Assembly (NCBI GenBank): GCA_039929105.1
Contig: JBDSRX010000051.1
Span: forward strand, 1 to 45,849
Direction of reading: 5' to 3'
Length of the DNA: 45,849 nt
Origin: Candidatus Dojkabacteria bacterium
GTDB taxonomy: Bacteria; Patescibacteriota; Dojkabacteria; J137
In this document: positions 1-45,849 of the stretch, piece by piece
Position numbering within the stretch: position 1 is the stretch's first letter
How the letters are laid out: the number at the start of each line of letters is the position of its first letter
Notes under the pieces: model-generated
The model's database searches: none
What the model was told of the DNA's origin: nothing
Seen by the model: the letters and a program-made list of their open reading frames with translations, nothing else
Program-made: the position numbers and the translations under genes

Positions 1-2616
1 ACTTTAAACGACTACACTCTAAAAAAGAGAGATATTGTAGAAGTAATGAAATGTTTAATTAGGTTAAACAATGGAAGTCTTGCACAAGATGATATCGACT
101 CTTTAACAAACAGAAGAATTAGAGGAGTAAATGAATTAGTTTCAGAAAAGATAAGAATCGGAATGTTAATAATGGAGAAAAACATTAGAGACAAGATGAG
201 TACTTACTCAACTGACGAAAAAGTTACACCTGCAATGTTAATTAATACAAGACCAATAATGTCTGCAGTAAACCAATTCTTTGGAAGCTCAGCATTAATG
301 AGATTTATGGATCAAACTAACATTCTTTCAGAATTGGAAGTTAAGAGAAAGATTTCAGCTGGAGGACCAAGAGGTTTAACAAAAGAAAGAGCAACATTCT
401 CAGTAAGAGACGTGCACAATTCTCATTATTCTAGACTTTGTCCAGTAACTACACCAGAAGGACCATCAATCGGTATGGTTAACCAATTGGCTATTTACTC
501 TAAGATAAACGACTACGGATTCTTAGAAGCACCATATTACCCAGTAATTAATACATTTGAATTAGGAAAAGATAAATTAAAAGATTTTGAAAACAGATTT
601 GTAGGAGCTGATGTAATGGATGGAGCAAAAAAATTAGCTTCAAAAGGAAGTGCAATTACAGCAGATATTATTTCTAAGATTGAAAAAACAGGAGCAAAAA
701 CTTTTGTTGTTCAACCATTCATTAAGAATGAAGTTATTTACTTAGATGCAGATTTAGAACAAACAAGAAAAATTGCAAGTTCATCTACAAAAACAGATGA
801 GTTTGGAAATATTACAGATGCTAAGACATATGTAAGAGATGGTCAAGGATATGCAAAACTATCTACAGATGAAGTTGATGCAATAGACGTTAGTCCATCT
901 CAAATTGCTGGATTAGGTTTAGCATTAATTCCATTCGCAGGAAACGATGACCCAAACAGAACATTAATCGGAGCTAAAACTCAAACACAAGCTGTACCAT
1001 TAATTAGATCTCAATCTCCAATCGTTGGAACAGGATTTGAAAAAGAAGCAGCTAGAGCATCTGGAAGAACTGTCTTTGCAGAAGATGATGGAATTGTTTT
1101 AGAAGCCGACTCAATGAAAGTTGTAATTGAATATAAAGGAAAAGAGAAAGCATACAAGCAAAGATACGATGTTGAGAAATTTGTTAGAACAAATCAAAAT
1201 ACATCATTTACTCAAAACACAGTTGCAATGCCAGGACAAGTTGTTAAGAAAGGAGATGTTCTTATTGATGGTCCATGTACAGATAACGGAGAGTTAGCAT
1301 TAGGAGTTAACCTAAGAGCAGCTTACCTTGTATACGATGGTTATAACTATGAGGACGGAATTTTAATTTCAGAAAGATTAGTTAAAGACGATGCATTAAC
1401 ATCAGTTCATATCCAAGAATATGTTCAAGAAATTAGAGAAACAAAATTAGGAAATGAATTAGTAACTAGAGATATACCTGGAGTTGGAGAACATACATTA
1501 AGAAATTTAGACGACAACGGAATTGTTAGATTAGGAGCAAGTGTTCAACCTAACGATATCTTAGTTGGAGTTATTGCACCAAAGGGTGAGTCTGAATTAA
1601 CAGCAGAAGAGAAACTTTTAAGAGCTATCTTCGGAGAATACGCAAGAGATGTTAGAGACAACTCTTTAAGAATGCCTAACGGAGAACATGGAGTTGTTAT
1701 TGGAGTTCAAGTATTAGATAGAGAAAAAGGAGCAAAATTAAATGCTGGAGCATTAAAGCAAGTAAAAGTATGGGTTGCTAAGACACACAAAATTTCAATC
1801 GGAGATAAATTGACTGGTTTCCACGGAGACAAAGGAGTTGTTACAAAGATTGTTAAAGAAGCAGACATGCCTTACACAGCAGATGGAAATCCTGTAGATA
1901 TTATCTTAGGTCCATCATCTATGGTTAGAAGAATGAACTTAGGACAGCTTATTGAAACTCATGTTGGATCTTTAGCACAAAGATTAGGAGTTAAAGTAGA
2001 AGTTCAACCGTTCTCAGAATACTCTATAGATAGTTTAATGGAACTTGCAAAAGAATCTGGAGTTGAATATGAAGAAAAAGTTGATTTATTCGATGGAAGA
2101 ACAGGATTAAAATACAATCAAAAAGTAACAGTTGGAATGAAATATTGTTTCAAACTAGATCACTTGGCTGACCACAAGGTTCATGCTAGATCTACTGGTC
2201 CATACACTCTTGTAACTCAACAACCTGTAAGAGGAAAAGCTCAAAAGGGAGGAAGAAGATTCGGAGAAATGGAAGTTTGGGCTCTTGAAGCACACGGTGT
2301 GCCAAGCGTTTTACACGAAATGTTAACAATTAAGTCAGATGATGTTGTCGGAAGAGCAGCAGCTTACAAAGCTATTATCTCTGGTCAAAAGATTACTGCA
2401 CCAAATGTACCTGAATCTTTCAATGTGTTAGATAAGGAACTTGCTGGATTAGCAATCAAATTAGAGAAAGTACAAGCTACATATGATGATACTCAAGACG
2501 ATATGGCATTAGAAGAAATCGTAGACTCAGTTGGAAATAATCCAGAAGCATCTGCAACTGTGATTTTAGATGAACAAATGAAAAATAATGCAGATAGCGG
2601 ATTTACTGTTGAATAA
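1..2616 (+). CDS. rpoB: RNA polymerase beta subunit (5' end outside window)
   Basis: Frame open from base 1; motifs DDIDxLxNRR, FMDQ, VRDVH, TPEGP, GYNYED, GDKL, HARSTGPY, RFGEMEVWALEA. Confidence 0.99.
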   Translation, partial: TLNDYTLKKRDIVEVMKCLIRLNNGSLAQDDIDSLTNRRIRGVNELVSEKIRIGMLIMEKNIRDKMSTYSTDEKVTPAMLINTRPIMSAVNQFFGSSALMRFMDQTNILSELEVKRKISAGGPRGLTKERATFSVRDVHNSHYSRLCPVTTPEGPSIGMVNQLAIYSKINDYGFLEAPYYPVINTFELGKDKLKDFENRFVGADVMDGAKKLASKGSAITADIISKIEKTGAKTFVVQPFIKNEVIYLDADLEQTRKIASSSTKTDEFGNITDAKTYVRDGQGYAKLSTDEVDAIDVSPSQIAGLGLALIPFAGNDDPNRTLIGAKTQTQAVPLIRSQSPIVGTGFEKEAARASGRTVFAEDDGIVLEADSMKVVIEYKGKEKAYKQRYDVEKFVRTNQNTSFTQNTVAMPGQVVKKGDVLIDGPCTDNGELALGVNLRAAYLVYDGYNYEDGILISERLVKDDALTSVHIQEYVQEIRETKLGNELVTRDIPGVGEHTLRNLDDNGIVRLGASVQPNDILVGVIAPKGESELTAEEKLLRAIFGEYARDVRDNSLRMPNGEHGVVIGVQVLDREKGAKLNAGALKQVKVWVAKTHKISIGDKLTGFHGDKGVVTKIVKEADMPYTADGNPVDIILGPSSMVRRMNLGQLIETHVGSLAQRLGVKVEVQPFSEYSIDSLMELAKESGVEYEEKVDLFDGRTGLKYNQKVTVGMKYCFKLDHLADHKVHARSTGPYTLVTQQPVRGKAQKGGRRFGEMEVWALEAHGVPSVLHEMLTIKSDDVVGRAAAYKAIISGQKITAPNVPESFNVLDKELAGLAIKLEKVQATYDDTQDDMALEEIVDSVGNNPEASATVILDEQMKNNADSGFTVE

Positions 2617-2656
2617 ATTTACTTTAATTAGAACCTATAAATCTTAAAAAATAAAT

Positions 2657-5600
2657 ATGATTAAAGATTTTAAAGCACTAAAGATCACTGTAGCATCCAC
2701 TCTGGATATTATGAACTGGTCTCATGGAGAAGTTACAAAAGCTGAGACTATTAACTACAGAACTTTCAAAGCAGAACCGCAAGGTTTAATGGCTGAGGAA
2801 ATCTTCGGTCCAACAAAAGACTTCGAATGTTACTGTGGAAAGTATAAGAAAATTAGATACAAGGGAATTGTTTGTGACAGATGTGGAGTTGAAATTACTC
2901 ATAAAAGAGTTAGAAGAGAAAGAATGGGACATATCAAATTAGCTGCACCTACAGCCCATGTTTGGTTCTCTAATGGTATTCCTAACAGATTATCTTTAAT
3001 TCTAGATATTCCTCAAAAGAAACTAGAGACTGTTATTTACTACGCCAGATACGTTGTTACAAACGTAGACGAAGTAGAAAGAGCTAAAGCTTTAGAAAAT
3101 ATTGAGACTTTAAAGAAAGATGAATTAGCAGTATTAGAAACTGAGTTAAACGAAAAAATTGATGAGATTAAGGCTAGATTCGAAGAAGATAAGGAAGAAG
3201 CTAGAAAATCTAACAAAGATAAGAAAAAAGCAGAAATGCAATTAGAGAGAATTCTAAACTCAGAGAATATAGAAATTGCAAGAATAAAATCTGCATTCAA
3301 ACAAAAACAAGAAAATACAGATCAAAAGTTCCACGACTTAAAAAATCTTGTAGAAGACATTAGAACTGGTTCAACTCTTTCAGAAGATGAGCACCAATTG
3401 TTAGAAAGCTATAATTTCTACTTCATAGAAGCAGGAATGGGAGCTGAAGCAATTAAGAAGTTGTTAGATCAAATTAACATTAATGAAGAGTTAGTTAAGC
3501 TTGAAGAAGAATTCAAGACATCTAAGTCTGAAATGAAGAAAGCAAAAATTGTTCAAAGATTAAGAGTTCTTAAAGGAATTAATAAATCTGGAGTTAACCC
3601 AACATCTATTGTTTTAGAAGTTCTACCAGTTATTCCACCAGATTTAAGACCTATTGTTCAATTACCAGGAGGTAGATTTGCTACTTACGATTTGAACGAC
3701 TTATATAGAAGAGTAATTAACAGAAATAATAGACTTAAGAGACTTATTAACTTAGGAGCACCTGAGATTATTCTAAGAAACGAGAAGAGAATGCTTCAAG
3801 AAGCTGTTGACTCATTATTAGATAATAATCACAAACCAGGAGCACCTTCTCTAAACTCAAGAGGTTTACCATTCAAATCTCTATCAGATATGCTTAGAGG
3901 AAAGCAAGGTAGATTTAGACAAAACCTTTTAGGAAAGAGAGTAGACTATTCAGGAAACGCTGTTATTGTTCCAGGACCAGAATTGGCTTTCGATCAATGC
4001 GGACTTCCAAAAACAGTTGCATTAGAATTATTTAGACCATTCATTATTAGAGAATTAATTGCAAGAGGACTAGCACCTAACCCTTCTAGAGCAAAAGTAA
4101 TTTTTGAACAAAAAGATGATGTTGTGTTCGATATCTTAGAAGAAGTTTCTAAGGATAGACCAGTTTTATTAAATAGAGCTCCAACATTACATAGACAATC
4201 TATTTTAGCTTTCTACCCTGTACTTATTGAAGGTAATGCAATTAGATTGCACCCTATGACATGTACTGGATTCAACGCTGACTTCGATGGAGACCAAATG
4301 GCTGTCCATTTACCTCTATCAGATAAAGCAGTTGCTGAAGTTAAAGAGAGAATGTTCGCAAAAGAAAACATGCTTAACTTAAGAGATGGATCTCCAATTG
4401 TTAATGTTCAAAAGGACATGGCATTCGGAATTTACTTCTTAACTTTAATTAGAGGAGATGAAACAAAACCAGTTGGATTCTACTCAAGTACAGACGAATT
4501 AATCTCAGCTTATAACTTAAACAAGATTAATTTCTACGATGCTACTAAAGTTTTAGTTAATGGTGAATTAATCACTACATCTGCAGGAAGAGCAATATTC
4601 AATAGAGCTATTCCACAAGATTATGGATTTATTAACACAGCATTAAACAAGAACGATATTGCAGCATTATCATCTGAACTATTTACAAAATACGGAAGTG
4701 ATATTGCAATAGAAGCTTTAGACGAAATTAAGAACTTAGGTTTCAAATACGGAGGTCTTTACGGATTCTCAGTATCTATGGATGAGTTCCAATTCGGAGG
4801 AGAAACAATTGTTAACGAAAATATTAAAGAATTTGAAAAAGTTGAAGAGGAATTAATTAACAACTATAATGACGGATTTATTACAGAGAACGAACTAAAG
4901 TGGAAGAAAAGAGAGACATGGGTAAATACATCAGAAAAGATTCAAGAAGATGTTTGGGGATTAGCAAAAAAGAATTCTCAAAACTTAATGGATTTACAAA
5001 ACTCAGGAGCAGTTTCAGTAAGTTCATGGGTTAAGAAAATTTCTGGAGTTGTTGGATATGTAACAGATCCTTCTGGAAATGTTGTAGACCTTCCAATTAA
5101 AAACAACTTTGAGAAAGGATTAACAAACTTTGAATACTTTGTTTCAGCAAGAGGAGCTAGAAAGGGATTCGCAGACGTTGCCCTTAGAACAGCAGACTCT
5201 GGATACCTAACTAGAAGACTTCACGACGTTGCTCAAGATGTTATTACATCTGTTGAGGATTGTGGAACTACAGAAGGTATTACAGTTTCTAGAAGCGAAG
5301 CTAGATTACAAACATTTGAAGCTAGAATGAAGGGTAGAGTATTAAGCGAAAATGCAGTTAATTCAAAAACTGGAGAAGTTCTTGCAAAGAAAGGTGAGGT
5401 TGTTGATATTGAATTAGCTAAAAAATTAGGGGCAAACGAAGACGTTGTATCAGTTGAATTAAGAAGTCCAATGAAATGTCTTGTAGCTCATGGAGTTTGC
5501 GTAGCATGTTATGGATTTGATAATGGAACAGGAAAGATGGTACAAATAGGACAAGCGATTGGAACAATTGCTTCTCAAGCACTTGGAGAACCAACTACTC

Positions 5601-6565
5601 AGTTAACACTTAAATCTAAGTCTGACGCTAGAGCTGCAAAAGCTGACGTTACACAAGGTTTACCTAGAGTTGAAGAGTTATTAGAAGCAAGAAATCCTAA
5701 AGCTCAAGCTTTATTAGCAGAAATTGACGGAACAGTTCAAGTAATTGATGATAAAAAAACAATTATTGTAAGAGTTGTTTCAGAAAAGAAAGTTTCTAAG
5801 AAATATGAAGTTCCTGCAGAATATGAAGTTGTAATTAAGAACGGAACAACTGTAAAAGAAGGAGAAGCAATGGCTAAGAAAGGTAAGAAAGAACTAAAGG
5901 CAGAAATGGGTGGAAAGGTATCTATTGAAGGTAATGTTATTACTTTAGAGACTGGAAAACATGTTGAATCTGAACAAGAGACTGAATTATTACTAAATGT
6001 AATGGTTAAAGAAGGCCAAAAAGTTACAAGAGGAGATCAATTAACATTCGGTTCTATAGATCCTAAACAATTAGCAGACTTAAAATCAGTTTATACTGCA
6101 CAAAAATACATTATTCAAGGTATTCAAGATGTTTACGGAGTACAAGGATTAGAAGTTGATGATAGACATCTAGAAATCATTGCAAGACAAATGTGTAGAT
6201 ATGGATTAATAAAAGATTCTGGAGATTCTGAAAACTTAATGCCAGGAGATTATACTGATAAACTTGACGTATTGGCAGAGAACAAAGTATTATCTGCAGA
6301 CGGAAAGAAGGAAGTAACATATGGAAACGTATTACTAGGTATAACAAACTCAGCTTTAAGAACTGAATCATTCTTATCTGCAGCTTCATTCGAGCAACAA
6401 GTTAGAGTATTAACTGACGCTGCTTTGATTGGGAAGGTGGATAACTTGAGAGGATTGAAAGAGAATGTTATAATAGGAAGACCAGTACCATTGGGATCTG
6501 AGCTTATCGAGAGATTAGCATTAAGTAAAAAAATAGCTGACGCAGAAATGTTGAAAGCTGCATAA
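2657..6565 (+). CDS. rpoC: RNA polymerase beta' subunit
   Basis: Zn ribbon CYCGKYK..CDRCGVE, NADFDGD, GYLTRRL bridge helix, GLPRVEEL, GLKENVIIG; follows rpoB. Confidence 0.99.
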   Translation: MIKDFKALKITVASTLDIMNWSHGEVTKAETINYRTFKAEPQGLMAEEIFGPTKDFECYCGKYKKIRYKGIVCDRCGVEITHKRVRRERMGHIKLAAPTAHVWFSNGIPNRLSLILDIPQKKLETVIYYARYVVTNVDEVERAKALENIETLKKDELAVLETELNEKIDEIKARFEEDKEEARKSNKDKKKAEMQLERILNSENIEIARIKSAFKQKQENTDQKFHDLKNLVEDIRTGSTLSEDEHQLLESYNFYFIEAGMGAEAIKKLLDQININEELVKLEEEFKTSKSEMKKAKIVQRLRVLKGINKSGVNPTSIVLEVLPVIPPDLRPIVQLPGGRFATYDLNDLYRRVINRNNRLKRLINLGAPEIILRNEKRMLQEAVDSLLDNNHKPGAPSLNSRGLPFKSLSDMLRGKQGRFRQNLLGKRVDYSGNAVIVPGPELAFDQCGLPKTVALELFRPFIIRELIARGLAPNPSRAKVIFEQKDDVVFDILEEVSKDRPVLLNRAPTLHRQSILAFYPVLIEGNAIRLHPMTCTGFNADFDGDQMAVHLPLSDKAVAEVKERMFAKENMLNLRDGSPIVNVQKDMAFGIYFLTLIRGDETKPVGFYSSTDELISAYNLNKINFYDATKVLVNGELITTSAGRAIFNRAIPQDYGFINTALNKNDIAALSSELFTKYGSDIAIEALDEIKNLGFKYGGLYGFSVSMDEFQFGGETIVNENIKEFEKVEEELINNYNDGFITENELKWKKRETWVNTSEKIQEDVWGLAKKNSQNLMDLQNSGAVSVSSWVKKISGVVGYVTDPSGNVVDLPIKNNFEKGLTNFEYFVSARGARKGFADVALRTADSGYLTRRLHDVAQDVITSVEDCGTTEGITVSRSEARLQTFEARMKGRVLSENAVNSKTGEVLAKKGEVVDIELAKKLGANEDVVSVELRSPMKCLVAHGVCVACYGFDNGTGKMVQIGQAIGTIASQALGEPTTQLTLKSKSDARAAKADVTQGLPRVEELLEARNPKAQALLAEIDGTVQVIDDKKTIIVRVVSEKKVSKKYEVPAEYEVVIKNGTTVKEGEAMAKKGKKELKAEMGGKVSIEGNVITLETGKHVESEQETELLLNVMVKEGQKVTRGDQLTFGSIDPKQLADLKSVYTAQKYIIQGIQDVYGVQGLEVDDRHLEIIARQMCRYGLIKDSGDSENLMPGDYTDKLDVLAENKVLSADGKKEVTYGNVLLGITNSALRTESFLSAASFEQQVRVLTDAALIGKVDNLRGLKENVIIGRPVPLGSELIERLALSKKIADAEMLKAA

Positions 6566-6593
6566 TAAATAATTAATAATTTTATATCAAAAT

Positions 6594-7049
6594 ATGGCAA
6601 GAGTATCACAGCTTGTAAACAAAGGAAGAAAGCCAAAAATCAAAATGGTTAGATTCAAAGGACTATTGTTCAAGGACAATGCAAAATATAAGTCTATGCA
6701 CTTTAACTATAACGCAGTGCAAAACACATTCTTTAAGAAAGATAATCCTTTCAAAAGAGGAGTTTGTATCGCAGTTAAAATCATGACACCTAAGAAACCT
6801 AACTCAGCACAAAGAAAGATTGCTAGAGTAAGATTATCTAACAAACAGGTTGTAACAGCATATATTCCTGGAGAAGGTCATAATTTACAAGAGCACTCTG
6901 TTGTATTAGTGAAAGCAAGAAGAAGACCAGACTTGCCAGGTGTTAAATACCAAGTTGTTAGAGGTGTTTATGATGCATCAGCTGTTGATTCTAGAAGACA
7001 AGCAAGAAGTAAGTACGGAAGAAAGAAGCCAAAAGCAGTAACAAAGTAA
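6594..7049 (+). CDS. rpsL: 30S ribosomal protein S12 (divergent, with N-terminal insertion)
   Basis: [37 protein letters not shown]; position after rpoC. Confidence 0.98.
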
Positions 7050-7052
7050 TAA

Positions 7053-7114
7053 TAAATCTTAGCGAGCAATGCGAGCTTTAGATTTTATATTATCCCGAGT
7101 GAAACGAGGGATCT
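7053..7114. repeat. Two short REP-like hairpins (AAATCT-TAGCGAGCAATGCGAGCT-TTAGATTT; ATCCCGAGTGAAACGAGGGAT)
   Basis: Inverted repeats with CGAG/CGAG cores similar to the elements at 17646 and 40472. Confidence 0.6.
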
Positions 7115-7122
7115 AAATATTA

Positions 7123-7216
7123 AAATTACGAGTGACGAATTACGAATAGAATGATCAACGCTGGATCATGAAGTAATAAGAAACTTTTAACTAATAACTA
7201 AAAACTTAAAACTAAA
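7123..7216 (+). repeat. Two degenerate heptamer arrays (AAATTAC GAGTGAC GAATTAC GAATAGA; AACTTTT AACTAAT AACTAAA AACTTAA AACTAAA)
   Basis: 7-nt periodicity read directly in the rpsL-rpsG spacer. Confidence 0.7.
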
Positions 7217-7219
7217 ATA

Positions 7220-7687
7220 ATGAGAGGAAAAAAAGCGATAAAAAGAGACATAACACCAGACCTAAGATACAACAGTTTATTAGTTGCAAAACTAATTAAC
7301 TCTGTAATGTTAGATGGTAAAAAAGAAACATCTAGACTTCAAGTCTATAAAGCACTTGATGATTTAGCTACAAGAACAAAAGTTCCAGCAATCGATGCTT
7401 TAGAAAAAGCTTACGATAATGTTAAACCAAAAATCGAAGTTAGATCTAGAAGAGTTGGAGGAGCAAACTTTCAAGTTCCTGTTCAAGTAAGTCCAGAAAG
7501 ACAGCAAGCACTTGCTACTAGATGGATTTTAGAAGCTGCAAGAAGTGGAAGAAAAGATACAGAATTCTGGGTAAGTTTATCTAGAGAGTTTCAAAATGCT
7601 TTCAAAAAGGAAGGTTCTGCATTCAAAAAGAAAGAAGAAGTATTTAGAATGGCAGAAGCTAATAAAGCGTTCGCTCAATTTGCATAA
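7220..7687 (+). CDS. rpsG: 30S ribosomal protein S7
   Basis: DGKK, EVRSRRVGGANFQVP, MAEANKAFA. Confidence 0.99.
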   Translation: MRGKKAIKRDITPDLRYNSLLVAKLINSVMLDGKKETSRLQVYKALDDLATRTKVPAIDALEKAYDNVKPKIEVRSRRVGGANFQVPVQVSPERQQALATRWILEAARSGRKDTEFWVSLSREFQNAFKKEGSAFKKKEEVFRMAEANKAFAQFA

Positions 7688-7704
7688 AAATCAACACTGT
7701 AAAG

Positions 7705-7732
7705 AAAAATGCCAGTCTATGCTGGCATTTTT
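7705..7732 (+). terminator. Intrinsic terminator after rpsG
   Basis: AAAAATGCCAG-TCTATG-CTGGCATTTTT stem-loop with T tract. Confidence 0.9.
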
Positions 7733-7749
7733 TATGGCTGGGAATACCC

Positions 7750-7812
7750 TTGTATTATAGTTATCCGTTTGATATAATTAATCACGTCAAATTTTGTCGG
7801 ATACGTAGCACA
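7750..7812 (+). promoter_or_regulatory. Sigma70 promoter (TTGTAT-N17-TATAAT, extended -10) with downstream palindrome TGTC-N10-CACA
   Basis: -35 at 7750, TG at 7770, -10 at 7773, palindrome 7795-7812. Confidence 0.7.
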
Positions 7813-7844
7813 GAACTATTTAATTAATTTTTATCTCAGTAAAC

Positions 7845-8627
7845 ATGGCAGTTTCATCAGAAAAAGCAGTAAGAAGTTATCTTACAGAATTCGGTCTAAA
7901 CGACAAGGAAGTTGTAATCTATTTAACCCTATTAAAAACGGGCCCAAGTACGATTATGGACCTTTCAAGAAAGACTGGGATCAAGAGATCAACTACACAT
8001 AATAACGTTGAGGAATTGATTAAAAAGGGGCTTGTAAGTCAAACAAATTATGGTGAGAGAAGAATGGCTGTTGCAGAAGATCCAGAAAAATTAAAGTTCT
8101 TATTAGAACAAAGAAAATGGGATGTTAATAAATTAGAAAAGATAATGCCAGATATCGTAAAAAGTATTTACGAGATTGTACCTGGAAGTAAAGAAACTAC
8201 TAAGGTAGAAGTTAAGTATTACGAAGGAGAAAGAGGATTTAAAGAAGTTTGTCAAAGATCTATCTCTAAATCTACAAAAGAAGTTCTTTATCTATCTAAC
8301 CTAGAAGAATGGAGAAAAGTTTATACTACAGAATATGGAAAAGAGTATTACATTCCACAAAGACTTAAGAAAAACTTATTCTTAAAGATGTTAGCTGTAG
8401 ATAACTCACAAGGAACAGAATACAGAAATGAAGACAAGGCAACTTTAAGAGAGACAAGATTCTTACCAAAGAGTTTTACTTTCAAACCAACTGTAATTAT
8501 TTCAGATGAAGAAGTATCTTTAATGGTAGCAGCAGAACCTTACAAGGCTGTTGTTATTGAAGATGCAGATGTAGCTCAAGTATTTAGAGAGCTCTTTACA
8601 AATCTTTGGGAATCTAATAAGAAATAA
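7845..8627 (+). CDS. TrmB-family wHTH transcriptional regulator (paralog 1)
   Basis: FGLNDKEVVIYLTLL..G..TIMDLSRKTGIKRSTTHNNVEELIKKGLV; AEDPEKL coiled coil; VKYYEG effector domain start. Confidence 0.9.
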   Translation: MAVSSEKAVRSYLTEFGLNDKEVVIYLTLLKTGPSTIMDLSRKTGIKRSTTHNNVEELIKKGLVSQTNYGERRMAVAEDPEKLKFLLEQRKWDVNKLEKIMPDIVKSIYEIVPGSKETTKVEVKYYEGERGFKEVCQRSISKSTKEVLYLSNLEEWRKVYTTEYGKEYYIPQRLKKNLFLKMLAVDNSQGTEYRNEDKATLRETRFLPKSFTFKPTVIISDEEVSLMVAAEPYKAVVIEDADVAQVFRELFTNLWESNKK

Positions 8628-8643
8628 GGATTTATAAAAAATT

Positions 8644-8671
8644 AAAAAAAAGACCTCATTGAGGTCTTTTT
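8644..8671. terminator. Bidirectional intrinsic terminator
   Basis: A-tract GACCTC-ATT-GAGGTC T-tract between convergent genes. Confidence 0.88.
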
Positions 8672-8690
8672 AAAATTGTACTACTATCAT

Positions 8691-9746
8691 TTATCCTTCA
8701 TTCGCAGCATTCTTGGCAGCATAAACATAAAACTTATGTTTATAATGTTGCTTCTTGTCCCATGAAGGAATTTTTATATCAGTACCTTCGTATAGAATTA
8801 GTTTGCCATCAACTACAAAATAATAATGAGTTTCTCCATTCTTTTTGCAAAGCATTAATGTTCCAGGCATACTTTGAGGATAGAATAGTGTATCTGTAGA
8901 TCCTTCCTCCTCGTATTGTAATATTTTATTGCCAAATTTATCTCTTTTGAAAATTCTGAATTGACCATTAATTATAGTTTGGCTTTCCCAAGTTCTAATG
9001 TAGGGTTCATGGTAACCTCCTGGATAATCTTTAAGGTCTTGATCTTGTCCAGCTTCTACTTTCTCTTCGCCATTAATAATTCTTACTTCTGAGTTTAAGA
9101 TTTTCCAATTATTTCTAAAGAAACTTGTTAAATGATCTTCGGTTAACACTTCATTCTGTCTTGAAGATCCAGTAAAAACTATTAGTCCATCTTTCTCTAG
9201 TTTGTAAAGAGAATACATGATTGCATGATTTATTAGATTTCTACCAGTAGTTCCGTTTTCATTTGATTTAAAACCTGGATTGTTACTATGTGCTTCACTA
9301 ATAGTATTTGGGTTCATAGGTAAATTACCTATTATCAATTTATATCTATTATTGATTGGTAGGCTTGCAAATCCATCAGAAAGTATTGCTCTAATCCTCT
9401 CAGGGTCAAAACCATTTAATTCGATATTATGGTAAGCATTTTCAACAGCTGCGGGATTGTTGTCAACTAAATCAACTTCAATGTTATTTGCTAACTTATA
9501 TAAGTACAATCCTAAAATTCCAGTACCTGTGCCTAAGTCCAGTACTTTTGGGTCATTTTTAAAGAATTCTGGAGTAATAATTCCATGGCTCATAAGGAGA
9601 TTAATGAATTCCACTGCAGAAGAATTTCCTACATCCCAAACACCTGTCATAGAATCCACAAGAAGTTGACCATTCATTGTTTCGAATGATGTTTGCTTAG
9701 TGTCAGTTAGTAACGTCACATCTTTTGTTTCTATTAAATCGTTCAT
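8691..9746 (-). CDS. Class I SAM-dependent methyltransferase (HemK/PrmC/MTS-like) with unknown C-terminal extension
   Basis: VLDLGTGTGILG motif I, VDNNPAAVENA, SDGF, IIGNLP (NPPY-like motif IV). Confidence 0.8.
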   Translation of the reverse strand: MNDLIETKDVTLLTDTKQTSFETMNGQLLVDSMTGVWDVGNSSAVEFINLLMSHGIITPEFFKNDPKVLDLGTGTGILGLYLYKLANNIEVDLVDNNPAAVENAYHNIELNGFDPERIRAILSDGFASLPINNRYKLIIGNLPMNPNTISEAHSNNPGFKSNENGTTGRNLINHAIMYSLYKLEKDGLIVFTGSSRQNEVLTEDHLTSFFRNNWKILNSEVRIINGEEKVEAGQDQDLKDYPGGYHEPYIRTWESQTIINGQFRIFKRDKFGNKILQYEEEGSTDTLFYPQSMPGTLMLCKKNGETHYYFVVDGKLILYEGTDIKIPSWDKKQHYKHKFYVYAAKNAANEG

Positions 9747-10141
9747 ATTTGTAGTTATTGCTGAAGATTATACACTATTTTGACTGTTTTATCCATCTCT
9801 ATATATAAGTGTCGCCAAATAGTGCTATCTTCGTTATCTTGTTCACTAAACATTTCAACTCTGAAAAGTTTATAATTTTTTGAAAAATGAGAATGTTTTC
9901 TTGTTTTTTATACCTCCCTTTTATAGGGGGCAAAGAGGAACTATACTCACACATGGCAATTCGGGTTTTATCTATCCTCTCATGCATAGAAAACTCTAAT
10001 ATATTTATATTTTAGCACATGTATGTTTGCCTCTCAATTTTAGCCAACGTCGCCTGATGACATGGATTAATTTTTGTATTCCATTACAATGCAATGTCTG
10101 TAGCGACCTTGCTAATATCTGAGACAATATATTTTACTCAT

Positions 10142-10411
10142 ATGGATATGTCTAAACCAAGTATTTCTAATAGGTTTAAAGGTGTTTTAGAAAGAAGGCA
10201 AATTCAATTATCGAAAATAACTGTTGATAGAGAAACAATTGATGATGTGTGTGAAGAATTTGGTATTAATGTTTTAGAAAAAGCCTATATAGTTGGACTA
10301 GATCCAAGGCTAATTTTCAGTTCAGACTTTATAAAAGGAATTACCTTTCTAGAACTAAATAGAAATGAAGATAACTTTGCAATTTGGCAGAGTATTTTAA
10401 AGATAAAATAG
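10142..10411 (+). CDS. Small hypothetical protein resembling an XRE regulator lacking the recognition helix
   Basis: ORF track start 10094; ATG 10142 or 10148 more likely; aligns by eye to N- and C-terminal parts of the 11448 XRE. Confidence 0.6.
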   Translation: MDMSKPSISNRFKGVLERRQIQLSKITVDRETIDDVCEEFGINVLEKAYIVGLDPRLIFSSDFIKGITFLELNRNEDNFAIWQSILKIK

Positions 10412-11173
10412 TTACTTTAAGATATTCCAAAGTAAATCAAAAAGTATCGTTGAATTGATAGCAAGGCCTTCGTTTTTAATAACGATAGCAGAGATATTAT
10501 TGTTTTTTGTTGGCTGAATGATAGCTATACTATCTCTATAAATAAGATAGTCCATTGATTTTAGTTTTGAATTTTCAGGTAAAAACTTAAAATCAATACC
10601 TTTCATATTAGTGTAGGTATCCTCGAACAACTTTTGGTATTTGTCTTTAGAAACGATGTCTTGCATATAAAGCCCTTTTTTCATTGCTTCGGGAAATGAA
10701 TTGTAATTGTCTGGAAGTTTTTCCCAGATTTGTTCGGGACTTACATATGCTTTTATCGTAGGTGAAGTGAGAATATCATTGTATACTCTTTGAACTGCTC
10801 TTACTCCTTCGTAATATTTAACTTGAGAACTTGTATTTTCTTTTACTTTGTCTATCTCATCGTAAATACTTTCTATTACATTATTTAATCCTGATTCTTT
10901 TCTACTTATTGTGCTTTTCTCCTGTTCAATCAAATAGCTTATTTTTTCTGGAGGTTCTGCAATAATAGCTCTTTTGTTTCCTTTTTGAATTTGAGTTGCT
11001 AATCCACGTTCAATTAATGAGGAAATATTTAGATGAGTTGTTGCTCTATTAAGCTTAGCCTTTCTCGAAATATCTAAAACGCTAGAGGGTCCTAGTTGTA
11101 ATAGGGTGATGTAGACTAAGCTTTCGCTAGGACTAAGTCCATATTCTTGAAGAGAAATTAGTACTTTTTTCAT
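10412..11173 (-). CDS. TrmB-family wHTH transcriptional regulator (paralog 2)
   Basis: YGLSPSESLVYITLL.LG..SVLDISRKAKLNRATT, AEPPEKI, VKYYEG. Confidence 0.9.
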   Translation of the reverse strand: MKKVLISLQEYGLSPSESLVYITLLQLGPSSVLDISRKAKLNRATTHLNISSLIERGLATQIQKGNKRAIIAEPPEKISYLIEQEKSTISRKESGLNNVIESIYDEIDKVKENTSSQVKYYEGVRAVQRVYNDILTSPTIKAYVSPEQIWEKLPDNYNSFPEAMKKGLYMQDIVSKDKYQKLFEDTYTNMKGIDFKFLPENSKLKSMDYLIYRDSIAIIQPTKNNNISAIVIKNEGLAINSTILFDLLWNILK

Positions 11174-11188
11174 AGAAAATATTTAAAG

Positions 11189-11238
11189 TGTATGGTTTAT
11201 TCTGACAGATTTTACAACACTTAGGTCACTATAGTCAA
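11189..11238 (-). promoter_or_regulatory. Promoter of TrmB paralog 2 (TTGACT-N18-TAAAAT) with palindrome TGTC-N11-TACA over the start site
   Basis: Reverse-strand -35 at 11233-11238, -10 at 11209-11214, palindrome 11189-11207. Confidence 0.6.
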
Positions 11239-11297
11239 TATACCTTACTACAGATATCTTTCCCTATTCAGGCTTGTTAGCTTCTCTGATACATTTT

Positions 11298-11350
11298 TGT
11301 CGTTCAAAACTCGACAGATTGTTGCCAATAATCGTTACTGGATATATAAT
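11298..11350 (+). promoter_or_regulatory. Palindrome TGTCG-N9-CGACA upstream of sigma70 promoter TTGCCA-N17-TATAAT for the XRE gene
   Basis: Palindrome 11298-11316; -35 at 11322; -10 at 11345. Confidence 0.7.
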
Positions 11351-11360
11351 TTGAAGAGAA

Positions 11361-11414
11361 TAAAAAAGCTAGCCAAGTTGTTGGAGCAACTTAACTAGCA
11401 ATAGATTATAGCAT
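11361..11414 (-). ncRNA. Putative ~40-nt antisense hairpin RNA in the XRE leader
   Basis: Minus strand: TGCTATAAT extended -10, then GCTAGTTAAGTTG-CTCCAA-CAACTTGGCTAGC hairpin and T6. Confidence 0.45.
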
Positions 11415-11447
11415 AGTGCTGATCCTAGAATACTTAACGAATAGAGT

Positions 11448-11717
11448 ATGTTTAATCCTACTATAGGTCAAAAAGTTAAAATATTTAGATATCGATCTGG
11501 AATGAGCCAGTTTGATCTAGAACTAGAAATTAATGCTTCTTCTGGAGTTATTTGTAGACTAGAGTCGGATAGAGTAAATCCAACTAAGGAAACATTATTT
11601 GCTATTTCTAAAGCATTAAAACTTACTGAAGTGGAGACTGCTTATCTTTTTGGAATAATAGAGAAAGAAAACATAAATATTATAGAACTGCAGTTTGGTA
11701 GAACTCTCCTAATTTAA
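11448..11717 (+). CDS. XRE/Cro-C1 family HTH regulator
   Basis: IGQKVKIFR..SGMSQFDL....ICRLE...NPTKETLFAISKAL. Confidence 0.88.
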   Translation: MFNPTIGQKVKIFRYRSGMSQFDLELEINASSGVICRLESDRVNPTKETLFAISKALKLTEVETAYLFGIIEKENINIIELQFGRTLLI

Positions 11718-13464
11718 AACCTCTTTTTCCGTAATATTCTCTTGTTCCTATTGCAGAAATAACAGCAAGGTTTGTAAATCCATGTTCTTTTACCATTTCT
11801 TTTGCTTTCTCAATTAGTTTAGTGCCTAGACCTAAGTGTTGAGCTTGACCAGATGATTCTTTACTTAATTCTAAGCTTGGACCATAAACATGAACTTCTC
11901 TTATCATTGCTGCATCATTAAGTTCTTCAGTTATTTTATTCGTTTTTTCTTTTGGTATTGAAAGTCTTAAAAACCCAGCGATCTCTCGTTGTTGCGTAAT
12001 ATATTGTAAGAAGTATTCCGTTGCTGTGTTCGTGTCATATTCGATTATATCTAAGTGTAAATCATCAAAGCTAACAACTTTATTCTTAATTTCTCTTGCT
12101 CTTATATTAGGATTTGCTCGACCATCTTTTTTTAATAAATGCTCAACAACTTCTCGTAAGTTTGTTGTTAAGTTTCCATCTTCAATTTCTGTAGAAGGTA
12201 TATCTCTAATAATTCTTGTAAGTCTATTATATTCTGGTGTTGCTTCCATCATATCGGCTAACAATGTTACAAGTTGTTGAGTTGTATAAGGTTGGTAAGA
12301 TCCTTCTGCCCATTTATCGTGTAATCCAGTATTTTTGATAATTGAAGTAGGATAGATCTTAAGTTCATCAGGTTTGTAGGCAGGATCGTTAAATAATTCG
12401 TGGTAAACTCTCAAATCTATTTCTGGGGTAGCACCGTAGAGGTTTGGCATCATATGTCCATGGATTTTAAATCCTGCAGATCTTAATAAATCAAAAGCTG
12501 CTGCAACTTGAGCTTTATTTTCACCTCTAACATTCATTCTACTAATCTCATCATCAAGTGTTTGGATCCCAACTTGAACTTTAGTAGCTCCTAACTTTCT
12601 CATCATTAATGTTTCTTTTGCAGAAATAACATCAGATCTAGTTTCTAGCACTAAACCAACGCACCTTACAATTCCATGCGAATTAATTTCTTGCTGTCTA
12701 AACAACTCTTCCCAAGAAACTTCAGATTCATCAACGATGTTTTTTGCAAATAATTCTTTATATTCTTTAGAGACAATAAGTTGGTTATATGGTTTATCTC
12801 CAATTCTTTCTCTCAATTCTTCGTTAATATCTAAAGTTAGTTCTTCTTTAATAGTGTGGTCGATTGTTTTATCATCAGTTTTATACTCATTTAATCCAAA
12901 GTCATTCATTGCTCTAAAGCATTCTTCTATAAACCAAAGTTTGTATTTTTCTGTGTAGTAGGACCAAGTTCCTCCAAGAATAAGTAATTCAATCTTTTCT
13001 AAAGGATGCCCTGTATTTTTGTAGGCTTGAAGTCTTCCATAGACTTGTAAATAAGGGCTAAATCTATTGAATAAAGCTCTTTGAGCACCTGGTTCGGTTG
13101 CAATGTAACTCTTAGGCATTCTTACGTCGTTAGGGCAGAATATGCAGTTTCCTGGGCAAGCGAAAGGTTTTGTTAATACTGTTACAGTTGTTACTCCAGA
13201 AATAGAACGAGTAGGTTTCATTTTAATTCGAGAGATCATTGTTCTTATTACAGATTCATCGAAATCTATAGAACTATCGTTTTCGATTAACCATTCAATG
13301 CCTCTAATAATTTGGTTTTTATTAAATACTTCGTTTCTGTCTTTTGGATATTGTCTAACTATTTTTTCGAACTTTTTCTTATTAAATTTAGGGAGGTTTA
13401 AGGTGTCTTCTAAAATTCCTTTTAGTTCTCTTTTATATATTGAAGGGTCGAAATTGTAGGGCAT
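11680..13464 (-). CDS. elp3: Elp3-family radical SAM/KAT tRNA U34 carboxymethyltransferase
   Basis: TRSISGV, CPGNCIFCP, PKSY..EPG, GGTW, ETR.D, KIYP, R.REI, IREVHVYG, QH.GLG, ISAIGTREYY. Confidence 0.95.
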   Translation of the reverse strand: MPYNFDPSIYKRELKGILEDTLNLPKFNKKKFEKIVRQYPKDRNEVFNKNQIIRGIEWLIENDSSIDFDESVIRTMISRIKMKPTRSISGVTTVTVLTKPFACPGNCIFCPNDVRMPKSYIATEPGAQRALFNRFSPYLQVYGRLQAYKNTGHPLEKIELLILGGTWSYYTEKYKLWFIEECFRAMNDFGLNEYKTDDKTIDHTIKEELTLDINEELRERIGDKPYNQLIVSKEYKELFAKNIVDESEVSWEELFRQQEINSHGIVRCVGLVLETRSDVISAKETLMMRKLGATKVQVGIQTLDDEISRMNVRGENKAQVAAAFDLLRSAGFKIHGHMMPNLYGATPEIDLRVYHELFNDPAYKPDELKIYPTSIIKNTGLHDKWAEGSYQPYTTQQLVTLLADMMEATPEYNRLTRIIRDIPSTEIEDGNLTTNLREVVEHLLKKDGRANPNIRAREIKNKVVSFDDLHLDIIEYDTNTATEYFLQYITQQREIAGFLRLSIPKEKTNKITEELNDAAMIREVHVYGPSLELSKESSGQAQHLGLGTKLIEKAKEMVKEHGFTNLAVISAIGTREYYGKRGFKLGEFYQTAVL

Positions 13465-13480
13465 AAATGAGATTATATCA
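13465..13480 (-). promoter_or_regulatory. Extended -10 (TGATATAAT) 7 nt before elp3 ATG; probable leaderless mRNA
   Basis: Reverse complement TGATATAAT-CTCATTT-ATG. Confidence 0.65.
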
Positions 13481-13536
13481 CGAGATACAAGCTTTACTTA
13501 TCACTGTTTAATAAGTTGAGGTTAATCTCTCAGATT

Positions 13537-14172
13537 CTATTCCACCCTATAATTAGAAAGTTGAGCAATTCTTGAGAACATTCCATCTAAATATTCAATC
13601 CACTCATTGTTTAATTGATTAGATTTTTTCCATTCAAATGCATTAGTAACTGCATGTTCTAAATCTTCAGCGATATTTGATTCGTCACTCAATTCCAAAT
13701 TAAAATTTTCTCTCAAAGTTTGCTCATAATCTGTCATTTGATCTAAAGGAATTATAGACATTACTCCAAGGTGTGCTGGTAAACCTTTATATTTTTCCCA
13801 TTCACCTAATTCATTTTCTTCTTCAATAGTTGTGTAAATAACATTTGCGGGATCTTCTTCATAATCAAGCTTATCATCATCTTTATCAGCAGTTGAACCT
13901 AGTAATTCTTTTTCTAAAGAATCTAAAAATGCCTTTGCAGTAGATTTTCTAAAATCACCTTTAATTATTATTTCTAATATCTGCCTAATTGTTAATCCAT
14001 CCTCTACCTCATGTTCAAGTCCAACTTCATCAACTGTATAAACTGACGCTAGTCCTACATCAATAGTATTCATAGAAATATCACTTGCATCAACATTATA
14101 TGTTTCTAAAATCCTGTTAGTTCTATCAATAACTTCTTGTTGATCAGGAGTAATATCTTGTTCTATAGGCAT
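13537..14172 (-). CDS. Hypothetical acidic protein
   Basis: 211-aa ORF with host-like codon use; no motif recognised. Confidence 0.7.
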   Translation of the reverse strand: MPIEQDITPDQQEVIDRTNRILETYNVDASDISMNTIDVGLASVYTVDEVGLEHEVEDGLTIRQILEIIIKGDFRKSTAKAFLDSLEKELLGSTADKDDDKLDYEEDPANVIYTTIEEENELGEWEKYKGLPAHLGVMSIIPLDQMTDYEQTLRENFNLELSDESNIAEDLEHAVTNAFEWKKSNQLNNEWIEYLDGMFSRIAQLSNYRVE

Positions 14173-14227
14173 AATTTCTTGGTAATAATTACATTGTAGT
14201 ATAATCTTTATAAATTTTACTCTATAT

Positions 14228-14884
14228 ATGGATTTATATACAACTCACGCAAAAGAGTTCTCAAATACAAGACAATCTCCATGGGAAGGATGGAAAAGCG
14301 TTTTACGTTCTACGTATAACGTAAAACGTAACGCGTATAACGTCTTGGATCTAGGCTGTGGGAATGGTCGTTTTTTAAAGTATTTAAAAGATGAAGGTAT
14401 TAAAATTAGCAGATATGTTGGATTAGACAATTCTAAAATACTTTTAAACATTGCTAAAAAAGAAAATACAGAAGCAGAGTTCTTCGATCTAGACTTAAAT
14501 ACAATGGATTGGGCTAAGAAGATTAAAGGTGAATTTGATCTAATAGTTTCTTTTGGAGTAATGCATCACATTGAAAGTTTTCAACTTAGAAGAAATATTC
14601 TTGAATGTTCCTCTAATCTTGCTAAGAAAGATGCAACTTTAGCAATTGCTTACTGGCAATTTATGAATGATGAAAAATTAAAAGCAAAAGCACTTAAGCT
14701 AACTAGAGAAAACGACTATGAACTTCCCTTTGGACAAAATGGTGCAAAAAGATTTTGTCATTTTGTAAATGAGACTGAGGCTCTAAAGTTAGAAAGCGAA
14801 CTTTCCGTAAAGAGAGTAGATGCTTATTATGCAGATGGGAAATCGAAAGAGCTTAACTATTATGTAATTTACCATCCTTTGTGA
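14228..14884 (+). CDS. Trm9/ALKBH8-like SAM-dependent methyltransferase (putative tRNA carboxymethyluridine methyltransferase)
   Basis: Y...A..FS.TR..PW N-terminal motif, VLDLGCGNGR, VMHHI, RR..L, Y/VW, RFCH. Confidence 0.75.
   Translation: MDLYTTHAKEFSNTRQSPWEGWKSVLRSTYNVKRNAYNVLDLGCGNGRFLKYLKDEGIKISRYVGLDNSKILLNIAKKENTEAEFFDLDLNTMDWAKKIKGEFDLIVSFGVMHHIESFQLRRNILECSSNLAKKDATLAIAYWQFMNDEKLKAKALKLTRENDYELPFGQNGAKRFCHFVNETEALKLESELSVKRVDAYYADGKSKELNYYVIYHPL
14298..14346 (+). repeat. In-frame heptamer array x7 (GCGTTTT ACGTTCT ACGTATA ACGTAAA ACGTAAC GCGTATA ACGTCTT)
   Basis: CGT every 7 nt inside a CpG-poor CDS; encodes VLRSTYNVKRNAYNV. Confidence 0.85.
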
Positions 14885-14885
14885 T

Positions 14886-14921
14886 GTCATTGCGAGGAGT
14901 CGCAGACGACGTGGCAATCTC
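14886..14921 (+). repeat. REP-like element, left arm (GTCATTGCGAGGAGTCGCAGACGACGTGGCAATCTC)
   Basis: Near-identical to the left arm at 34405. Confidence 0.85.
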
Positions 14922-15065
14922 ATAAATGTCAAAATTAAGTATATTCCTTCGCACTTTTATAACTAAAAGTGCTGCAAACTCCCCAGCTCGAAAAACTAAA
15001 GAAATAATCAATGTCCGTCTAACAATATTGTAGCTATAAGCTTTCAAAACTTCTATAATAAATAA

Positions 15066-15713
15066 ATGGAAAGCAATGTTCGATTTTCTAGAATAAAAAA
15101 TAAATTACAAATTCAATCCAGTAAGTTTTTAAATATTAAGAATTTGCTTAAGGTTGTTGTTCCTATTATTTTAGGATTAGTAATTATTTGTTTAATCTCA
15201 ATTTACTCGATCCAAACTTCTTATGCATCTAGAGTTATTAAAAAAGAAGAAGATATTCCAGAAGAACTTTACAATTTAACAATAGTTCTTAAAATTAGTG
15301 ATTTAAACCAAGGTTCAGGTTTTTGGGATGATGCACTACAAAAAGGATTAGATTTGTATAACTCTAGGAAAGTTAAAGACATTTTTATCTTTATAGTTAA
15401 CGATGATAATCAGGTTAATTTTGATATTAACAAAATTAATAAGTACTTCAAAACACTTCCTGAATCTAGATATAAAGTTGCCAACCTTGCAGACTCAGTC
15501 TATGATGTATGTACAAGTCTCAAAAGTGATTTCAAGGTTAACAAAGCACTCTTAATTACTTATAAAACTTATAACGCAAGAATCGGATTTTTGTGTAATA
15601 GTGAAAACGTTTTTACAGCAGGATTAGAAGTAAAGTCTGAGTATAAAGATAGTTTTGCGGCAATAAACGAAATTATTGCAGATATTATTTATGTAGTATT
15701 TCCAACACAATGA
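15066..15713 (+). CDS. Membrane-anchored degenerate SanA/DUF218-like protein
   Basis: N-terminal TM; EDIP..TIVL, GLDLYNSRKVK.I, F.VNKALLIT...R..FLC follow the SanA pattern but conserved residues are lost. Confidence 0.55.
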   Translation: MESNVRFSRIKNKLQIQSSKFLNIKNLLKVVVPIILGLVIICLISIYSIQTSYASRVIKKEEDIPEELYNLTIVLKISDLNQGSGFWDDALQKGLDLYNSRKVKDIFIFIVNDDNQVNFDINKINKYFKTLPESRYKVANLADSVYDVCTSLKSDFKVNKALLITYKTYNARIGFLCNSENVFTAGLEVKSEYKDSFAAINEIIADIIYVVFPTQ

Positions 15714-16813
15714 AAGCAAAAAACTTAATTTTCTTAACATTAGTATTCGGCATTATCTTAATAGGAATTATTATTACAATTTTTCTTCTCGCATCCCAAC
15801 CAGTAAACATAACTACAACACCTATTTCAAAACCTGTAAGTATGCCAGGAGAAACAGTTATTTCTATTGAACAAGGAAATGTAGATAATTTTGATGTTGC
15901 TGTTATTAATGCAGACGATACAATAGATCTTAAAAATATAAAGGGAGAAAGAATTCCTATTAATTTAGATAAAAATTCTTGGAAAAATATAAATTGGTCA
16001 CCAGATGGAAAGCTTCTGTCAGTTTTAGGTAAAACTGCAGATAATGTTTTCGATTTATTTATTTTCAATTTAAGTACAAAATCTTGGAGACAAGCTACAA
16101 AGTTTAACCAAGCAACCATTGGTGTGAGTTCATATTTATGGAGAGATTCTAATGTAATTTTATTTACGCAGGGAACACCAGGAGAACATTGGATACACCA
16201 ATATGTTTATGCTTCTGGAGAGATCACAAAATTAAATCGAACTGAAGGAGAGCTTTTCACAATCGCTGGAGATGCAAAATCTATGGTAGTTAAGCTAAAT
16301 AATAATAACGAAGTTACATCTTTTGCTTTTTATAAAATTGATGGAACATTAATATACAATTTGAGTAAAGTTTCAGATACAACTTCTAATTTACCAATAG
16401 CAATAAAGAATATTACGTATACAACATCGTCAGAAAATATTGTTTTAACAAGTATGGAAGGCAAACTTTACAAACATGTATTTGGAAATTCCAACGCGAT
16501 TGAAATAAGTGTTGCTGAGGGATTCACACCAATATGTGGTGTTACAGAAAAAATAGTTGTAGGTTTACAAAAAAATATAGAAGGAAAGATATTCTTAGAC
16601 ACAATAAATATAGATAATACTCCATTAATAAATATTGCCTCCACAGACTCCAATGGTAAAGATATAGATTTTTCTAAAACCAAATGCTATAAATTGAATA
16701 ATGTTGCTCTTAATATAGAAGGAAACTGGTATTTAGCAAAAGATAGCGAATTCAATGAATTCTTTGCATTAAAAACTACTAAAGAAGCGAGTTTTAGAAC
16801 ATTAACAGATTAA
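15710..16813 (+). CDS. Membrane-anchored TolB/PD40-like beta-propeller protein
   Basis: N-terminal TM, WSPDGK motif, beta-rich repeats; ATGA overlap with upstream gene. Confidence 0.65.
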   Translation: MKAKNLIFLTLVFGIILIGIIITIFLLASQPVNITTTPISKPVSMPGETVISIEQGNVDNFDVAVINADDTIDLKNIKGERIPINLDKNSWKNINWSPDGKLLSVLGKTADNVFDLFIFNLSTKSWRQATKFNQATIGVSSYLWRDSNVILFTQGTPGEHWIHQYVYASGEITKLNRTEGELFTIAGDAKSMVVKLNNNNEVTSFAFYKIDGTLIYNLSKVSDTTSNLPIAIKNITYTTSSENIVLTSMEGKLYKHVFGNSNAIEISVAEGFTPICGVTEKIVVGLQKNIEGKIFLDTINIDNTPLINIASTDSNGKDIDFSKTKCYKLNNVALNIEGNWYLAKDSEFNEFFALKTTKEASFRTLTD

Positions 16814-16829
16814 ATATTATAAATTAACA

Positions 16830-17180
16830 ATGACAGAAGAAGAGATATTAAAAAAAACTAAAGAGTTGTTAATGGAAGAGGGTATTGATCTAGATAGAAC
16901 AGATAAAACATCATCTGAAATGCTAGAAGAATTTATTCTTCCAGGATTAAAAGGTTCTAAGGATACACTTGAATCTATTTATTCAATGCAATCCCGAGAG
17001 AGAGGTGGGTTGCTTGGTGGAATAACATCTAAGATACAAAGAAAACTTATCAATACAGTAATCAATGTTATCGAAAAACAAGCAATGAGACAACAAAAGT
17101 TTAATGAACTTTCTTATAAAGCAATAGAATTACTAATACAAGAAAATAAAGATCTTAAAAATAAACTTATTACTAAATAA
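16830..17180 (+). CDS. Hypothetical helical/coiled-coil protein
   Basis: 116-aa ORF in operon-like spacing. Confidence 0.7.
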   Translation: MTEEEILKKTKELLMEEGIDLDRTDKTSSEMLEEFILPGLKGSKDTLESIYSMQSRERGGLLGGITSKIQRKLINTVINVIEKQAMRQQKFNELSYKAIELLIQENKDLKNKLITK

Positions 17181-17186
17181 ATTAAT

Positions 17187-17594
17187 ATGCAAAATACACC
17201 GCCACAAAACTTCGAATCAATTGACACTATATTCCCCGACACATCATTGGATTTAGCTCCAGTTACTGAAGCATGGAGAGTTGCTGCTTTAGATGAAAAT
17301 GAAGGTGAAATGGAGGTTACACAAGAGATAATACATAATCTTGAAGCATTTTATTTCGTTAATGAGCCTACATTAGTTGAAACAGCTAAGAATTATTTGA
17401 AAAGAATGTATTCGAATCTAGCTAAAAAAATGATTATCAAGCTAGGAAGAGGTGTTAATACAACAGATTCAATAAACTTATATAAAAACTTCTTAAGCTT
17501 GATGGATTCGGATACTTCGGTAGACTTTCCAACAATTGTTCAAAACTATACTTCTAAATATATTGTACTAAGTAAGCTAAGACCTGCTGCATAA
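17187..17594 (+). CDS. Hypothetical protein
   Basis: 135-aa ORF 6 nt after the previous gene. Confidence 0.7.
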   Translation: MQNTPPQNFESIDTIFPDTSLDLAPVTEAWRVAALDENEGEMEVTQEIIHNLEAFYFVNEPTLVETAKNYLKRMYSNLAKKMIIKLGRGVNTTDSINLYKNFLSLMDSDTSVDFPTIVQNYTSKYIVLSKLRPAA

Positions 17595-17645
17595 GTAGAC
17601 CATCCGTATTATTGTTAATTATAAATTTAACAAAGTTTTCTTTTC

Positions 17646-17713
17646 ATGTCATCCTGAGGCTCTCGAAGGATGTATATTAACAGATTCATAGTTCGAGAAC
17701 CTCACCATGACAT
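17646..17713. repeat. REP-like palindromic element (ATGTCATCCTGAGGCTCTCGAAGGATG...GTTCGAGAACCTCACCATGACAT)
   Basis: Terminal inverted repeat ATGTCAT/ATGACAT with complementary arms; abuts the stop codon at 17714. Confidence 0.8.
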
Positions 17714-18303
17714 TTAGATTTTAGTAAGAATCCTATCTTCAATTCTATATTCTTTATCTATACCAATCTGGTTTAGAAAGTTCTTATTGTGAGAAATTAC
17801 TAGTAAAGCTCCTTTAAAATCATTGAGAGCTTCAACTAATATTTCAATTGTAGAAATATCTAAATTGTTTGTAGGCTCATCAAGTAGAACTACTTCAGGG
17901 TTAAAACTAAATGCATGAGCAATATTAATTTTTGTAAGTTCACCCCCACTTAAATCTTTAAGTTTAGTTTCTGGATTTAACTTAGTCATAAATATTTTCT
18001 CATACTCATCGAGTATCATCCACCATTCATCAAAGCTTTGAATATATTCATAAACTGTTTTTTCTGATTTATTTTTTTAATCTCAAACTGCTTAACGTAA
18101 GCAATTTTGTAATCTGCTAGTACCCTGCTAGATGTAGGTTCGTTCTGTTTAGAAAGAATTTTTAGTAGAGTAGTTTTGCCGCTACCATTATTTCCTACTA
18201 AACCAATTCTTGCGTTTTGTTTAATAGACGCAGAAATATTGTCTAATATAGATTTGTTGTTAATATTAACTTTTAAATTGTGAAAGGTTATAACCGAATG
18301 CAT
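17714..18303 (-). pseudogene. Single-domain ABC-F-like ATPase split by a frameshift near an A7 tract
   Basis: Walker A GNNGSGKTT in 18016-18303; LSGGE, LLDEPTNNLD, ISHN in 17714-18019; adding one A at 18072-18078 joins the frames (..KSEKTVYEYIQSFDEWWMIL..). Confidence 0.8.
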
Positions 18304-18319
18304 AGAATTGAAGGTTCAA

Positions 18320-19033
18320 TTAACCCTCGATAGTTCCCATTTTTTCATCTGTTAAAAGTTCTCTTTCTTTTTCAATTGATATAAATGGAAATATTGCCTC
18401 CCCACCCAATTCTATTTCAGTCACCTCAGGGTAAATCTCAGATAATGTTTTGCTTTCCTTAAATCTTTTAGGAGATTTTATATTTCTGTAGAAAGCATAT
18501 TCACCTCTTTCGTTAAATTTAATTGTGTATGGAATTTCTTCCGAACCAACTTTTTTAATGTGAAAGATTTTGAATGCATTTAGAAAGGCAACTTGAGGAA
18601 TATCTGTTGCTAATGCAGCGCTTTTTACATTATATGCAATTAACGGAAGTTCTAGTAAAGATGATTCATCCAAATTCTTTTTCTTTAATTCACCTAGAAA
18701 TCTCTTACTATGTCTTACAGACATAAACTTTTCTGATTTCATATCGAATAATATATCTGCAAAATCAGAAGGATTTACAAAGCTGTTTGTTCCATTTCCT
18801 TGTACAAAGATATAAATTAATTGACCATTACTTTCACTAATGCCCTCATATATTGTCATTGGGACCTTAGGTATTTCTCCAGTTCCGGTAAGATATAGAT
18901 AAATTAATTGGGCATCATAGTTATTCTCTAAGTTTACTTCAGTTATTTCTTCTACTCCTTCATGTTTAATGGATTCTATTATTTGAATAATATCAGGTCC
19001 ATTTAATGTGGCTATTGCATCAGGTAAATACAT
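18320..19033 (-). CDS. Hypothetical protein
   Basis: 237-aa ORF, upstream TGCTATACT extended -10. Confidence 0.7.
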   Translation of the reverse strand: MYLPDAIATLNGPDIIQIIESIKHEGVEEITEVNLENNYDAQLIYLYLTGTGEIPKVPMTIYEGISESNGQLIYIFVQGNGTNSFVNPSDFADILFDMKSEKFMSVRHSKRFLGELKKKNLDESSLLELPLIAYNVKSAALATDIPQVAFLNAFKIFHIKKVGSEEIPYTIKFNERGEYAFYRNIKSPKRFKESKTLSEIYPEVTEIELGGEAIFPFISIEKERELLTDEKMGTIEG

Positions 19034-19072
19034 ATATTTATTTTTAATATATAAATAAAGTATAGCATTCGA

Positions 19073-19501
19073 TTAGAATTCTATTGCAGTAGAAAAGTCT
19101 CTAATTTGGTCGTTAAAGGTCATAAGTCTTTCTCCTGATTTTGAAAAGATAACTAATGCAGATAACCCAAAATCAGTTAGGTGGGCAGTAAATACAAATG
19201 CCTCTCTGAAATTTATAGTAACTGCTCTCGATATATCGTGCTTAGCTTTCCCATCTACATTTATATCATCGGTGGGAGGAATAAATGTAATTACAACACC
19301 CTGTACCTGTTCAAAAGCAAATTGATTAGCTTTAAAAATAGATAGAACTTTATTAATATTTGCATGTCTTATTCTTTTACTTGCATCGTCATCTGCTAAT
19401 GGAATTTGAACTGTTTGAATCAACTTTATACCTTGAAGGGTAGGAAGGATTGTTTTCTCGTAATCAAACTCAGCTTTTAGTATGTCTAAAGGATTTTGCA
19501 T
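19073..19501 (-). CDS. Hypothetical protein
   Basis: 142-aa ORF. Confidence 0.65.
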   Translation of the reverse strand: MQNPLDILKAEFDYEKTILPTLQGIKLIQTVQIPLADDDASKRIRHANINKVLSIFKANQFAFEQVQGVVITFIPPTDDINVDGKAKHDISRAVTINFREAFVFTAHLTDFGLSALVIFSKSGERLMTFNDQIRDFSTAIEF

Positions 19502-19576
19502 CTAATTTATGTTTTATATATTCTATTTCCGCGATTATCGCTTCCTAGAACAATAAAATCAACATAAATTTACAGA

Positions 19577-19975
19577 TCACTTGTCTGGGTCAAATGATTC
19601 TATTATCCTAATCCTTTGCACTTCTTTTGGTTCATAAGCTATAAAGAAATAATCTTCCTCTTCTATATTTGAGATTATAAATAGCATGTTAGGAGCTTTA
19701 CTTAATTTATCTACAAGTTCTGGGTCTAGTTTATATTGAGTCTTAATCACATTAGTCCAAAATTCTCTTCCTTCACCAAAAGAAATAGGAGTTAACTCGT
19801 GATCTGGATATTGTTTGGCAAAATTTATTACCTCTTGAGGTATGTCAATTATCTCTTGTTGTACTTCATCTTCAAAAAACTCATCTGTCTTATCATCATC
19901 AGGTAACGCTTTAGATGGATCGAAAGCATCTTTTTTTAATGATTTTAGAAAGTTATCCAGCATGTCAGAAGCCAT
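19577..19975 (-). CDS. Hypothetical acidic protein
   Basis: 132-aa ORF starting 2 nt after the tsaC-tsaE stop. Confidence 0.7.
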   Translation of the reverse strand: MASDMLDNFLKSLKKDAFDPSKALPDDDKTDEFFEDEVQQEIIDIPQEVINFAKQYPDHELTPISFGEGREFWTNVIKTQYKLDPELVDKLSKAPNMLFIISNIEEEDYFFIAYEPKEVQRIRIIESFDPDK

Positions 19976-19977
19976 AT

Positions 19978-21078
19978 TTAGTTTTTAAAAACTTTTATTT
20001 CTCGTCTATCTCCATCAAGAATAACAAAGTCTACATAAAAATACTCTAATTCATTAAAAAATTTATCATCTAAAAACATAATTACACTGGGCCATTCAAT
20101 AACAATTACATTAGAATTTTTAAACCATTCATAAAATTTTAATGCTTCTAAGTCTTTTTTTGTTTGTATTCGCCATGCATCAAAGTGGAAGAGTTTCTGG
20201 TTAATAGTTAATGGTTGATGGTTGGAATTATTAGGAATTGGATACTCACTAACATAGGTGTAAGTAGGAGATTTAATAACTTGTTGTATTCCTAATGCTT
20301 TGGCAATACCTTTTGTAAAATGCGTTTTACCAGCGCCAAGTTCTCCAGAAAGTAAGAAGGTTATAGGTTGCTGGTTACTAGTTTCTTGTTGAATTTTTTT
20401 TATTAGCTCTTCTGCAAAAGCTATCGTTTCTTCTACATTATTTGAAATTCGTAATTCGTAATTTGTCATTCGGGTAGGATCGATCCTACCTTGTCTGTAA
20501 ATCTTTAAGTCTTCATTAGTAGTATCTATAACTGTTGAAGGTGGGTTTCTTGGCAAGTCTCCTGCATCTATTGCAAGATCTATAAGTTCTAATTTGTTTT
20601 CACTAAGTCCATCTAAAATATCTTTAATAGAGTAGGGAGTTTTTCCTCCTCCAACATTTGCAGAAGTAGATGTTATTGGTTTCCCAAAGGCAGTTACTAA
20701 ATCTAGAACAAATTTATAATTTGGAATTCTAATGCCTAATGTTCCATTTTCTGCTTCTAATCTAGAGTCAACAATATGTTTGGAATTAGAGACTATTGTT
20801 ACTGGACCAGGTAAGAACTTATCAAATATATTATCTGCAGTAGAGTTAATCTCAACATATTGTGAAGCCATGTCTTTAGAATTTACAGCAATTGAAATCG
20901 CTTTTCCTGGAGGTCTTTGTTTGTATTTAAGTAATTTTGAAACGGCATCTTCATTAGATGCATCTACTGCCATACCATAAGAGGTTTCAGTAGGGAAGAT
21001 AATTAATCCACCTTCTTTCAGTACTTTTAGGCTCTTTTCTAAAGCTTCATCTGTATTTGTAATTGGTACTGTTAGCAT
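19978..21078 (-). CDS. tsaC-tsaE: TsaC (YrdC/Sua5)-TsaE (YjeE) fusion, t6A biosynthesis
   Basis: PTETSYG, K.RP..K, PGPVT, GIRIP, STSAN, PSTVID; then GELGAGKT, SPTYT, HFDAWR, IEWP. Confidence 0.93.
   Translation of the reverse strand: MLTVPITNTDEALEKSLKVLKEGGLIIFPTETSYGMAVDASNEDAVSKLLKYKQRPPGKAISIAVNSKDMASQYVEINSTADNIFDKFLPGPVTIVSNSKHIVDSRLEAENGTLGIRIPNYKFVLDLVTAFGKPITSTSANVGGGKTPYSIKDILDGLSENKLELIDLAIDAGDLPRNPPSTVIDTTNEDLKIYRQGRIDPTRMTNYELRISNNVEETIAFAEELIKKIQQETSNQQPITFLLSGELGAGKTHFTKGIAKALGIQQVIKSPTYTYVSEYPIPNNSNHQPLTINQKLFHFDAWRIQTKKDLEALKFYEWFKNSNVIVIEWPSVIMFLDDKFFNELEYFYVDFVILDGDRREIKVFKN
20192..20223 (-). repeat. In-frame heptamer array (AACCATC AACCATT AACTATT AACCAGA AACT) in TsaE domain
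   Basis: 7-nt periodicity; encodes NHQPLTINQKL. Confidence 0.8.
20356..20390 (-). repeat. In-frame heptamer array (AACAAGA AACTAGT AACCAGC AACCTAT AACCTTC) before TsaE P-loop
   Basis: 7-nt periodicity; encodes QQETSNQQPITF. Confidence 0.8.
20437..20471 (-). repeat. In-frame heptamer array (GAATGAC AAATTAC GAATTAC GAATTTC AAATAAT) at the TsaC-TsaE junction
   Basis: 7-nt periodicity; encodes MTNYELRISNN; same family as 7123. Confidence 0.8.
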
Positions 21079-21156
21079 ATCTGATATTGAATAGTACGGG
21101 TTTTTGTGGTTTAATGTATGATATTACCTCGCACCTAACTATTTAGATTATAAACT

Positions 21157-22422
21157 ATGAAACTAAATTGGAAAAGGATTCTCATAATTGCACTTTCAAT
21201 ACTACCGCTAGTTTTACCAATATATAGAGTAAAAGCAGGAGCACTAGAAGATCAATTAGCAGACCTACAAAATCAAATTGCAAATATACAATCACAAAAA
21301 AATGGGATTCAATCTGAGATTGATGCTCAAAACTACACAATCCTTGGATACAATTCTCAAATTTCAGCCCTCTACGGAGAAGCTCAAGTTTACCAAAAGA
21401 GTATTGACGAAACAGAACTTCAAATTAAAACTATTCAATTAACAATTGAGAAAATAAATATTGATATTGCTGCTAAAGAAGCTGAGATAGAAAAGAACAA
21501 AGCTACTATTGCAACTTTAGAAAAAGAATCTAAGAAGAGAATAGACGAAAGTTATATGAAGTTTAGAATGTTAGGAGCAAATACAGAAGTTGGAAGTAAT
21601 CTATTGTTCACTTCTAATATAAACTCATACTTTAAAAATTCTCAGTATAAAGAAGTTATTCAAAACGACACTAACAATTTACTTGTAGATTTAGCAAAAT
21701 TGAAGGCAGACTTAGATGTCAAGAAAACAGAATTAAACAATCAAATGATTGAACAAAAAAGACAACAAGATCTTATCAATGTTAAATCTGAAGATTTAAA
21801 AACTAAAAAGTCTGAAGTAGATGCAAAAATGGCAGTCTTTTATGCAAGAGCTGCAGAAGCGCAAGCAGTTAGTGGTCAATATCAGAATACAATTGCAGTT
21901 CTTAACGAACAACAAGCAAGGGTATCTGCTCAATCTAACTACATTCAACAAGAAATTATGAATAGTTATGTTCCAGCAGATAATGGACAATATGTTGTTG
22001 CAGGAACTTATATTGGTCAACAAGGTTGTACTGGTTTATGCACAGGACCACATCTTCACTTTATGGTTTGTATTGATAACTGTAATGTTGGAGGAGGGTT
22101 ACAAAATCCATGTGATTATCTTGGCCCAGGAGGAGTTTGTGGAGGTGGAGGAAGTTTACAATGGCCATTAAGAGGAAGTTTTTCTTATAATAGTACTTAC
22201 GGAAGTAGATGTTTCTGGTGGGATGGAGTAGGTAACTACTGTGATTTCCATACAGGTATTGATATTGCTGGTAGCCCGTGGAATTCACCTATTTTTGCTG
22301 CACATGATGGTTATGTACATAAGTTCTGGAATGATGGTTACGGTGCTCAATACATTATTCTTTGTCAGAATGCTAATTGTACTGGGTTGAAAACAGGATA
22401 TTGGCATTTGAGTGCGTTCTAA
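21157..22422 (+). CDS. Secreted coiled-coil protein with circularly permuted M23 peptidase domain
   Basis: Signal peptide, long coiled coil, TGPHLHF before HTGIDI..PIFAAHDG..YWHL. Confidence 0.85.
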   Translation: MKLNWKRILIIALSILPLVLPIYRVKAGALEDQLADLQNQIANIQSQKNGIQSEIDAQNYTILGYNSQISALYGEAQVYQKSIDETELQIKTIQLTIEKINIDIAAKEAEIEKNKATIATLEKESKKRIDESYMKFRMLGANTEVGSNLLFTSNINSYFKNSQYKEVIQNDTNNLLVDLAKLKADLDVKKTELNNQMIEQKRQQDLINVKSEDLKTKKSEVDAKMAVFYARAAEAQAVSGQYQNTIAVLNEQQARVSAQSNYIQQEIMNSYVPADNGQYVVAGTYIGQQGCTGLCTGPHLHFMVCIDNCNVGGGLQNPCDYLGPGGVCGGGGSLQWPLRGSFSYNSTYGSRCFWWDGVGNYCDFHTGIDIAGSPWNSPIFAAHDGYVHKFWNDGYGAQYIILCQNANCTGLKTGYWHLSAF

Positions 22423-22448
22423 TATAGGTACTTTCAGTTAGTTTCTTT

Positions 22449-23057
22449 GTGATGTTGAATTCAAAACTCAAACTATTAATTTGTTTAATAACAAGTCTAT
22501 CGATTCTAGCCTCCCCAGCAGCTATACATGCTCAACCCCAAGCTATAGTAAATGTAACCACGTCTGTACAAGCCTGTTTATTAGATATAGTTGTTAGACC
22601 AGAGGCTAGAGTTCCAGCAATTAATAATTGGGATTCAATAGTCGATATAACTATTTTACGAAACGATAACACTCTTCTTGCTGCATTTACTTTAAACACA
22701 AATATTCAAGGACTAGGAACTTATGACTTCTGTTTAAATGGAATATTTCCAACACCTGGTACATATAAATTTTATGCAAAAGGAATCTCCCATCTTAGAA
22801 AAAGATTCTTGGGAGTATCAACTTTTAATGCCTATCACGACCTTGTGAACTTAACAGGAGCCAGTAATTTCTTAATTGCTGGGGAAGTTAGTAATGTAAT
22901 CGACAACAAGATTAACTCTCTAGATATGTCCTACGTGCAAAATAAAATAGCTACAACAGATTATAAAGCTGACTTAAATCAAGACGGTATTGTGAGCTCA
23001 CTTGATACAACTATAGTTCAAAACAATTACTTTAAGGTAGGAGATCCGATGCCATAA
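22449..23057 (+). CDS. Secreted dockerin-domain protein
   Basis: Signal peptide (AIHA), C-terminal paired Ca-binding repeats DNKINSLD and DLNQDGIVSSLD. Confidence 0.75.
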   Translation: MMLNSKLKLLICLITSLSILASPAAIHAQPQAIVNVTTSVQACLLDIVVRPEARVPAINNWDSIVDITILRNDNTLLAAFTLNTNIQGLGTYDFCLNGIFPTPGTYKFYAKGISHLRKRFLGVSTFNAYHDLVNLTGASNFLIAGEVSNVIDNKINSLDMSYVQNKIATTDYKADLNQDGIVSSLDTTIVQNNYFKVGDPMP

Positions 23058-25414
23058 TGATAAAAATTTCTTTTCCCAAAAAAAGAATATATTTCCTAGC
23101 ATTTTTCTTCTTAGGATTAGCTTTTATATTTGGAACAAAGACACAAGCAGCTTCGTATAATTTCCAACCAGCAAATCCAGTTATTGACGGAGAGTGTACA
23201 TCAACAATGGATATTTATGCTGATGTTACTGGAGAAGATTCAAATGCAGCAGATTTAGAAGTTACTTATAATACATCTCAAATTACAGTATTAGATGCAG
23301 ACCCAATGCTACCTGGAGTACAAATTATTCCTGGTAACGCGTACGAACTATTCTTTGCTAATGATGTAGATACAGGAACTGGAACAATTAGAATTGGAGC
23401 TGCATCTTTTATTACTACTCTCACTACAAATGCTTTATTTGCAACAATACAATTCAAAAGTAATCCAGGAATTTTAGCAACAACCTTTCATATTACATTT
23501 ACAGGAGTTGGAGACACATTAGATAGTAATATAGCGGAAACAACAACATCAAACGATTTACTTACTTCTACAACAGATGGTACTCCAACTTTTATTACAT
23601 CTTCATGTTCTACAAATCTGGATAATAACCCACCTGCTGTAAATTTTATAGCTCCTGTTAATAATCAAAATAATGTTTCAGTAACCCAACCAATCGTTAT
23701 TTCTTTAACCGATGATTACTCAGGAGTAAACATAACTACTTTTTCAATGAGTGTTGATGGAAATGTTTATAATTATGGTAGTCCTTATATTAATGTAACT
23801 GGAACACCAAATAACTATACTGTTACTTTTAATCCACCAATAGCGTGGTCTTATGGAAGTGGTCACAATGTGCAAGTTTCGGTAGAAGATAATACAGGGA
23901 AGTTAGGTTTAGGTTCAATCTATTTCACTACTGAACCAGCACCACCTACACCACCTCCTGTTATACCACCGCCAGTAATACCACCACCAGCAAACCCACC
24001 ACCTGGTCCCGTATCTGTACCTATTGAGCCACCTATATCTCCGCCACCAGTGGATAATGTAATTCCACCAGAAATTATTTTTGTAAATCCTAAAGACGGT
24101 CAAACTAATGTTCCTCCAGACACAAATATAATTATTCAAATATCTGAAGGAGAATATCCAATAGACTTCGGTACAGTTACATTTAATATTAATGGAACTA
24201 TAATTACATCTAGCGATCCTCGCGTTCAGGTAGTTAATAATAAAGGTAAATATATTTTTACTATTAATCCTAGTGGCTCGTTTAGTCCTGGTCAAAATGT
24301 AGTTGTGATAGTTAGTGGGAAAGATCTGTTAGAAAATGATTTCTCTAGCACTGGTAGATTTTCGATAACTACTCCTTTAGAAATGTTTCTTAAAGACCTA
24401 TTAGGAAAAGATGGCTTTCCTCAATTTAGAGGTACATTTTTTGGAAATATAATTAATACAATCGGAATTACCGGTATTCTCTCAGGACTGTCATTGTTGC
24501 TTCTAATTCTTGCATTGCTTATTAATAGTTCTAATATAATTGGTAATATTTTTGGAATTATTGCTTTATTACTTAATAAAAGAAAAAGGCCATGGGGAGT
24601 TATACTGGACTCTAAAACACAAAAACCAGTTTCTTTTGCGACAGTAAGGCTAGTAGTAGAAAACACATTAGAAGTAATTGCACAAACTGTAAGTGCATTG
24701 GATGGTACATATGGCTTTAATATTTCTGAAGGAAAATATACATTAGAAGTAAGGCATCCTCAATATAAAATCTTTAAAACTTCAATAGAAATTCAGAAGG
24801 ACGAAGAAGGTTATGTATTAGATATCGAGCTTGCATCAATACTTGGAGATGGAGTTAGTAGGCCTAAATTTAAAGATAAGTTAAAAGCATCTTTCTTATC
24901 TTTCTATAATAAGTTTAGAGATGCATTTTTCATATTTGGATTTTTATTTGCAGTACTTAGTATTTTAATTTCCCCTTCAATTTGGAATTGGATTATCTTT
25001 GGAATTTTCTTATTAATAATATTCTTCAATGTGATTCTCGAATATAAATCTAGAAGTCTATTCTCAGATGTTGAAGACGCGCAAACAGGAAAGAAAGTTC
25101 CATTCGCAATAGTTAAAATATATGAACTAATTTCCTATAAAAATATTGATACCCGAGTATGTGATAGCAGAGGAAACTTTGATTATTACGGAGAGCCAGG
25201 TGAATACGGAGTAGTGGTTGCATCTAAAGGATATAAATTCCCATCAAAGACTCAAACAAATCTGCCAATAATTACTGATATGTATTCAGGAATGGTAAGA
25301 ACAAACTTAACGAAGGGTAAGAATAAATTGAGACTTTTCTTAGATCCAGATGAGTCTGTGTTAGTACAGGTTAATCAAGGTGAAAGAGCATCAATTCAAA
25401 GTCCATTTGGTTAA
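23057..25414 (+). CDS. Cell-surface protein: cohesin, Ig-like domains, Pro-rich linker, TM helices, carboxypeptidase-regulatory-like domains
   Basis: Signal peptide; cohesin-like AADLEVTYN..DADP..PGVQI..FATIQFK; two PP.V/I.F..P Ig repeats; poly-Pro; PWGVILDS..QKPV..A.V..DG.Y.F..G.Y.L.V.HP.Y. Confidence 0.75.
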   Translation: MIKISFPKKRIYFLAFFFLGLAFIFGTKTQAASYNFQPANPVIDGECTSTMDIYADVTGEDSNAADLEVTYNTSQITVLDADPMLPGVQIIPGNAYELFFANDVDTGTGTIRIGAASFITTLTTNALFATIQFKSNPGILATTFHITFTGVGDTLDSNIAETTTSNDLLTSTTDGTPTFITSSCSTNLDNNPPAVNFIAPVNNQNNVSVTQPIVISLTDDYSGVNITTFSMSVDGNVYNYGSPYINVTGTPNNYTVTFNPPIAWSYGSGHNVQVSVEDNTGKLGLGSIYFTTEPAPPTPPPVIPPPVIPPPANPPPGPVSVPIEPPISPPPVDNVIPPEIIFVNPKDGQTNVPPDTNIIIQISEGEYPIDFGTVTFNINGTIITSSDPRVQVVNNKGKYIFTINPSGSFSPGQNVVVIVSGKDLLENDFSSTGRFSITTPLEMFLKDLLGKDGFPQFRGTFFGNIINTIGITGILSGLSLLLLILALLINSSNIIGNIFGIIALLLNKRKRPWGVILDSKTQKPVSFATVRLVVENTLEVIAQTVSALDGTYGFNISEGKYTLEVRHPQYKIFKTSIEIQKDEEGYVLDIELASILGDGVSRPKFKDKLKASFLSFYNKFRDAFFIFGFLFAVLSILISPSIWNWIIFGIFLLIIFFNVILEYKSRSLFSDVEDAQTGKKVPFAIVKIYELISYKNIDTRVCDSRGNFDYYGEPGEYGVVVASKGYKFPSKTQTNLPIITDMYSGMVRTNLTKGKNKLRLFLDPDESVLVQVNQGERASIQSPFG

Positions 25415-26734
25415 TTACTTAGCTGGGAAAATACTTAGAAATTGTTCCAATGTTGTTCCATCAGGTTTTAAATTCCTATTCCAATAGTTAATCATCACAT
25501 AAATAGATAGAAATACTAAAAGTGAGATTAGAATAAATAAAGATATTCTTAAGAACTTATTTCTCATGCTTATTATTTTCGCCATCAGTGCAGTAAAAGG
25601 AATTGATAATACAGCATAAGATTCAATAAATGCTCTGTGACCAAAGCCACCTCCGTAAGACCAAGCCCACCAACTTGAGATAATGAATAAGTTTAAAACA
25701 AAGAATGCTGCTGTTGGTAGAAGCCATGGCTTTAATTTTTTTCTTTGTAAGAATAATCCAATTATTCCAATAACAATTAATGGTGACCAGAACAATAATC
25801 CTCTTTGAATACTAAATAAAACATTCCCAATTTGTGGATGTGCAAAATCGAAGTATTCTCCTTTGTAAGAGAAAGAAAAGAACTCTCCAGTAATTATCCT
25901 CCAATATATTAATTGAGGCAGGAAAACTAAAATTGAAACGAATATGGATATAATAATACTTAGTTTGTGACTCCAAAAAAGTAATATCCTTTCTGTACTT
26001 TTTTTAAGATTTAAGTTCCATAATAATATAAAAATTAAAGGTAGAATTATATTAGTAGGTCGAACAAGTGCTATTAAGCCAACTAAAGTTCCTAATATAA
26101 CTGCATTTCTTTTATTAGAAATATTTTCAAACCAAATAGGCAAGAAATATAAAAACGCTGCAAATAAGAAGAACGAATAAGTGTGACTAAAAATACTATC
26201 GTAAGTTCCATAATGAAATAAATTTGTTCCAAAAGTCAGGATAGTTAAAGATATATAAATCACTTTATTACTAAAGTATTTTTCTAAAATCTTTTTTACA
26301 ACATATAACCCTAGAATCATATAAAACAAACCCGCAAATCCAATTAGTAATTGGTAGAAGAGAGTAAATCCGTTTGGAGTCTGATGGAAAACAATGCTAA
26401 GCACGTGTGCAGCAATAAAAAATGGAAGCATTAAAACTGCTTCTCCCATTGTATATTTATCTAAATAGTTCCCATTCTTAATTCTATTAATACCATTCCA
26501 ACTATCTGGTGTTGGAGCATTGTATTTTTGAGCCCTTTCATCCATCAAGCTTTTCATTGAAATATCTTTATGTATAAAGATTGAAGGTAAGTAAGAATAA
26601 TAACCAATACCATCGGATCTAATTGGAGGGGCATTAAATTGAAGAGCATAGACAAGAATAGTAGCAATAACTGAAATAATTGTCAGAGTTCCAACAAAAA
26701 TCTTGTCTGGCTTACTTATTTTAAATAAATTCAT
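25415..26734 (-). CDS. Polytopic GT-C fold glycosyltransferase
   Basis: SDGIGYYSYL acidic loop motif, ~10 TM helices, VRP, W.W..GGGFGHR. Confidence 0.75.
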   Translation of the reverse strand: MNLFKISKPDKIFVGTLTIISVIATILVYALQFNAPPIRSDGIGYYSYLPSIFIHKDISMKSLMDERAQKYNAPTPDSWNGINRIKNGNYLDKYTMGEAVLMLPFFIAAHVLSIVFHQTPNGFTLFYQLLIGFAGLFYMILGLYVVKKILEKYFSNKVIYISLTILTFGTNLFHYGTYDSIFSHTYSFFLFAAFLYFLPIWFENISNKRNAVILGTLVGLIALVRPTNIILPLIFILLWNLNLKKSTERILLFWSHKLSIIISIFVSILVFLPQLIYWRIITGEFFSFSYKGEYFDFAHPQIGNVLFSIQRGLLFWSPLIVIGIIGLFLQRKKLKPWLLPTAAFFVLNLFIISSWWAWSYGGGFGHRAFIESYAVLSIPFTALMAKIISMRNKFLRISLFILISLLVFLSIYVMINYWNRNLKPDGTTLEQFLSIFPAK

Positions 26735-26821
26735 TTAATAAAACTTCTAAATATTATTTCTTATAATATCGTAATTACTAATACAAATCATTTTAAACCT
26801 AAAAGTAAATTGTTTCTAAGC

Positions 26822-26882
26822 TTGACAAAGCATTCCCTTAACCAATAGAATGATTAAAGTAGGTGTGTCCCGGGCAAGGACA
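26822..26882 (+). promoter_or_regulatory. Sigma70 promoter TTGACA-N18-TAGAAT with downstream palindrome TGTGTCC-CGGGCAA-GGACA
   Basis: -35 at 26822, -10 at 26846, palindrome 26864-26882. Confidence 0.7.
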
Positions 26883-26908
26883 TCGCCAATATTTATTAAC
26901 AAAATACA

Positions 26909-27691
26909 TTGAAAAACATTGAACCAGTATTAAAATTCTTATCCCAACTAGGATTAGATTTCTTCGAATCAAAAGTATTTATTATGCTTTTAGAAGATGG
27001 TTCTAAAACAATTTTGGAAATTGCTAAAGAAAGTAAATTTAATCGAACAGGAGTTTATAGAATTGTAGAAAGGCTAAAAGAAATGGGAATTGTACAAGAA
27101 ATTCAAAAAGATAATAAAAGATTAATGACAGCAGCTCCCTTAAATCAACTTGAGTTAATTGTTAAAGAACAAGAGACAAAAGCAGAAACATTAAGAAAGA
27201 TGCTACCAGAAATCTCAGCTTTAATTTCTCCAGATGCAACATCTGCAATACCTGGAGTTAAAGTTCAATTCTACAAAGGACACGCGGGTGTACAAAGATT
27301 ATTAGAAAATGTTCTAACAACAACATCCGAAATAGTTTCTTACACTGCAAACGATCTTGCAGAATTTACAGACTTAGACTTTGTAGAAACATGGAGAAAA
27401 GAAATTATGAACAGAAGATTGTTTATGCGAGAAATAGTTGGAGACTACTTTCTTAAATTAAGAAGTATAGATGATGTAAAAATTTCCAATATTGCGGCAA
27501 ACTTTAAAACGAAATATGTGGATGATAGTGTTTTAAAAATTCATTTACACACAATAGTTTATGGCAGCTTTGTAGCAATAATTTACATCCATGATGCCGA
27601 ACCATTTGCTGCAGAAATCCATAATGATCAATTTTCTAGGAACCAAAAGCAACTATTTGAACTAGCTTGGAATGCGGCTCAAGAAGTTTAA
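26909..27691 (+). CDS. TrmB-family wHTH transcriptional regulator (paralog 3, TTG start)
   Basis: LGLDFFESKVFIMLL..G..TILEIAKESKFNRTGVYRIVERL..MGIV; VQFYKG. Confidence 0.88.
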   Translation: MKNIEPVLKFLSQLGLDFFESKVFIMLLEDGSKTILEIAKESKFNRTGVYRIVERLKEMGIVQEIQKDNKRLMTAAPLNQLELIVKEQETKAETLRKMLPEISALISPDATSAIPGVKVQFYKGHAGVQRLLENVLTTTSEIVSYTANDLAEFTDLDFVETWRKEIMNRRLFMREIVGDYFLKLRSIDDVKISNIAANFKTKYVDDSVLKIHLHTIVYGSFVAIIYIHDAEPFAAEIHNDQFSRNQKQLFELAWNAAQEV

Positions 27692-28273
27692 CTAAAAATC
27701 GTCAATATAATTTAAAAAATCCACAGTGTAAGCCACATCCAAAGTGTATCCATATATTAGTCTGCCATCGATACACTCGATCCATCCTAATCTTGGATAA
27801 ATTCTAATCCCTTTGCCTAGCGTACCTGGATAGTATAATTCGGATGGATCCTTAGAAACATACCCTATAAATTTTGTTTGAATTAGTTTATGCCCACTTA
27901 AGAAGTCCAAAGGAACCTTTTCTAAAGATGCAAAAGCTACTCCTAGATTAGCAAAGAATTCATCCCATGCCCTAGGTGGAAAATCTTTATTTTTTATCAG
28001 ATCTCTTGCTAGTTCTTCACAAGCACTTAAAATCTCAAGAATTCTACCTTCCGAATTATCAAACATTGTTATTTCTAAATCATTCCTAATTTCTCCAAAA
28101 TCTAGAGATTGTTTGTAACAACTTAAAGCCAGTGAAACAAGATAAGAAAACATTCTTAAATCTAATTTCCTTTCAACTTCATGAATACATAAATATAAAT
28201 CCACCGGAATGTTTACAGGAAATATTTCATTTCCATCATTGCTATCCTCATCGTTATTATCTTTTACTTCCAT
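27692..28273 (-). CDS. Hypothetical protein
   Basis: 193-aa ORF abutting the TrmB stop. Confidence 0.6.
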   Translation of the reverse strand: MEVKDNNDEDSNDGNEIFPVNIPVDLYLCIHEVERKLDLRMFSYLVSLALSCYKQSLDFGEIRNDLEITMFDNSEGRILEILSACEELARDLIKNKDFPPRAWDEFFANLGVAFASLEKVPLDFLSGHKLIQTKFIGYVSKDPSELYYPGTLGKGIRIYPRLGWIECIDGRLIYGYTLDVAYTVDFLNYIDDF

Positions 28274-28327
28274 TCATATTCTATAACAAGTCCAGAGTTA
28301 TAGAATATTTTGAGTAGTTCGTCAATA

Positions 28328-29419
28328 CTATAGATAATTTTCTTTCCCTTGTTCTTCCAACTTATCTAAAATCTTCTTAACATCACCAGCTCTTTCATCA
28401 GATACAATTAGAATTGCATCGCCAGTATCTATAACATTAATTCCAGAAACTCCAACTGCAGCAATAATTTTTTTATCTCCAAAGTTGTAAATCAAACAGT
28501 TGTCTGTATCTAATTCAATCACATTACCCTTCTCGATATTTTTTAAATTGGTTCCAGATTTCAAGGCATTCTTTAAGTCTGCCCAAGTGGAAATATAATG
28601 CCAATCGTATTCACTAGAAATAACTTTAATATCATCTCCAGATAACTTTTCCCATAAAGCATAATCAATTGAGATTTTTGGTATTTTCTTAAATTCTTTC
28701 TTTGTAACTTCCCACTCATTCTTCTTTCCAAAAGATTCCATAATTTCTTCTATAGGTAAATAGATCTCAGGTGAATGTTCTTTAAGTTTAGAAAGTATAT
28801 ATTTAGGAGTTGTAATATAACAACCGGGATTCCATAAATATTTTCCAGAATTATGATATTTCTCAGCCAGTTCTTTATTTGGTTTTTCAGCAAAACCACT
28901 AAATCCATAAACTACGTTACCGTTGTTCAGCTTAGTTACTAATCCACCCAATTTTATATGACCAACTGTAGTGTTTGGATATCGTGAAGGAACTCCAAGA
29001 TAAACTAAATTAGCTTCTCCATTTTCAAATAATTCTTCAGCATCCCTCAGTGCTTTTGCAAATTTCTTTGGTGCTTTAATTAAACTGTTCTGCCATCGTA
29101 TTAATACTGGTTCATTTGGAAACTTTTCTGATATCTTTGCCATTGCATAAGCAACTGCAGCAGTAGTGTCTCTAGATTCTGGTTCAATAATAATATTTTC
29201 ATTAGGAAAGTTGGGAATTACATCTTTAATTTGCCCTGCATACATTTCTCCAGTAGATATATAGATGTCTTCTGTTTTAAATTTTAAACTAATAGTTTCG
29301 AAAGAATTTTCTAAAGATGTTTGATCTCCAAAAAGTTTTTGAAATTGCTTTGGAGTATCTTTTCTAGATAATGGCCAAAGTCTTTTCCCATAACCACCTG
29401 CAAATATTATTACTTTCAT
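28328..29419 (-). CDS. manC: Mannose-1-phosphate guanylyltransferase (no PMI domain)
   Basis: FAGGYGKRLWPLSR..PKQF, EP..RDT, F.EKP, WN.G, SIDYA, C-terminal beta-helix. Confidence 0.9.
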   Translation of the reverse strand: MKVIIFAGGYGKRLWPLSRKDTPKQFQKLFGDQTSLENSFETISLKFKTEDIYISTGEMYAGQIKDVIPNFPNENIIIEPESRDTTAAVAYAMAKISEKFPNEPVLIRWQNSLIKAPKKFAKALRDAEELFENGEANLVYLGVPSRYPNTTVGHIKLGGLVTKLNNGNVVYGFSGFAEKPNKELAEKYHNSGKYLWNPGCYITTPKYILSKLKEHSPEIYLPIEEIMESFGKKNEWEVTKKEFKKIPKISIDYALWEKLSGDDIKVISSEYDWHYISTWADLKNALKSGTNLKNIEKGNVIELDTDNCLIYNFGDKKIIAAVGVSGINVIDTGDAILIVSDERAGDVKKILDKLEEQGKENYL

Positions 29420-29436
29420 AAGATTGTATTAATAGT

Positions 29437-30870
29437 TTAATCTCTAATCATTTCGTTTTTAATATTTATAACATCTTCCTCTTCAGTTTCCGATTTAATT
29501 TGTATAGAAGAAACAAGCCCCATTCCTAAAAAGATTGTTAGTACTGCACTTCCTCCATAACTTATAAATGGAAGTGGAACTCCAGTAATAGGTAAAATCC
29601 CCATATTCATACCAATATGCTGAAAAGTGTTTAAACATATCATCACTGAAATTCCACTGCAAATTAACATACCAAATTGGCTCCGAGTACTTCTTGCAAT
29701 TGATAGAATTTTAAAGATTAAAAAGAAATATAGGCAAAATAGAAATACATTCCCCAAGAAACCGAATTGTTCTGCAAAAGAAGCAAATGCAAAGTCTGTA
29801 AATGCAAAAGGAAGCAGACCTAGGTTAGTTACATTACCATTTAGAAAACCTCTTCCAACTATTCCTCCACTACCAACTGCAAGAATAGCTTGCTCCTTAT
29901 TATAGTTATCTCCTAATGCCTCGTTAGAATCTGGAGTTACAAAATTTTCTATTCTACTCCTTTGGTAAGGTTGAAGGGCATTATTATAAATAAAACCTAA
30001 TACTAAACTGCTTGGTAAAATTATTACAACAATTAGAATTGTAGCAAGTGGTTTTAGAGTAAATTTTCTAATCAGAAAAATAATTATTACAACACTTAAG
30101 ATCCATAAAAAAATATCGAAAGGAACTTGATTCAAATTCAGTGATTCTTGCAAATTCGAAAATCCTACAAAATGAAAACTTAAATTAAAAACTATTCCAG
30201 CAATAATTAAGTAAATTAATGTCTTAAAAGAAATATCTACAGAGAAGTAAACCAAAGATAAAAATATTAAGACTGTAATAACAGAGTTTCCTAATGACTT
30301 TTGTAAAATAATTAAGAGAACTATAGAAATTAATGCCAAAACACTAAAGGCAACCTTAACAAATTGTTTATCTGCAATTATTAGACCTAGCTTTTCACCG
30401 AACTTTTTACCTTTAATTTTATAAATATTTTTAATTCTTTCAAACCTTTTTATATTTCCCTTAGTAAAACAAAAAGCTGTAATTAAAATAATACTTACTT
30501 TAGAAAACTCTGAGGGCTGGATAGTAAAAGGTCCAACTACAATCCATCTCTTAGCCTCAAAAGCATAATCACCAATTAATAAAACAGCAATTAGTAAACC
30601 AATAGTCGTAAAAAATACTCCAAAAGCCACATATCTATTTTTAAGTTTTGAATAATCGAAAGTGGAAAATACAAAAAAAAGAATAAAACCAACCCCATAG
30701 AATAGAAGCTGGTTAAAGAAAAACTTAGATGCTTCTTTCTCTGGAAAATAAGTAGTGGAGAAAACATTAATCGCTCCAATAATACATAACAAAACAATTG
30801 TTACTAACAACGAACTATCAATTTTCTTTAAATTTCCAAATTCAAACATACGATTTATTAAAGTAGACAA
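29437..30870 (-). CDS. rodA: SEDS-family peptidoglycan polymerase RodA/FtsW
   Basis: AKRW, IQPSEFSK, PYQ..RI, GSGG..GRG, TDFAF...EQFGF, PITGVPLPFISYGGS. Confidence 0.9.
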   Translation of the reverse strand: MSTLINRMFEFGNLKKIDSSLLVTIVLLCIIGAINVFSTTYFPEKEASKFFFNQLLFYGVGFILFFVFSTFDYSKLKNRYVAFGVFFTTIGLLIAVLLIGDYAFEAKRWIVVGPFTIQPSEFSKVSIILITAFCFTKGNIKRFERIKNIYKIKGKKFGEKLGLIIADKQFVKVAFSVLALISIVLLIILQKSLGNSVITVLIFLSLVYFSVDISFKTLIYLIIAGIVFNLSFHFVGFSNLQESLNLNQVPFDIFLWILSVVIIIFLIRKFTLKPLATILIVVIILPSSLVLGFIYNNALQPYQRSRIENFVTPDSNEALGDNYNKEQAILAVGSGGIVGRGFLNGNVTNLGLLPFAFTDFAFASFAEQFGFLGNVFLFCLYFFLIFKILSIARSTRSQFGMLICSGISVMICLNTFQHIGMNMGILPITGVPLPFISYGGSAVLTIFLGMGLVSSIQIKSETEEEDVINIKNEMIRD

Positions 30871-30885
30871 ATATTAACATTTTTA

Positions 30886-30974
30886 AATAGTTGCTGGTTG
30901 CGTGTTACTAGTTGCTGGGTTGGAATAAATTAGCTATTCAACGAGGAACCAGAAACTTGTAACTAGTAACCAAT
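30886..30974. repeat. Inverted pair of heptamer arrays (5 + 5 units) in a divergent promoter region
   Basis: AATAGTT GCTGGTT GCGTGTT ACTAGTT GCTGGGTT / spacer / AACGAGG AACCAGA AACTTGT AACTAGT AACCAAT. Confidence 0.85.
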
Positions 30975-31006
30975 ATGATAGACTTAAACTTGAATTAATT
31001 TCCACT

Positions 31007-31957
31007 ATGTCAGAACTATATCTAGCTCAGCTAAGTAAAACAACTCTTGATTGGAAAAAACATGCCTACCGACCAAAATCTTCAGATTGGCCAGACGGAA
31101 TCTATTTAGAAGATAATGTAGTAAAAGAACTTAAATATTTAGAAGACTACACAAAAGAAAAGGCTTTCGGTATTGGAGGAGTTAGAAATGGTTCAACTGG
31201 ATGGGAGTATTCTGAAACTGCAGTTTATCTAGGTGGACAGTTATTCTTCAGTAAACCCAAAGCAGGAGATTATAATAGCGTTGTTCCAGAACTTAGAATC
31301 TCTAAACCTGTTTTAAAACCAAGTGGAGATAAAATAGATATCAAATTTAATATTGGAGAGAAATCAGTATCAGCCCAAATTAAAAGAAATGTATTGGAAG
31401 TTGATAATTCTTTTGGTCCAACTTTTGTAGTACATACTCACCCTAAATCAAGAGTTACAGAAAGTAGAGAAATCTACACATTCTTTTCTACAGCAGATTT
31501 AAAGTTTCTACATAAAAGTCCAATCTATATGCTTGGAATGATTAGTAAAAACACTTTATGGTTAGTTTGCGAAACAAATGAATTCAACTCAATTAATTCA
31601 GAATTATTACATGGAGCAACACTTGCCGAATTTGAAGGTGGTGATGAAGCAATAAAAAAATATATTGCAGAAAATCTAGCATCAACAGGATTAGTTTTTT
31701 ACCATGGGACATTTGGCAGTAAACTTCGAAGAATATCTTACGAAAAGTACCAATATTCTAAATCTCTAGATAAAAATCCAGAAACTAAGGTTTTTGCAGA
31801 AAATTCTAAGAATTTAGGTAGCCAAGATCCTCAATTAGGCCAATTAAAGACAGTTAAGGCTAAAAAAGAGCAGATGCAATTCATTTTCTTAGGAGTTGTA
31901 TTCACTCTAATCATTATTAGCTTAATTATCCTCTTAAAGATAATTGGGATAATATAA
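31007..31957 (+). CDS. Tail-anchored protein with JAB/MPN-like metal motif
   Basis: WE ... VVHTHP ... FFSTAD; single C-terminal TM helix. Confidence 0.6.
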   Translation: MSELYLAQLSKTTLDWKKHAYRPKSSDWPDGIYLEDNVVKELKYLEDYTKEKAFGIGGVRNGSTGWEYSETAVYLGGQLFFSKPKAGDYNSVVPELRISKPVLKPSGDKIDIKFNIGEKSVSAQIKRNVLEVDNSFGPTFVVHTHPKSRVTESREIYTFFSTADLKFLHKSPIYMLGMISKNTLWLVCETNEFNSINSELLHGATLAEFEGGDEAIKKYIAENLASTGLVFYHGTFGSKLRRISYEKYQYSKSLDKNPETKVFAENSKNLGSQDPQLGQLKTVKAKKEQMQFIFLGVVFTLIIISLIILLKIIGII

Positions 31958-32014
31958 CTCGCTGGAAGTCTGTTCTATATGTTAAAATAATACTGATATT
32001 TAATTTTATTCAGT

Positions 32015-33820
32015 ATGAATATAGAAAAAAGAGCTGAAAATGTAGAAGGAGACGATGAGAATCACTCAAAGCCAAAGTTCACCCCAACATTAGAAGCAAA
32101 AACAAGAAAACCTTTTGTAAAAAAGGACTTTCCTAGAACTAAGGAAGAATCTGACATAGTTCCCTCAACCAATTTGAGGATTATTCCACTTGGTGGAGTA
32201 GAAGAGATTGGAATAAACTGTACAGTTTACGAATCCGGAGAAGAAATGATAGTTGTAGACATGGGATTGGCTTTCTCAGAGTTCGATTACTATGGAATTG
32301 ATCACGTTGTGCCAGATATAGCTTATGTTCAAAATAAAATAAAGAACCTTAAGGCAATCTTTATAACACACGGACATTTAGACCATATTGGTGCTTTACC
32401 ATATCACTTAAAGACTTTAAATTATCCAGAGCTATATGGAACACACTTTACAATCGAGCTTATTAAAGCAAAATTTGAAGATGACCATTTATTAGCAGCA
32501 ATGGAAGGAAAACTTCATGTTATAGACGAAAACAGTAATGTTAAGTTTAATAATTTTGATATTTCTTTCTTTAGAGTTAACCACTCAATTCCACAAGCAG
32601 TTGGATTATGTATTAAAACTCCTGGAGGAACAGTTGTTCAAACTGGAGACTTTAAATTCGACAACTCACCAATTAACGAACCAGTTGCAGATTATTCTAG
32701 ATTAGCAAAAATTGGAGATGCTGGAGTAGACATTCTTTTATCCGACTCTACAAACTCACTTAAGAAAGGACATCCAATCTCTGAGAGTGACGTAGCAAAA
32801 GGATTAGAAGAAATGGTAGAAAAAGCAAAAGGTAGAGTAATAGTTGCAACATTTGCTGGTTTAGTTGGAAGACTTTATCAACTTATTGAGATCGCGCAAA
32901 GACATAACAAGAAAGTTGCAATTGCCGGTTTTTCTATGAGACAAACTATTAGAATTGCTCAAGAGATTGGTTATATAAAAATACCTCAGAATTTAGTTGT
33001 ACCAATTCAGAATATTGATAAGATTTCTCCAGACAAAATTATGATCCTTACAACAGGAGCACAAGGAGAAACTGATGCAGCATTAACAAAAATGGCAACT
33101 GCAGATTACAAAGGAGTAAAGATTCAAGGTGGAGATACTGTAATAATTTCTTCTAGAACTATTGCTGGTAACGACAGAGCAGTTCAAAATCTAGTTGACG
33201 CTATTATGTCTAAAAATGCATTTGTAAAACAATCTGAAGATTTAGACTTATATACATCTGGACACGGTTATCAAGAAGATCAAAAAATTATGTTGAACTT
33301 AGTAAAGCCAAAATTCTTTATGCCAGTTCACGGATATCAATATTTCTTAAGAGCTCACGGAGAGACAGCAAGATCTGTTGGAATTGAAGAAAGAAATGTT
33401 TTAATTACAAAAAGAGGAAGTGTAATAGAAGGAAACACAGCAAAAGGATTTAGAGAAATTAAAAAGTTCGCATGTGAACCATTATTAGTTTCTGGTTCTG
33501 GAGTTGGAGATGTTGGAACAGCAGTTCTAAAAGAGAGAGAGCAATTAGCAAACTATGGAGTTGTATTTATAGATCTATTGGTAAATAAAAATAGAGAACT
33601 TATTAGAGATCCATTAGTTATTTCTAGAGGATTTGTTTATGTTAAAAACTCTCAAGAACTAATCAAAGAGGTATCGGATTTGGTAGTAGCAACTTATGCT
33701 CAGTATCAAAATGAGGAAGTACAAGTTGTTAAAGATGAGATTTCGATAAAAGTATCCGATCTTCTTTTCAAAGAAACAGAAAGAGAACCAATGATTATGA
33801 CTGTAGTAAACTTTGTTTAA
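32015..33820 (+). CDS. rnj: Ribonuclease J
   Basis: PLGG.EEIG.N, THGHLDHIG, VNHSIP, TGDFKFD, SDSTN, TG.QGE, SGH, PVHG. Confidence 0.97.
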   Translation: MNIEKRAENVEGDDENHSKPKFTPTLEAKTRKPFVKKDFPRTKEESDIVPSTNLRIIPLGGVEEIGINCTVYESGEEMIVVDMGLAFSEFDYYGIDHVVPDIAYVQNKIKNLKAIFITHGHLDHIGALPYHLKTLNYPELYGTHFTIELIKAKFEDDHLLAAMEGKLHVIDENSNVKFNNFDISFFRVNHSIPQAVGLCIKTPGGTVVQTGDFKFDNSPINEPVADYSRLAKIGDAGVDILLSDSTNSLKKGHPISESDVAKGLEEMVEKAKGRVIVATFAGLVGRLYQLIEIAQRHNKKVAIAGFSMRQTIRIAQEIGYIKIPQNLVVPIQNIDKISPDKIMILTTGAQGETDAALTKMATADYKGVKIQGGDTVIISSRTIAGNDRAVQNLVDAIMSKNAFVKQSEDLDLYTSGHGYQEDQKIMLNLVKPKFFMPVHGYQYFLRAHGETARSVGIEERNVLITKRGSVIEGNTAKGFREIKKFACEPLLVSGSGVGDVGTAVLKEREQLANYGVVFIDLLVNKNRELIRDPLVISRGFVYVKNSQELIKEVSDLVVATYAQYQNEEVQVVKDEISIKVSDLLFKETEREPMIMTVVNFV

Positions 33821-33852
33821 TAAAGGCTTACATTAGGTTTAAACTCAAAATT

Positions 33853-33883
33853 AGAAGAGGCTGTGTTACAGCCTCTTTCTTAT
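33853..33883 (+). terminator. Intrinsic terminator after rnj
   Basis: AGAGGCTGT-GTT-ACAGCCTCT followed by T-rich tail. Confidence 0.8.
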
Positions 33884-33891
33884 TCTTGTGA

Positions 33892-33995
33892 TGTCATCGA
33901 GGATAGCCTGTCCTGAGCGTTGTCGAAGGATAGTAATCCCATAATCCATTTAATGAGATTGCGACGTCCTCATTTCATTCGTCCTCGCAATGACA
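33892..33995. repeat. Composite REP-like element with a nested CCTGAGCGTTGTCGAAGG unit
   Basis: TGTCAT...ATGACA ends; right arm GAGATTGCGACGTC..CCTCGCAATGAC complementary to the 14886 and 34405 left arms. Confidence 0.8.
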
Positions 33996-34075
33996 ACATG
34001 GGTGTGGCACGACCTCGATCAAATGCCGAATTCACCCGTAATGTCAAAATTATGCAAGCTTGTCAGTTATAATAT

Positions 34076-34102
34076 AAAAAAATCCAAAGAAGCTTTGGAT
34101 TT
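34076..34102 (-). terminator. Intrinsic terminator for the minus-strand gene run
   Basis: AAATCCAAAG-AAG-CTTTGGATTT with a minus-strand T tract. Confidence 0.75.
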
Positions 34103-34132
34103 CGAATTTCGTCATTTGATATTCATTTTGTA

Positions 34133-34378
34133 TTAACTTCTTGTCTGAAGGTATTTCAAACCTAGATAAATAGGAATTGTTAGAAGAGCACCAAGAATTA
34201 ATGAGTTTATAATTCTATATAAGAAATTTGCAATTCCTTCAACTCCATTTAAAACAATTGGAAAGCCATAAGCAAAACTTCCTTTTACTCCTTCAATTAG
34301 AATAAAATTAATTAAAACTCCAGCAATAACTCCTATTACTAATGAGAATATCAAATATTGTTTTACTGCTGGATCCAT
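34133..34378 (-). CDS. Small two-TM membrane protein
   Basis: 81-aa ORF with two hydrophobic helices. Confidence 0.7.
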   Translation of the reverse strand: MDPAVKQYLIFSLVIGVIAGVLINFILIEGVKGSFAYGFPIVLNGVEGIANFLYRIINSLILGALLTIPIYLGLKYLQTRS

Positions 34379-34404
34379 ATATTTTATTTTAATATATAAT
34401 CGTG

Positions 34405-34490
34405 GTCATTGCGAGGAGGAACGTAGTGACGACGTGGCAATCTCAAACATTTAAACTTTATGAGATTGCTTCGCTTTGCTCGCAATGACA
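34405..34490. repeat. Complete REP-like palindrome (GTCATTGCGAG...GCAATCTC-N17-GAGATTGC...CTCGCAATGAC)
   Basis: 11-bp perfect terminal inverted repeat plus inner GCAATCTC/GAGATTGC. Confidence 0.9.
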
Positions 34491-35801
34491 TCACAAAAGT
34501 TTCTTCACTTCTTTTAATGTCTCTTCTACAGTTTTATCCCAATCGTATTTTTTTGCAATCTCTTGTGCTTTTCTTAAGTGATTAGCAAGTTTCGTTTTAC
34601 TCTTTAATAATTCTTGAATATCTTTTGCTACTTCTTTTGCAGATTCTAAATCCTTGCATCTTTCTAAATCAACTAAATAAGCGCCACCATCTGTTATTTC
34701 TGGAGTACAAGAAGAGTTGGCAGCTATTGCAGGGATTCTTGCAGCCATAGCTTGTAATGGTCCAAAACTAAACCCTTCGTAACTAGATAAATTTATATAA
34801 GCTTTAGATTCAATTAATAATTCTACCAAATGATTATCTGTTACTTTATCTGTAGTTACTAAATTATCAATTAGTCCTAACTTTTTAACATTTCTTAAAA
34901 ACATGTCTCCTAGGATAGATCTTGCTCGAATATCCTTTCCAGAACCTTTATGAAAGTCTCCTCCAGTTACAACAAGAGTATTAGGTAGTTTAGGATCATT
35001 TAGATCTAATATGCCTTTAAATACATTTAATAATTCCGGTGTAGATTTATTTGCTTCAAATCCACTATCGTAAAAGAAATATTTTCTATCATTTAGATGA
35101 TAAGCTTCTAAAGTAGCGTCAATTAAATCTTTATTAAATACTTTTCTCCCATCAAAGAAATCTTGGTCAATTCCCAAATAAATTACTCTTATTTTATCTT
35201 CGTCAATTTTTCCATAAGTTACTAAGTCACCTTTAGAGAAATTAGAATTAGTTAAAACTAAATCTGCATTCTTAACTCCACTCCACATAAATTTAAAAAA
35301 CTGGCCTTTCAATTGATTTTGTAAATATCCTTTTTGAGAGTATTTATTTAAGACTAATGGAATAGCATCGTGTGCCATAACAACGGTTTTGGGTTTGTGT
35401 ATTAATGGTCTATTTAAAAATCTAGTTGTAGGTAATCCTCTTTCAAAATGAGATGCGAAATAAATATCTGGTTTAACCTTTTCTATAATTGGAATAAATA
35501 ATTGTCTCCAACTTACTAAATTACTTAAAGAAGAGTTAAATGCTTCTCCTAAAGTATAGAAGTTAACTTTGTTACCAATCTCTTCAATTTGAAATTGAGT
35601 AAAACCTAATGCAATTAAATTTTGGTGAAGATTTAAAAACCCAAATAAATTAACTTCCATTGATCCGATATCAAGAAGTTCTGAGATTATTCTTTTAACT
35701 ACATTTTTTCCATAAACACCAATACCTCTTTTAGAGTATTGGTCGAATAGGAAAGTAACATCTATTAAAATTGATTTAGATTGTGTGTGTGAATTATCCA
35801 T
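34491..35801 (-). CDS. GT4 (GT-B) glycosyltransferase
   Basis: RGIGVY, HDAIPL, TNSNFSK.D, VIYLGID, S.YEGFSFGPLQAMA. Confidence 0.9.
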   Translation of the reverse strand: MDNSHTQSKSILIDVTFLFDQYSKRGIGVYGKNVVKRIISELLDIGSMEVNLFGFLNLHQNLIALGFTQFQIEEIGNKVNFYTLGEAFNSSLSNLVSWRQLFIPIIEKVKPDIYFASHFERGLPTTRFLNRPLIHKPKTVVMAHDAIPLVLNKYSQKGYLQNQLKGQFFKFMWSGVKNADLVLTNSNFSKGDLVTYGKIDEDKIRVIYLGIDQDFFDGRKVFNKDLIDATLEAYHLNDRKYFFYDSGFEANKSTPELLNVFKGILDLNDPKLPNTLVVTGGDFHKGSGKDIRARSILGDMFLRNVKKLGLIDNLVTTDKVTDNHLVELLIESKAYINLSSYEGFSFGPLQAMAARIPAIAANSSCTPEITDGGAYLVDLERCKDLESAKEVAKDIQELLKSKTKLANHLRKAQEIAKKYDWDKTVEETLKEVKKLL

Positions 35802-35820
35802 ATGATTCGATTATATCAGA

Positions 35821-37902
35821 TTATTCTTTTTTAATGCTATCCCAAGGGATTCTGTTTAGTAGAGTATTAACCCAGTCTAAGCTCTTATCGTAGTTATCTA
35901 CTGTAATAATTCCATTTTTAAATGTAAGAAGTTTATCTCTATCTAAGATAAAAGTTACGTTATAAGACTGCCCCGCATAGGTAATTGTTATATTGTAGTC
36001 TTCCCCCCAAGATTTTCCAGGATCTTTTTGGATAATTAGAGTGTACTTTCCATCAGTATTGTAATTGATCGAATCGGGTAGAGTGTAACTAACATTCATT
36101 TCTTCTTTTTCAATAGGATCTGCATCAGATAATCTTCTATGGTCAAACCATAAGACATTATCACTAACTTGTTTATCAAAGACTTCGTCGTGGTAAATTT
36201 GAGGGTCATATTCTAAATATCCAGATCTGTCGTAACCATCAGAAGTGATATTTTGAGATCCGTTTGGAAGTATATATCTAATCCACGCAGCATAAGCAAA
36301 TGTTAAATTCACATCGTATTGTCCTCCAGGAATAGTACTATCTAAGATTTGTGGTTGTCTCCATTTAACTTTTACTTCTCTACCAATGCTTCCGTTGTTG
36401 TTAATACTTACATTTTGATAAACAGTATCTCTTACCCATTTATTTAATTTTAGAGAACAGTTTTGAGCTTCGTTTAATTGAAAATAATCTCCAGTATATT
36501 CTCTTACAGTTCTTCCACTTAATCCATAATCATCAAAGAACTTTTGTGATGCATCGTCTTTAGAATAGAAAGCAATATCTTTCGCTTGGAAAGAGTGAAT
36601 TAAGAAATTAATAAGTTTAGGTAATTCTGTTGTTGGCAATCCAAATAATTTTGTCTTAATTGCATTTCCAATTTGTTGAATAACTTGTTTCCTATCTGCA
36701 GATCCGTGATATTTAGGTGCATCTGTTTCGGATTTAATAAAACTAAATAAGTTATCTGCTGTTACAGGTTGATCAAATCCCTCAACTGTTATGGGTTGTA
36801 CTAAAGCAATTAAATTTTGTGCAAAAGTAAAGTTCAATAATACTGCATTATCGTACCCTGGCCATTCTGAAGAATCATTCTCACTTGCTAAGTCGTAATA
36901 ATCTGTAAACAAACTCATACTTTCAAATAAATCTGGATATTGCATTACATCTTGGACTCTTGCTTCTCTATATCCACATCTAAATACTCCTGGATACATT
37001 AAGAAATCCTGACCATATATATTATCGTGGGGCATTCTGGCAATAATTCCATCTCTTTGCATTTGCCATAAATATTCTTGAAGGTTTAATGTGTCTTGTA
37101 AAGAAATATCTTTAATAAATTCTCCATCTTTAACTACTGCATTTCCAACAGCAGTTGTAATTCCTCCAGCAGCTCTTTTTTCTGCTTCATTTTGAAGAAT
37201 AATTAGATAACTTACTTCCTTATCACTTCCGATTAAAGAAGGAAGGTTCTCTATAAATCCAATTACATTCGAGGAAAGAGTAGGGTATTCATCTACAAAA
37301 TCATTAACTTTTGAAAGCTTTTCTTTTAATCCACCAACTTCTGTAACATAGTTCATGTCGATTGATTTAAAATCAGCTAAAACAACAAGAAGATCGGGTT
37401 CAATTTTTTTATATAGTGCTAAATAACTTGGTAGATTCTTCGAAATAGAATCTAGAGAAGCCTCAGAATCTACAATAGGTGTTGTATCGTCGGTAGTTTT
37501 ATAACCTTCCTTAGAAAGTACATCTTTAATGTCTGGAAGTGAATTATCTAGAAGAGCATTAACATCATTAGTTATTTTTCTAACAACAGTTAAGTTATTA
37601 TAATATCCTTTAAATAGAACGATACTATTGAGTATTTCAAATTGAGAAATTTCATCGTCAATAGCAGAAACTTCTACTTTTAAATTTTCAAATCTTGTAT
37701 CTATTTTAGAAATATCCTTTTGAGAAAGTTCTAAGATCAAATTATTTGTTGTTATTTGAATATTACTCACGTGTTCATTAATTCTTTGAAGAGGGATTAG
37801 AACAAAGAATAAAAATAATCCAACTATTATTAAAAATAGGATAGTTAGAAATATTATTAACTTTGTGTGATTGCTCGGTTTGTTTTTATCAAAAAGTCCC
37901 AT
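35821..37902 (-). CDS. DUF4012-domain membrane-anchored protein (paralog B)
   Basis: N-terminal TM, helical stalk, YLIILQNEAE.R..GG, YPD, Y.LIIQK.PG. Confidence 0.8.
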   Translation of the reverse strand: MGLFDKNKPSNHTKLIIFLTILFLIIVGLFLFFVLIPLQRINEHVSNIQITTNNLILELSQKDISKIDTRFENLKVEVSAIDDEISQFEILNSIVLFKGYYNNLTVVRKITNDVNALLDNSLPDIKDVLSKEGYKTTDDTTPIVDSEASLDSISKNLPSYLALYKKIEPDLLVVLADFKSIDMNYVTEVGGLKEKLSKVNDFVDEYPTLSSNVIGFIENLPSLIGSDKEVSYLIILQNEAEKRAAGGITTAVGNAVVKDGEFIKDISLQDTLNLQEYLWQMQRDGIIARMPHDNIYGQDFLMYPGVFRCGYREARVQDVMQYPDLFESMSLFTDYYDLASENDSSEWPGYDNAVLLNFTFAQNLIALVQPITVEGFDQPVTADNLFSFIKSETDAPKYHGSADRKQVIQQIGNAIKTKLFGLPTTELPKLINFLIHSFQAKDIAFYSKDDASQKFFDDYGLSGRTVREYTGDYFQLNEAQNCSLKLNKWVRDTVYQNVSINNNGSIGREVKVKWRQPQILDSTIPGGQYDVNLTFAYAAWIRYILPNGSQNITSDGYDRSGYLEYDPQIYHDEVFDKQVSDNVLWFDHRRLSDADPIEKEEMNVSYTLPDSINYNTDGKYTLIIQKDPGKSWGEDYNITITYAGQSYNVTFILDRDKLLTFKNGIITVDNYDKSLDWVNTLLNRIPWDSIKKE

Positions 37903-37934
37903 AGAATTTAAGGTATATATTACTTTATCTTAAA

Positions 37935-40178
37935 TTATGGTTTTTTAATATCGCCCCATGGAATTTTCTCTACTAGATTGTTTACCCAGTCTAGTTTTTT
38001 ATCGTAATTATCTACGGTTATTATTCCGTTTTTGAAGGTTAATATTTTATCTCTGTCTAATGTAAATTTAACAGAATATTTTTGACCGTTAAAGTTTATA
38101 ACTACTTCGTTTTCTTCACCCCAAGATTTTCCTGGATGTTTTTGAACAATTAAAGAGTATTTCCCATCATTTAGATAGTTAATACTATCTGGAAGAGAGT
38201 AGTTTACATTTATTTGTTGTTTCTCAATAGGATCTGCATCACTAAATCTTCTGTGGTCAAACCAGATTATGTTATCTGTAGTTTCTTTATCCACAACCTC
38301 GTCGTAATACTCTTGGGGATAATAATATAGATAACCAGATCTAGAGTATCCGTCGGATTCTATATTTGTTGTTCCATTCGGTAAGAAGAATCTAACCCAA
38401 GCTCTGTAAGCAAATTGTAGAGAGTCAGAATATTGACCACCTAAAGAATCATCATAGATTTTTGGTTGAGTCCAAGTAACCCAAGTTGTTCTATTAATAG
38501 AACCGTTATCGGAAATATCTACTTGATTGTAAACGCTATCTCTAACCCATTTATTCAATTTTAGAGCGCAGTTTTGAGCTTCATTAAATTCAAAGTAGTC
38601 TCCGGTATAATCTTTTGCAGTTCTTGCACTCATTCCATAACTATCAAAGAATGCTTGCACTTCGCTATTTGGAGAAGATAGGGCAATATCTTTAGCTTGG
38701 AATGAACCTATCATAGTTTTAATAACTTTAGGCATTTGATCTAAAGGAAGATCAAATAGTTTCTTTTTAGCAGCATCTCCAATTTCTTGTAAGATCTGTT
38801 TTCTATCTTTATTAAATCCGTGATATTTAGGATCGTCTGTTTCTGCTTTAATAAATTGGAATAAATTATCTGCAGTAACTTCTCCAAAAGGATCTACATT
38901 TAATGGTTGCACTAGGCCTAATAAATTCTGAGCGAAAGTAAAGTTCAACATTACAACATGGTCATATCCTGGGAAACCTTCGGGATTGTATTCGTGAGCT
39001 AAATCGTAATATTCTCTAAATAATCGCATACTCTCAAATAAATCTGGATACATTGCAACATCCTGAGCTCTTGCTTCTGTAGATCCACAACCAGCATTCA
39101 TTAGATATGCCTGCCCTCCAATATTATTTTCTGGCATTGGTAATCCAAGTGTCCATAAGTATAATTGTAAATTCCAACTATCTTCTAAAGATATTCCATT
39201 AACAAATTCTCCATCTTTAATTTTTGCAGTACCAAAAGCTGTAATAATTCCACCAGATCCTCTTAACTCAACTTCATTTTGAAGAATAATTAAATAACTT
39301 TTTTCTTGATTTGATCCAATTAATTCTGGAATTCCCTTTAAGAAACCTAATGTCTGATCTGATAGAGCAGGGTATTCGTCAATAAAACTATTTACTTGAG
39401 TAATTTTAGCTTTTAAATCTGTACCACCAACATTAGGAACATAGTCTATATTTATCCTTTTGAAGTCTGCCATTATATCTTTAATATCTGGTTCAATTTC
39501 AGTGTAAAGATTTAAATAAAGTGGAAGTTCTTTTAATACTAAATTTAATGTACTAGGTGCTTTTGTACCATCTGGATATAAACCATTTGCATCTGCTACT
39601 TGTGGTGTTGGGTCTGTCGCATTTACCTTAAATCCTGTTGAGGATAAAGCATTTTTTAATTTCGGAAGTGATTTTTGAGTGAGAGCATCTGCTTTAGCTA
39701 AGATTGTTCTACCAATTTGAAAGTTATCGTAATAACCTTTAGTTTGATCCCAATTTTGTAGAAATTCGTATCTTGTTAATTCACCATCAATATTATTTAG
39801 ATTTGTCTCAATATTTTTAAAATAACTATCGATATTTGAAAGATCTTTCTTATCAAAATCTCCTAAAAGTGAGACAACAGAAGTTTGCATCGAGTCTACA
39901 TAACCTAAAATTCTTTGAGCTGGAATTAAAACGAAGTAGATGAGTAAACCAGTAATAATTACTCCTAGAAATACAAATACAAAAAGAAAGCTCCAAGCTA
40001 ACTTTTTTAATTTCTTTCTTTGTGGAGATATTGGATCTTTAGTTCTCAGATTCATTCTAATACTACTTCTTCCGTCTCTTTCTATACCTTGCAAAGCTAC
40101 AGGATCCATACTATCGTCTGAAACCACGTCTAAATTTCTATCCTCTTTTTTGATGATTTTTATTGTTTGTGCTTTCAT
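37935..40178 (-). CDS. DUF4012-domain membrane-anchored protein (paralog A)
   Basis: YLIILQNEVELRGSGG, YPDLFESM, Y.LIVQKHPG; extensive identity to paralog B. Confidence 0.8.
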   Translation of the reverse strand: MKAQTIKIIKKEDRNLDVVSDDSMDPVALQGIERDGRSSIRMNLRTKDPISPQRKKLKKLAWSFLFVFVFLGVIITGLLIYFVLIPAQRILGYVDSMQTSVVSLLGDFDKKDLSNIDSYFKNIETNLNNIDGELTRYEFLQNWDQTKGYYDNFQIGRTILAKADALTQKSLPKLKNALSSTGFKVNATDPTPQVADANGLYPDGTKAPSTLNLVLKELPLYLNLYTEIEPDIKDIMADFKRINIDYVPNVGGTDLKAKITQVNSFIDEYPALSDQTLGFLKGIPELIGSNQEKSYLIILQNEVELRGSGGIITAFGTAKIKDGEFVNGISLEDSWNLQLYLWTLGLPMPENNIGGQAYLMNAGCGSTEARAQDVAMYPDLFESMRLFREYYDLAHEYNPEGFPGYDHVVMLNFTFAQNLLGLVQPLNVDPFGEVTADNLFQFIKAETDDPKYHGFNKDRKQILQEIGDAAKKKLFDLPLDQMPKVIKTMIGSFQAKDIALSSPNSEVQAFFDSYGMSARTAKDYTGDYFEFNEAQNCALKLNKWVRDSVYNQVDISDNGSINRTTWVTWTQPKIYDDSLGGQYSDSLQFAYRAWVRFFLPNGTTNIESDGYSRSGYLYYYPQEYYDEVVDKETTDNIIWFDHRRFSDADPIEKQQINVNYSLPDSINYLNDGKYSLIVQKHPGKSWGEENEVVINFNGQKYSVKFTLDRDKILTFKNGIITVDNYDKKLDWVNNLVEKIPWGDIKKP

Positions 40179-40268
40179 TGATAGTTAAAGTGCTCCTCAT
40201 AGTATCTCATAGCGGAATCGTTGTAAAGATTAGCGAAGCTTAATTATTTAGTGAATTCTAGTGTACAT

Positions 40269-40451
40269 TTATGTCGGAGAACTTACGGGTTTGTTCGTGT
40301 TTAAAGTGTCAATATAGATTTGAACTTTAAATAAATTAGTAAAGCTAGCATTGAAGTTCACATTACTTAATAAAGCATAAGGTATTACTAACCCAAGTAT
40401 GTAAATAATTGCTACAGGAATTAAGAACTTTAAAATTTGATTTGGAGTCAT
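40269..40451 (-). CDS. Small single-TM protein
   Basis: 60-aa ORF with a hydrophobic N-terminal helix. Confidence 0.55.
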   Translation of the reverse strand: MTPNQILKFLIPVAIIYILGLVIPYALLSNVNFNASFTNLFKVQIYIDTLNTNKPVSSPT

Positions 40452-40471
40452 AATAATAATAATAATTTTTT

Positions 40472-40496
40472 TGTCATCCCGAGGCTCTTGAGGGAC
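40472..40496 (+). repeat. REP-like half element (TGTCATCCCGAGGCTCTTGAGGGAC)
   Basis: Matches the left arm of the 17646 element. Confidence 0.7.
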
Positions 40497-40531
40497 GGAT
40501 TATATATTGAGTTTACACGTAAATTCAGCCT

Positions 40532-41974
40532 TTAAACTCCTAATTTCTTTCTTAGTTCTTCTTCTGCAACTTTAGGATTAACTTTTCCTTTAGATGCTTT
40601 CATGACTTGACCTACAAGAAATTTTATTGCATTTGGATTTTTCTTCATATCTTCTACGATTTTTGCATTCTCTGAGATCACTGTGTTTACAATACCTTCA
40701 ACTTCGTTAGAATCTGAAATTTGAACTAGTCCTTGTGATTCAATTATATTTTTTGCATTTCCACCTTTTTCAAAAATCTCTTCAATTACATTTTTTGCTA
40801 TTGTTCCAGAAATCTTGTTTTCTTTTAATAAGTTTACTAAGACGATAATATCATCTTGCTTAACGGCACTTTCTGAAATACTAATACTTCTTTTTTCTAA
40901 TTGACCAGAAATATCTCCAATTAGCCATTTAGCAGATTCTTTTGCAAGGGTAGAGTCATTACTTCCTAATTTTAAAAGAATATCAAACCAATCTCCTCTT
41001 GCTTTGTCTTCCACTAAAATATCTGCTTGTTGGTTTTCTAATCCTAACTCTTTATATCTTTTCTTTCTATTTGCTGGAAGTTCTGGCGCTGCATATTTAA
41101 TTTCGGCAATCATTTGCTCATCTATATGTATAGGAGCAATATCGGGTTCTGGAAAATATCTGTAGTCGGAGGCTTCTTCTTTAACTCTTTGTGATAGAGT
41201 TTCTCCCGTCATATCTTTTAAACCTCTAGTTTCCTGAACTGGTTTTTCTCCGGTTTCAAGAATCTTTGATTGTCTTGCCACTTCAAAATCTAAAACTTTT
41301 TCTAAAACAGAAATAGATCCTATATTTTTTACTTCTACTTTATAGTCTGGTAATTGTCCTTTTGGTAAATCATCTGTTTTAACAGAAATATTTAATTCAA
41401 ATCTCATTTGCCCTTTTTGCATTTCAGCATCTGATACTTCAAGATATCTAACAATTTGTCTTAATCTTTTTGCGAATAAAACTACTTCTTCAGTGGACTC
41501 GAAGTCAGGGTGAGTAACTATCTCTATTAATGGTACTCCAGATTTATTGTAATCAATAAGAGTTGTATCTCCTTCTGAATGCATTGATTTTGCAGTGTCT
41601 TCTTCGATATGAACTCTTTGAATTCGAATTCTTCTTGCATCTCCTTCAACTTCTATTTCTACAAATCCATCAACTCCAATTGGCTGGTCATACTGAGAAA
41701 TCTGATAACCCTTTGGTAAATCGGGGTAGAAGTAATGTTTTCTATCAAATTTTGTATTCTGATTAATTGTGCACCCTAAAGCTAGTGCTAAAGAAATGGC
41801 TTTCTTTATTGCCTCTTCATTAGGAACAGGTAAAGCTCCTGGTAATCCAAAGCAGACAGGACAAACATTTGTATTTGGTGCGTCATCAAAGTACTTAGAT
41901 TTGCATCTACAAAACATTTTAGATTTTGTTTTTACCTGAAGATGAATTTCAAGCCCTACTACTGGTGAATACAT
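40532..41974 (-). CDS. gatB: Asp/Glu-tRNA amidotransferase subunit B
   Basis: GLEIH.Q, FDRKHYFYPDLPKGYQISQ, HIEED, YRYFPEPD, GQVMK.SKGK.NP. Confidence 0.98.
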   Translation of the reverse strand: MYSPVVGLEIHLQVKTKSKMFCRCKSKYFDDAPNTNVCPVCFGLPGALPVPNEEAIKKAISLALALGCTINQNTKFDRKHYFYPDLPKGYQISQYDQPIGVDGFVEIEVEGDARRIRIQRVHIEEDTAKSMHSEGDTTLIDYNKSGVPLIEIVTHPDFESTEEVVLFAKRLRQIVRYLEVSDAEMQKGQMRFELNISVKTDDLPKGQLPDYKVEVKNIGSISVLEKVLDFEVARQSKILETGEKPVQETRGLKDMTGETLSQRVKEEASDYRYFPEPDIAPIHIDEQMIAEIKYAAPELPANRKKRYKELGLENQQADILVEDKARGDWFDILLKLGSNDSTLAKESAKWLIGDISGQLEKRSISISESAVKQDDIIVLVNLLKENKISGTIAKNVIEEIFEKGGNAKNIIESQGLVQISDSNEVEGIVNTVISENAKIVEDMKKNPNAIKFLVGQVMKASKGKVNPKVAEEELRKKLGV

Positions 41975-42032
41975 ATATTGTTATTGATCTGATTGAGTAT
42001 ACTAAAGTTAACCTGTATTGTCAGTTTATACC

Positions 42033-42827
42033 TTAAATCTTGAAATAGTCATATTCGAGAATTTCATTAATGTCTTCGTTGGTCTTTTCAATAAACTGCT
42101 TATATTGTGTTGTTGAATATGGACTTCCTTTCCTTTCTCTTCTATCTGCAGTCATAGCATTGAAATGTGCTTGACTTCTACTAATGCAATATGAGCTTGC
42201 ATCCCACAGCCTTTTTCCAATAACATCCAAATTAAAATCATTGTCTGGGTGGGACTTAATATCAAAAATATCTTCTTCCAGATACCTTTGTAAGGTAGTT
42301 ATCTTTATTTCTGTCTTACCTATATTTACAATACTGTCTTTATTTATTTCATCTACATATTCTCCATCCATTAATCCGTTTAACCCAAACAAGGAATAGA
42401 CTAGTTTTAGTGCATCAAAGAGTAGATTAACACTAATTATACTTACTATTTTCTCTTTCAGTTTCGAGGTAACAATACCTCCGTTTTCCTCCAAAATATT
42501 TCTTGTATCTTTAAATCCATCAGAAAGAGGTATTAATAAGCGATCTGTAGCGTGTCCCGCCTCCAAAGCTATAACACCTACCTTACCGTAATCAGCGCTT
42601 AAAAAGTAATCGTACACTTTTTGAAAAGATTTCATTTCTAAAATCATCGCCGCCATAATAACAACTTGAGCCTGATTAAACTGAGCTAAGTTATAATTCA
42701 TTTCCCAAGAAAAGTACTCTAAGTCTGAGCCAGAATTTCTTATCGCGTTTATAAGTCTATTCAATCTTTCTTCAGGGGTTCTTCCTGTTTCTTGTTCGAA
42801 TTGTTTAAAGAAATCTCCTCCAGCCAT
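42033..42827 (-). CDS. Hypothetical protein
   Basis: 264-aa ORF between trpS and gatB. Confidence 0.7.
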   Translation of the reverse strand: MAGGDFFKQFEQETGRTPEERLNRLINAIRNSGSDLEYFSWEMNYNLAQFNQAQVVIMAAMILEMKSFQKVYDYFLSADYGKVGVIALEAGHATDRLLIPLSDGFKDTRNILEENGGIVTSKLKEKIVSIISVNLLFDALKLVYSLFGLNGLMDGEYVDEINKDSIVNIGKTEIKITTLQRYLEEDIFDIKSHPDNDFNLDVIGKRLWDASSYCISRSQAHFNAMTADRRERKGSPYSTTQYKQFIEKTNEDINEILEYDYFKI

Positions 42828-42836
42828 TATTAATTT

Positions 42837-43877
42837 TTAAAAATAATTAATCTTCATTGCTTCTTTTACCATTTTTAAAGTTTCAGCAGCCTCTTTCTCA
42901 GCTTTTTTTGTTCCTTCCATTACAATTTCTTTTACTTTATCCATTGGGTAGAGTAATCTTCTTTCTCTAATTGGATCTAAGAAATTATTTATAGCAATCG
43001 CTAACTTTTCTTTAACTTCTACATCTCCAACTTGTCCTTTTCTATATCTATCTTTAAGATCATTTACCTCATCCTTGTTTGGATTAAAGTAATCATGGTA
43101 AATAAATACTGGGTTTCCTTCTACAGTTCCAGGGTCTGTTGGTTTAAGTCTGTTTGGATCTGTAAACATTTTCTTAACTTTCAATCGAACAGTTTCTTCG
43201 TCATCTATAAGGTTAATCGTATTTCCTTTAGATTTACTCATTTTTGCATCTCCATCAGTTCCAACTAAGTTTGTTTCTATTCCAAATTTTGCTTGAACAG
43301 CATGGAAAATCTCAGTTTTATAAGTTCTATTAAATCTTTTTCCAATTTCTCTAGCTAATTCAATCATTGGTGCTTGGTCTTTTCCAACTGGAACTAAATC
43401 TGATCTAAATGCCAAAATATCCGCTGCTTGGCTAACGGGATATGCAACAAATCCAAAAGGAGTGGAATCTTCGAATCCCTTTGCTTTAATTTCTGTTTTT
43501 ACAGTTGGATTTCTTAAAATCTCGTTATGAGTTACTAAATTCATAAAGAAGACTGTAAGTTCTGCAATTTGAGGAATCATTGATTGTACTAAAATAGTTG
43601 TTTTTTCTGGATCTACTCCACATGCGATATTATCCTGAGCTACTTGATAGATATTATCTCTAACTTTCTCTGGATTATCGTAATTGTCCGTTAGCGCCTG
43701 AACATCTGCTATCAAAAGGAAAAGATCGTACTCATCCTGCAGCAGAGCTCTATTATGTACAGAACCTAAATAGTGACCTAAGTGAAGAGGTCCTGTTGGT
43801 CTATCACCTGTTAATATTCTCCTTTTGGTTAATAGTTTCTGGCTACTAGTTGATGGTTGAATATCAGAATTATTCAT
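42837..43877 (-). CDS. trpS: Tryptophan--tRNA ligase
   Basis: TGDRPTG.LHLGH, YPVSQAADI, VPVG.DQ, KMSKS. Confidence 0.98.
   Translation of the reverse strand: MNNSDIQPSTSSQKLLTKRRILTGDRPTGPLHLGHYLGSVHNRALLQDEYDLFLLIADVQALTDNYDNPEKVRDNIYQVAQDNIACGVDPEKTTILVQSMIPQIAELTVFFMNLVTHNEILRNPTVKTEIKAKGFEDSTPFGFVAYPVSQAADILAFRSDLVPVGKDQAPMIELAREIGKRFNRTYKTEIFHAVQAKFGIETNLVGTDGDAKMSKSKGNTINLIDDEETVRLKVKKMFTDPNRLKPTDPGTVEGNPVFIYHDYFNPNKDEVNDLKDRYRKGQVGDVEVKEKLAIAINNFLDPIRERRLLYPMDKVKEIVMEGTKKAEKEAAETLKMVKEAMKINYF
43824..43858 (-). repeat. In-frame heptamer array (AACCATC AACTAGT AGCCAGA AACTATT AACCAAA) in trpS N-terminus
   Basis: 7-nt periodicity; encodes QPSTSSQKLLTK. Confidence 0.8.
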
Positions 43878-43945
43878 ATATTATATTTTAATTATTAAAG
43901 TATTTTACAAGATTATCGGCTGATTTGAAATGTAGGCGTAGAAAT

Positions 43946-43999
43946 TTAGGCATTAAGCCATTGAAGAGATGTTTGTTTTACTGTTTTTCTCGAATTCAT
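43946..43999 (-). CDS. Putative leaderless 17-aa leader peptide MNSRKTVKQTSLQWLNA upstream of trpS
   Basis: ATG 6 nt downstream of TGCTATAAT (44006-44014); one Trp codon. Confidence 0.4.
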   Translation of the reverse strand: MNSRKTVKQTSLQWLNA

Positions 44000-44026
44000 G
44001 AACATATTATAGCAATATCCAGGAAC

Positions 44027-44061
44027 TAATAACAAATACCAAATCTCAAATCACCAACACC
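44027..44061 (+). repeat. Heptamer array (TAATAAC AAATACC AAATCTC AAATCAC CAACACC)
   Basis: 7-nt periodicity in the trpS-pyrH divergent spacer. Confidence 0.65.
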
Positions 44062-44120
44062 TAAAGTGTTTTGTTATTAACTTGTTTTATGCTATAAATT
44101 TAAAATCTTACTTATCAAAA

Positions 44121-44819
44121 ATGAATGAAATTATAGTAGTAAATGTAGGTGGTTCTTTATTATCTCCAAATGATTTAACATTGTTTGATTTCGGCGCTGC
44201 AAATAAGATTAAAGAGTTAATTTCCAAGCATTCAGATAAGAAATTCATTTTATGTGTAGGTGGAGGTAATATTGCTAGAAAATATCAAAAATTATTAGAA
44301 GATAAATCATTTACTAAGGACTCAGAACACGAAGTGGGAGTGGCGTTGATTAACGTTAACGCTGTAATGCTTAAAGCTGTCTTAAAAGATCAAGCCGAAG
44401 AGAAAATCTTAAGATACGAGGATTTTAACGACGAATCAACAATCAGCTTTCAACAACAAATTTTAATCTCTGCAGCTGGTGCAATAGGGCACTCTAGTGA
44501 TTGGAATACAATGAAATTGGCAAAAAGAGCAGGAGTTACAAAGGTTTTCAGTTTAACGAATATTGATGGAGTTTATAATAAAGATCCTAAAAAGTTTCCA
44601 GACTCTATTTTGCAACCAACATTGAAATGGGATGAATATTTAAATATAATAGGAAATCCTAAGGAACATTTTCCAGGAGCAAAATATCCAGTCGATCCTT
44701 TAGCATCAGAATTTGGTAAAGGGAATAGTATTGAGTTTTATGTTTTAAGCGGAAACAATTATGAAAACTTCGAACGTGCTATAAATGGAGAAAGTTTTAT
44801 AGGAACTTTAATCAATTAA
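44121..44819 (+). CDS. pyrH: Uridylate kinase, archaeal type
   Basis: VGGSLL, VGGGNIARKY, GHSSD, TNIDGVY.KDPKK, VDP.A; ATG 44121 preferred over TTG 44082. Confidence 0.9.
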   Translation: MNEIIVVNVGGSLLSPNDLTLFDFGAANKIKELISKHSDKKFILCVGGGNIARKYQKLLEDKSFTKDSEHEVGVALINVNAVMLKAVLKDQAEEKILRYEDFNDESTISFQQQILISAAGAIGHSSDWNTMKLAKRAGVTKVFSLTNIDGVYNKDPKKFPDSILQPTLKWDEYLNIIGNPKEHFPGAKYPVDPLASEFGKGNSIEFYVLSGNNYENFERAINGESFIGTLIN

Positions 44820-44840
44820 TATAAAATTAAAATTTTCGAA

Positions 44841-45620
44841 ATGAAAAAAATTAAATTATTTTTCAGCGACTTCTATAACGCCTACACATTCGTAATGGGA
44901 CTTTTAGTTTCTTTACCAATACTCGCACCAATATTATTAAAGTTAGGTTTAACTGCTCCAGCTAAGATTGTTTATTTTGTGTATAGTTTCTTTTGCCATC
45001 AATTTGCAAGTAGATCTATAGATATATTCGATTATCAATTTGCTTGGTGTGCTAGAGATACTGGAATTTGGTTAGCGATTTTTGTAACAGCAGTTTTAGT
45101 TAAATTTAATAAACTTCCAAAGTTAAGATGGTATTGGGTAATTCCATTTATTATTCCAATGGCCTTAGATGGTGGTTTGCAAACTATATTTACATTCTTA
45201 AATATAAATCCAGTAGGAGATGTAACAGGAATGCCATTGTATGTAAGTAATAATTTATCTAGATTTATAACAGGAGCAATATTTGGAATTGGAGTAGGTT
45301 GGTGGATTAGTCAGCAATTAAAAATAGCATCTCAAGAAACTAAGGTAGAAAAACAAGAAGATTTATTTCCTAAATATAAAAACTTGAAAACGTATTTAAT
45401 CAGTACTTTTCTATTAATCCTAGGTTTAGGAGTTAGCTACTTTGGATTTGTAACTATTTGGAATATAACTTCTACAACAAATAAACCTTTAGATGCACTA
45501 GATTCAGCTTCTAAGACTCCTTCTACAGACTTTTTTGCTAGAAGAGGCAACGGAGTTTGTCCTACAACTGGCATAAACGATATTCTAGATCTAGAATGTT
45601 TCTTTGGAGGAAAAAACTAA
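44841..45620 (+). CDS. DUF2085 membrane protein
   Basis: Y..FCHQ...RS, CARD.GI, PMALDG..Q, SNN..R..TG. Confidence 0.85.
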   Translation: MKKIKLFFSDFYNAYTFVMGLLVSLPILAPILLKLGLTAPAKIVYFVYSFFCHQFASRSIDIFDYQFAWCARDTGIWLAIFVTAVLVKFNKLPKLRWYWVIPFIIPMALDGGLQTIFTFLNINPVGDVTGMPLYVSNNLSRFITGAIFGIGVGWWISQQLKIASQETKVEKQEDLFPKYKNLKTYLISTFLLILGLGVSYFGFVTIWNITSTTNKPLDALDSASKTPSTDFFARRGNGVCPTTGINDILDLECFFGGKN

Positions 45621-45704
45621 ACTGTATTCATTTTCCGACTTAAAGTTTGACTGAGTATTGACAACACTGATATTATTAATACACCTAGTTTTTAAATAAA
45701 TAGT

Positions 45705-45849
45705 ATGGATGATACAAATCCAAAACCAGTAAGTAATATTATTCAAGATGATGTACAACCTGACACTAGTTCTTCAACAGATGTTGGATCAGTTCCAATT
45801 GAGTTGAACGATGCAAACTTTCAAACTGATGCAGTAGATTTTTCTAAAA
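45705..45849 (+). CDS. N-terminus of a possible thioredoxin-like protein (runs off window)
   Basis: Open frame MDDTNPKP...PIELNDANFQTDAVDFSK resembles the thioredoxin first strand and helix; upstream TGATATTAT -10. Confidence 0.5.
   Translation, partial: MDDTNPKPVSNIIQDDVQPDTSSSTDVGSVPIELNDANFQTDAVDFSK

Follow-up and report, generated by a model that had tools for sequence, protein, structure and literature searches.

The sole RNA polymerase of an order within Dojkabacteria (WS6, Patescibacteria) has a trigger loop that lacks the catalytic histidine, the adjoining arginine, the phenylalanine and the Gly-Gly pair. We are almost certain that this change is real, spread across the clade, under selection and located in the only RNA polymerase of the cell. 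Published accounts describe the residue as conserved in all multisubunit RNA polymerases and as a positional catalyst (PMC11343019, PMC12391331), and for nearly two decades its precise role has been argued over from laboratory mutants. Its replacement, together with its neighbours, by a conserved Lys/Ser/Arg motif means that a core part of the transcription machinery has been rebuilt by evolution.

The locus and its trigger loop

The window, a stretch of 45,849 nucleotides that makes up a whole contig, carries rpoC on the forward strand (positions 2657–6565, 1302 aa), identified from the list of open reading frames, translation and Pfam. Rpb1 domains 1, 2, 3 and 5 were found in the product with E-values from 5e-70 to 8e-14, above the curated cut-off for each of PF04997, PF00623, PF04983 and PF04998. 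Upstream lies the C-terminal 871 aa of rpoB (1–2616, forward; Pfam Rpb2 domains 2, 3, 45, 6 and 7), the gene being truncated by the start of the contig, and downstream lie rpsL for ribosomal protein S12 (6594–7049, forward; PF00164, E 3.6e-32) and rpsG for S7 (7220–7687, forward; PF00177, E 3.5e-49). The order rpoB-rpoC-rpsL-rpsG is that of the usual housekeeping locus, as the initial annotation had recognised. It had also asked for confirmation of a single rpoC, and one copy and no second canonical rpoC was found in the whole 1.11-Mb genome (97.8% complete, draft, 86 contigs), which holds two occurrences of sigma-70 region 2. Each of the 41 genomes searched (41/41), those of the order included, gave a single match to the trigger-loop region. 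The catalytic Mg-binding motif NADFDGD, described earlier as intact, is so at residues 540–546 (4274–4294, forward), and the bridge helix FEYFVSARGARKGFADVALRTADSGYLTRRLHDVAQD (5129–5239, forward) differs from that of E. coli by L783F and T786V. With Rpb1 architecture, NADFDGD, the bridge helix and R425 region, operon context and single copy all in place, the protein is RpoC in every other respect, so the canonical NTP-contact residues are typical of such proteins, not defining.

The trigger loop, or trigger helices, runs from GEP to GLPR over 28 residues (977–1004; 5585–5668, forward), and this region translates in the rpoC frame as GEPTTQLTLKSKSDARAAKADVTQGLPR. It was aligned across 69 β′ sequences. 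In a MAFFT alignment with E. coli K-12 RpoC, S989 fell opposite H936, K988 opposite F935 and R992 opposite G939, and a HMMER alignment to solved bacterial β′ chains had no gaps relative to the loop of 8x6f_D, so that loop length is normal. The core of trigger helix 1 (L985, K986, S987, K988, S989, D990, A991 and R992; 5609–5632, forward) corresponds to M932, R933, T934, F935, H936, I937, G938 and G939 in E. coli numbering, and carries the changes M932L, R933K, T934S, F935K, H936S, G938A and G939R. Three glycines are gone from the loop as a whole (G927T, G938A, G939R). The first reading of this DNA, in which MRTFH had become LKSKS and the GG hinge was lost at unchanged length, held in the alignments, the His, Arg and Phe and both glycines being absent. 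So did its statement that the canonical motif is not hidden in an alternative frame: all five remaining frames of 5561–5700 contain stops and no such motif. The loop keeps its hinges, its length, the flanking motifs GEPxTQLTL and DVTQGLPR, and Q982 (equivalent to Q929), and L985 is M932-like. In E. coli all NTP contacts are reported to sit on trigger helix 1a, at M932, R933 and H936 (PMC4227799); here those places are taken by L985, K986 and S989.

Conservation, origin and changes in the β subunit

We searched 32 species-genomes of the order, of which 31 were readable, the remaining one being N-masked at the loop. The motif [K/Q][S/N]KS[D/G/S]AR was present in 31/31, answering the question of whether it is clade-wide: all carry this motif and not canonical MRTFH. 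A back-translated DNA pattern matched once each in 31 of the 32 genomes and a reversed control pattern matched in none; chance does not explain such recurrence. K988, S989, A991 and R992 are invariant across the 31 genomes, while synonymous codons vary. In 26/26 of the 84-nt loops compared, these four residues and D997 are identical, with 2–5 codons used for each, and both serines are encoded by TCN and AGY codons alike. K986 is replaced by Q in 2/31 (G012 and G004) and so cannot be essential. The His-less type also made up 65 of the best 120 database proteins (90%-identity clusters), and close homologues are labelled Candidatus Dojkabacteria or WS6 by their sources. Our literature searches gave no prior description of the motif.

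The initial annotation had proposed mapping reads over the loop, and a separate assembler gave the identical sequence. A Logan assembly of run X1 yielded an 8432-nt contig with 0 differences over positions 5200–6000 at a depth of about 10, although X1 is probably the source sample and its contig is not independent data. The loop is also covered by contigs of relatives sequenced in other soil and compost projects; in run X10 one loose end encodes L-K-S-K-S, using another Ser codon. Metagenomes holding such relatives come from soil, rhizosphere and compost, with small shares except in X1. That the motif is an artefact, whether through misassembly, a frameshift, pseudogene decay or a diverged duplicate beside a canonical rpoC, we rejected as extremely improbable. 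The draft state of the genome aside, our search gave no positive evidence for an artefact; against one stand the open 1302-codon frame with the other frames closed, the recurrence in 31 separately assembled species-genomes and 65 database clusters, the agreement of a second assembler, the single rpoC, and the one loop-region match per order genome.

A tree of the 69 β′ sequences, built with the loop columns left out, placed the His-less sequences in a clade with 100% SH-aLRT support. This clade is nested in a 38-row clade, also supported at 100%, made up of [N/D][S/T]KH and HAKH sequences; DTFH branches immediately outside it, and the RTFH/QTFH families are more distant. Because of this nesting within [N/D]xKH sequences, we read the change as stepwise, through RTFH, DTFH, NTKH and KSKS, inside a larger clade marked by F935K, an origin that the initial annotation had not described. 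The branch leading to the His-less clade has a length of 0.25, similar to adjoining branches. The sister families (f5, f6, f9, f10 and f13–f17 with [N/D][S/T]KH, f8 with HAKH) share F935K, Leu at 932, an Ala-rich tip with a new Arg or Lys, and ancestry with the window's clade, but they keep H936 and the β motif NMQRQ and have no basic residue at 933. Their Asn at 933 matches N1082 of yeast Pol II, according to PMC2874521. Three further replacements of the histidine, by Tyr, Asn and Gln, were seen in other Patescibacteria, and the sequences indicate that the residue has been lost independently there, a second point absent from the earlier reading.

The β subunit, judged from the alignments, co-varies with the trigger loop, which had likewise gone unremarked. 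The segment NDDPNRTLIGAKTQTQAVP (943–999, forward; E. coli DDANRALMGANMQRQAVP) carries M681I, N684K, M685T and R687T. At 1801–1836 (forward), GDKLTGFHGDKG stands for E. coli GDKMAGRHGNKG with R1069F, K1065 and K1073 being kept, and at 2224–2274 (forward), PVRGKAQKGGRRFGEME stands for PLGGKAQFGGQRFGEME with G1260R, F1265K and Q1268R. Clade-diagnostic sites are H936S, G939R, R312K and I394P in β′ and N684K, M685T and G1260R in β; β R687x, F1265x and R1069F/Y and bridge-helix changes also co-vary, and the replacement of β NMQRQ by KTQxQ co-occurs with the His-less loop. Most other genera of the family have G782S in the bridge helix, which remains recognisable with 2–3 substitutions. Intact are β′ R425 and NRAPTLHR and β K1065, K1073, R1106, E813/D814 and H1237, likewise the catalytic Asp triad and other basic residues in the active site.

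Such a pattern could reflect mainly escape from natural inhibitors of the trigger loop, bridge helix or β pocket, with streptolydigin-like or rifamycin-like compounds of soil as candidates and the catalytic cost compensated later. We regard this as improbable. The altered positions do cluster in inhibitor-targeted elements, including β R687, which we take to lie within the rifampicin-resistance region, and the relatives were recovered from metagenomes of soil, rhizosphere and compost. Streptolydigin is reported to block trigger-loop folding (PMC11724273, PMC3957892). The changes, however, arose stepwise over deep branches and not as a single resistance-type substitution, and among other Patescibacteria G568 and G246 lost the histidine yet keep NMQRQ, the β changes being absent. 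Inhibitor escape concerns origin, and would be compatible with either of the mechanisms considered below.

Function of the remodelled loop

On balance we favour an account in which this is a sole, functional β′ whose loop was rebuilt stepwise, is kept by purifying selection and contacts the substrate through Lys and Arg. The loop is most likely still functional, with Lys/Arg as candidate substrate contacts; the contact mechanism itself, which draws on a helical-wheel argument, we put forward more tentatively. The subunit would be the vertically inherited β′ of a Dojkabacteria genome, and its loop would still close over the substrate as folded trigger helices. The charge and positioning of R933 and H936 would be supplied by the invariant K988 and R992, aided by K986; on an ideal helix K988 and R992 share a face with L985 (i, i+3, i+7), and the small Ser may make room for them. 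That K988 and R992 are strictly conserved fits the initial annotation's view of a naturally redesigned catalytic centre in which a Lys may act as positional catalyst; in that view rate, fidelity, pausing and inhibitor sensitivity may be altered too. β residues round the active-site cavity (N684K, M685T, R687x, R1069F/Y, G1260R) may have co-adapted. It is conceivable, at a little under even chances, that Dojkabacteria transcribe all their genes with an enzyme whose transition state is stabilised by K988/R992 and K986 under a reshaped β ceiling (KTQxQ, R1069F/Y, G1260R), a second natural solution to catalysis in a cellular multisubunit RNA polymerase, in a phylum where the histidine appears to have been replaced at least 4 separate times (Ser, Tyr, Asn, Gln).

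Published mutants give a measure of what such changes may cost. In Taq RNA polymerase, R1239A and H1242A are each reported to slow addition 50–100-fold, the two residues being functionally analogous, while F1241A costs 3–4-fold only and M1238L behaves like wild type (PMC2874521). Yeast H1085L is described as well tolerated, in an account that views the histidine as a positional catalyst (PMC12391331). The Ala-rich, Gly-poor tip may push the equilibrium towards the folded state, but the E. coli 6Ala mutant, in which hinge Gly/Pro are removed, is reported to add nucleotides 25–300-fold more slowly (PMC4227799), so that stiffening the loop is no obvious advantage. The yeast counterpart of G939 is G1088, a position otherwise requiring a small residue, and Arg at this site suggests that the folded geometry is non-canonical. 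AlphaFold drew residues 968–994 as one helix through KSKSDARAA at low confidence (block pLDDT 57 and 51), and because the canonical control was modelled less well overall, this comparison says little. Intrinsic proofreading through the trigger loop, which is His-dependent in Thermus, would probably be weak and left to GreA; intrinsic cleavage is reported as strongly lowered in Taq H1242A (PMC2874521). A GreA C-terminal domain was found in 32/32 genomes of the order and a GreA domain in 9/14 control genomes, but GreA is common in bacteria and its presence does not discriminate.

A less probable reading, which we doubt without dismissing, is that the loop has decayed as in plant Pol IV, no longer closing on the substrate, and that the core active site alone catalyses. 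The enzyme would then be slow and error-prone, which very slow-growing symbionts with small genomes might tolerate, and KSKSDAR would be kept for control of translocation or pausing, for binding of secondary-channel factors or for packing. The change of His to Ser reproduces Pol IV S898, whose loop is reported not to contact GTP (PMC11343019), all three canonical contact residues are altered, and G939R falls at a site that otherwise demands a small residue. Several Patescibacteria lineages without the His or R933 suggest relaxed demands on the loop in the phylum, and some genomes of the order have 2–5 GreA-domain genes. Decay is hard to square, however, with strict purifying selection and invariant basic residues, with the preserved hinge and flank motifs and loop length, and with the retention of Q982 and of L985, Leu at this site being reported as wild-type-like in Taq (PMC2874521). 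In E. coli, kcat is reported to fall by a factor of at least 10^4 when the loop contacts are lost (PMC4227799), which the only polymerase of a cell could hardly afford, whereas Pol IV has an accessory role.

If the histidine has indeed been replaced at least four separate times, it would be dispensable for cellular life, and Patescibacteria would offer a natural mutational series for testing the positional-catalyst model. Living intermediates in sister families give an evolutionary series (RTFH, DTFH, NTKH, KSKS) that bears on which contacts catalysis needs, on epistasis between loop and β, and on speed, fidelity and proofreading in minimal-genome symbionts. It also cautions that 'invariant' loop residues serve poorly as hard constraints for annotation or inhibitor design.

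Comparison with known polymerases

Canonical β′ subunits lacking SI3 (8x6f_D, 6wvj_D and, from Thermus, 1iw7_D) have the same domains, NADFDGD, bridge helix and gene order, and likewise a 28-residue loop with hinge and flank motifs GEPxTQLT and D[IV]TQGLPR. They differ in having MRTFHTGG where LKSKSDAR stands here, the NTP-contacting Arg and His, the Phe and both glycines being replaced, and the canonical β NMQRQ, R1069 and G1260 are also altered in our clade. YonO-like and phage non-virion RNA polymerases of the multisubunit type are not known to have a trigger loop, and the normal-length loop with conserved hinges (GEPxTQ and TQGLPR flanks) sets the window's enzyme apart from them.

Engineered mutants (Taq H1242A and R1239A, E. 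coli H936A/Q, yeast Rpb1 H1085L/Y/Q) are reported to retain partial activity after removal of the His (PMC2874521, PMC12391331, PMC8421135), but these are single changes in a canonical context, whereas here a natural multi-residue haplotype is fixed across an order with co-variation in β. In E. coli 6Ala, as in our loop, helix-breaking residues (Gly/Pro) are replaced, and the folded helices are described as stabilised (PMC4227799); 6Ala alters two hinges, whereas in the window's loop one hinge glycine is changed, as is the GG that follows the His. A natural counterpart at the His site is plant RNA polymerase IV (NRPD1), which likewise has a Ser (S898) there. Its loop is described as being without the other conserved contacts and lying away from the NTP, with lower substrate affinity and incorporation efficiency, in an enzyme accessory to Pol II (PMC11343019). 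Our enzyme resembles the Pol IV/V type in its non-His residue but has no canonical polymerase beside it: it is the only cellular RNA polymerase, and Lys and Arg are invariant in its strictly conserved motif.

The rpoC gene, its locus and its copy number

The rpoC gene lies on the forward strand at 2657-6565, a 1302-codon open frame with matches to Pfam Rpb1 domains 1, 2, 3 and 5. It is preceded by rpoB (1-2616), which is truncated by the contig start, and followed by rpsL and then rpsG. The rpsL frame (6594-7049) is 151 aa long and its Pfam S12 match begins at residue 49; either the protein carries an N-terminal extension or its true start lies further downstream.

The trigger loop is encoded on the same strand at 5585-5668 and reads GEPTTQLTLKSKSDARAAKADVTQGLPR, residues 977-1004 of the β′ subunit. 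Numbering was taken from an alignment of E. coli K-12 rpoBC with 69 β′ and 59 β sequences, which places L985 at E. coli M932, K986 at R933, S987 at T934, K988 at F935, S989 at H936, A991 at G938 and R992 at G939, with Thr at hinge position G927. The NADFDGD motif, β′ R425, and β K1065, K1073, R1106, E813/D814 and H1237 were unchanged. A HMMER search against all PDB chains aligned the loop without gaps to bacterial β′ loops (e.g. 8x6f_D), so its length is normal, and all five other frames across the stretch were closed. The initial annotation had described a loop of normal length without the catalytic His, Arg, Phe and GG, no canonical motif in an alternative frame, an intact NADFDGD and a normal rpoB-rpoC-rpsL locus. 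Each of these points held: S989, K986, K988 and A991/R992 occupy the positions in question, and the Pfam matches on the neighbouring genes agree with the locus.

Only one rpoC was found in the genome (1.11 Mb, 86 contigs, 97.8% complete), leaving no second canonical copy, together with two sigma-70 region-2 genes and one GreA gene. The profile of T7-type single-subunit RNA polymerases, PF00940, had no match in this genome and likewise none in 14 control genomes, so its absence carries no weight. An independent assembly of sequencing run X1, probably the source sample, was identical to the window over 5200-6000; among the runs listed for the stretch there was no RNA run. Contigs of relatives from other studies, taken from runs X2, X6 and X10, also span the loop, and one loose end encodes LKSKS with a different serine codon; runs other than X1 accounted for small shares of the sampled words, and no habitat is inferred from them. 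On the relatives, the independent assembly, the closed frames and the single copy, we rejected an assembly error, an alternative frame and a second rpoC.

Elsewhere in the phylum, seven bins had two trigger-loop-region matches: G513, where both lie in long frames (1282 and 1157 aa, on contigs C8 and C20), and G103, G125, G128, G139, G189 and G206. Such double matches could reflect strain mixture, contamination or true duplication.

Distribution and origin of the histidine-less loop

The motif proved to be clade-wide, as the initial annotation had suggested checking. Each of the 41 nearest genomes gave one trigger-loop-region match, and all 31 readable loops in the window's order (families f1 and f2) lacked the His and fitted L-T-L-[K/Q]-[S/N]-K-S-[D/G/S]-A-R. 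KSKS was the commonest form, KNKS occurred in 4 of the 5 f2 genomes, and QSKS was found in genomes G012 and G004. A back-translated DNA pattern matched once in each of 31 of the 32 order genomes, while the reversed control pattern gave no match. The one unreadable loop, locus L007 (G008:C1, ~108.4 kb), has a short run of Ns exactly over the KSKS codons. In the 84-nt loops of the window and 25 relatives, 26 in all, K988, S989, A991, R992 and D997 were invariant. These residues were each encoded by 2-5 codons, and both serines by TCN as well as AGY, which argues for purifying selection on the loop peptide. In a collection of 5.8 billion proteins, 65 of the best 120 matches were of the His-less type, one of them KSRS, and several were source-labelled Candidatus Dojkabacteria. 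A rule that every loop keeps at least one of two features, a basic residue at 933 and the His at 936, was considered and rejected because QSKS, in G012, G004 and 4 database proteins, has neither.

The class that holds this order comprises 221 species-genomes in 22 families; rpoB-rpoC was taken from 60 genomes and the loops were read, with 53 genomes sampled outside the order. Canonical RTFH occurred in f3, f11, f12 and f19, QTFH in f7 and f21, KTFH in f22, RSFH or KQFH in f20, and DTFH in f4. In families f5, f6, f9, f10 and f13-f17 the form was [N/D][S/T]KH; a new Arg or Lys after it (NTKHLAGRAG) and a hinge 1 altered to GEAA often went with this form. Family f8 had HAKH, and f1 and f2 had K[S/N]KS. 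Loss of R933 (to Asn, as in yeast Pol II) together with F935K was seen at loci L045-L064, L069, L071, L072, L074, L075, L080, L081, L086, L087 and L093. Across f5, f6, f8, f9, f10 and f13-f17, which make up a large sister group, many families had the new Arg or Lys four residues past the His, and hinge 1 was mostly GEAA or GQAA, not GEPG.

In a maximum-likelihood tree of the 69 β′ sequences, built with the loop columns taken out, f1 and f2 formed a clade with 100% support inside a 38-row clade, also 100% supported, of [N/D]xKH and HAKH forms. DTFH lay immediately outside the latter; more distant were f6 and f17, the other families with NxKH, followed by the canonical ones. The most economical reading of these sequences is that the loop would have changed stepwise, with loss of R933, then F935K and a basic residue near the tip, and finally H936S, G939R and the return of Lys at 933. 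The branch to the His-less clade (0.25) is not longer than neighbouring branches, so β′ as a whole is not decaying.

The His has also been lost elsewhere. Family f18 of the same class had LRTFYK[S/A]GA, in which Tyr takes the place of His and both Arg and Phe are kept, in 4 of 6 genomes read (G096, G101, G100 and G095; loci L076, L077, L208 and L209); the other two, G097 and G098, had LNTKHKSGA. In G096 and G101, the two f18 genomes read for β, NMQRQ was altered to SNMNQ. This loss is a separate one, since in the tree f18 joined a canonical family well away from the clade of the window. Outside the class we read 98 loops (28 + 10 + 60) from an even sample of 401 phylum genomes, a set skewed toward query-like sequences in which ten of the weakest matches were deliberately included, and the His was kept in 96. 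One exception, G246 (f48; L192/L214), had MRTFQMGG, with Gln for His, in a single genome. The other, G568 (f134; L206/L215), had MRTVNTGG, with Asn for His and Val for Phe; the Asn form recurred in G469 (L212) and G532 (L213), making 3 of the 4 f134 genomes read, the fourth (G592) having RTTH. Sampling outside the class covered 100 genomes. In G568 and G246 β NMQRQ was unchanged, and GreA-domain genes were present in G568, G469, G532 and G246. An apparent NQGK loop at L143 was a register artefact of an insertion, and L143 has the His. Several other families had Lys or Arg for F935 with the His kept (HSKHR, RTKH, RVKH, DSKHR, RSKH, QSKH, GSKH and RVRH). Patescibacteria have thus replaced the "invariant" His on at least four occasions, the largest and most radical of them being that in the window's order.

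Accompanying changes and a possible mechanism

We defined diagnostic sites as residues common to the 12 f1 and f2 rows and rare elsewhere. These were R312K, I394P, H936S and G939R in β′, and N684K, M685T, G1260R and two minor sites in β. On inspection of the alignment, the near-universal β ANMQRQAVP was replaced in f1 and f2 by AKTQ[T/N/G]QA[V/I]P, so β R687 is also lost. β F1265 was replaced by Lys, Arg or Met, and the bridge helix RKGLADTAL by RK[G/S]FADVAL. At the conserved Arg of β GDKMAGRHGNKG (E. coli R1069; the corresponding segment of the window is 1801-1836), the order has Phe or Tyr, and the nearest NTKH families have Leu (homologous segment read in f8, f9 and f13-f15). Throughout the class, Lys or Arg precedes β R1106 (xKRMN or xRRMN).

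Blocking the canonical trigger-helix contacts with the NTP is reported to lower kcat at least 10^4-fold (PMC4227799). For Thermus aquaticus RNA polymerase, PMC2874521 describes R1239A and H1242A as each slowing addition 50-100-fold, the two residues being functionally analogous at the same step; the cost of F1241A is just 3-4-fold, M1238L is wild-type-like, and intrinsic cleavage is strongly reduced by H1242A and not by R1239A. The yeast H1085L substitution is tolerated well, and the present view of the His is as a positional rather than an acid-base catalyst (PMC12391331).

The window loop retains Leu, a working base-stacking residue, as well as Q982 (Q929) and the hinges, and it has three basic residues, K986, K988 and R992, of which the last two are invariant. 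On an ideal α-helix, 985, 988 and 992 (i, i+3, i+7) share the face canonically formed by M932, F935/H936 and G939. We therefore propose that folding of the loop over the substrate persists, and that the charge and positioning normally coming from R933 and H936 would be provided by K988 and R992, plus K986 in the loops that have it. We infer this to be the most likely reading. With three glycines gone and a tip rich in Ala, the loop should tend towards folding.

An AlphaFold model of β′ 701-1302 (61-row alignment) had one helix through 968-994, with pLDDT 57 and 51 in the loop block. In the fragment of a canonical control, G038 (43-row, more distant alignment), the helix ended four residues earlier and the block had pLDDT 28 and 29. 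As a whole, this control was the worse of the two models (mean pLDDT 70.5 versus 81.2), so the difference is not attributable to the loop sequence. The window model is compatible with a helical loop. Helix-propensity sums were 3.37 for the window's loop and 7.48 for the canonical 12-mer on a Pace-Scholtz scale, and are illustrative only.

Three observations count against substitution by Lys and Arg. The yeast counterpart of E. coli G939 is G1088, which lies in a tight pocket and tolerates no replacement; Arg at this position implies different packing, perhaps allowed by the bridge-helix and β changes. In plant Pol IV, which shares the Ser, the loop is idle (PMC11343019). Stiffening the hinges in E. 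coli gave a slower enzyme (PMC4227799).

Intrinsic cleavage would be expected to be weak, since loop-dependent proofreading in Thermus needs the His, and the cell would rely on GreA. All 32 order genomes have GreA, as do all 8 other His-less genomes searched; being common in bacteria, GreA does not discriminate. The GreA/GreB C-terminal domain gave 3-5 separate matches each in the order genomes G009, G014, G015, G017 and G018, some in frames of only 77-89 aa; in genomes of 1 Mb, these are possible paralogues of Gre factors.

Comparison with known polymerases

The finding is solid at the level of sequence. A 2024 paper states that the His is universally conserved outside Pol IV (PMC11343019), and PMC11515920 names CPR only regarding insertion domains. 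The literature covered described no Patescibacteria, CPR or Dojkabacteria trigger loop and no natural bacterial His loss; the supplementary alignments of PMC12391331 (1403 bacterial sequences) were outside this scope and may list variants. A His-less loop is of high interest for the transcription field, and the proposed mechanism is directly testable.

By every criterion save the contact triad, the window protein is an ordinary bacterial RpoC. It lacks the R933/H936 pair usually taken as defining for RpoC, which tells us more about that feature than about the protein. Plant Pol IV resembles the window loop at one residue only, the Ser; unlike Pol IV, the window polymerase is not accessory and its loop is conserved. 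It also differs from loop-less polymerases in having a trigger loop. Among experimental enzymes, the closest analogues are laboratory mutants changed at single sites. Among natural ones, the closest relatives belong to Patescibacteria of the NTKH type, in which Asn at 933 corresponds to yeast N1082 (PMC2874521).

Follow-up and report, generated by a model that had tools for sequence, protein, structure and literature searches.

Organization of the elp3 Locus

The window analysed here is a stretch of 45,849 nucleotides from a Candidatus Dojkabacteria bacterium (contig JBDSRX010000051.1). An earlier reading of the DNA, made without database searches (the sequence-only reading), had picked out an Elp3-like ORF and a methyltransferase ORF within it, and the positions and translations of both match. 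The locus is laid out as follows:

11,680..13,464, minus strand: elp3, 594 aa, radical-SAM and GNAT domains, predicted tRNA U34 carboxymethyl-forming enzyme
13,465..13,536, minus strand: spacer of 72 bp from the stop of the orphan ORF to the start of elp3, as read from the sequence
13,537..14,172, minus strand, same direction as elp3: orphan acidic ORF, 211 aa, no family
14,173..14,227: divergent spacer of 55 bp from the start of the orphan ORF to the start of the methyltransferase gene, by coordinates
14,228..14,884, plus strand: class I SAM methyltransferase of the Trm9 family, 218 aa, predicted tRNA (carboxymethyluridine-34-5-O)-methyltransferase

The start codons of the divergent elp3 and methyltransferase genes are 763 bp apart. 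The previously noted distance of 760 bp is therefore right, but the gap is not empty, as it contains the 211-aa ORF. The 72-bp spacer carries TGATATAAT, which on direct reading ends 8 nt before the elp3 ATG and is possibly a candidate promoter belonging to elp3 alone. A scan of positions 13,300–14,400 with promoter and terminator consensus sequences returned four promoter-like sites against a shuffle mean of 6.0, with no enrichment. Since there was no excess over shuffles, the promoter is a reading of the sequence and not a result.

The 211-aa ORF matches no Pfam or NCBIfam family. It was not found in any of 20 relatives of the genome, two of them congeneric, and no homologue was found in the spacers of seven other wide-spaced elp3/methyltransferase pairs. 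Its Atlas model (pLDDT 0.50) gave no usable match. On these four grounds the ORF was ruled out as a partner of the methyltransferase. The contents of wide spacers differ by lineage: the orphan ORF here, and elsewhere a PIN gene, a glucodextranase-like gene or an unknown 395-aa ORF. No conserved third gene was found beside the pair, and in the Patescibacteria sample described below the matched stretches lie at most 300 bp apart in 66 of the 80 pairs sharing one contig. The ORF is probably a strain-specific insertion into a divergent spacer that is normally short, and not a component of the pathway.

The Elp3 Protein

Formation of cm5U has been established for the archaeal and Dehalococcoides Elp3 proteins. 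The Elp3 ORF of the window exceeds the curated cut-off of TIGR01211 (448.7 bits against 350, residues 75–589) and the Pfam cut-offs for Radical_SAM (35.2 bits) and Radical_SAM_C (68.3 bits); GNAT models fall slightly below their cut-offs (21 against 23.6, and 19 against 20.7). A GNAT acetyl-CoA domain follows the radical-SAM domain, which carries a cluster motif of three cysteines. Its closest solved relative is the Dehalococcoides mccartyi protein DmcElp3 (5l7j, 1.3e-88), aligned over residues 83–203 and 258–589, with the cluster motif CPGNCIFCP pairing with CPGKCIYCP. Both proteins are bacterial and stand-alone, whereas that of the window is extended at the N terminus by approximately 80 residues and carries an internal insertion, of approximately 55 residues (about 204–257). 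From its family membership, the Elp3 ORF would be expected to form cm5U34 on tRNA. One report calls DmcElp3 “a rare example of bacterial Elp3s” (PMC6367351). In Patescibacteria, by contrast, Elp3 is not rare, with 118 of 301 genomes above the cut-off.

A Probable Bacterial Branch of Trm9/ALKBH8

The best match of the methyltransferase in the PDB, searched as a single sequence, is the Trm9 chain 5cm2_Z (6.8e-7). With a 51-row family profile the same chain is again first (3.8e-19, 72 bits, profile positions 25–226) and the next chain scores 62.6 bits. Five ALKBH8-type queries each returned the methyltransferase ORF as the top match in the genome, at 30–44 bits, with no runner-up above 22.4, and it is the reciprocal best match of ALKBH8 within the genome. 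The proposed kinship with Trm9/ALKBH8 is therefore favoured by the profile searches. Matches among proteins of 495–2000 aa are headed by one bacterial fusion, after which come ALKBH8-type proteins at 76–108 bits; nine of the latter carry an AlkB-type domain and five are named ALKBH8 at source. The identity of the methyltransferase to ALKBH8 domains is about 27–31%. All of the 120 eukaryotic Trm9/ALKBH8 proteins score with the family profile, at a median of 101 bits. With the reverse, eukaryotic profile the methyltransferase reaches 75.7 bits, and the second-best methyltransferase of the genome 59.3. In both directions the protein is placed with Trm9/ALKBH8 ahead of other class I methyltransferases, although the margins are modest.

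Less specific searches were also carried out. The Pfam and NCBIfam matches are limited to generic class I methyltransferase models, and no NCBIfam cut-off is exceeded. Among alternative U34 enzymes, an identity as CmoB was rejected, with matches far below the cut-off (19.6 against 209). The AlphaFold model has a pLDDT of 94.3, and a Foldseek search of the PDB with it retrieves dozens of class I methyltransferases at E ~1e-12, with 5cm2_Z in sixth place. Fold comparison does not discriminate Trm9 among these near-equal class I methyltransferases.

A library-wide profile search at E ≤ 1e-30 yielded 2573 representatives, and the best 150 of the 2573, all unnamed members of the bacterial family, provide no anchor to Trm9. 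In a tree of 57 rows, with only nine outgroups, no known archaeal Trm9 row and one row left out because of a wrongly picked frame, the bacterial clade (95/79) and the eukaryotic clade (99/90) are each recovered. The node that unites them has weak support (46/84) and takes in one outgroup row on a long branch.

The motifs cited in the sequence-only reading are all present in the translation: YTTHAKEFSNTRQSPW, DLGCGNGR, VMHHI, LRRNIL, AYW and RFCHFVNETE. A mutagenesis study of ScTrm9 (PMC4678810) reports that R29, D72, H116, W145, W168, R241, Y243 and N271 are needed and that H115 contributes. It also describes Y18 as a modelled, unmutated carboxylate contact, and an activity loss of approximately 90% for the alanine mutant of Y243. 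When these positions are mapped onto the window protein via the Yarrowia chain and ALKBH8, Y18, R29, D72, H115, H116, W145, R241 and N271 correspond to Y4, R15, D41, H113, H114, W143, R175 and N210. Eight of the ten Trm9 residues picked out by mutagenesis or modelling are thus retained, each of them in 223–232 of the 232 family proteins. Six (Y4, R15, H113, H114, W143 and R175) are kept in 229–232 of the 232 and align with the same residues of ALKBH8 domains and Yarrowia Trm9. The position of Y243 is C177 here, and in the family it is Cys in 185, Ala in 17 and Val in 13 of the 232 proteins, and never Tyr. The position of W168 is F168 here (Trp in 179 and Phe in 53 of the 232). Judged from these alignments, the motif resemblances to Trm9 are not due to chance, and the methyltransferase probably represents a bacterial branch of this family.

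The yeast Trm9-Trm112 (Yarrowia 5CM2) and animal ALKBH8-TRMT112 enzymes are likewise class I SAM methyltransferases and act downstream of Elp3. They share with the window enzyme the N-terminal Y..F..TR..W helix, the HH pair, the W after strand 4, the R.(Y/C)H motif and the C-terminal N. The window enzyme differs from them in being shorter (218 aa), in lacking the eukaryotic insertions, in having Cys at the ScTrm9 Y243 site and in the adjoining of its gene to elp3; a Trm112 gene was not found.

Genomic Linkage of the Two Genes

The sample comprised 301 Patescibacteria species genomes. Elp3 is present in 121 of these and the methyltransferase in 98, with both in 92, Elp3 alone in 29, the methyltransferase alone in six and neither gene in 174. 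Among the 92 two-gene genomes, the genes lie at most 5 kb apart in 78, and in all 78 they are divergent. The predicted co-occurrence with elp3 thus holds for 92 of the 98 carriers. It should be noted that these counts overstate independence, because the sampled genomes are kin. As 29 of the 121 Elp3 genomes lack the methyltransferase, Elp3 does not strictly depend on it.

The arrangement extends to other phyla. Among the best 80 named loci, which span several phyla, Elp3 lies within 3.5 kb in 67 and is divergent in 66, and records of Chloroflexota, Acidobacteriota and Myxococcota also contain the pair. The best 80 records of the contig profile scan are all bacterial. Closer to the window, its genome and 20 relatives (n = 21) comprise 13 with both genes, one with Elp3 alone, seven with neither and none with the methyltransferase alone. 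In a sister family of the same class, all 14 Elp3 genomes are without the methyltransferase. This family and the orphan 211-aa ORF between the genes are the new details of the present analysis. By its genomic linkage, the methyltransferase is taken to work downstream of Elp3. No published description of a bacterial Elp3/Trm9-type pair was found in a literature search.

Trm112

Eukaryotic and Haloferax Trm9 are both described as needing Trm112 (PMC4678810, PMC6144793). According to a review, relatives of the Trm112-dependent methyltransferases could not be detected in bacteria (PMC5372719). The sequence-only reading saw no Trm112 in the window, and this extends to the entire 97.8%-complete genome, in which PF03966 has no match at E ≤ 1. 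Trm112p exceeds its cut-off in only four of the 98 methyltransferase-bearing genomes, mostly within frames of approximately 300 aa. Divergent versions could be missed, because the PF03966 model is short (40 positions) and was matched in nine of 14 control genomes at E ≤ 0.01. The absence is one of a detectable homologue, and the methyltransferase most likely acts without Trm112. A two-copy complex prediction, bearing on self-association in place of Trm112, gave no answer (score 0.00, mark 0.42) and is indicative neither way.

Wobble-Uridine Modification in the Genome

The genome has no match to MnmG, and its best match to MnmE reaches 20.6 bits against a cut-off of 252.6. MnmA was found at 419 bits. 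Across the sample MnmG occurs in 11 of the 301 genomes, all of them without a true Elp3, and it is absent from all 121 Elp3-bearing genomes, so that the anticipated loss of MnmG is seen here and throughout the Elp3 carriers. The pathway had been proposed as a replacement for MnmEG. MnmG and MnmE are indeed absent, but “replacing” is too strong a word: both Elp3 and MnmG are missing from 169 of the 301 genomes, so that many of these bacteria live without either. Nor would the pathway be purely eukaryote-like; it would be a hybrid, because the thiolation enzyme is the bacterial MnmA.

The genome carries U34 tRNAs for Lys, Glu, Gln, Arg(UCU), Gly(UCC) and Leu(UAA), with separate C34 isoacceptors. 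A preference for AGA, GGA, AAA, GAA and CAA codons, initially remarked on for highly expressed genes, is borne out genome-wide. Among the 478 ORFs that reach 250 codons, 82% of Arg codons are AGA and 57% of Gly codons are GGA, and the shares of AAA, GAA and CAA are 75%, 79% and 84%. Such shares are what a genome of 31% G+C yields anyway.

Proposed Pathway and Alternatives

We propose that the window holds a two-gene tRNA wobble-uridine module, in which Elp3 and a Trm9-type methyltransferase would make mcm5U34 in a hybrid with MnmA thiolation, and we place the probability of this at roughly 0.75. By radical-SAM chemistry, and with acetyl-CoA, Elp3 would attach a carboxymethyl group to C5 of U34 and so form cm5U. 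The methyltransferase would use SAM to methyl-esterify the cm5U carboxylate to mcm5U34, a step suggested by the conserved substrate-binding residues and the gene linkage. MnmA is encoded as well, so that mcm5s2U34 would be formed in those Lys, Glu and Gln tRNAs that have U34. The result would be an archaeal/eukaryotic C5 branch joined to a bacterial thiolation branch in a genome without MnmE and MnmG. The final product is likely to be mcm5U34 or mcm5s2U34, made without Trm112. The candidate mcm5U34 pathway of the sequence-only reading gains support in that the HMM, residue, linkage and MnmG-absence evidence agree, with activity as a prediction. Decoding probably proceeds with a modification hitherto uncredited to bacteria, because the mcm5U enzymes are present and the usual bacterial ones are absent. 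No biochemical or mass-spectrometric report of mcm5U in any bacterium was found in the literature.

The alternatives concern the methyltransferase. It could act on Elp3-modified tRNA with the help of a non-homologous activating partner instead of Trm112, a reading prompted by the Trm112 requirement of the eukaryotic and Haloferax enzymes and by the divergent homologues that so short a model as PF03966 could miss. Such a partner is unlikely: there is no conserved third gene, the spacer genes vary by lineage, most same-contig pairs (66 of 80) leave at most 300 bp between them, and Trm112p itself surfaces in four of 98 carriers, mostly in long frames. The enzyme might instead tailor the Elp3 product in a manner unlike Trm9, at another acceptor atom or on another intermediate, with a final nucleoside other than mcm5U. 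The Tyr to Cys change at the ScTrm9 Y243 site, fixed across the bacterial family, and the separation of the bacterial from the eukaryotic clade would fit such a divergence. However, the residues proposed to contact the carboxylate (R15, H114, R175 and Y4) and the uracil ring (N210, H113 and W143) are all retained, and we consider a different product quite improbable.

It is highly improbable that the methyltransferase acts on something other than tRNA, such as a small molecule, protein or glycopolymer, and merely shares the divergent promoter region with elp3. The generic Pfam and NCBIfam matches and the non-specific fold search would allow this, as would three family members that lie away from elp3 and carry a fused WecG/TagA glycosyltransferase domain. 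No tRNA role explains these fusions, but the fused forms retain the same Trm9-type residues, and the residues conserved in the family reach beyond the SAM site to those specific to Trm9. A shared promoter would also have to account for the divergent adjacency seen in most two-gene Patescibacteria genomes (78 of 92) and in most of the best loci across several phyla (66 of 80), and for the joint gain and loss of both genes among relatives.

The proposed mcm5U34 module resembles the archaeal pathway, in which Elp3 is stand-alone and functions without Elp1-6. Haloferax volcanii Trm9 has been shown by LC-MS to make mcm5U (PMC6144793), and an elp3-trm9 gene cluster has been noted in Sulfolobus solfataricus (PMC6144793, PMC5372719). 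Archaeal Trm9 needs Trm112, whereas the present pair is found in bacteria with a bacterial MnmA. The MnmE-MnmG route (with MnmC) to (c)mnm5U34 concerns the same position and codon boxes and has MnmA thiolation in common with the proposed module; its chemistry is different and its enzymes are unrelated, with MnmG and MnmE absent here.

If the proposal is true, mcm5U and mcm5s2U occur in bacteria, and Trm9 can function without Trm112, so that a family of enzymes linked to human disease would gain a simple model with a single subunit. The pair would also be a compact two-gene tool to install mcm5U in heterologous hosts, and would be relevant to the question of an ancient origin of the Elongator-type wobble pathway or its exchange between domains. 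To our knowledge, the enzyme that amidates cm5U to ncm5U is still unknown in eukaryotes. A broader and more tentative idea, to which we give rather less than even odds, is that a “tailoring slot” divergent from elp3 sets the fate of cm5U34. In most carriers a Trm112-independent Trm9 would occupy the slot and give mcm5U (with MnmA, a chimeric bacterial mcm5s2U), and in some Trm9-less genomes a stand-alone AsnB-type PP-loop synthetase at the same place would amidate cm5U to ncm5U, so that bacteria would have the entire Elongator-dependent pathway in a simpler, single-subunit form.

Gene layout and the Elp3 protein

The genome holding the window spans 1.11 Mb in 86 contigs, with an estimated completeness of 97.8%, and its closest database proteins carry the names Candidatus Dojkabacteria and Patescibacteria. 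The genes considered here are:

8691-9746, minus strand: 351-aa protein with a HemK/PrmC/PrmA-like methyltransferase N-terminal half
10412-11173, minus strand: TrmB-type helix-turn-helix transcriptional regulator, 253 aa
11680-13464, minus strand: elp3, 594 aa, NCBIfam TIGR01211
13537-14172, minus strand (co-directional with elp3): acidic orphan ORF, 211 aa, no family
14228-14884, plus strand: Trm9-type class I methyltransferase, 218 aa

The elp3 and methyltransferase genes are divergent, with 763 bp from start codon to start codon. The 594-aa protein belongs to the Elp3 family, scoring 448.7 bits against TIGR01211 (cut-off 350), and Pfam places Radical_SAM and Radical_SAM_C matches on it. Its best solved relative is the Elp3 of Dehalococcoides mccartyi (DmcElp3; 5l7j, 1.3e-88), termed a rare bacterial example (PMC6367351). 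The cluster motif CPGNCIFCP is aligned opposite CPGKCIYCP of DmcElp3. As the alignment spans residues 83-203 and 258-589, the window protein is longer by approximately 80 N-terminal residues and an insertion of approximately 55 residues. The TrmB-type regulator lies on the same strand, some 500 bp downstream of elp3. In the 351-aa protein, the N-terminal half falls under every curated cut-off and the C-terminal half, of approximately 150 residues, has no family.

Is the METHYLTRANSFERASE a Trm9?

Pfam assigns the 218-aa protein no more than generic class I methyltransferase models, and it reaches no curated cut-off in NCBIfam. A single-sequence search of the PDB placed Yarrowia Trm9 at the top (5cm2_Z, 6.8e-7), with a narrow lead over plantazolicin methyltransferases. 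A profile built from 51 homologues (A1) matched the same chain over almost the entire domain (3.8e-19, 72 bits); the runner-up, 3dtn, aligned over just the SAM-binding half, at 62.6 bits. When A1 was run against proteins of 495-2000 aa, the top matches after one bacterial fusion were of the ALKBH8 type (76-108 bits), in which a methyltransferase domain accompanies an RRM and an AlkB-type oxygenase, and five of them carry ALKBH8 as the source name. In the reverse direction, the 218-aa ORF was the top match among 3093 genome ORFs for all five ALKBH8-type queries, at 30-44 bits, with the next-best ORF at no more than 22.4 bits. When 120 eukaryotic Trm9/ALKBH8 proteins were combined into a profile, this ORF scored 75.7 bits and the next in the genome 59.3; the A1 scores of the same 120 run from 46.5 to 123.1 bits, with a median of 101.1.

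The AlphaFold model has a pLDDT of 94.3, and Foldseek ranked Trm9 only sixth among near-equal class I methyltransferases. In a tree of 57 rows, which included nine outgroups and no known archaeal sequence and left out row L023, the bacterial clade (95/79) and the eukaryotic Trm9/ALKBH8 clade (99/90) are joined weakly (46/84), and one long-branch outgroup row falls inside. The close homologues are named class I SAM-dependent methyltransferases by NCBI, and JGI automatic annotation gives the name 'TRM9' to 8 of 98.

Mutagenesis of yeast Trm9 has been reported to show a requirement for R29, D72, H116, W145, W168, R241, Y243 and N271 and a contribution from H115, and Y18 was placed at the cm5U carboxylate by modelling, without mutation (Létoquart et al. 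2015, PMC4678810). Residues were mapped in two ways, from the paper's own Yarrowia numbering and by aligning the protein to ALKBH8 domains; for the former, an offset of 35 in the chain fits R40, H126/H127, W156, W179 and R192 in the alignment of A1 with 5cm2_Z. The window equivalents are Y4, R15, D41, H113, H114, W143, R175 and N210, each conserved in 223-232 of 232 family proteins. Two positions differ. W168 of the yeast enzyme is F168 in the window protein (Trp in 179 and Phe in 53 of the 232), whereas Y243 is replaced by C177 (Cys in 185, Tyr in none). The methyltransferase is akin to Trm9 in sequence and in most of its aligned functional residues.

Linkage to elp3

The survey covered 301 Patescibacteria species genomes, the window's included. 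Elp3 matches were found in 124 at E<=1e-10 and above the cut-off in 118; the count was set at 121 by dropping weak radical-SAM matches in G096, G118 and G247 (39-66 bits) and retaining three partial or split elp3 genes. A1 scores are bimodal: 95 genomes reach at least 119 bits, the non-carriers stay at or below 65, and three further genomes hold a degraded or split copy (76-88 bits). Both genes occur in 92 genomes, Elp3 only in 29, the methyltransferase only in 6 and neither in 174, counts that are not independent events because the sampled genomes are related. Five of the six methyltransferase-only genomes are less than 90% complete, and one match has two stop codons. Where both genes are present, they share a contig in 80 genomes and lie within 5 kb in 78, all 78 in divergent orientation; in 12 they are on different contigs and in 2 far apart on one. 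The matched stretches are at most 300 bp apart in 66 genomes, with a median gap of 146 bp, and the pair recurs in many of the sampled families.

Among the window's genome and its 20 nearest relatives, 13 have both genes, 1 has Elp3 alone, 7 have neither and none has the methyltransferase alone. In a scan of GTDB species genomes, Elp3 lay within 3.5 kb in 67 of the best 80 loci, divergently in 66; at least 4 of the 13 others have next to no upstream DNA. Titles among these 80 loci include Anaerolineales, Caldilineae, Thermoanaerobaculia, Ca. Multivorans, Polyangiales, Myxococcota, Spirochaetaceae and Fermentibacteria.

The spacer

The usual spacer is short; that of the window instead contains the 211-aa ORF. 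This ORF has no Pfam or NCBIfam family, no match among 20 relatives (two from the same genus) and no hit in an Atlas search. Other wide spacers contain nothing like it: their contents are a PIN gene, a glucodextranase-like gene or an uncharacterised ORF of 395 aa. It is read as a strain-specific insertion, and may not be a real gene. The 72 bp separating it from elp3 include TGATATAAT (13465-13473), an extended -10-like element that ends 8 nt before the elp3 ATG; elp3 may therefore retain a putative promoter of its own. Such a position would leave elp3 nearly leaderless, and TGATATAAT is absent from the list of a consensus promoter scan.

The proposed wobble pathway

The genome has no match to MnmG, and only GTPase-level matches to MnmE (20.6 bits, cut-off 252.6). 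MnmG occurs in 11 of the 301 genomes, none with a true Elp3, and 169 have neither. MnmA is present at 419 bits. Trm112p (PF03966) has no match in the window's genome at E<=1; it exceeds its cut-off in 12 of the 301 genomes, 4 of them among the 98 methyltransferase carriers, and matches in the phylum lie mostly within frames of approximately 300 aa rather than in small stand-alone genes. ARAGORN found 35 tRNAs; Lys, Glu, Gln, Arg(UCU), Gly(UCC) and Leu(UAA) are all served by a U34 tRNA alongside a distinct C34 isoacceptor. A-ending codons predominate in these boxes, as expected from the 31% G+C.

The sequence-only reading had proposed a minimal mcm5U34 pathway, and a scheme of this kind remains the best supported, with each enzymatic step inferred. 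Elp3 would form cm5U34, the Trm9-type enzyme would methyl-esterify it to mcm5U34 without Trm112, and MnmA would supply the 2-thio group in the tRNAs for Lys, Glu and Gln. Alternatively, an unrecognised partner could replace Trm112, the absence of which is described above for this genome. The tailoring chemistry could also be other than that of Trm9, as suggested by the fixed Cys where Trm9 has Tyr.

A further rival is that the substrate of the methyltransferase is unrelated. Its sole positive hints are three family members fused C-terminally to a WecG/TagA glycosyltransferase domain (L013:672-2198 in G127, L014:700-2175 in G199, and protein record P0237), yet these retain all Trm9 residues and have, in addition, Tyr at the Y243 position. 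The fusions in G127 and G199 lie away from elp3; P0237 has no genomic context.

The Elp3/Trm9 pathway itself is known from eukaryotes and archaea, and clustering of elp3 with trm9 has been reported in Sulfolobus (PMC6144793, PMC5372719). A review describes bacterial relatives of the Trm112-partner methyltransferases as not detectable (PMC5372719), and bacterial Trm9 goes unmentioned in the portions of a 2026 paper considered here (PMC13315578). In the portions of the full-text literature covered, subscription journals aside, no account was found of a bacterial elp3 and Trm9-type pair, and nothing on bacterial Trm9, Trm9 in Patescibacteria or Elp3 in the Candidate Phyla Radiation.

Exceptions and related observations

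In two of the few Patescibacteria genomes with MnmG, weak Elp3-like radical-SAM matches (63-66 bits) lie approximately 1 kb from mnmG (G096:C207:394-978 and G118:C50:8670-9395), and may represent an MnmL/YtqA-type gene.

In 5 of the 29 Elp3-only genomes, a stand-alone AsnB-type PP-loop synthetase (PF00733) of approximately 270 aa lies beside elp3:

L107:2822-3613 (G185)
L104:5834-6265 (G133)
G264:C4:36793-37497
G235:C112:1145-1906
G013:C11:14528-15262

It directly abuts elp3 in four genomes; in G013 it is approximately 680 bp off, with one small ORF between. The synthetase is a candidate for the enzyme amidating cm5U to ncm5U. In a sister family from the class of the window's genome (f2), sampled through L097-L100 (G174, G237, G017 and G294) and 10 more genomes, Elp3 is over or near the cut-off in all 14 genomes, which hold no family-level Trm9-like match and no match to the AsnB-like query. 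A nucleoside diphosphate kinase gene is divergent from elp3 in the f2 genomes.

Outside the window, a tRNA-Ile with anticodon UAU is found at G000:C54:33-108, and there are just two CAU tRNAs. The window's genome has no match to TilS, and AUA makes up 31% of its Ile codons. The U34 tRNA, rather than one carrying lysidine, probably decodes AUA.
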